Shown one piece after another: positions 1 through 47,000 of a DNA stretch of 47,000 bases (positions are counted from its first letter, which is position 1; every line of letters starts with the position of its first letter). Made by a program: the position numbers and the translations under genes. The notes under the pieces were generated by a model. The model had not been told where the DNA came from, did not search any database, and saw only the letters and a list, made by a program, of their open reading frames with translations. The DNA comes from Takakia lepidozioides (lineage: Eukaryota > Plantae > Bryophyta). The stretch covers positions 1 to 47,000 of the forward strand of contig JAKLZA010000024.1 of NCBI GenBank assembly GCA_030704615.1, written 5' to 3'.

Positions 1-297
1 GACTCGCAGCCGTGAGGACTTGGCGCATTATCTGTTCGGGGAGTCGGCACCGCGAAATGGTGGACGGACCGCTTCGTGGACGTGGAGGCGTAGAAATTTC
101 CGGTGAAATGGGAGAGGGAGAAGCAATATGTGGAGAGAGCTGAGGCACTTGCAAATGCAGGTAGCGAGCGCTGAATTGCAGCGAGGACTGCAGTCACGGA
201 CAAGTTTTGAGTCGACAGGGAGAAATCCGATTTTTTCTTGAATGATCGCACAGCTTTATGTAGACAAGTGTTGGCCACTTGAAGGGGTCAGCGAACG

Positions 298-3200
298 ATG
301 AGAACAGTAGGGATGGGAGGGCATGCCTTGGTGCCCGCAAGCGGGGCGTGCCTGAAGTTGCTGTTGCCTCGCCTCCATTCCCGCCCCGTGGTGTTGGCCA
401 GATTACGTTGGCAAGGACACACCCGGTTACAAATCATAGAGAATGAATGGCGGCAAAGCAATTTAAAGTGGAATAACAGGTATGGCAACAATGCCTGCGC
501 CGATGAGATTGGTACTTGCATCAAGGAGTAATGTAGGTCTTGTGTATGATAACAAGTCGAGTTGTGAGCAGAGGTCTGCACTCCTGGTGACTGGACTGCT
601 CTAAGGTTGTGGTATTGTAAGTTGCGCCACTTGCTGTTATGAGCTACGAGGTGATCTGCTGGTAGCTGGTTTCCATTTTGACGCTTCAGGAGCTGTCTGG
701 AGAGCTTCTGTATTTTATCAGTCATGCACAAGTTTGTCTTCAGTGCAATGCAAATTTAATGCTGAATACATCAGAGCTAGGGGAATTATGGAAGTACAGG
801 TCTGTAGTCTCAAAGTCTGCCAGAGATTGGATGCAGGTCTTGAGCATGAAAACTAGTGCTGTTTTTTATTCCAGTTTCCATATTTTCTTCACAACGGTTT
901 TCATCCAGAAATTTAGGTTTAGGAGCTGCAAATGGTCAGACATAAGTGTTTCAACCACGTCCAGTTGTTGTTGAGAAGTACACATGCTAGAAGTCACTAC
1001 GGCAGCTTTTGTGCAGTTTCAAGCAGCATGCTGAGGCGAGTCTTTGGGCAAGACTTGGCCAGTTTCAATTTGACAATGTCAATTTCCGTCAGTATCATCC
1101 GTCAACTCACCCATTTTGCATCTGATTGTCTTGATAATTTAATCTTGAAACTTGCTGCCACTGTTCTGCCACTTTTCGGATTGCTTATTTACGAAATTTG
1201 GTGATTGTCACCTCAGAAGGCGAAGGATTGTTTGCAACACAAGCTTTTGGCAAGACCCTGGTGTTGAAGTCATTGAGAGTGCATGAGACTCTCCTCTATC
1301 CAAAAGCCAGCATGTTGTTGGCTCTACCACAGTGTTGACAGCTGATTCTGAGGTGAACAATGGGACTGTAAAACCTGAGGGACAAACGACGACTCAGTTC
1401 GGGAGGCTTTATTGCCTACTCTGCAGGTAGTGTACAACAGCTATTCTGAGTGTGTACAAAGTTTTAAATAAGAGATGCTAACAGTATGGCAGATAATCAG
1501 GGGCAAACTTGTTTTGTTATGATGAACATAAAGGCACAGTGCCTGATTTCATCCAAAGTGCTTTCTTGAGTGACTTGGGCTTGTGTTTTATTTACGTTCT
1601 GATCACTTCACTGCACAAATAAGTAGTGCTCCAGGGCAACAGACCATCACAATTCGACAGTAGAAGGGAAGTACAAATGGTGTCTGATTGCGGTAGTAAT
1701 CACAACTCTTTGAAATACCTGGCTCACTTGGTTTAGTCTCAGTTTTTGTTCACTGGCAGAAAAACATGAGGAAACAGTGCTCCAGTGTCTCAGGCCTGCT
1801 CTGCCATTCAAATTGGGTTCCATATGACACCTCTTGATGCATTTGAACTTGTCCTGATTACTTTCATGTCCTTCGGTGTCCTGCACACTTCCAAATTTAG
1901 TACAACTAGGCCTAAAGACCAACCTTTATTGCCAATATCGACCACAATCTGTGGTTGGTGCAGGTGCAATCATTGCAGGAGCAAGAGAAGCTGGCTGCGA
2001 CCCCTGCTCATCCTGAAGGTCTTTATGGTATGCTTGACTTTAGAACTCATCCTTCACTAACATACTGTTGATGGTAGCATACTAGGGCACTGATGTAGTA
2101 TGCGACTGTGGAGGGATTATGGGGCTTATGGGGGTGTCCGGTTGGAATGCTGCCATACCAGCAATGTATCCCACTTTTGTGGCATCGTGCATCATGGAGC
2201 GGGTGTGGCGCTTTGGTTTGCCACTGGTGCTTGCCCAGCTGCACAATAGTCTACTGCCTGTGGCGGTGACCAGCTTTGTTGCCCAGGTAATTTCCTGTCA
2301 TCCTTGTGTTTCCTCTCATACATGTGGCTCTTGGTGTTTGCTGGTTGTGCTTGCATAGTTCAGCCTTCTATGGGAGCTACTTTGCCTCATGCTTTATGGA
2401 GCACACATGGCGTTTTGTCTGTCCTGCTGTCATTGCCCTTCTCCACTGTAGCCTTCTCCCTGTGGCCGTAGTCTGCTTCGTGAGTCAGGTAGGTTTCCTG
2501 TCACTTAGTGAACATGCATCTGATTGGAATTCTGCTAGTTGTGTGATGATGATTATATAATGCACAGATGTTGTTAAAACATTGGTTAGCTCTCCTATCG
2601 TGTGGTTTGGTGTGGCCTTAATTCAGTCCGGAATTTGTATACAAATTATCTGTTGAATATCATAATGAGGAGCCCAATGCATCTGGCACATGTTGGCAGC
2701 TTGTGATATTTGGGGCCCATGGGTGGGAGCACTGATGGATTCTATGCCTAGAGTTGTAGCCTTCAAGACACTGAGTATCGTGCAGGTTTGAACCTATTCG
2801 CCTGTGTGCTCACTATTGATGAATGGCTGTGTGCCTATTCAAAGTACTGTTGTTTTGGTGCTCATTGAAAGACCTTTACTTTGTTAAAAGTTCCAAGAGT
2901 ACACTTCTGATTTGGTTCTCTGTGCTTCTTGTTTATTTGTGGTCAGATAGTTTGCTGCTAACGTCGGCAGGGTGACGGTACATGCGTTAAGTGGAGCTGT
3001 GTCAACCACCACCACAGCAACAATGCTACTGGTTCAGCCACTGGTTTTGGTCTTAGTTGTTGCAGCAGCAGTGGATCGGCTCGCTGGACTTGCAGCCGGC
3101 GTTGCCTTGAGAGAGACTGGGTCGTTCTGGTGAGCTTCTCAATCCTGTTCACCATTTTATTTGTCTGTGGAAACCCTGGTCACAATTGCTATGTACATTG

Positions 3201-5199
3201 TTTTACTCTGCTCTAACATGAGTGGATTGTGCAACTGCAGCTAGCAGGCCCCAATCGCCCCATTGCCTTGGCAAATGCAAATGCCATTTTACGAAGAGTT
3301 GAACTTGTGTGTGAGTTTATTGTGTTTGTGTTTCTGATATTATGTTCTGTCTTTTTCTACGGTGACATTCTGTTTGTCAGATATTTTGTAGCTTCACTAT
3401 GGCTCCATGTTTGCTGCAAGTGTGTCAAAATTGGGTTGACCCCTTATTTTGGTACTTCCTCTTTGACTCTTAGGATTTACAGCCCTCTAGCTGCAGTTTT
3501 ACCCATTCATTATGCCTATTGTGAAGGCGGGCGTGATATGATTCTTCTGAGCATCATGTTGTGTGTGCAGTTATGTCTGGTTCAGACTACCAACAGTGTC
3601 GAAAGGTGCCCCGACCAAAACATATGAGCACCAGGGATGGCAAGGCCAACCATAGTAGCTATGAGTCACAACCTCAAGATGCGTCAATGGAAGGAGGGTT
3701 GCACACGGTCATACGTGGCTGGAAGCAATATCTGGCGCAGCCTGTATTGCCGGCCAGTTTGGGCATATGTGCTCTTGTACTTCAATGCAGTTTTAGCCCC
3801 CGGGACTGATGAGCTTCACACAACAGGGTATGCTTTTCCCTCCAGATGGTTTGTGTATTGCCAAGTAAGCGCATTTAGTTGATGTCTATTTCCCACCTAA
3901 TTCACTTCTGTCTTGAGCTCTGTTTCTTGTAACTGGAAGTGGGAAAGAGGATGGTGCTCTTTTGAGGCTTCTGTAGTTTGTGTGTCAGCTGGATATTTTG
4001 TGCAGTGCTGTGCAAGTTTACTCACATGGCTCTTACTTTTTGCAGAGATAAATCCTTCATTGATTGGGCTGTTCAGAGGAATGTGTGCCCTTGGGATTCT
4101 CAGCAACTTTTCTGTCAGCGAATCTCATCAGCAAGCTTGGGGTCTTGAAGGTGAATATATGGAGTTCCTTGGAACCCTCTTTCCAGCACGGTGATTTACT
4201 CGTAATTGCCAATAGAGTGATAACTGTGGTTTTGTCACCTGTTCTGCTATTCGTAAAGGATCAGGTTGACTACATTCTGCCAGGGAAAAGCAATTTCAAA
4301 TGTAGAGCAATGATGATGTGGGATATAGAGTGAAAGCAAAGCCATGTCCTGTGGCTTTCACGAGTACTTTTCTGTGGTGTTGTGTGTTTCTGTAGGCTGT
4401 AAGATGCGAAACAGTTCCGTTGCTTTGAACAGTCTTTCAAGTCAGTGGATCTGTTTGGAGGTATATGACTGACCCCTTTCTGCCGACAGGCTGGAGCATA
4501 TGCGCTGATATTCCAAGCATCAGTGCTTGCTATGGCGGTTTGGTTTATTTGAGCAATCCCTTGGGTCAGCATGGGTCACTTGTGGTGTTCCTCTTTTTAA
4601 TCGTGAGTGTTTGAACTTCTGCAATACATGTATTTTCCTGTCCAAGGGTGTCTGAAAGTTCCCTTCATTGTTTGGTGCACATTCAATAATGACAGACCCA
4701 ATACATGCTTATTCATGCACCTATGTAACTTGTTTTATTTTTGTCGCAAGAGAAGAGGTAGTGAGCTACAGACCACAGTTGACTAAGCTGTAACATTGAA
4801 TCCTGCATTTAAACTTCTGGAATGTGGGTGATGGAAATGCAGGTAATGTCAAGGTTAGGCTATTGGGCGTATGATATGGTGGATGCCCAGATATTTCAAA
4901 CTGCAATACCAGCTTCGCAAGCAAATCTTGTTGGAACGACAGAGGTGTCATTGGCTAGCTTAGCAGAATTAATGATGTTGGGGGTGGCCATTGTGGCAAA
5001 TGATGTATCATATTTTGGGGGTCTTGCGGCCTTGTCCATGGCGTCCGTGGTAGGGGCTGCTTGGCTTTATTGCCAATGGTTGGCCAAACCCTGTGCTCAC
5101 CAGCGATGCTTGTTCCCTCATGATCCTCACTTCGATGATTCGGAGACAGCAAGACCGTTGGGTATACATGTGTTAGTTCCTACATTTTTCCCTTTGTAA
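298..5199 (+). CDS. IREG3: Ferroportin/SLC40 family, plastid-type IREG3/FPN3/MAR1-like iron transporter (multi-exon)
   Basis: GT-AG exons give LAATPAHPEGLY (1964-2027), SLLPVAV (2162-2286 or 2364-2488), LMDSMPRV (2700-2785), ERDWVVL (to 3129), LAGPNRPIALANANAILRRVELVCE (3241-3315), [29 protein letters not shown], and VMSRLGYWAYDMVDAQIFQTAIPASQANLVGTTEVSLASLAE (4843-). These match IREG3 motifs as I recall them. The basic first exon (298-479) resembles a transit peptide. Several 1-bp indels are present, and the start and exact stop are approximate. Confidence 0.93.
2162..2286 (+). other. IREG3 alternative exon A (TM1-TM2), 125 nt
   Basis: cag|CAATG...GCCCAG|gtaatt, phase 1 in and phase 0 out. 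Encodes (A)MYPTFVASCIMERVWRFGLPLVLAQLHNSLLPVAVTSFVAQ. Confidence 0.85.
2364..2488 (+). other. IREG3 alternative exon B (TM1-TM2), 125 nt
   Basis: cag|CCTTC...AGTCAG|gtaggt, same phases and length as exon A. Encodes (A)FYGSYFASCFMEHTWRFVCPAVIALLHCSLLPVAVVCFVSQ. Confidence 0.88.
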
Positions 5200-5559
5200 T
5201 ATACTGCAGTTAGTCTTAGCCATTTATCAGTGAGAGAGCCATTGTGTGGTTTAACCACCCATTCTTTACACCAAGGGGATCATTCTTTCTTGGTAGTTAT
5301 ATCTACCAACATACACTTTGTAATAGATTAGTAAGAAAAGGATAGGAAATGTGGAAATCTTTGTTCTGGTGGACAATATGTCAAACTGGTGGTGTACGTG
5401 GTCAACAATTTGGAGGGCTCTTCTACTTGAATTGATCGAATAACTTTCTCAATAGTTAGCTTTGAAGAGATTTCACTGCTAATGTGACACAAAGCTTGTT
5501 AAAGAACTTTGTGAGTTGACAAGAGTGGTCTCGAGCGTTGCTGGTGAAGATGGTGGGCA

Positions 5560-6300
5560 CCGTGAGGACTGCAACAAGTGGATGAAGTAAGCCCTGCTGC
5601 AATTTCATATGCTTTCATGAAGACCAGTTCGAAGGTGCAGGGTTCCTTTATACATGTCTAGAAAGTTTTGAAACCAATCTAATGAAGCAGGCAAGGACGC
5701 TAACTTTGAATTACCAGAGGAGCCTCGTGATGTTCATTATTTCTGACACTATTCTGGAAGATCTTGAAGGGAATGTCCAGAAGAACCAGTTCTGTGGACA
5801 TAGAATGAAATAGAGGGTACTTGCTCGCCTGTTGTATGTGTCTATGGACTGATCTCCAAGGACTGTCAATCCTGACCACTGCTCGTACATGCATTATCAT
5901 TGCGGGTACAATTACTGCTCTCCCACTGCTGACATGCTGTCAAAGATGTTAGTCAATTTCTCTAGCTGCGTTTCACTGTATACATTCGCCTCGGCCGTTC
6001 TATAAGATGGACTAGATCAGCTGCTGTATCGAAAGGTATGAGGGTGTCAAGCTGAAGTTTTTCAATTTACGGTCGCTCCATGCTGGTACATAGACTATTG
6101 ACTCTCCAGTGATGTCTGTTTCAAGATTCTTTGTACGATGATTTCTCTCTTGTGCTGTTTGTGGCGGTCCACATGTAAACAATCTACAGCGAAAAACAAT
6201 CTACATCTCCATGGCTAGCCCGAACTGCTGGAAAGGGCATCTGCTGCCTTCTCCAAAATTTGGAACCTGGGGCCTCAGGGAAGGCCTGGCCCTGCATGCC
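5560..6300 (-). mobile_element. Possible degenerate LTR-retrotransposon gag-like remnant
   Basis: Minus-strand fragments such as YEQWSGLTVLGDQSIDTYNRRA and EPCTFELVFMKAYEIA resemble retrotransposon gag segments. The region is interrupted by stops and no LTR pair was found. Confidence 0.3.
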
Positions 6301-6767
6301 TGCCACAGTAATTGGTTGTCCCCAGTTGCACAAGGCCTTTGGAGCTGGGCCTTCCCTCCTTAAAACTCCCAAACACTTGGCATTATCAAGGGAGGTCGCT
6401 CCACTATTAGTAGCGTTGTGAAGGTTCTCTGCAGAGTGTTAGTAAAGGAGATACCTCTGCTTTTGGCATAAGTTGAGGGAGCAAAAGCAGCAACTGCAAC
6501 ATTCAAGATTAGCTGCGCGACTTAATCAGAGAGTTACTCAATTATTGTCACCATAGGTCAACAGCACAGACATGTCCAACACCCCACTCGCTCTGAGGAT
6601 GATTTGTCATAGATTGAGAAGGTACCCTTCCCCTTCCAAAATTTCCTACCTTGGATTACAACCCCCATTATTAAGATCAAAGGCCTTCACAAGGAGTACC
6701 ACACTGAGACCACACTCAGATTAAATGAACAAAGAAGCAGGCTTGAAAACATATCCAGCTCTCGGGT

Positions 6768-7377
6768 TCACCAAAGACGATTCCTATGTACAGCAATGGC
6801 CCACTTCATCAGTGATACACATTTCAAAAGAACAAGAAAGCTTACTTGATGAAGTCAGAAAGTCCAGGTATCAGATCCCCATTCGTATATAGCTCATTTT
6901 CTCGAGTCAATTCAGTGAAGAGCTTCGTTGGGGCAAAGGGCTCTAGCTCAAATGCTACTGTGCACCCCTCAATCTGAAAATTTGTACAAAGATGCTGATA
7001 GACAATCAGATCATGAAATATAGAGCATTCCTCTTGTATCTGAAAACAAATCCAAGGTAGGTGGTTTAGAATACCTCTGTTGGCAGGGCGGCTATCCTTA
7101 TCAAACATCAGGTATCTGCCAAGGCAGCTGTTCATAACACATCCTCAACAACACAACCTCCTAAATACTGCCCAAAGCTTCTTAAATGATCTGGACCACC
7201 CTGTACATTAACAGTGAATCCTGTTGGTTATGCAGGAGCATACCTCAATTTTGCAACGAGTTTCAACCTGGACTGGTGGGTACAACCCACAATCAACTCT
7301 TGGAAAAGTCGATACGCCTCAGAGGAAATGCACTCAACATGGCAAACAGTCTCAGGAATGGTGAATGAACCAAGCAG
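6768..7377 (-). pseudogene. 3' exons of an unidentified spliced gene
   Basis: Canonical AG/GT-bounded segments 7377-7244, 7115-7075, 6973-6846 and 6783-6768. With a 1-bp fix in the 7115-7075 exon they read ...[18 protein letters not shown]|IPDVLIRIAALPTE|IEGCTVAFELEPFAPTKLFTELTRENELYTNGDLIPGLSDFIK|NRLW*. Family not recognised. Confidence 0.45.
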
Positions 7378-7419
7378 CTGCATAGTTTTGAGATATGATG
7401 CAAAGACACTCTCGCTTTC

Positions 7420-7833
7420 ACCACAAGAACAAACCTCATCTTGAAATTGGTGAAAACAGTTTGCATCCCGTACAACGATTGCTCGCCCAACAATCTTTGA
7501 GATGAACTTGGTGGTCATGTGGCAGTCACCACACACACAGGAAGGTTCTGAATAACATGGAGAGGCTTCCCAGGGCCGTGCTGATCAGCCCAAAAGCAAT
7601 GGCCAGCATCTCACTGTGGTGGCAAACTGAAATTCCTCGTCCACATCATGCAATGACAAGCCTGGGTGAGGAACGCACACTGCCTCCTTCATCAACTGAG
7701 ACACTCTTGTCAGATCAGCATGAATTTCCTCAATTTGTGGATGCAATTTGTCATCTACCACGAGGGTGTGCACCCTGTTGCCAACCAGCGACCTGGCTAT
7801 GTTTTTTTTTACTTTTTCCATTGCTCTGTACAT
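7420..7833 (-). pseudogene. Orphan, degenerate DYW deaminase-domain fragment
   Basis: NRVHTLVVDDKLHPQIEEIHADL...[15 protein letters not shown]...[39 protein letters not shown]. The terminal DYW tripeptide is missing, the PG box is eroded, and no PPR repeats are visible upstream. Confidence 0.88.
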
Positions 7834-8463
7834 GTGTTGATTGGGTTAAAGGCCTATGGCCGTGTTTGTGGTCCTTATACCCTTCATCTCATTATATGTT
7901 GTCCTCTCATGTGTAGGCCAAGGTTAGTGGAGTCAGTGGACAAGGTGGGAGGTACTAATCTAATGCAAGACGTATATTCCACACCAGAATCATGGATCCC
8001 TTTTGTGTGCTTGTCGGTGAATTTATAAACTGTTGGTAAGGAATTTGGCGGCTTTCTATCTCCTTAGCTTGAGTTGGAGATGTCTTCCCTTGACTCTTGA
8101 TCTTGATAGCTGCTCCTTTGATAGTTTTAAGGAGTATCTTTGTCTAGAAGACTTCCCCATGCAATAGTCCAACCTACCATGCCAAATGACTCTCTGGCAG
8201 CCTGGCCAGGGAAGGGCTGGCTCCGTGGCCACTTGTCATCCTTGACAAACATATCCTCATTTGGTTTCTTGCTCCTCAGGAAAACGGAGATCAAAGACAG
8301 TGAGGTTCCGTGGACATCACTACTCTCCCTATGTCCATGTCTACATAATTCTCACAATTGCATGTTTTTGATGCAGACCTGCAGGGAGTGAAAGAGGTCG
8401 AAGAGCTTAGTGTAGGGTGGGCCCCCTACTTTTACAGACAAACTGACTAGAGGGCCTGTGCAG

Positions 8464-8779
8464 GTGATTTGAGGAGATCAAGGAAGCTGCAAGCAGAGTG
8501 CATAATGATGTCCCGGACTTCGAGGAGCTTCCCAGATTTGTGCTGGTTGCTGCTGCTGTTGATGCGGGGAGCCCACGTGTGTGCAAACACCTGCAACTCA
8601 TCTTCCATTTTTGTGAGGACCACGCATTGGGAAGGGCAGCGGATGAAGATGCATTTTACGTTAAAGAATGCGTGAACGAGGGCGGCAGCCTCAATTTACT
8701 ACTTCGGAAACGACTAAATGCCCTTCATCAGCTGCCCTTCACCGGCGCAAAACACCAACCTGCTCCTCCATCAATCTAG
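8464..8779 (+). pseudogene. Coding-like fragment, weakly resembling the C-terminal region of TORNADO1/Roco-type proteins
   Basis: Open frame FEEIKEAASRVHNDVPDFEELPRFVLV...KHLQLIFHFCEDH loosely follows the xPR..F...LxxHxxCE pattern. This is pattern recall only. Confidence 0.25.
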
Positions 8780-10771
8780 TGTCTACCTTCGTCCACGAGG
8801 CCCCCATGGCTACATGCAGATAGACCGCATACAAAGGTGATACTAACGTAAGGTCTTGAAAGCCTCCCTGCCACACCCAAGCTTTGCAGATCCTGCTGTC
8901 ATTCTATTCCAGGTAATCATACTAGAAAGGGTCACTGTTAAAAATAGCTATGCAGGCAAGGGACCGGAATGCGCTAGCAATGTCGTCCAATCAAGTGTAT
9001 CAATCGCATCCGGATCGATCATCACTGGGCAGCTGTAAGATCAAAAAGGATACCGCGTTGTCGGAAACTTGTATTACAAGGTACCCGCGAGTACTCAGAT
9101 CCTATGTATAGGGTACGGGGGCCTTCCTGAAATAAAGGGCTACCGCCTCGTGGCGGGCCCCGAGTTCCCTCGGCATAAAGAAACAGCCAAGGATTTCCTT
9201 ACCATCGACGGCTGGGATCAACTAAATCGGACGGTTCACAAAACAGGAACCTTACGCGACTTAAGTGCCTTCCTCTGGAGGAGAGGAGGAACCTTACGCG
9301 GCGTAAGGTTCCATGCTCACCTGGCGTGAAAATCTCTCCATGTAAGGCGCCATCCTCTCTAACTGAAAAATCTTGGCCTGGTCTTTACGAACGCCCAAGT
9401 GCCCATTATTGCCTCCCGCACTCAGTCCAGTCGTCTTGCTGCACCTGTGAGTGATTTCCTTGTTGCGCACTTGTAGACGTTGGCTGTGTAAAGAGACTGG
9501 CAGACAGGACGGCCATCGAGAAAGTATCTACGAGCAGGGAAGAGTAATGACACAGAAACAGATGCATGGTGTGGCGGTTGGGAGGACTGGATGTACTCCA
9601 GTACCATGTGCAACTTCTAGGATTGTGTGATAGTTCTAGTTGAGTCTGTGAGCGCTGGAACTTGAAGGATTTGTACATAAAGTACTCGTTGGTCCTTCGT
9701 TATGTCACCTTCGTTGTTCGTAGATCACTTGTAAGCAACGAACATATCGTTGCAAGTGGATCTCTCGCCAAGGCCTCACCATCAATCTTCCCTCAACGGA
9801 AACAACACAAAAGTCACGTCCAGAGTAACGGTGACGATGAGCACGCTACAACCAGCAAAGAGAAAACACTACGGAATACCAACAGAACTATACTCAAACA
9901 GATTCCCACCCTTGGCCAAGATTCCAAAAACAACGTGCCAATTCCGAAACGACAGAATGTGCTCACCGACAGTGGAAAGATATTCTCTTTACCCCAAGGT
10001 TTAGCCCCAGATACAGTAAAAATAAGGGGACTCTCCCTCCAAAGTAGATGTATTTTTGCAGAAACCAAAGAGCAATGTCTACCAACACTCCAGCAGGTCC
10101 CCTAGCAAGGAGGAGAATCTATATCAACAGGTTGCGGGTGGCCGCACCCATGGAGGATTGTAAGAATCCGAGTGACAAAGTGAATTAGGAGGGGCTGAAT
10201 GTATATCTATGCCAACCTCTTTGCTGAATGAGTCAGGAATCTGTCAATCACACCATTCAAATTGATACATCTGTTAACATAAGAGGAACGGTAGTCACTC
10301 AAATTGTCCAGGGTTTTAGGATGAAGAGCACTCCATGTGCTCCTCCCATTTAGCTGCCATATGATCAAATTTGACAAATTTGCCTCTGCATGAAACCAAT
10401 TAGGCCCCAAGGCATAAATCCTTCAAACAATGCAAATGGCAGCTAGGGTTGCAAAAGCATATGTTGATGCGCATATACGGATACCTGAAAGAGAGTTTTG
10501 CCATGCAAGGCAATCAATAGTATTCTTTGTCCACAAAGTCACCACAACAATCTTTCATCTTGACACACTCCTTTGGAACCTTGAATCTGAGTAACATTTA
10601 GTAAAATTGTGCTGTGGAATATAGCTATTTGAACCAACGAACTGTCCTGCTTTGTACTGGCTCATCAAGTTTGCAAGAGCTAAAGCCTACTGAACATGTC
10701 AGCTGTCGTGCTTATTGGATTCTGATCTATGGTTAATGAAAGTAGTATACACGCACAACTGGGGGTCACAT

Positions 10772-13700
10772 CTATTTAGACATGTAAGTAAAATGAGCTA
10801 TACACAATTGATGGAAAAGTCGTCTAGCATCTTCTTGGAGGCGGTTCACTAGATGCTGCGAGAGCCACACATTGGGCACCTGCTGCAGGCACGTGAAGGA
10901 GAGACAGTGGGAATCAGGGTGAGGAGAGCAGAGCAAGTCCACAATGCCAAGCCAGTCTGAGAAGGGCAGCTGTGTGCTATACTGAAGTGAGACACATTCA
11001 CGCCCCGCTTGCGCAGATAGTAACTGCGCCAAAACTCCAGTAACGCTCGAATGTACGCAAGACTCTCACGTCTGCTGCCTCAACGACTGCATGTATAACT
11101 GCAAGTCCCATTTCGCTCCGCAAAAATGAAAAATATGAGTGAGTGTTCAGTACACATATGTTGTCCTGCCACTCCAAATGAATCCATCATCAGTGAAATG
11201 AGCAACCAAGAAGCAAAAATGATGATGTACAGTACACTCGATAAAAGGAATTGTGAACACAGTACATCCAATTCCAGTAGTAAGTTAGTAGTATCCTCTG
11301 TTGAATAGACTTCCAGACTCACACACTACCTCTGACATGCAGAGGCAAACATAAAACATAGAAACAAGATGCCTTCAGCAAATGTGAAGGTTCAGCATGA
11401 TCTGCATCCTCAACTGGTTGACTGAATACCTGATTTATGTCGCTGAGCCGCACAGCACACATGAGGTCCCGCAGCAGCCGCAGCGTATTGTGTGATACAA
11501 ACGCTGTAACCTTGCAACAATCATCCTCTTCCCCATGATAGATGGCTGGCATGGTACCAACCCTGTAGCCCTCATTGCCCATGATTGTACGCCTTGCAGT
11601 AGAGCACACAGCAGTCAACCCCAGCCTTGTAGTATCCATCTGCTGGCATCTCCTGAAGTAATCCAGAGAGAGTACAACAGATCGAACGAAGACATTCGAG
11701 TCCACCAGGTTTGTTACAAGGACCTGCGGGGATTCATGTCATGCACAACAACAGCCATGTCAAACATTCTAGGAACACAAGAGCCCCCCACAAGCACTGT
11801 GTCTTCACTGACTACGATGAAAGTTCCCAGCAAGCCTACCCTTGAGACAGTACAGGCAATTAACAAGATGCATAAGCACCTCCCTGAAAGTCCTGAAACA
11901 TTGCAATGCAAACAAATGGAGGAGGTTCAACAGGACAGGATTGGGCACTTGTAGTGCGAGCAACAAGTCACGTGTCAATCTATGTGGTACCAACCTCCAC
12001 AAATTGATCAAACTTATCCCCTGCCAGCAATCTGTTGAGCTGCTGGAACAACACTTGGTTGAATTTGATAAGCTCCCCAAGAAGATCAAAGTTGATCTGA
12101 ACACAACAGCAAAACCAAGCACAGATACCCACGAAGTTCAAGTGGTTTACAAGATCTCAGTAAAAAAGGGTTCCAGAACAACCACTGTAATCAAAGAGTG
12201 CACATTTTGCACACAAGCTGGCAAAAGAGGAGACAGAAACAAGGGTGCTCTCAGGGATATCGCCACAGACCTGCAAAGAGGTAGCACAACGGAAACCGCC
12301 TTTCAAATTTCAGTTATAAGATGCTCCATCAGCCCTGTCGATGCCACAAAATTCCTGCATGCTTCAAGACTCAGCTTTGGTTTCTGGACACTGACAAAGT
12401 GTGAAATGAACAACACAACAACAACAGCTCAGAGTGCAGGATGGGGTCTAATACCTGATCCTTGGCGTCGGCCCCTCTCAAGAATGCTTCAACACATGAG
12501 GCCAGCCCAGAACCTGTCAATGTCCATGCCATGCCATGTAAATGTCAAGTCGTGGGAACCCAACAACGAACATGCAAGAGGAGAGACCATAATTTACTAG
12601 TTCTACACACAAAACACAAAATCAGAGGACAAAATGTACCGATAAAGAGAGTCTGCTGGCTCGTTAACTAGGATTTTGAGAATCTTGACCATCAGGCCAT
12701 CTGTGTCCTTGGGCTCGACATTCGAATGGACCGACCAGTTACTCTCCTGCATCCACACTAGGTAGTTTAAGAGCAAATCTGAAGGTGCATATACACAAAA
12801 GTACAGGGATTTTTCAACATCTTGGACATCCTAGCAACCTAGTAGATGCAGTCGTAAACAGACAGAAAAACCCACAACATGTAAACCACCCACAGCATCT
12901 GAATAAAATAATGGCAAGTACCTTGAATGCAGTTGGAAGTAACAGCAGCTGCTTATTAGCACGATTGCAACTATCACGATCACAAAAGTTGTGGATCAAC
13001 CTCAGATACTGAATCTTAAGGGCCTGCACATAACAGCACACCGACAACTTAAGCACAGATGCGATTGCCGACTTCCTAGCTTTCACCCACCAGGGCCTTT
13101 TGACAAAGCACTTACCGACTTAGGATTGCAGGCACAGCCTAAGCCATGAATACCCCGCAAGTTTGAGCGTGGGTGTGTTGCCTTCCAGTCCAGCTTGTCA
13201 AACATGTGTGTCAGGACATCCACCAACCCCAGTTCTGCCAGAGCATTTTGAACCTGTACCCACCAACCTCACCTAGGTCACTCAACCCAGGAAATGACAA
13301 TGAAGGTGATGCAATTGGTGCACATCAACTAAGCACACAAGTCAGAAAGTCAAGGGCATAAACGCAAACCTGCTCCCTCTTCTTCCCTCCACACAGGCAC
13401 AAAGGACAAAGAGAACCTCCACGTGATGCTGCAACCTCCCCCAGACCAGGCAACTTTGTCAGCGCACTGTCATGATCAACTTTTGCAGAACAGGAACATT
13501 TGAAAGCCAAAGAGTGTCAAACAAGAAAACTTTTCTCAGATTGCTCAAGCAAGAACCAGAACTTTCCCCATTGTTCTGACCAAGTCCCTTCCCCACCAAT
13601 TTTCAACTTGCATTGTGGAGGGGCAAGCATGTCCTTGTTTTCAAGGATCATAGAAAGTGTTCAAAAGGTACAACCATATAAGATATAAATATATTGCATT

Positions 13701-16340
13701 ATATATTCAAACATTTGTGGATTTGATTTGAGTATCATATGCTATACAAAATATTAGCAATGGGCCATGAATTCATATATTCAATGCAATTGTTTTGAGT
13801 TAGCAAAATCGTCTGTTCATAGTCGTAAGCTAAGTAATGTCCCATCATCTAAACTTTTTCGAACCATTCTTGAACTTCCTCCCCTTCATCTCTTTCCTCT
13901 TTTTCCTGCTTATCTCCTCTTGTATTTCTCTCCTCGGGATAATCTCCCTTCTCTTCTATTCCGTCTCCCGCATGCACTCTCTTTATAGCCCGCTCCGTGC
14001 CTCACGCACTTTACGATGATGCATCAAAGTCCATTTCCTACTTTTTGTCCTCTTATTTCTTCACCCCTCTTCTTTTCTTCCACAAAACTGCTGACCGAAA
14101 TGCATGAGTTTTAATCACCAGTTCCTCCCAAACTAGGAGCTTGCTTTCATGTTATGCTGGCAAGTAATCGGAACTTTGGATCCCAAACTACCTTAACCGA
14201 AGTCCCCTTTCCTTTCTTTACACCAAGAGGTGAGACAACATATTGCACTTCATGAAAGAGGACATACGAAAGAGTCCATTAAAAGGAAGATGAAAGCTTA
14301 CTGCGGCGTAAGTTATGATACTGGTAGAAAGCCCCATGCGATCTACAAACGTGATGTTCCAATCCAGAATCGCATCATCCATCAGACTCACACCTGCACC
14401 ACTCTGTAGAGACTGTGAGGCCAAGGCCATCACCTCCCTAGTTTCCGCATGTGTAGTGATGGTACTGTCATCTACAGCTTGGCTTCGACTTTCACTTGCA
14501 GGATTCAAGATGCCCTCTACCGCACCACCCTCGACTGACATGCTTGCAGCAAAGTCAGCAACCTCTGATGACAGAAGTGCCTGCCACCAACACAAACGTA
14601 TTTGAAGGTCACAGCCACAACGCTTATGTCCTTTCACAATGTGGTTGAACCATAAGCAACCAAACGTATACTGGCACTGGTTGAGGCTGGAACAAGGAGC
14701 AGCATATGTTGCATGAAATGGAAGCATATGGTTGAACAAGGTCATAGAGATGAACTACCCAAATGCCACCCTGATCACTACAACTCACTAAACCTTTTGC
14801 TCTATATCATACAGAACTAACCTAGCACCACTTCAGCCTGACAGCAATAGGGTTTATGAAGAAAGTGTTAGAATTGGCTCCAACAAATACCCACCTCTCG
14901 ATTGTAAGGTACCCTGTCAAACATCAACAGCTTCCTCACAAGTCGCGCAAGAATGTCAGGAATGACCAGAATTGCATCGTGATTCACGTCTGCCACTGTC
15001 CATTCCAACTCCTCAGCCTTGTCTTTTGCTGCTGTGTGCCACTCTCTGCACTTCGCTCCTGCCCCATTCCCACATGCAAAAACTGAGGGAGCCATACAAC
15101 CATTGCCAATTGCCAATTGTATGCATCAGGCTGCAGAAGTGAGATTCACTACAAATGGAAAAAGAGTTACCTCGGGTTCAAATACAACCATTGCAAGGAC
15201 ACGGCAGAATGCAGCCAGCTGCCTTGACGAGAAATTGTGACGAGGCTCATGAAGTCTGGAATGTCCTGCACCTTCAAAGTATCTTCCCTAGCTGCAAGGA
15301 CCTCTTCTGCAAGCCCCACCGCTGTGCAGTAGAAAACAGACAGCAGCTCAGATTCTAGTTTTGAGACAAGTGCAAGAGCATAATCCCCAGGAAAGTCAAA
15401 AGATTTGGGCAACCTACAGCAAAACTAGATCATCACTTTCCAGCCTACTTTAAGAACAACTGAAACTTCACCGTGATGTGACAACTTACCATGATCAAAT
15501 GTAGTGGGATTTGCCATCATAGCAAACAATTTGATTGCAAAATCTCGATGACCCGTCAAAGACTCTGGAAAGTAGGGTACTGTGAAGCATAATTCCCGTA
15601 AAACGTTGAGGCACTCCTTTCGAACTGAGAGGATCTTTGAACTGGCCTCACTTGGGAAGGACAGAAAAGACACCGAAGAAGAAGCGTATCCCCTCCAAAG
15701 AGCACGAATGCCTCGCGATTCAGCTGATGGTGCGGGCTGTTCAACTCACAGATGCTATGTGAAAGCGTGCTTAACAGTCGCCCACATGTCTCGACCTGAT
15801 TGGCTACTAAAGCACTCTCCAAATCCATGCACAAGGGTGCCATATTATGTGATGTGCTCTGTAGGCGGCAATATACAGCCCTCGGCAGCTGCCTCAACGA
15901 CTTGCATGCCTTGCCTGAAATCTGTGCCCTAAATATAACACTCAGCACGCAATCATCCCCGGTATGCCTGCCGCCCCACCAGCACATCTCCTGATCACTC
16001 TTGCTTTCCCCTGTACCCAATTGATCCTTGGACCTGGACCCATCTTTTGCTACTTTGACCCAACTTTAGACAACACAGCAGGGTGTTGTTTCAGATTGCC
16101 CCGCAACATCATAGAGACTTGAATGAAACAATGATCTACAGGAATGCTTTCCTTTCTCCAATTGGATCGACCTCCTCGATCTGCCATCATCCCAACTTGA
16201 GGATCTCACTTCCGTGATCCATCACCAAGTACAGTGGAAGGAACCACATCCTTCTGCTCAATTGCAAAGTAAGACCGTCCTCCAAGATGAGTGTGTGGCA
16301 GGATCTACACAACCCAATTCTCCAACCTCAGCATCCATCG
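10772..16340 (-). CDS. TRPC4AP: TRPC4AP/TRUSS-like protein (DUF3689 family, multi-exon)
   Basis: Exons encode DFAIKLFAMMANPTTFDH, AVGLAEEVLAAREDTLKVQDIPDF, RQLAAFCRVLAMVVFEPE, MFDKLDW, ALKIQYLRLIHNFCD, LASCVEAFLRGAD, DINQ-DNICVLNT and CVSLQYSTQLPFSDW. These parallel human TRPC4AP motifs (QQLANFCRILAV, LKIQFLRLL, AVESFLRG, QENVSCLNT). Stop at 10772-10774; the 5' end is uncertain. Confidence 0.85.
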
Positions 16341-16469
16341 ATGCTCTTCTCACAATTCTAGCAACTGACCCATAACTTCCAGTGGTGTTCTCGGAGACTG
16401 ACCCTCAGACCCTCCAGGGGCATCTAGGGATAGGTGCCTATTATAAAAGCAGACACAATACCTGACACG

Positions 16470-16724
16470 CTTTTTCTTTTCTTCTCTTTTCTTTTCTTCT
16501 TTTTTTTTGAGAAAAAGGGACGGAGCCCTGTTCATCAAATTAGATGAGGAGGGAAATCCTTTTTCCCAGCCCCAGCAACTGGGCCTTTAGAGGGAAAGTA
16601 AACCCCCTTTTCTGAGCCATGGAGGCATTACATGGGCAGCGCCCCACAGGTAGACAAATGACAGGGGTTTGAACCGCAGACCCACAGGCCAATACACAAG
16701 TGGCTTACTACCTGCCCACAGCTC
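16470..16724 (-). mobile_element. tRNA-derived SINE
   Basis: On the minus strand: a tRNA-like head with B box GGTTCAAACCC and an A/AG-rich tail (T-rich on + at 16470-16509). Shares an internal motif with the copy at 26790-27000. Confidence 0.6.
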
Positions 16725-18500
16725 TATATTGTCTCTTTTTAGGATTTTATTATAAGCCTCTTTGAGGTGGCCAAATTTTTGCATGGTAAGGAAATAAAAT
16801 TGAACTTATAGGCTCCTCCCTAAGGAAAGACAAAAAGAAAGACGAAGTGATGTACCTTTCCTAGGTACAATACTTTTCCCTTCCAAATGGAAGGCAGCAG
16901 CCTTTTGGGGTGAAATGACACCACAATTTACTCTTGCTTCCGCAAGACTGGTTCTTCCTTCATTTCTCAAATCCTTTCAGTGTTTTTTCCTTTTCCTTTT
17001 TTTTAAAGGGAAGCAACTGGGAGTGACAGCTCGCAAATCAGGCCCCTCAGTGTTTTGACATTGAGTTCCATTATATTTAGTTGGCTTTAGTTCCAACATA
17101 CAACTTCATTATTTCAATTCCACCACATTAAGTTCATTTCAGTTTTATCCTCTCACATTTGTTCTTTGTATTCAAGTTTTTATTAATATTTCACAACTTC
17201 TTTTTTCTAAACTTCACATTTACTATTTTTTAAACTATTTTAAGTGTTTTGTTTTGGTTTTTCAACCATTTTGTTTTGTAATCCTACTCGCATGGATATA
17301 AATTATTCGTGCATTGTTTGGTGATTGTATGTTTGATTTTTTTTTAATTTATTGCATTATGTTCAAACTGCTTCAATGAGAATCTCTTTCAAAATAAATT
17401 TTCCATTCATTTTTTTGAATGGATTATTTTTGAACTATATAGCATATTTATTATTCATGTATTTATTCCAAAACAATAAAAAATGGTTATGAGTGTCGCA
17501 TATGAAAATCTATAATATGACAAGTGTGGTTATTTGTGGAGACCAATAATTTATGGTCTCATATTAATAGATAAAATTATGTTTACATTTTTCTTTGCTG
17601 GTGTCTTTTCTAGGTAGCTCTAGCTGCTATGAACGTTGAAGACAAAACTGGAGATAAATTATGAACAACGGGAACAGAAATGCGGCACCGCATTTCTGTC
17701 CGAGTCGCACTTTCCGACATTCCAGAACGGGCACTTTCATGGCTCCCAAGGTGGTGAGGGAAAACATTGCGCTTGAGTCGTCAAGTTTTTCTTCCCCTCC
17801 TGTGGTGGCCTCCTTATGAACCACGTTTTGCCTGTTGACGAGGTGCTTGTCTAGGTCGCCTGGGCTTGAAACATTCTTTGGACCAGTGTCCCGGCATGCC
17901 ACAATTAAAGTCGTTCCAGGTCTGCGACGATACTGTGTAGTGCTGTTGTTATCGTGGTTTTCTGAAATTTGATCTGTCTCCGTATTCGGGACGCTGGCTT
18001 GTTGAATGTGTGTGTTGTGCTTAGTGCAGAAAACAAGACCTGAATAATTTCTTCGTCATTTTATTTTGATCCCACTATTGAACAACTTATGACAATAAAC
18101 AGATGAATTTCAAGTTTGTTATAGATGAAAGTAGATTCCACTATTCACAAAGAGGAGCCATACGCGACTTGTTAAATATATTTTTATTTTACTTTCAAAT
18201 AATCTTTACAAAAGCTATAATTTTCTAAGAGATTTCACCATAAATATTTTACAACATAATTCTTCATTTACAAAAAATTTGACGAACATTTATCGTATAA
18301 AATCTTAGTTCACCAAATTATCTATTATTATCGACCTAGTATGTCTCACAACTTGATCATATGGGAACAAATGTCCAACTCAAATTATATTGAATCATAT
18401 TGGACTTAATCATAAACCAATATTTACTATTTACCTAGTCATTTACATTGATCCTATCATTATTTTCAAGTACTATAATAATAAATATAATGTTCTTTAA

Positions 18501-19327
18501 CCCCTAATGGACGAGGCGACCCGTTTCGGGTCGCGTCAGGGTCGCTAAAAATCATCCACGATGGCAAATCGTTGGATGACCTTGGATGAAAAAACTTTAT
18601 GAACGAAAGTTGTGCACCTTGATGTCATGCACCTACCCGTCTTTATGGCACCCTAAAATAATGAAAGTCCTGCCGTCAGTAATTTTTTTTAGTGTGTACG
18701 GGTGCCCAAATTGGTCGTCCAGCAGCTTTGACTTAGTGACGTGGCAGGCTGAAGGGGTGACAACAAGGCAAAAGTACAAATGGAAACAAATGCAAATCTC
18801 TGCCTGAATTTTTGTTAGAATTCTGAATTTCTTTTTGGAGTAGTAGTTCATCATTCAAGGAACATTTTCACCGCAACAATTGTGATTCCAAGGAAATTTC
18901 GACCCCCTAAGCCTGAATTACATGTCATTTGAGATTCATGGTGTGTTTTGAACCCCTGTTTTTCCATACAAAGCAACCTTATCAAGATTTTGGAATTCTG
19001 CTTTGAAATTTGGGGCAACATGCTTTAGGTGCCACATAATTGGAATCTGGATGGGGTCTTGCGAGGAAAAAATAGTTTGTCGATCCAATTTCCTGGTCAC
19101 TCTAAATTTGGAGTGTACCCCAAATTTGGGGCTTGCAAATTTCTTATAATCTTCGAAACGACACGGTGGAATGAGCTGAAATTTTCACAGAAGTTGGATG
19201 AAGTAGGTAGCCTCCCATTCATACGGTTCATCCCTGTGGATGTTAGTTTCCTGAGAGATATACCCTCATCCGTGAGGGTATGTCCTGTTTGGAGGGGCCC
19301 ACCAAAAACTGCCTCGTCCATTAGGGG
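18501..19327. mobile_element. Non-autonomous DNA transposon (MITE) with piggyBac-type ends
   Basis: Perfect 17-bp TIR CCCCTAATGGACGAGGC / GCCTCGTCCATTAGGGG, flanked by TTAA at 18497-18500 and 19328-19331. Subterminal hairpins are present and there is no transposase ORF. Confidence 0.88.
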
Positions 19328-19399
19328 TTAATTAGAACTTATAGATATTTTAAAATATTCTTAATACGTTCCAATGTGTTTTCCAAGGTTGGCTAAATG

Positions 19400-20850
19400 T
19401 TGAACAACTCCCCCCACCGCAAAGGCTAAGTCTAGACAAGTACATACCATCACATATCTGGCAGCCCACAGCTTGTTGATAATGGATATGCTACACAGCT
19501 TGATGATCATTGCTCTCGGGTGAGTTTAGTATTTGCTTCCAAAAGAATACCCACTCGTTTGCTAATGTTGATTCATACAAAAACTTTGGAGAAGTGTCTA
19601 AATATAGTGTTGTTGATACAACGGGTAGCATGATTACGAGAAACTTGAATACCCCACATAGTGTACATGACCATTATCAGTCATTCCATAGGTGGATTTT
19701 AACTAATTCTTGGACCTATCCAAGAGGAAAGGGGGATTAATCAATTGCGGAGCTTCTGTCAAGTCTTGATGGTGAAGGTGATGTTTGATTCTTGTATGGA
19801 TACTTCTAGAATTTGTAAGACCATTTTAGGGATTGATGCTTGCGTGAAAGAAGGATTTTGGTGTTGTTGGTGATGCTCCTCTTTAGAAGACGGCCATGTG
19901 GATCATCATCCCTACCTACATTCAACATAAAAGTGTAAGAGGTAATTGTTGCCCTAGGCAGAACGACAGGATCTGGACAACACAATGTATCTGTTATTGC
20001 ACAAATAGACTTTGCAGACATGTAGGAGCAAAAGGGTGGAGCTTGAAGCCCCTCTCTGAGCATGCAGTTCCTTTTGTCTTTTGGGCGCTTGTAAAAAAAT
20101 CCACAAAACGAAGTTCACGAATGTGTTGATATTGGGGTAGCCTAGAAAATGCCTCCGCTATTTGCGAACTCGATGGATGTATGAGCATATGGAGTAGGGG
20201 TACATATGCCCACCCCATCTTGATGTCGACACATTTTCTCCCTTGTTAAGATTACCTTTGTGCGTACAAATTGCTAACTTTTAGCTGCAATCTAAATTGG
20301 GAATCCATCAAATGGATATTAAAATTGCATTCTTACATGATATATTACAAGAAGAAATTTTATATGTATATATCTAAATGCTTTTGCCAGGAACCAAGGT
20401 TTGTCAGTTACTCCATAGCTTTTATGGCCTTAACAAGCTCGTGGAGTGTGGTACGAGCGCATTGACATTGATCTTCACGGTGTTAACTTCCATTGGACTC
20501 ACTCCAATTCTAATGTACATATCAAGCTTTTTTATCATTTCATGATAGCTTTGTATGTGGATGATGTCTTTTTTTTTCTTTTTTTTGTGATGATCTCCCT
20601 CTCTTTTCTCTTGAACACAAAGAATAAATTACAATCCACCTATGAAATGACTATTTCACTATTTCTTGGTACTCAAGTTTCTAGTAATAGTGTTGCCTAC
20701 ACTATAACTTTAACTCAACAACACTATATATCTTGACTCATCTCCAACGTTTTCACATCCAGTCGCTAGCAAACCAATGGTACTCCTTCACTTCGTTCAC
20801 TTGAGAGCAATGTCCCACAAATACTCACGATCATCAAGGTTTGCAGTATA
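19400..20850 (+). mobile_element. Ty1/Copia pol remnant (integrase traces and reverse transcriptase)
   Basis: Degenerate RT motifs MDIKIAFLH, YGL...VWYERID, IALYVDDV and TITLTQQHYI. Eroded integrase-like sequence lies upstream, in Copia domain order. Many stops. Confidence 0.85.
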
Positions 20851-21859
20851 TCTGTTAAGAAGCAAGACGTCGATGCAAGCTGAAGGATGGAGCAGGAAAA
20901 GAGTCGGTAAGAAGCAGACATGATCTGAAGCTGTTTGTACCAACGATATAAATTGCTCAGCCTGCACGCATGGTCAAAGAGGACCTGACACTTAAAAATG
21001 GAGACACACTACATATGTAGTGTGAATGGGTGGGGGTTTTACCATTCTCTAAATTTATAATGTGAATGCATGAGAAGCATTATCCGTCCAGTGAAGAAAT
21101 GTTAAAGTTTTTTTCTATTTGACTGATAAAACCCTGTGTATTTTTCATTCGTGGAAACGACGTATATCATTCGCTGATGATGATATCCTAGAATGAGGGA
21201 GACGAATGTCGGCGGCGAATCAAGGCTGATGTTGCGGGCAAAGGAATGGGCAGAGCGGGGAGCTCTGGGTTGCTGAATCTACTTTGTCAACTCTTGATTT
21301 TGTCCTAAGGCTTGAGTTGATTAGTAGTAATATAGGAAGATAAGAGATAGTTAGGAAGGCACGCCTTGGTAATTTGCGCTGCTGCAAAGGAGAGAGCGGT
21401 GCTGTCATGGCCTTGATGATTTGATGACTTGAGCTGGCTGGAGGATGAGCTTGCCACGGTGGTGAAAAGATTTGTGTGCATAATCTTTGTTTGGGAAGCG
21501 CTAATAAGGACAATGACAACAGAGGTATGGTTGTGCTGCCAGCAGCTGCAGTGACATCAAGCTGCTGATGATTTGTGAAATCTGGATTACTAGGGGATGA
21601 GTGCTACTGGGGGGCGGTGATGAATTATACCAAAAACGATTCCACCAAATTATGAAGTCTATTGCACCAAAAGTGATGTACTTTATGTTATTGAGAGCCA
21701 AATCAACAAATTATACTGTCTGCAAGATTATTGTTTATGAAAAATCGTAAGTTAAAAGTCATAATATTTATATAAATTTAATTTCTTTAATGCCACGAGC
21801 AAAGATAAATCATGGTAATGAAAAACGTTGAATTTGTGTCAGAAAAATGGTAAATATGA

Positions 21860-23000
21860 AGATGATCAGGTAATTTAAATGCAATGTATATGGGTTTATG
21901 GTCCGTCCAATATATGCTTATGTGCATCTTGATTGACAACCATTAACAATTTGCATTGGTCCATATCTGGTCTATTTGAGAATCATAATTTGTTGTACTA
22001 TCGGATAATCTTGGAGTTTCTTGGATTCGGGGGATAGTTGCAACATATCTACATTGAAATCCCCAATAAAAATCATGGGACAAGATTGAGGAGCTTTGAT
22101 GTAGAATTTGTCAAAATGTGAAGGAAATCTTCTAAGTGCATTGTTGGAGGTTTATATTGCTATGACATGTAATGCTTTTCGTGTATTGAAGTTCAATGAA
22201 GCTGCAATAAATTCAGTACCATTATGTGTGCGTATTTCATGGGTGACAAAGTCAGATTTTTATCATACATTATCAGTGCGACATGATTATCGTAACAAGA
22301 TAAAACATTAAATTTATCATTTATAAAATGTGACCCAATTTGTTGAATTGTTTATGCGGGTTTCGTTAAATATGAGATGTTTGAAGGTTATAATCTTTTG
22401 TTATATCATCATGATGTTGTTGAAGTGATCGAGTATTTAATGATTGCACAATAAGATATGATCCTCTAAGGTGTTTGAGAATAGGTATGGTTAATTCGTA
22501 TTTAGCCGATGTCCGCAACCTTTTCATGTCATCAAGTACCGACTTATCAACTTGAAAAATTCTTTGATTCCAAACGATTTAACAAGTACAAATTTTTTTT
22601 GTGCGAATCTTAGACAATGCGTATATGGGTCGTTTAAGATAATCACATATCCAAGATATTGCAGTGAAATCCCCCCACAAACCTCCTGAAGTAGCACTTA
22701 GCGACATTTTCACGACATAATCATTCTCATTACAAGCGGCACCATTGTATAAATCAAAGGAAAATTTCGAGGTTCAATTCATTTGAGTCAACATTGTTGA
22801 GCTTTAGGTGTATTTAATATTAGACATTGGTTTAAATATTGCATGCTATTTGTCTTATTGATAATGAAGATTGTGCATATCGGAAGAAATGTGAAATCGA
22901 ATAAAAAATACAATCACCAATGATATAGGGATATGAAGAATTACATCGTAAATGCAGTTTTTAAGAGCTACATCTATGAAGTCATTATTAAATGTTCCCA
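21860..23000 (-). mobile_element. Helentron-type (endonuclease-encoding) Helitron remnant
   Basis: Minus strand, in order: OTU-like GDCIFYSISH and WGDFTAISWICDYLKRPIY; PIF1 motif-VI-like ALSKIRTKKNLYLL (needs small indel fixes); AP-endonuclease motifs SLNTRSL, FNETRI, VIAIYKPP, FIGDFNVD, SQIDQIWTN and YWTDHKPIY. Confidence 0.8.
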
Positions 23001-23329
23001 TTTTGTAGAATTAAGAAATTGTTGTTTATTTTTCAATGGTAAATTAATTAATTATATATATATATATTCCCAGAACAGGGTATATTATCTGATTAATTTT
23101 ATTCATAAATTATTAAGGGGAAAAAATTAAAACCCCAATTAAGCCATAAGGCACACACACACTGCGTATATATTTTATAGTTTGAATACAATGTTACAAA
23201 CATGAAATTCTTAATTAATATATTCAAATTTAAATTAAATCTTCACAAATCTCACCATAGTTTCGTCACCAAAATATCATAATTGATCCCAAAAATTGTC
23301 ACAAATAGTTCACATATCACGAGAGGACG

Positions 23330-24130
23330 ATGACATTTTTAGGGGGTTTCTTCTTTCGCGGGCTCGGCACGTTGTTCAAGAGTGACGTGAGGTGTGTGGT
23401 GGTGATACCTAGCGATGTGGGTTTGAGAGAGACCATGGACGTGGTGTACCTAGCAGGGGCGGTATGGATGTTGCCATTTTGCAGGGAAATTTCATACAGA
23501 GGCTTATTTGATGCCTCTCAACCTCCAAAGTGGAAAGACTGGCTATGTGTTTGGATATGGACTCACCTAGGGCATGAAGTCCCAAGAGTTTGGCATGGTG
23601 AGGGGGCGTACAAAGCCTCTCACGCGGACAGGGGCTATTCAAGTGGACCAGTGAACAAACAAACAAGGGCCATGTGAAAGGCATGGTGGTGGGAGGACAT
23701 GGATTCCAAGCCCTCTTAACAAAGTTCATCCCTACCTCTTCACTACACCTTGTAATCATACTTTTCAATGCAGCAGTAGCAGGATCGGGGCAAGGCTCTG
23801 AGACAGGATATTGAATAGTCGCAAGTCATGGAGGAGAAGGTGAGTGAACAACTTTCTTCTTGGACATGGCACTCCCTCGTGTTCCATCCAAATTTTGCCC
23901 AATCTGGGCACGGACTAAAGCTATGATTCCAAAGTTGCAAAGGGTTGCCACTCCTTTGTGGCATACACTTTTGTGGCTTGGGATGGTTTGCATTCCTTGC
24001 ATGAGAGTGGTGCATGAGAGGAGGGTGCGGATGATTTGATGTTGTGGCTTCCATGTTTTCAGACGAGCTCCCAAGCTCATCTCCACAAACGGTTTAAAAA
24101 AGCGTAGATGAGATGATAAACAATACAACT
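23330..24130 (-). mobile_element. Possible LINE 3' (zf-RVT-like) remnant
   Basis: GC-richer island. The minus-strand WAKFGWN..CHVQEESCS(H)L...CDYS resembles the zinc-binding region downstream of LINE RT. Heavily decayed. Confidence 0.35.
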
Positions 24131-24812
24131 TGGTAGAAGAACTAAGAAGCTGTCAACTTTCTCTTACCAACAATTTATCATATACATCTATCTTCATTGT
24201 AACGGAGACCATGATTAACTTAGCAGAGATGATGGTGGTTGATTTAGTACTTGGGTGGTAGATTGACCATGCATTGAGATAATGCTTCAGTCTAGCATGA
24301 TAATTGTTTGCTGACCACCCAGTAGGCAAGGCTAATGATGGCTTGTGGAAATAAAATCAATTATCTTAATTTGGTTAGTTAGTTTGAGATAAATCCATTT
24401 TAATAAACAAGTATAAAAAATTCGGATGACACAATTATTATCCATCAGGAATTAACCTTATGTGCACCTCATAGCTACTATCACCTCACCCTACCAATAG
24501 ACTACTCATAGTTGCATAATAAACATTTTCATTCTAAAATATCTAATAATAAGTATAGTCACATGGCACATGTTCTTTTATTTTCATTTTCGACAAAACC
24601 TATTGTTTGTTTTAGCATATCTCTCCATTGCTGCCTTATGACACTGATTCGGGAGGGCAATATTTTTCTAATATTTTAATATTTTACTAATTTATATTCC
24701 CTTGCATTTGTTTTGAAAAAAAAGAAAATATGCAACTAAAATTGTATTTCATGTATCGTTTGTAAAAGACATTATGGGGCCCATCCCTTCATATGACTAT
24801 ATTGGACTTGAT

Positions 24813-25069
24813 CAGTGTTTTCTTTTTTTTTTTCCAAAATCGCAGCAGGGCCACCTGTGAATTTTACCCGTGCCCATGTGGCGAGATAATAAGATGGCAG
24901 GGTTAGAAGGGTGGTTTTCCAAGTGCCACGTTGTAAATGGTCCACGTCGGCAAAATTAGGCTCCTGATATTACTCCTGGTCTCAGATTTGGCGAAATTCT
25001 TTTTAAATACACCCGATTTTCCAGGTCGAAATCTAACGAATTTTTGCCATAGAAAAAAAAAAAACACTG
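24813..25069. mobile_element. hAT-like MITE
   Basis: TIR CAGTGTTTT...AAAACACTG. Left flank GACTTGAT, right flank ACTTGAT: a 7-bp match, or an 8-bp TSD if one G was lost in GG. A similar 5' end occurs at 26462. Confidence 0.7.
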
Positions 25070-25473
25070 ACTTGATTGTCCCCATGATAGATCCTCTATT
25101 GGTGGATCCTGTGAGATTGCATTGAAAGAGTATATACTAGAAGTAGATAACCTAGCTACAAACTATAATATAGGAATAGTCCAACAAATAGGAAGCTTGA
25201 GCCCAATTTTTTATTACATCCTTGAAAAGCCAAATGACTAGTACATGTTAGATTGGATATGTCAAACAAATGATGGTAACTAAAGAACATGGTTTGTTTT
25301 AATTGCGATTATGGAAGGGGGGTTGGTAGAACGTGAGCACACCGGTGAGCATAGGAAAATGGAGGCATGAGCACAAAAATACGGCAATAATTTCCACAGA
25401 AACATATTACACGTGAATATGGTTCCTACACACTAAATAGGGTTTTTGTGCCTATTTTTGTCCTTATTTTTGT

Positions 25474-25493
25474 CCCTAAACCCTAAACCCTAA
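25474..25493. repeat. Interstitial plant telomeric repeat (CCCTAAA)~3
   Basis: CCCTAAACCCTAAACCCTAA inside the MULE. Confidence 0.8.
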
Positions 25494-25667
25494 TGTGAAA
25501 TCATAATGTATATCTATAAGTTCCAATTTCCAAATATTTACAGCTTTGGTATCCCACAAAGAAATAACATTAGGGAAAAACAAAGTCACAATAACCAACA
25601 CCATCCAAAACACACAAATACCAAATCATAATTGAACAATTTAATATAATGAGGCAAACAACGGGTG

Positions 25668-25814
25668 CGCCAGCGAAATAAATCTAGGTATCGGGTTTCG
25701 TCAGCGAAATAAATCAAGGTATCGAGTTTGATCGTCAGCGAAATAATCAAAGTATCGGGTTTCGCCAGCAATAAATCAAGGTATCGGGTTTCGCCAGTGA
25801 AATTTCAAGGTATC
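25668..25814. repeat. Tandem repeat, ~30-bp unit x5
   Basis: Five diverged head-to-tail copies of CGYCAGCGAAATAAATCAAGGTATCGGGTTT with no unique spacers. Confidence 0.9.
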
Positions 25815-26789
25815 ATTGTGTAGGTCATTATCCAATGGATTCGTGGGCAAAACAAAATGAGTTGTGTTTGGTTTTGCATATAAGGGACGACGTGAGGTTG
25901 TTTTATTTTGCTACCGAATTGTTACGTGCTTATTGCAGTAGGTCATTACCCACGCTTTTGTGGGTGAAACAGAATGAATTGTTGTCTAGTTTTGCATATT
26001 ACTGATTGCTACGAGTGTCAACTACACATGATTAAATATGCAACTATTAATCAATGAAAAGTGTTGATGGAGATGGCACTGACGGGAAATTACTTATGCC
26101 CCAACTTTGTGTGGCTTGTGCTCACGTGAGCACAAATTTCACATTTTAGTTTCGCTTTTTGCAAGCATTTTTTAAGAATATTCTTGGAGTATGTGACATA
26201 TCCTCCTCTGCTCATGTGAGCATGCGCTACCCAACCTCTTATGGAAGTAGTAAGTACCAGATGCATTGTTTTCTCTTGATCCACTGCAACAAATATACAT
26301 GCTGAAAGTACTACCATATTAGGGGGTGAAGGTACTATGGAAGTGTACATGAAGGCCCTAGGTTGCACTACAAAAATCAAAGAGGAACCACTCAATAAAC
26401 ATATACATTTATCCAAAATATATAATGTTTAAATCTGATAGGATGAAGTCTAGGTAGTAACCAGTGTTTTTTTTTCTGAAATTTGGAAAAAAGCTCGAGT
26501 GGCTACAGAGTTTTCCAAAAAGTAGCCATACATTCTGTTCATCCATTGACATTAGGACAGAATCGTCCACTTCCGTACTTTACTCCAATTACATCATCCA
26601 TATTTGGCGAATTCATCCATAATTTATTTTTTATTTGGAGAAGTTTGGCGATTTCATCCATGAAAAAGAGGGAATCTGCAACAGATATTCCATTTATTTT
26701 CTGAGGTCCAATTTGCTCGTAGTAACAGATATGCCACACATGAATAACTTTTGGCATATCTGTGCTGAGTAATTGGTTTTTATAATTTT

Positions 26790-27000
26790 CTTAAGAATGA
26801 AACCGGGAGCGATTACCCACAATTTACACCCCTTGAGGAGGGGGGAAAATCAACCCTCTTTCATTTATGGGCCATGAGACACAAGTCGAACAATGCCCAC
26901 GCAAACCGCCATGAATAATCCACACACAGTGCAAGGCAGCAGGTTTGACCCCAAACCACCAGGATGACATACTCTCCACTTACCAGCTAAGCTACCACGC
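26790..27000 (-). mobile_element. tRNA-derived SINE
   Basis: On the minus strand: GCGTGGTAGCTTAGCTGGTAAG (A box) ... GGGGTCAAACCT (degenerate B box). The internal GGGAAAATCAACCCTCTTT resembles AGGGAAAGTAAACCCCCTTT in the 16.6-kb copy. Confidence 0.65.
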
Positions 27001-28074
27001 GATGTACAAGGTTTCAAACCTTTTCATTGCCTCTATACGGAGATGATAGATGCCTCAGATGCTGGTTCCATCCATACAAACAAAAATAGAAGCAAAGGAT
27101 GTGAGCAGCTCAACCCTGATAAGGGACTTTAAGTTGGGTGAAAATTGCCATCTTTGCTTCATGGGTTTTTGTCTTTGTGTTTTTTACTTTACTAAATGGG
27201 AAGGAGGCCCTGTAACTAATAGTAAAAGGAGATAAGTCCGAGTAACAATTGACCACAATGTGATTGGTAAGAGAAATCAAACAAAACTAAAAAAGGATGG
27301 GCGTATAAATGTCACAGGCTAGGTGTGAGTGAGTGAGTGAGTGCAATAGTGCACGAAACAAAACAACACACGTCTTGTTGAAGACAGTGAGGTTCACAGG
27401 TTGCTACTTAGCTGCCGGGCTGGAAGATGGTGGTGGTGGTGGTGGAGGATCTTCAGGTGTAGGTGCGTTGCTGTTTGTACTGCATTGAGGAGAAGTGCGG
27501 GGGTAATCTGTCTGATGCATGCAGAGCCGAGGAGAAGGATCAAGTCATTCAAGTGTGGCGGAGTGAGGCGGAGAGATTGCTCCCAACTCGGTGATGGCTG
27601 CCCGTCGTCAGCCTGCTCCTGCACCTGGTGGTGGGTCTTTCCCCTCCCGCTGTCAGCTTGGACTGGGTTGCTGAGCTCCGATGCTGCCCTTGCGATGGAC
27701 CTACCACGGGAATCTGAAACCGTAGGCTGGGATTGAGAAACCGCATTGTGTGTAGACAGTTTGATCCCGGTTGCACGGTTCAGGCTGTTGTTGTGTGCGG
27801 AAGCTAGCGACGATGTGTTGGTGCTGGATGGTCATTGTGTTTGATCTGATGTGAGCAAAGGGGCATAATCCATCTGGTTCTGTTGTGGGTCTGTCTGCTG
27901 GCTTATTGTAGCCTCGAGACTAACGGCGACAATGCCCATAGCCGGGGGCACGACTGCAGGGCTTAAGATAAAGCTGAAGCCGACTGGAGTAGCGAAGCTT
28001 GCAAAGGGAAGCCAACGCCAGAGAGTGGCGAGGAGGGCCCTGAGGCTGCAGACAGTGCGGCAAATAAAGGGGGA

Positions 28075-31000
28075 ATGCTGAAGCGGAAACGCACTTCTCC
28101 TCCTGTGTCGCCTGCTCCCAGCAAAAGACCGTCAAGAGAAGACTCTCCCATTCCCTTGGCAGCGAATGGCGAACCTGTGGAGGTTGTCCCTGGCAAGAGT
28201 GAATCTTTGGCCGTAGATCACCAAGTGGTCAAGCAACGGGTAGGCCAGCCCCATGCGTCAGTGGCAGCAGTGTCCATGCAGCAGGCAGTACTAGGAGGGG
28301 TTGAAAGAGAGAGTGAGGAGTCGAAAAAGTCGACACCCAGTATCGAGAACATATCGCATGGGCAGCTGCAGGTGAACTCAGTTACAGCCGGAGGCCAGCA
28401 AGGAGCTTCTCCCTCCACAAGAAAACGAGCTGGTGCCGATCCTTTAGGGTTTGCAGCGAACAGTCCTCTGTCAGATAAGGGGGTAGCCTCAACTTCCCAA
28501 ACTTCCTTGGCTGCGCCAAATACCAGACTGCCGGAGCCCACACAAGTTTTGCATACAATCCCCAGCCATGCAGGTGAGAACAGACTCTAATCATGAACAA
28601 GTATCTCATATGTTGTTGTCTGTTTGGGTTCCTTCATGATGAGTGCTGCCTTATGTTGTGTTGCCAGGCTGGTTTGCATGGACGAAAATACACACGCTGG
28701 AGCGCCGAGGGTTGCCAGAGTTCTTCAATGGAAAATCCAAGACAAAGACACCAGAAATTTACTTGGAGTACAGGAATGCGATACTACGAAAGTATAGGGA
28801 TGACCCACAACAGTTGCTAACCATTGCAGACATGCAAGGGCAGCTTAGCGGTGAAGAGAAAGGAGTACAGCGCATCATAGAATTCTTGGACCACTGGGTC
28901 TCTCATAAATTACCAGGTGCCTGCAGATTGGCTTCCTGTGTGGAAAGGCCGGTCTCCTAGTGTAGAGGAGGATGTGTCAGGCATGCTGCGAGCTGTGCCA
29001 CAAACTGGAGCGAGCTTGTACCAGTTTGATGCACCTCGTGCCCCTGTGCCCAGGCATAGCACTGTCAACCCCCAGTCAATAGATAATATTATCTCAGAAG
29101 TTCTTGCCGAGCCTGATGGATCTTCAGTTGAGTATCACTGCAATTCCTGCTCTGCTGACTGCTCCAAGCAACGTTATCATTGCCAGAAGCAGGTCTGTTC
29201 CCAACTTACCTCATTATCACCAAATTAGGGTTAGGTCGAAATTTGGGTATGAAGATGTGTGATGTTGCCAGTTTTGCAAAGCATTGTTGCAAACATGCCT
29301 CAATGGCACATTTATGTTATGCTGTCTGTGCTCATGGACTGGTCACCTTTTGTCATTTAGGGGACGGCATACTGACCTGCTTGGAAGAGTTGAACAGAGT
29401 AACCCAGTGAGTGCACAGTAGTTAGGGCCTTCTGGAGAGCCGCTCCTTTGACCTAGGTGTGGATTTTTTTGATCTCTGCCCAGACTGTTACAACGATGGG
29501 AAGTTTGGGCCCGACATGGTGTCTACAGATTTCATGAGGATGGATGCTTTTACAGAGGCAGCCAATGCAAATGGTGGGGGTTGGACAGACCAGGAAACCC
29601 TACTGCTGCTGGAGGCACTGGAGATTTATGGTGACAACTGGAATGAAATTGCAGAGCATGTGGCTACCAAATCCAAGTCTCAGTGCATTCTGCATTTTAT
29701 CCGTCTGCCCGTTGAGGACCCTTTCTTGGAAGAGATGGAGACTCCTGGCACTGCACTCACTGCCCCCTCTTCACCTCCAAAACAACTACGGCCAGCCTTT
29801 TGCAAGGAGAGCATAAGGTGGAGTCCTCGTTAGATAAGAGCTCTGTCACAGACAAGGGGAAGGAACTCAGTGGCAAGGTTGCTGCTGAGGCTACCAACGG
29901 AGTATCCGCATCACACAGTCCTGTACCATTCGCAGATGCTGGCAACCCCCCGTTATGGCCCAGGTGTGTATTGGAGTCATAAATTTGCTGTGGATGTTTC
30001 ACCCTTGTATACTTTCCTTTCCTGATGGGTAGTGTACTCACGAGCTTCCTAGATAGCCACTTCATCAGGTACAGGACATTGGTTTTACATAACTTTGCTA
30101 GTTGTTTGGCATACTCTGAAATGCTCGTGGGGATACCCCAAACTTGCTTGTTTGATCAGGTGTCTGTTGAGTTTTGTAGGTTGCATTTCTTGCCGCTATG
30201 GTTGGGCCCGTGTAGCTGCAGCTGCAGCACAGGCCAGCATTGGCAGTGCTGTCAGATAAGATCCTGCACCTCGCCTGGCCGCAGGCTGCAATCACTTTGG
30301 ATGTCTCAGGTCGAAGCCAACTCACAAAGTGGTTTTCCTGACAGGTTTTTAGCCTATCACCTCTTACTGCTGAGCTCGATCATATCATTAGCTTTACCAT
30401 GCAGCACAGCCGTAAATATGGGAGTTTTTTAACCTATTCCTCGGTCCAGCTTTTGCTCCCACTAGCTTTGAAAGGGATGGCTTCCTGTTGGGTCCCGAGT
30501 GCTAAGATGGCATTGATTCTGCCATGAAGTGTTTTTGCCACCCAAACAAGTTGTTGGAAGTTTTTTGACCTGTCCAAGTTAATTAGTACCAGGGGACATT
30601 CAGCTAGGGACTTTGTAGTCCTCAACTAGACCCAAACAGTATGGTCCTTCTACATGTGGTCCATGTTATATTGAAACAGAATTCTCAAGCACGGAATGTC
30701 TGAAAGTCAATGATCCAGTTCATTGCACCAGTTCACTTGTTGTGTTGGACCTGTTCATGGCTCAATGAGTTGCAATCTGGGCTTAGATTGCCAGCTATGT
30801 AAGCTGGTGTTAGATATGTTTCCTTGTGTGTATCTTTGATCCATTGGTTGGTGACTTTGTTGCACACATATGTAAGGCAAGTTCCAACTGGTTGCGATGT
30901 TGAAGTTGGCAGGGTAGTCCAATCAAATGCGGAGTTGCAAAGTGGGGTTGAGGCCCCAAGCTAGGCAGTGGTGAATCTGCTTCGGCAGGGATGACGTTGC

Positions 31001-31956
31001 CTGCGTCAGACACTGATGCAGCTTCGAAGAAAGATGTGGAGGTTACGGGTGGAGAGGGAAACTCTGGTAATTCTTGAACCTATAACCAGCTTTTGACCGA
31101 GCACTTGTCAATGTAAGGCCTGAGGAAATGTGGTTGTGATTGACCTTCCTCCCTAAGCAGGGGTTTAGATGGCACTTGCAGGTAGGATGGTGCTCAGAGG
31201 TTGGAGGACCGCAGTTTGACATGCAGAGGACCCCTTGGTTCAACCCGTGTGAAGCAGGCGGCAGCCGCTGCATTAGCAGCTGCTGCTGTGAAGGCGAAAC
31301 TGCTGGCTGATCGGGGCGTGAGATGCAGCGTCTGGTCACAACAGTCATTGAGCACCAGGTCTTGACACTTCTTGCACTGCACTGCAGTGTGTATTGATTG
31401 TTTACCAAAATGGGTTTTACTCCCAAGAGTTGAGCTGGATTTTGTTAAGGTGAGTTGTTGAGAGCACGAGTCACTGCAGTTTTGTTCAATGGAAGCCTTC
31501 AGTTCTCACAGTAACTGTGGCCCATATGCTGGGAATGTGGCAGTTTAAAAAGCTGGAGCTGAAATTAAAGACCTGTAACGACTTGGAGATGATGCTGGCA
31601 AAGGAGTGTGAGCAAGTGGAACGTGCAAGGCAGAAAGTGTATGCAGAGCATGCACGCATGGCTGCGTCACGACTTGGCACAGCTTCTAGTAGTGCCTTGC
31701 CAGGGCAGGGCCCCAGTAGCTGCACCTAGGCTGTGTTCACCTTTGGACCAGGTGGGGTGCCACACCTGTGTCTGCGTCTCTTCCCGGCATAGGCAGAGGT
31801 TCTACTGGGGCATCCTCAGTACTAGTATGCCGATGCTTCACCTGCTAGTCAATTAACGTCATCTCAGGTCTTCCTAGATCAGGCACTCCGACACTACCTC
31901 AAGGGTTTTCAAGGTCTGTTATAGGAGGCGGCATTTCAGGCATTGCACCACAGTAA
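28075..31956 (+). CDS. SWI3D: SWI/SNF chromatin-remodelling subunit SWI3D-like (SWIRM, ZZ zinc finger, SANT, coiled coil)
   Basis: IPSHA|GWFAWTKIHTLERRGLPEFFNGKS...FLDHW (SWIRM), EYHCNSCSADCSKQRYHCQKQ|..DLCPDCY (ZZ), WTDQETLLLLEALEIYGDNWNEIAEHVATKSKSQCILHFIRLP (SANT), PFADAGNP, AALAAAAVKAKLLAD and KKLELKL. The ZZ domain points to the SWI3D clade. The stop is approximate. Confidence 0.93.
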
Positions 31957-34478
31957 GATCTGGTCTTTTGATCTATGGGAGCTATGCAGCGGGAACCAAA
32001 GACAGTAAAGTCTGGGGGGCTGCTCAAAAGGAAATTCTTTTACTTTGTAACAATGATGATATTTAGTTCATGTCAATATGTCTTCTATAGAGGCTTTACT
32101 GGAGCTACAATCCCAATCGTCGTCCAAGAGTTTTGTAATGAAAGGTATTGAAAGGTCACCTATGAGGAGGTTTTCTATTCCCTTAAGAAAACATTCCACT
32201 TTTGTAGAGTTCTGTCATGGATTCTATTTGTCTGTATCAGTAAATGTTTGATCGCAATAGTTGGGCCTTTCCCTTCAGCAGGCAAGTTCATCATGCCTGT
32301 TGAACACCCTCCTTGTTATATATGCCATAAGCTCCAGAGTCTGGTGCCTTACACACTCTGGAATGGCCCCTCCTAAGCTGGGGTTGTCCAGTTTAGGAGA
32401 ATGCTTCGAGCGGAGGGCGTTCTGCTATTTGAGGGGCCTGAACCGAGCTTGGAGTATAGATGTGCATGGGATTGGATGGCCAGCCTACACACACACCAAT
32501 GCACAATATTGCATGGTCAGCAATTTGTCATGGGAAATGGAATATCACTCACTGGAGTCGCATGCTGAGCAAAAGTAGACTCATCCTAAACATTGCACTG
32601 CACAAGCGGAAGAAACATCACGAGCATGTAGGATAGCCAAGCAGCAAGCAAAAGGATCCTCATCTGCGCAACTTATGTAAATATTATACGCCGTTACTAT
32701 CGGAAGAAATAGCATAACTATGAGGTGCGAGAGGTGGAAACTGGAAACCCTACACAAAGTGCGATCTTTTCTCTACTTGAAAGATTCAGCATATTGAATG
32801 ACTTCCCCGGATACGGAATATCCTGCAATGCTCCAAGAAAAACGTGGCACCGGTGGAAAACTACTTCGGGAAAGTCCTCTCCCATGGAACTATGTAACAG
32901 TTACTATTCTCAAACCCATACTCCCGTTTGATCGGAACTACGGCACTCCCCAATTCAGAATTTCAGCCTTGTCAGAAGCCTTGTGTGATCTTTACTTATA
33001 GGTTTAATTGCTGCAAGGGCCCAGCTAGATGGTCCCATCATACCTGGAAAAACTACACAAGATCTTCAATCTATGCCTACCAGATGCTCGTCAAAGGGGA
33101 ATGTTAATATCCAGGTGATTCTAACACAGACAGGTTGACAGGATATATACGAACACTCTTTCGTCTTCACTCCCATGCACTTGGTCCTCGTAGTCTCGGA
33201 CCTAGCATATGTCTGAACACGTCATTTCGAGAGGCTGAAAACTTGTAACACCATGCCATCGAACTATGCTCCTAAACAGAAGGAAGAGCAAGTTGTCCTT
33301 CCACTGTGCTACCACACTTCAGAAATGGGATGATTTTACAATCATAAGAATGGATCCAGGTAACACTGGCTACGACCAAGTCTTGAAGCAATAACAGGAG
33401 AGCAGTCTCCCGTATGACAAACCAGGGAAAGGACCGCTACCGAGGCCAAAATCAATTTTGATGCAGAAACCCACGTTGCAAAGCAAGTTGGTAATGTCTT
33501 CGGCTAAGCTTGCAAGCGATAGTCAACAAACCAGGTGTGTTAGGAGAGACAAGAAGGAAAGCCACCAGAAAATACTCTTTCTTAACCTCCTGTAGATTGA
33601 GGAGAAAACTGGCTACGCAGGTAAAGACCAAAAGATCACGAGATGAGACGCTCAAGCCTGCTTATTCTGCCAGGGAGCTGACCTACTTACCTGTGAGAAA
33701 AGAGAGCAGCACTGTTTCCTCTAAGCTTTGGTCAAGACAATGCGATGCAAGGCTCCAAACACCCGATCGGTGGGCATTCTGTTTTCGAAGGTCACGATAT
33801 ACAGAAAGGGAAAATTAGGGCAGGCCTTTACGCTATTTGAGGGCCGGAGCCGAGTTTGGCTTCCCGAGATATTCACCTCTTGCTTTGTAAATCTGGGAGG
33901 AGGGATCGAGGTTGTTCATGATCTTGCTGTGCCACACATCTCTGCAGCTGTGCATCTGGGCAACATCTGGGCAAAAAAGAACTGAAAGGTATATGAAGCA
34001 CTGCCAGGGGACATGTATCCCACCATCACATTCGATGCAGAGGTGCAAAAGTGGCCACACTGGACATTGTATAAAGAAGGTGCTCAGATCAGTGTGTCAT
34101 TCAATCTAAAGAAGCATGATGGATGATTCCATGCCCTCTTCGAAAGGGTAGTCGCACCTCGCACCTCGAATGTCATGTGTGATTTTGGGAGAATATAAAA
34201 CAGGGGTGGACACAAACGGAAAACCCGCAGATGGCCAGCACAAACTGAAACGTCTCAGTGCGCAGATCTGCTTTCTGCAGATCTAGGAGGTTGCGATCGT
34301 TGTAATGTGCTTGCGGAGAAAAATCTGGATTGTTGGGTAAGCTCGCAGTCTCTGCACCTTCTCTCCCTGTAGTGCGAAACCCAACTTAATAGTCGGAAAC
34401 TTGTAGCTGGTCCCTTGACTGTATGGCATTGGAGGGGCTGTAGGGTTAAGCATTGATCTTACTGCGGCTGTTTTGCAG

Positions 34479-36770
34479 GTCCTGGGGTCTCAGGTCTGCA
34501 GTCACACACGGGCATTTGGTGGGAATCAGAGAAGTGGCAAGGGTTTGAGGCTTGGAACGGCCACCATTGCCACTGCTTGTAGTGGCGAGCGGGAAACAGC
34601 TCCGAAAAGGGAAGGGAGCCACCAGGCGATTTCTAGGAGTAGAGTGGATGTGAGCACAGTGTGCAAGGAGGGACGATGGACGGGCAGTGCAGCTCTTGGA
34701 TCTGATGGAGCAACGAGGCTTTTGGCATACTCCGCAACATGTGCTCGTCTCCTGCAGGGTTATGGAAAGACGAAGGCCCTGGCAGATGGAAAGCGTGTCC
34801 ATGCCCACATAATCAAAAGTGAATTTGCAGGAAACCAATTCCTGGGAAACTCGGTTGTCAGCATGTACTGCAAGTGCGGGAGTGTGGAGGATGCTCGCCA
34901 AGTGTTTGACAAAATGCCTGAACGTAATATAGTCTCATGGACTGCGATGATTGCAGGATTAGCTAAGCAAGGGCATGGCGGAAAGGCATTCGACCTGTTT
35001 TGGCAAATGCAACGAGAAGGCCTGGAGCCAACAAGGTCACATTCATGAGCATCCTGAGTGCATGTGCCAGCCCACTGGCTGGAACAAGGCAAACGGCTCC
35101 ATGCCGACATCGTTGAGGCTGGACTGGAGTCGCTGGACTTGGAGTTTAGAGGTAGAAGTGGGAAACGCCTTGTCAGCATGTATTGCAAGTGCGGGAGTGT
35201 GGTTGAGGCTCGGCAAGTGTTTGACCAGATGCCGAAGCGAGATGTGATCTCATGGAATGCGATGATTGCAGGCTTATCTCAGCAAGGGCACGGTGCAGAG
35301 GCATTGGAAGTCTTTTCAGATGCAACGAGAAGGGCGTCAGGGCAAACAACGTCACTTGCATCGGCATTCTCAATGCATGTGCTACCCCAGCAGCTCTGGA
35401 ACAAGGCAAGCGGCTCCATGCGGGCATAATCAAAGCTGGATTTGACTCGGATGTCCGAGGGGGGACTACCCTTGTCACTATGTATTGTAGGTGCGGAAGT
35501 GTGGTGGATGCACGCGGAGTATTCTTTAAGATGCCACAGCGAGATGTGGTGTCATGGAATGCGATGATTGGAGGGTGCTAACATGGTGTGAGTGGGAGGC
35601 CTTGGAACTCTTTCGGCAGATGCAACTAGAGGGAGTGAAACCAAACAAGGTCACTTTCATTAGCATCCTCGGTGCATGCGCCAGCCTAGCAGTCCTGGAA
35701 GAGGGCAGGAGGGTCCATGTCCGCATCATCGAATCTGGATGTGAGGCAGATGTCTTTGTGGGGAGTGCCCTTGTCGACATGTATTCCAAATGCGGGAGTG
35801 TGGAGGATGCGAGACAAGTGTTCGACAAAGTTTTCAAAAAAGAAGTGGTCTTGTGGAATGCGATGATTATAGGATATGCCCAGCACGGGCATGGGAAGGA
35901 GGCTCTCCAACTCTTTGGACAGATGGATCGGGAAGGAGTGAAGCCTGATGAGGTCACATTTATTGGTGTTCTCTCTGCATGCAGCCATGTGGGTTTAGTG
36001 GCTGAAGGCATATCACTTCCTATCTATGAGTCAAGATCATGGCTTGGAAACCAACTAAAAAGCACTATATGGATGCATGGTTGACCTTCTTGGTCGTGCA
36101 GGACGCCTGAATGAAGCAGAGGACTTGATGAAAAAAATGCCATTTGAACCAGATGCTCCAATGTGGGGAGCTTGCTTAGTGCCTGCAGACTCCATGGGAT
36201 ATATGCAACTAGCGGAGCGTGCTGCAGAATGTTTCTTGAGCTGGAACCAGAAGATTCTGCAGTGTATGTGCTGCTTTCAAACATCTATCTTTGGGTGGTA
36301 AATGGGATGATGTAGCAAAGGTGCGGAAAACAATGCATGAAAGAGGTGTGAAAAAGGAGTTAGGGCGCAGCTGGTTGAGGTTGAGAACAGGATACATACG
36401 TTTCTTGTAGAAGATAGATCACACCCACAAACAAAGGGTATCTATGCAGAGTTGGACAGATTGACTAGGGAGATGAAGGAGGCAGGTTATGTTCCTGACA
36501 CACGCTTTGTATTATATGAGGTGGATCAACATCAAAAAGGAATTAGCTCTCTGCCACCACAGTGAAAAGCTGGCCATTGCTTTCGGCTCATTAGCACTCC
36601 CCCTGGGACACCCATCCGTGTTATCAAGAACCTTAGAGTATGTGGTGATTGCCACACTGCAACCAAGTTCATATCCAAGATTGTTGGGCGGGAAATTGTT
36701 ACAAGGGATGCCAGCCGCTTTCATCACTTTAAGAATGGGGGTGTGTTCTTGTGGAGATTATTGGTTTTGA
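34479..36770 (+). CDS. PLS-class PPR protein with E1/E2/DYW domains (organellar C-to-U editing factor), copy 1
   Basis: L-S-P triplets ([25 protein letters not shown]), P2-L2-S2, [17 protein letters not shown] and CSCGDYWF*. Multiple 1-bp indels. A probable upstream intron at 34337-34478 leaves the start unresolved. Confidence 0.93.
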
Positions 36771-39070
36771 GTGAAACAAGCAACGAATGTGATCTTCCAA
36801 ATTATGAATTATGCGGTCCACATCTTGCAAGCTGAGGGTAATGCCAACGTCCATAAGGCTCTGGTCTAATGGAAAAGTGTCGTCTTTATATCTTGGATTC
36901 TTGAGCAGATTATGTTGCAAGCTTGTCGCATTGTCTATTTGAGATTGATATACTGTTTTGATGAGCATTCTGGTTGCCATGGGTTAGTATGCTGGGGTGC
37001 CTTGTTTCTCAAAGCAGGATTGTTGATGCAAGGGAATAATGAGGGCAGGGCGGGCTAAAGTTAGACCATCAATGGTGGATGGAGGGGGTTTGGTGCTACA
37101 GTGCCTTGGTTGCATTAATATGTGCATGTCGGCGGTTAGTATGCTTATCTGGAATCCTGCATTTTCTGTGAGACTGTGTTACAGGTTTGTAACCATTTTT
37201 GTGGTGCAATGTCTTGGGGTGAGGTGGGGTGTTCATTGATCTTGGTTGCCTCCAGCCTCATCTTTGAAGTAATCCAGATCAGGTTTCATCATTTGTGCAT
37301 CGAAATATGGGTACTGTGCTGTCCAAGGTGATGTTCTCACATCCTCACTTGCAAGGAAATTGGCAGTGGAAAGTTGAAAGTCAAAATCAGAGAGGGCGAG
37401 CATGGAAAGTGGACTAAGAGAATGTGCTTGTAGTGGGTCATAATTAGCCAACCACAATATTCCAGGAACATGTCCTTGTGACGGCTCTGGAAAGGGGCAA
37501 ATTCAAGTAATTGATTCCTGGATGGTTTTTCTAACAGGGGCTGGCACATATGCAGGCTTGCAGGCTTTCCTCTGTGTGCCTTCCTGGCGACTGACAGCAT
37601 AGGAAAAGGAACACGGAAGTCGAGGACAGATAATAACAAGAGATTCTTAATCACATTTGCCCTCTTTTAAGGTATTGATTGGTGAGATGAGAACTCTGAA
37701 GGAAACTGCTAATCTCAGATGTGTTATGCAGCTGACGTGTGCTGTAATCCCTACTAAATCTGCAAATGTTGTATGGCTTGTAATCGGAAAAATGACCTCC
37801 GTGAGATCCATTTTGAAGCCACATTATGACATTTCCAGTCACTGGAATAAGAGGCTGGCCTGTACATAACATGTTTTGACCTTTTTCTTTCAAACTTTGG
37901 GGACTCCGCCCACTTCGGGATTTTTTCTGCGAAGAAGAAGAAAGCCCTCCAGTGCAAATCACAGCAATAGTGTGAGCAACATGTGTTCCAAAAATCTTCA
38001 GATCCTTCTTGCAACTGACCCCAGTCACGAGCTTTGTTTGCATCAACAGGATGGCCAGTTAAGGGGCACCGAGGACATGTTTAACGAGACTCTTTGGCTT
38101 GTGTCACGTGTACAAATGACATTGAACCTGCATGTAAAGTGCCCAGTGATGGTTTGGTGAATCCAGCTGGCTTCCCCCCGCAATATCTTCCCTTTCTCTC
38201 TCACCAAATATATTGTAAATCAGAGTGATTTCAGCTCAAGCAGCAGCCTTACAAGTCCTTACCATTTTGCAGATCTCTCGCAGGCATTACAATTTGTGGC
38301 AAAAGATTCTACCCGAGTGCTGTGTGAAACCCTCCAATCCAAAAGCTATCAGCCCCCATTAGGCTCCTCGTTTTCCTTGTGATCGAGCAAGGGAGAAGAA
38401 AGTAAAGCTTTCACAAAGTGGGAGAGAGAGAGAAAGGAGGGAAGGAGGCTCGCTTCTCAAAAAGTAAAGGCTCATTAATGCCAAGTTCCCTTCCAAGCAT
38501 TCTCATTTGGTTGGCTACAAACATGCAGACCCTCCTTTGAGCCTTAACCTTTACAGAGTCTTCGCACTAACTTACCAGCGAAGAGGATGGGGAAAAGCAC
38601 AGCAGGGGCCATGTTGTTCAGCCGAATGTTAGAGTGGCGCAGATGATGATGACCTGCAGCCCTCGTGAAATGAGAAGGCCCTACTTTGGATCCCATTTCT
38701 GGCTCCCATAAGCCCCTTTGAGCTTCGAGTGGACGTGATGAACTTCAGTTTGTTTTCTCTTCTCCTCCTAGCGACGGATCCATGGAAGCTGTTGTGAGGA
38801 GAGAATGGTTCACAATGCGACCTCCGAAGCTTCGAGGGGACGTCATAAACTGTCTTCTTCTCGTAGCCAACGGACCTATGAAAGCCGTTTGACCTGGGAG
38901 AATGGTTCAGAAGGCGACCTCCAAAGCGCTGTCTGAGTACCTCTGCAATATTCGGTATGATCAAGTTTCCTTCCTTTCGTTTATGTGTGTGAAAAAATAA
39001 GATCAGAAGTTACAACTTGCAAAAAGTGATCCCTGCCAGTTCAAACGCTGAAAAATTAGGCTTTCTGGGG

Positions 39071-41491
39071 ATGGTCATCATACAGCGGTCCGGTTTCAAG
39101 TTTGGAATCATCTCGGTAGGATGGATCAATCAGGATGTGATGTTACAACTGGGGTGGAAATTCCTCCCTGGAAATGGGCAACAGAGTGAGGCATTGACCC
39201 TTTCGGCTGACGTGGATCACGCAGGGTGGTGGGGTTTCAATTGTGGAATCAGACCGAATTACTTGCTGGGCATCAGAGTCTGGGCCTGGGCACGCCCTCA
39301 ATCATTCTTGCTTCTAATGGAGAGCAAAGATGTGATGGAGATGGACACCACGAGTACATTTGTGGAATTAGTGGGAATATGAGCACAGTATTCAAGGAAG
39401 GACGATTGAAGGAGGCAGTGCACAATCTGGATCTCGTGGAGCACCAGGGCTTTCGGACATATTCCAATATCTGTGCTCGTCTCTTGCAGGGCTATGGTAA
39501 GATGAAGGCCTTGGCAGATGGCAAAGGCGTCCACGCCCACATCATCAAAAGTGGATTCCAGCCTGACGCTTTCCTTGGAAATACTCTAGTGTGCATGTAT
39601 GTGAAGTGCGGAAGTGTTGTGGATGCCCGCAGAGTGTTCGATAGCATGCCTAAGCGAGATGTGATCTCATGGAATACCATGATTGCAGGATTGGCTCAGC
39701 AAGGGCACGGGGAAGATGCCTTTAAACTCTACAGGCAAATGCAAAAGGAAGGCATGAATCCTGATGAGATCACTTTTCATCAGCATCCTTAAAGCGTGTG
39801 TGAGCCCTGCAGATCTGGAACAGGGCAAGCAGGTCCATGCTGGCATCATGGAAGCCGGATTAGGGTCGGCTGTCCGAGTGGGGACTGCTCTTGTCAGCAT
39901 GTATTGCAAGTGTGGGAGCGTGATGACTGCACGCCAAGTGTTTGATTGCATGCCTAAACGAGATGTGGTATCATGGAATGCAGTGATTGGAGGATCTGCT
40001 CAGCATGGCCATGGTGAGGAGGCTTTTGAACTTTTACAGCAAATGCAAAGAGCAGGCATGAAGGCAGACAGGATCACTTTCATGAGCATCCTCAACGCAT
40101 GCGCTAACCCAGCTGCACTGGAACAAGGCAAGCGGCTTCATGCAGACATCATTAAAGCTCAATTTGAATCAGATATCCGAGTAGGGACTGCCCTTGTCAG
40201 CATGTATTGCAAGTGTGGGAGTGTGGTGGATGCATGCCAAGTGTTTGACAGAATGGTTAAGCGAGATGTGGTCTCATGGACTGCTATGATCACAGGATTA
40301 GCTCAGCATGGTCATGGTGATGGGGCCTTGGACCTCTTCTGGCAGATGCAAAGAGAAAGCATGCAGCCTGACAAGGTCACTTTTATTAGCATCATCAATG
40401 CATGTGCCAGCGTAGGCATCCTGGAAGAGGGCAAGAGTGTCCACAGTCATACCAGAAAATTTGGCTTTGAGTCAGATATCCGAGTGCAAAATGCCCTCAT
40501 TGACATGTATTGCAAATGTGGCAGTCTGGGTGATGCACAGGGAGTGTTTGACAGAACTCTTGAACGAGACATCATCTCATGGACTGTAATGATCACTGGA
40601 TTTGCCCAGCATGGGTGTGGTAAGGAGGCCCTGCAACTCTTTGAACAGATGCAATGGGACGGCGTGAAAGCCAGATGATTTACATTGGTTGGTGTCCTCT
40701 CTGCATGCAACCATGCGGGCCTAGTGCATGAAGGTCGTCACTACCTGCATTCAATGATTCAACAGCATGGCATCACACCAACACGTGAGCACTATGGCTG
40801 TCTAGTTGACCTTCTTGGTCGCGCAGGGCACTTGGATGAGGCAGAAGACCTTCTCGATAAAATGCCCTTTAAGCCAGATGCTCCAATCTGGGGTGCCTTG
40901 CTTGGTGCCTGTAGAATCCACGGCAATGTTAGGCTGGCAGAGCGTGCTGCAGAATGTGTTCTCAAATTAGAACCACAAAATGCTTCAGTCCACGTGCTAC
41001 TGTCAAACATCTATGCTGTTGCAGGCAGATGGAATGATGTAGCAAAGATCAGGAAAATGATGGAGAACAGAGGCATGAAAAAGGAGCCAGGGCGCAGCTG
41101 GATTGTGGTTAATAGTAGAGTACATGCCTTTGGTGCAGAAGATAAATCACACCACAAACAGAGGAGATCTATACTGAGTTGCAGAGACTAAATCAACAAA
41201 TGGGGGAGGCAGGATATGTGCCTGACACAAGCTTCGTCTTACATGATGGATCAGCATCAGAAGGAACAGGCTCTCTGCTACCATAGTGAAAAGCTTGCCA
41301 TTGCTTTTGGGCTCATCAGCATACCCCATGGGACACCTATCCGCATAATCAAGAATCTTCGGGTGTGTGGTGATTGCCACACGGCCGCAAAGTTCATATC
41401 CAATATTTTGGACGTGAAAATTATTGCAAGGGATGCTAATCGCTTTCATCACTTCAAAATGGGGGTGTGTTCTTGTGGAGATTACTGGTGA
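39071..41491 (+). CDS. PLS-class PPR protein with E1/E2/DYW domains, copy 2
   Basis: Same architecture as copy 1. PG box [28 protein letters not shown] and CSCGDYW*. A few 1-bp indels; start codon uncertain. Confidence 0.95.
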
Positions 41492-42051
41492 TATCATCCG
41501 ATCCACAATCATAACCTTAAAAGCTACCGGTCTTTGTCTAAACTTGTTCTTCTTCTTCAGTCCAGCTGGGTTACACCTATAATCCTTCAGGTTTCTGTTC
41601 AAACGAACCAAGAGTCTATCACTCTCACTCTTCGTGTGATGGAAGCCATTGCATACAACCATCGAGTCTTTTGCAACTAGAGTATGTTTGAGCAGTATTA
41701 CATCTACTTCCAGTTACTTAAATATAGCTGTCTCGCCTGATCTCAAAGTGAGCTTGCGTGATGGGTTGAGGAAAATTGAGCTATATATGACCTCTGATTG
41801 TGGACAGCGAGCATTTTGGCCCGAAGAATCCTAAGTCAGTACCTGGAAGATATGTCACAAGTTTTCAGAGAAGAGAGCGTGGTGCTTCTGTCCAGAAAGA
41901 CCTTTGCAGCTGAAGAATTATCACTCCCACACGACTGCCAAACCAACAGCTTAGACACAAGGACCAATCTCAAGCCACTTCACAGGAAAACCAACCTTCC
42001 CGAGAAACCCTACAACACTCTCCCAGACGATGCAATGAAGAAATGTTTTCT

Positions 42052-42065
42052 AAACCCTAAACCCC
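42052..42065 (+). promoter_or_regulatory. Telo-box upstream of ribosomal protein gene
   Basis: AAACCCTAA about 220 bp upstream of the RPL10 ATG. Telo-boxes are typical of plant ribosomal-protein promoters. Confidence 0.55.
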
Positions 42066-42273
42066 TTCCTATCTTACTCAGCGTGTGTCCAAATCTCAGC
42101 CGCCCAAAACGGAGAATAGATGGATCTCCGCCGTATGTACTAGAAGATGTGAGGGAAAGATAGATACGCAGGCCTTAGCTTCTTAGTTTGGCCTTCGTCT
42201 TGTTCGAGTTCTCTCGGTCAGGCTGCCTGAGCTCATCTGTTCCGTGGTTGCGTCTCGAACTCCAGGTGCTGCG

Positions 42274-44330
<2,057 letters not shown>

Positions 44331-47000
44331 ATTGAATTTGGCAGATGATATTGAACATTGCCGTTTGTTTGTGGCTCATCCACATGATATCATACGTGGA
44401 AAATGGTTCTCTTTTGCTAGTTGTATCTGGCTAAGAAGAGACACCCTACTGAGAAGCCCACTAATCTGTCTACATGTGTCCCTGCCTGTCTATTTTCTAT
44501 TCCATACTTTCAGCATGTTCTCCTCCAAATCTTGTTGCACTTAAAATATATAGCTTCATCTCCAAGCCACATCCAATGTTCACAGAGGAATGGATCTCAG
44601 TTGTCTTGGTCTTTTAGTTGTCCTGCACTGCTGCATAGTAGTGATGGTGGTTCAAAACAGGTTAGCATTTCAAGCTGGGAGTTTAGACTTGGTTCTAAGC
44701 CTGTTTCTCTGAACAGACGCTTGATATGTCTATAAAGTCTATGATGTCACTAACCTGTACTATAGGCTTCATGTCACTGTGAGTGCTGCAGCCTTGATTT
44801 CGTTATCCCACCGACGTTCAGGCATCTATGTACTCTGTTTCCTTGGCTGCAGCCTGCTTCTTCTCTCCTCTTAAGCTGGGCCTTCCTCACTGCCTGTTGT
44901 GTGGTATGCTTAATAGCCTTGGTAAGTTCAGTTTTTCCCCACTTTCATAAACTACAGAAAGTGGAGAAACCTGAGGTAAAACAGACATGTAAGGTTCATT
45001 CTCTACAATACATTCCAGCATCCATTCAGTAGCGGCACTGGCCGTCGTGTTAGTTACTACGAAGTGGTGTGCACAACTACGTATCACACAGAGCCCACCC
45101 CTAAAAGGGGCAGTAGCTGCAAGGGGAAGAGGCTCCTCTTGCAGTTGGTGTCATACATATATATATATATGCTTCACACACACCGTGAAGTGTGGTCACT
45201 GATTTATTGGCCCCTCTTCATTCTAAAGAGGAGACTACGCATCAGTGTCGAAAAGTTTATTTGGTGGTGAGGCCTATATCCTCATACACACTTACCACCT
45301 CTTGGGGTTCCGACAAAAAAAAAACATCTTGATGGATGACTCAAGGCAAATGCGGCTCGACAACACCGGCTCCGATTATGCGGAAAAAGTCCGGGACGGA
45401 ACAAACAAGCCAATGAGAACCTGGGAAAATTGTACAAGAGAAGGGGGCAGCTGGGCAACTGCATCACAGGGCTCCGTGTCATGGGACACTGAAGGAGGCT
45501 GCGAGGCTGGCGTGCCTGGCCCGACGGTTATGGTGGTGACCATCCCTCGCCACCCACCCTCACACTCTGTGCCCCCTCAAGGCCTTCCTCCCCCTGTCGA
45601 CAATACTGCTACTGCACTGCATCAACTTGCTACTGCCGCCTCCCAGGTCCCCCCCATACCTGCGCTCTCCCTCAGTCTGTAGAGTTGGATTGGTGGGCGC
45701 TCACCAAACTCACGCACATGAGGTATCTACAGTCTGAGGGATTCTCTCTGCTTTGCAGTGATTTCTTTCACGTATGTGAGTGAGAGAGAGACCCGAGAGA
45801 GAGGGGGAGTGGAAGGAGAGTGTTGAAATTCGCCTGACGTGGGATGTGTGAGTCACTGAAGAGGGCTTTCTTGCCCAAAAAGGATTGGATTGCTTGCACA
45901 AGGGAGGTAATTGACATGCAGAGGGAGTGCTAGGTCATCATGTTAGTTGTCTATGAGGCTGGAACTTTGGTCCGTGCAGAATGCATAGGCAGGCGGCTCA
46001 AGGGCATTATGTGCGAGGCATTGTTAATGGTAGCCAGGACATGGCGTGTTGCACGGGGTAGTCCGTGTTTGAACTCTGGGCACAGTCATTTGTGCAACTA
46101 GAGATGCCACATATGTGGCTGGTGGAAGTATGTAGCAGGTACACTTAGGGCTGGCATGCTTCTCGAATGGAATGACAAACCTGGAACTCATAGTACCAGA
46201 GTATCATGGAGTGAGTTGGGGCCAGGCTGGTTTTTTGGTACAGTCAACAACTGCTTTCTTTGAGTCAGAGCATACACTGGGTACGAATATGAACAACTTG
46301 GAGGTTCTGCACAGAATATTAATTTTGAAGATAGCAGGAGTGTCCTTGTCAAGGTCAAAATCTTAGTCAGTGTCGGAGGCTACATTGGCCAGAGATATGC
46401 ATAAAGCACAGTGGTACGAGATTGTCTCTGCAATAAGGGGTAAGGTAAGGGTTGAGAATTGAAGTTTCCACTTTGGCACATGCTGTCAAAGAAAAAGAGG
46501 GGAGGACCTCCGGCTCTGAACCAACTGAAGCCCGACAATAAATGGTTTGCCTATTACAAGGAGAAGTTTGGTTCTCAAAACAGATACAACAGATCTTGAA
46601 GACAAGTCTGGGCTGGCCATAGAGAGAGGTGGGACATCATCCAGCAGTCGCGAGACTGGACAGAGGCCATGTAGCATGAAAGGCAACGACTCCATTGTGT
46701 TGCCCATTACCTTCAAGCGTGCCACTTCCCACCATGATGACGAACAGTGCAAAAGTCCAGCAGTGGGTAATCGTGAGCGCAAATTGGATCTGTTCCAGCG
46801 TAGCATTAGCTTAAGAGGCTTGGAGCGTGATGACACACGACGGCGAGCAAGCCAACTGTCCAAAGACACAGAAAGCATATACTCACAGAAGCCTTATGCT
46901 GGACCAGCATTCAGGAGGACAGCATCACTGATCAAGGATGATAAGCATACATCATTGCAGAACAGCCCTCCTGCGGTGCGAGAGGTGCATCGCAACCAAT

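What the first reader, a model, noticed from the sequence alone, without database searches (positions are those of the whole stretch)
2162..2488. Candidate mutually exclusive exon pair swapping the metal-binding helix of a plant ferroportin
Seen: two tandem homologous exons (2162-2286, 2364-2488), both exactly 125 nt, both phase 1 to phase 0, both with AG/GT borders, stop-free and 25/42 aa identical. Either one joins exon 1964-2027 to exon 2700 in frame. Including both, or retaining the 77-nt intron between them, breaks the frame. In the shared SLLPVAV block, 5 of 7 codons differ only at silent third positions, which points to an old duplication with purifying selection on both copies rather than an assembly echo. 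Established: this segment aligns with TM1-TM2 of ferroportin (human GD39R40MWH43F...NSLL), where D39/H43 form a metal site, and mutually exclusive splicing is uncommon in plants. Inference: one gene makes two transporters, A with MERVWRF and 1 Cys, B with MEHTWRF and 4 Cys. They may differ in metal selectivity, redox sensitivity or gating. I do not know of a description of this for IREG3, but I cannot search the literature.
Basis: partly seen in the sequence, partly recalled or inferred. Interest (0 to 1): 0.9.

Follow-up and report, generated by a model that had tools for sequence, protein, structure and literature searches.

The report
Ancient swappable exon in plant ferroportin
A moss gene for the chloroplast and mitochondrial iron exporter FPN3 carries two alternative copies of the exon for its first membrane helix; mosses and a spikemoss have kept both, while ferns split them into two genes and seed plants kept only one.

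Summary
Confirmed. Exons A (2162-2286) and B (2364-2488) are 125-nt tandem copies in a moss FPN3/IREG3/MAR1 gene. Short-read DNA contigs hold both; one RNA contig from this species splices A and skips B. B was not seen in this species' RNA (contigs only). The same A-B pair occurs in Ceratodon, Physcomitrium, Sphagnum and Selaginella, with dN/dS 0.30 or less. In three of these, equal-length annotated isoforms differ only inside this exon, and spliced RNA contigs carry A or B. Trees favour one duplication before mosses and vascular plants split. Ferns have an A-only and a B-only gene; seed plants kept B; liverworts have A. Corrections: one of B's four Cys is an assembly error and the Cys difference is not conserved; the H43 position is Arg in both copies here. 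The fixed switch is Arg (A) versus His (B) at human Arg40, partner of Asp181. Exclusivity most likely comes from a branch point 31-43 nt from A's donor plus a frameshift if both are kept (inferred). A conserved RNA duplex was not supported. No paper found; the isoforms sit unremarked in automated annotations. The scan noted five other candidate exon pairs in this genome (unchecked).

The parts
298..479 (+). First coding exon of the FPN3/IREG3/MAR1 gene, probable start codon at 298, transit-peptide-like N-terminus
   Evidence: RNA joint 479>1217; frame continuous to exon 1964 with the read-corrected length of exon 2; transit peptide is inference from composition and orthology
1217..1426 (+). 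Second exon (window letters carry about 10 indel errors)
   Evidence: RNA contigs X5 and X6
1964..2027 (+). Constitutive exon upstream of the pair (ends ATPAHPEGLY, phase 1)
2125..2161 (+). Conserved acceptor region of exon A with branch-point-like CTTAT 34 nt before the exon; G-rich
   Evidence: 18/19 identical to Ceratodon at -22..-4 versus 5-10/19 for five other acceptors; motif
2162..2286 (+). Exon A: most of TM1, loop, start of TM2; ERVWRF; Arg at human R40
   Evidence: spliced in RNA contig X5; orthologous A exons; helices
2287..2363 (+). 77-nt intron between A and B; its only branch-point-like motif (CTCAT, A at 2318) lies 32 nt from A's donor
   Evidence: acceptor 14/19 identical to Ceratodon
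2364..2488 (+). Exon B: alternative copy; EHTWRF; His at human R40; base 2422 is G in short reads (Trp)
   Evidence: in DNA contigs X2 and X3; dN/dS 0.08-0.24 to orthologous B exons; used in RNA of related mosses
2700..2785 (+). Constitutive exon downstream of the pair (LVIFAGGPW; window lacks 4 nt near 2713)
   Evidence: Pfam FPN1 55-78, weak
2947..3129 (+). Exon ending in FERDWVVL, which holds the Asp matching human D181, the partner of R40
4843..5316 (+). Last exon (C-terminal helices and 3' UTR)
   Evidence: Pfam FPN1 362-430, E 3e-17; RNA

Best explanation
A and B are mutually exclusive homologous exons made by one tandem exon duplication in the FPN3 gene before mosses and vascular plants split. 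Each mRNA takes one copy, giving two equal-length organellar ferroportins that differ only in TM1 and the start of TM2. SHOWN: conservation, selection, either-or isoforms in relatives, A use here. INFERRED for splicing: B's branch point lies too close to A's donor (31-43 nt in mosses) for A to be spliced to B, so the upstream donor picks A's or B's acceptor; rare A+B or skip-both products shift the frame (125 nt) and would be degraded; conserved acceptor sequences set the ratio. INFERRED for the protein: A keeps Arg at human R40 and can form the R40-D181 salt bridge next to metal site S1; B puts His there (Gln in most fern B genes and seed plants), with Phe replacing Val seven residues earlier on the same helix face, which should change gating, proton coupling or metal handling. 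In vascular plants the gene later duplicated and each copy kept one exon; seed plants kept only the B gene.
For: Genomic A-B pair in Ceratodon, Physcomitrium, Sphagnum-like contigs and Selaginella, same order, length and phases, introns 55-95 nt. Same-length isoform pairs differing only inside the exon: Ceratodon (two strains), Physcomitrium, Selaginella (two haplotypes). RNA: A here; Physcomitrium full-length B and A proteins on 23 and 2 Logan contigs of about 3 kb; a Sphagnum-like contig with the upstream exon joined straight to B. dN/dS 0.30 or less for both exons. Eight columns separate all six A from all six B exons. AU tests reject a moss-only duplication (p 0.006) and one clade of vascular exons (p 0.0095). 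Tree without the exon: fern B genes plus seed plants 100/99, one fern clade rejected at p 0.0006; fern A and B genes each have a single exon and no relic. Branch-point spacing is under the roughly 50-nt limit cited in PMC7969005. Residue register; R40-D181 bridge and R40Q disease allele in PMC13702422.
Against: No B-containing RNA seen in this species (one informative contig). B here has 7 lineage-specific amino-acid changes against 6 silent ones (A: 3 and 10; Fisher p 0.23). Branch points are predicted, not mapped, and the steric limit comes from vertebrates; Selaginella splices 47-56 nt introns normally and has an annotated in-frame A+intron+B form. The exon tree has 41 columns: the A/B split has 83/46 support, a separate Selaginella duplication is not rejected (p 0.085), and a single euphyllophyte exon is rejected only marginally (p 0.03; 0.13 without Psilotum). 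No transport data.
Confidence: 0.8

Rival explanations
1. The pair is a true switch in other mosses, but in this species B is rarely or never included and is starting to drift.
For: Only A in RNA contig X5; more lineage-specific replacements in B, two of them to Cys.
Against: Open frame, intact splice sites, conserved acceptor, dN/dS 0.12-0.24 to other moss B exons; contigs drop minor forms; A/B difference not significant.
Confidence: 0.1
2. Mosses and Selaginella duplicated the exon independently and converged on His; fern paralogs diverged after an ordinary gene duplication.
For: Separate Selaginella duplication not rejected (p 0.085); algal single exons show both Lys/Arg and His at the key site, so the change can recur; Riccia and Diphasiastrum have one exon.
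Against: Same order and eight shared diagnostic columns; moss-only duplication rejected; one vascular exon clade rejected.
Confidence: 0.12
3. Exclusivity is set by competing RNA helices (docking and selector type) around exon A.
For: G-rich sequence before A and C/U-rich sequence after it; helices predicted in this species and Physcomitrium; conserved intron flanks.
Against: Duplex energies no better than shuffles (z -1.1 to +1.0); consensus fold has an unfavourable covariation term (+3.7); predicted helices differ between species.
Confidence: 0.12
4. Assembly artefact or pseudogene.
For: The window gene has many frameshifts.
Against: Short-read DNA and RNA contigs correct the listed frameshifts and hold both exons; silent divergence; conservation across species.
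Confidence: 0.01

Closest known systems
Animal mutually exclusive homologous exons with a branch point near the upstream donor (OGDH exons 4a/4b, PMC7969005)
   Same: Tandem copies of equal length, short conserved intervening intron, predicted branch point under about 50 nt from the donor, swap of a ligand-handling segment in an organellar protein.
   Different: Plant gene; branch point only predicted; function of the swap untested; OGDH swaps a calcium-binding motif.
Splice-isoform separation after gene duplication in vertebrates (Abascal 2015, PMC4494069)
   Same: Each paralog keeps one ancestral homologous exon; very old exon pair.
   Different: Here in vascular plants (fern A and B genes), followed by loss of the A gene in seed plants; I found no plant case in the searches run.
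Arabidopsis FPN3/IREG3/MAR1 (bioRxiv 10.1101/2020.07.15.203646)
   Same: Ortholog; Glu at D39 and Asp at D181; N-terminal extension; ferroportin fold.
   Different: Seed-plant proteins found all carry a B-type segment (EQxWNF); that paper does not mention isoforms, splicing or mosses.
Predicted Arabidopsis mutually exclusive exons (Kassiopeia, PMC3923563)
   Same: Same criteria: similar length, frame, splice sites, homology.
   Different: Those 99 internal candidates were predictions and none was annotated as such; this pair has cross-species conservation and RNA support.

Membership tests
Mutually exclusive homologous exons | Neighbouring homologous exons of equal length and phase with canonical splice sites | tested here: met
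Mutually exclusive homologous exons | Each exon is found alone in spliced transcripts | tested here: met
   A here; A and B in Physcomitrium RNA contigs and annotations, B in a Sphagnum-like contig. B not seen in this species.
Mutually exclusive homologous exons | Both-included and both-skipped mRNAs are absent or rare | not testable with these tools
   Only assembled contigs were available; Selaginella has an annotated intron-retaining form with both
Mutually exclusive homologous exons | Both copies conserved under purifying selection | tested here: met
   dN/dS 0.30 or less
Steric (donor-proximal branch point) exclusion | Branch point under about 50 nt from the upstream donor | tested here: inconclusive
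   Only consensus-like motif at 31-43 nt in five moss loci; not mapped; Selaginella ambiguous
RNA-structure (docking/selector) exclusion | Conserved long-range pairing with compensatory changes | tested here: not met
   (few sequences)
FPN3/IREG3/MAR1 (SLC40) | FPN1 domain and ferroportin fold | tested here: met
   Pfam; Ceratodon ortholog model matches human ferroportin, E 8e-16
FPN3/IREG3/MAR1 (SLC40) | Orthology to annotated chloroplastic SLC40 member 3 | tested here: met
   last exon 85-87% identical to moss members; names
FPN3/IREG3/MAR1 (SLC40) | Organellar location and iron export | not testable with these tools
   Shown for Arabidopsis in the cited preprint; inferred here

The most novel reading that the evidence does not exclude
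Early land plants tuned organellar iron export with a regulated splice switch between two functionally different ferroportins (Arg versus His at the R40 position), kept as splicing in mosses and Selaginella, turned into two genes in ferns and reduced to one in seed plants; it would be one example of a wider, overlooked set of ancient homologous exon switches in seed-free plants.
Probability: 0.45. Interest if true: 0.85.

Novelty: new variant of a known kind. Interest (0 to 1): 0.72.

Why it matters
Mutually exclusive splicing of duplicated exons is regarded as an animal trait and nearly absent from plants. A pair shared by mosses and a lycophyte is, from general knowledge of land-plant dates, more than 450 million years old, and its later split into fern paralogs gives a plant case of splice forms becoming separate genes. 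For iron biology it is a natural two-state experiment at a position whose change causes human ferroportin disease (R40Q), and it suggests that Arabidopsis FPN3 (Gln there) is only one of two ancestral forms. Physcomitrium allows exon-specific knock-outs, so the question is directly testable.

Tried and rejected
Redox switch through Cys: rejected. Swap of the D39/H43 pair in this species: rejected. Conserved RNA duplex: not supported. Assembly echo or pseudogene: rejected. Relic second exon in Riccia, Diphasiastrum, Ceratopteris (A gene), Adiantum (B gene) and Closterium: none by protein or DNA profile. Logan proteins P0166 (A) and P0194 (B) differ at 53 sites across the protein, so they are not counted as one gene's isoforms. 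Exon A alone found no solved structure. First metagenome scan attempt failed for lack of a conserved stretch and was rerun with B exons only. Genomic look-ups failed for four proteins, so no seed-plant locus was inspected; hornwort, Isoetes, Chara and Klebsormidium were not identified among the hits. Ten paper searches found no description; the library lacks most subscription journals.

Full report
Observation. The two exons are as described: 125 nt, AG and GT borders, phase 1 to 0, 60% identical in DNA, 25/42 in protein, 77 nt apart. Both match the start of Pfam FPN1. Short-read DNA contigs span both in one piece. They also show that the window is an error-rich assembly (29 gaps in 3.3 kb), which explains the frameshifts in the rest of the gene, and that base 2422 is G, turning one Cys of B into the Trp found in other B exons. 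The organism is a moss: last exon 85-87% identical to Physcomitrium, Ceratodon and Sphagnum, and about equally distant from them at silent sites, which suggests an early-branching lineage (inference).

Expression here. RNA contig X5, from another sample, splices 479>1217, 1426>1964, 2027>2162 and 2286>2700, so A is used and B skipped. X6 does not cover the pair. No raw reads were available, so B use in this species is neither shown nor excluded.

Relatives. The tandem pair is present in Ceratodon (69-nt intron), Physcomitrium (68), Sphagnum-like metagenome contigs (87-95) and Selaginella moellendorffii (55), always A then B. Equal-length annotated isoforms differ at 17-23 residues, all inside the exon, in Ceratodon, Physcomitrium and Selaginella. 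These annotations are automated and I did not see their reads, but the Physcomitrium B and A proteins are also encoded whole on 23 and 2 Logan contigs of about 3 kb, too short to hold the introns, and contig L008 joins the upstream exon directly to B. Both exons have dN/dS of 0.30 or less in all comparisons. The cassette with its intron is 79.5% identical to Ceratodon over 361 nt, more than the last exon (73%), and the two acceptors are far better conserved than the others.

History. Eight columns separate all six A exons from all six B exons, three of them nearly or fully fixed (Val/Phe at 6, Arg/His at 13, Val/Thr at 14). The exon tree splits A from B with weak branch support (83/46); AU tests reject a moss-only duplication (p 0.006) and a single clade of vascular exons (p 0.0095) but not a separate Selaginella duplication (p 0.085). 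Ferns have two genes, one with an A-type and one with a B-type segment; the Ceratopteris A gene and the Adiantum B gene each have one exon and no relic. On the protein downstream of the exon, fern B genes group with seed plants (100/99) and a single fern clade is rejected (p 0.0006), so the gene duplicated before ferns and seed plants split, and seed plants lost the A gene. That the fern exons descend from ancestral A and B is the best tree but only marginally tested (p 0.03; 0.13 without Psilotum). Liverworts and Diphasiastrum have one A-like exon. Zygnematophyceae show both Lys and His at the key site and Closterium has one exon, so an origin earlier than land plants is open.

Splicing mechanism. 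In mosses the A-B intron is the shortest in the gene (68-95 nt against 104 or more in Ceratodon and Physcomitrium), and its only usable branch-point-like motif is 31-43 nt from A's donor, below the roughly 50-nt limit for joint U1 and U2 binding cited for vertebrates (PMC7969005). Joining A to B shifts the frame. I put steric block plus decay of frameshifted products at about 65% for mosses; it is weaker for Selaginella, which splices 47-56 nt introns and has an annotated in-frame retention form. A conserved RNA duplex was tested three ways and not supported.

Protein consequence. In a model of the Ceratodon ortholog (pLDDT mostly 80-95 in this region) the exon covers residues 145-185: most of TM1, the loop and the start of TM2; the fold is ferroportin. 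The profile alignment puts the invariant Glu on human D39, the next residue on R40 and the residue after Trp on H43. Both copies here have Arg at the H43 position, so the human S1 pair is not swapped in this species; Sphagnum and Selaginella B do have His there. The fixed difference is Arg (A) versus His (B) at R40. [quoted passage not shown] So A can keep the bridge and B replaces it with a titratable, metal-binding side chain. A change in gating, proton coupling or selectivity is my inference, at about 55%; nothing here measures it.

Novelty. The mechanism class is known from animals, including separation into paralogs (PMC4494069). In Arabidopsis such exons were predicted but none of the internal candidates was annotated (PMC3923563). 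I found no paper on this pair; the FPN3 preprint does not mention splicing. The isoforms are visible in public automated annotations. Five unchecked first-reader notes report other tandem exon pairs in this genome; they are leads only. Verdict: real, ancient, apparently undescribed variant of a known kind; interest 0.72.

Noticed in passing
window 1-5600: High indel error rate against short reads (29 gaps in 4-3315, 38 in 3445-5600); window 3316-3444 (129 nt) is replaced by 214 other letters in the DNA contigs. Apparent frameshifts and pseudogenes in this genome should be treated with caution.
   Followed up: yes
window 2191: RNA contig X5 (another sample) has G for A in exon A (Ile to Val), probably an allele; X2 and X3 match the window.
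   Followed up: partly
L003 1538-1842 (Selaginella): The 55-nt intron plus 125-nt exon is 180 nt, so retention keeps the frame; RefSeq lists a 634-aa form with both TM1 segments.
   Followed up: partly
L008 1181-1487: Partly spliced Sphagnum-like transcript: upstream exon joined to B, intron after B retained, next intron removed; Ceratodon and Physcomitrium also have annotated short forms starting in that intron. Suggests slow removal of the intron after B.
   Followed up: no
P0237, P0245 (Physcomitrium): Two further Physcomitrium FPN3 genes appear only with B-type segments (one on 245 contigs); whether they lost exon A was not checked.
   Followed up: partly
window 7231-7786 (-), 34629-36765 and 39358-41489 (+): DYW-type PPR genes: a DYW domain on the minus strand just downstream of FPN3 and two tandem PPR-DYW genes 74% identical.
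   Followed up: partly
window 27967-31726 and 42690-43265 (+): A Myb/SANT-domain gene that looks like SWI3 (inference from sequence) and ribosomal protein L10e.
   Followed up: partly
P0168, P0041, P0170 (fern A-type genes): The fern A-type FPN3 clade sits on a long branch (0.88) and has no seed-plant counterpart among the hits; an unstudied transporter lineage.
   Followed up: partly
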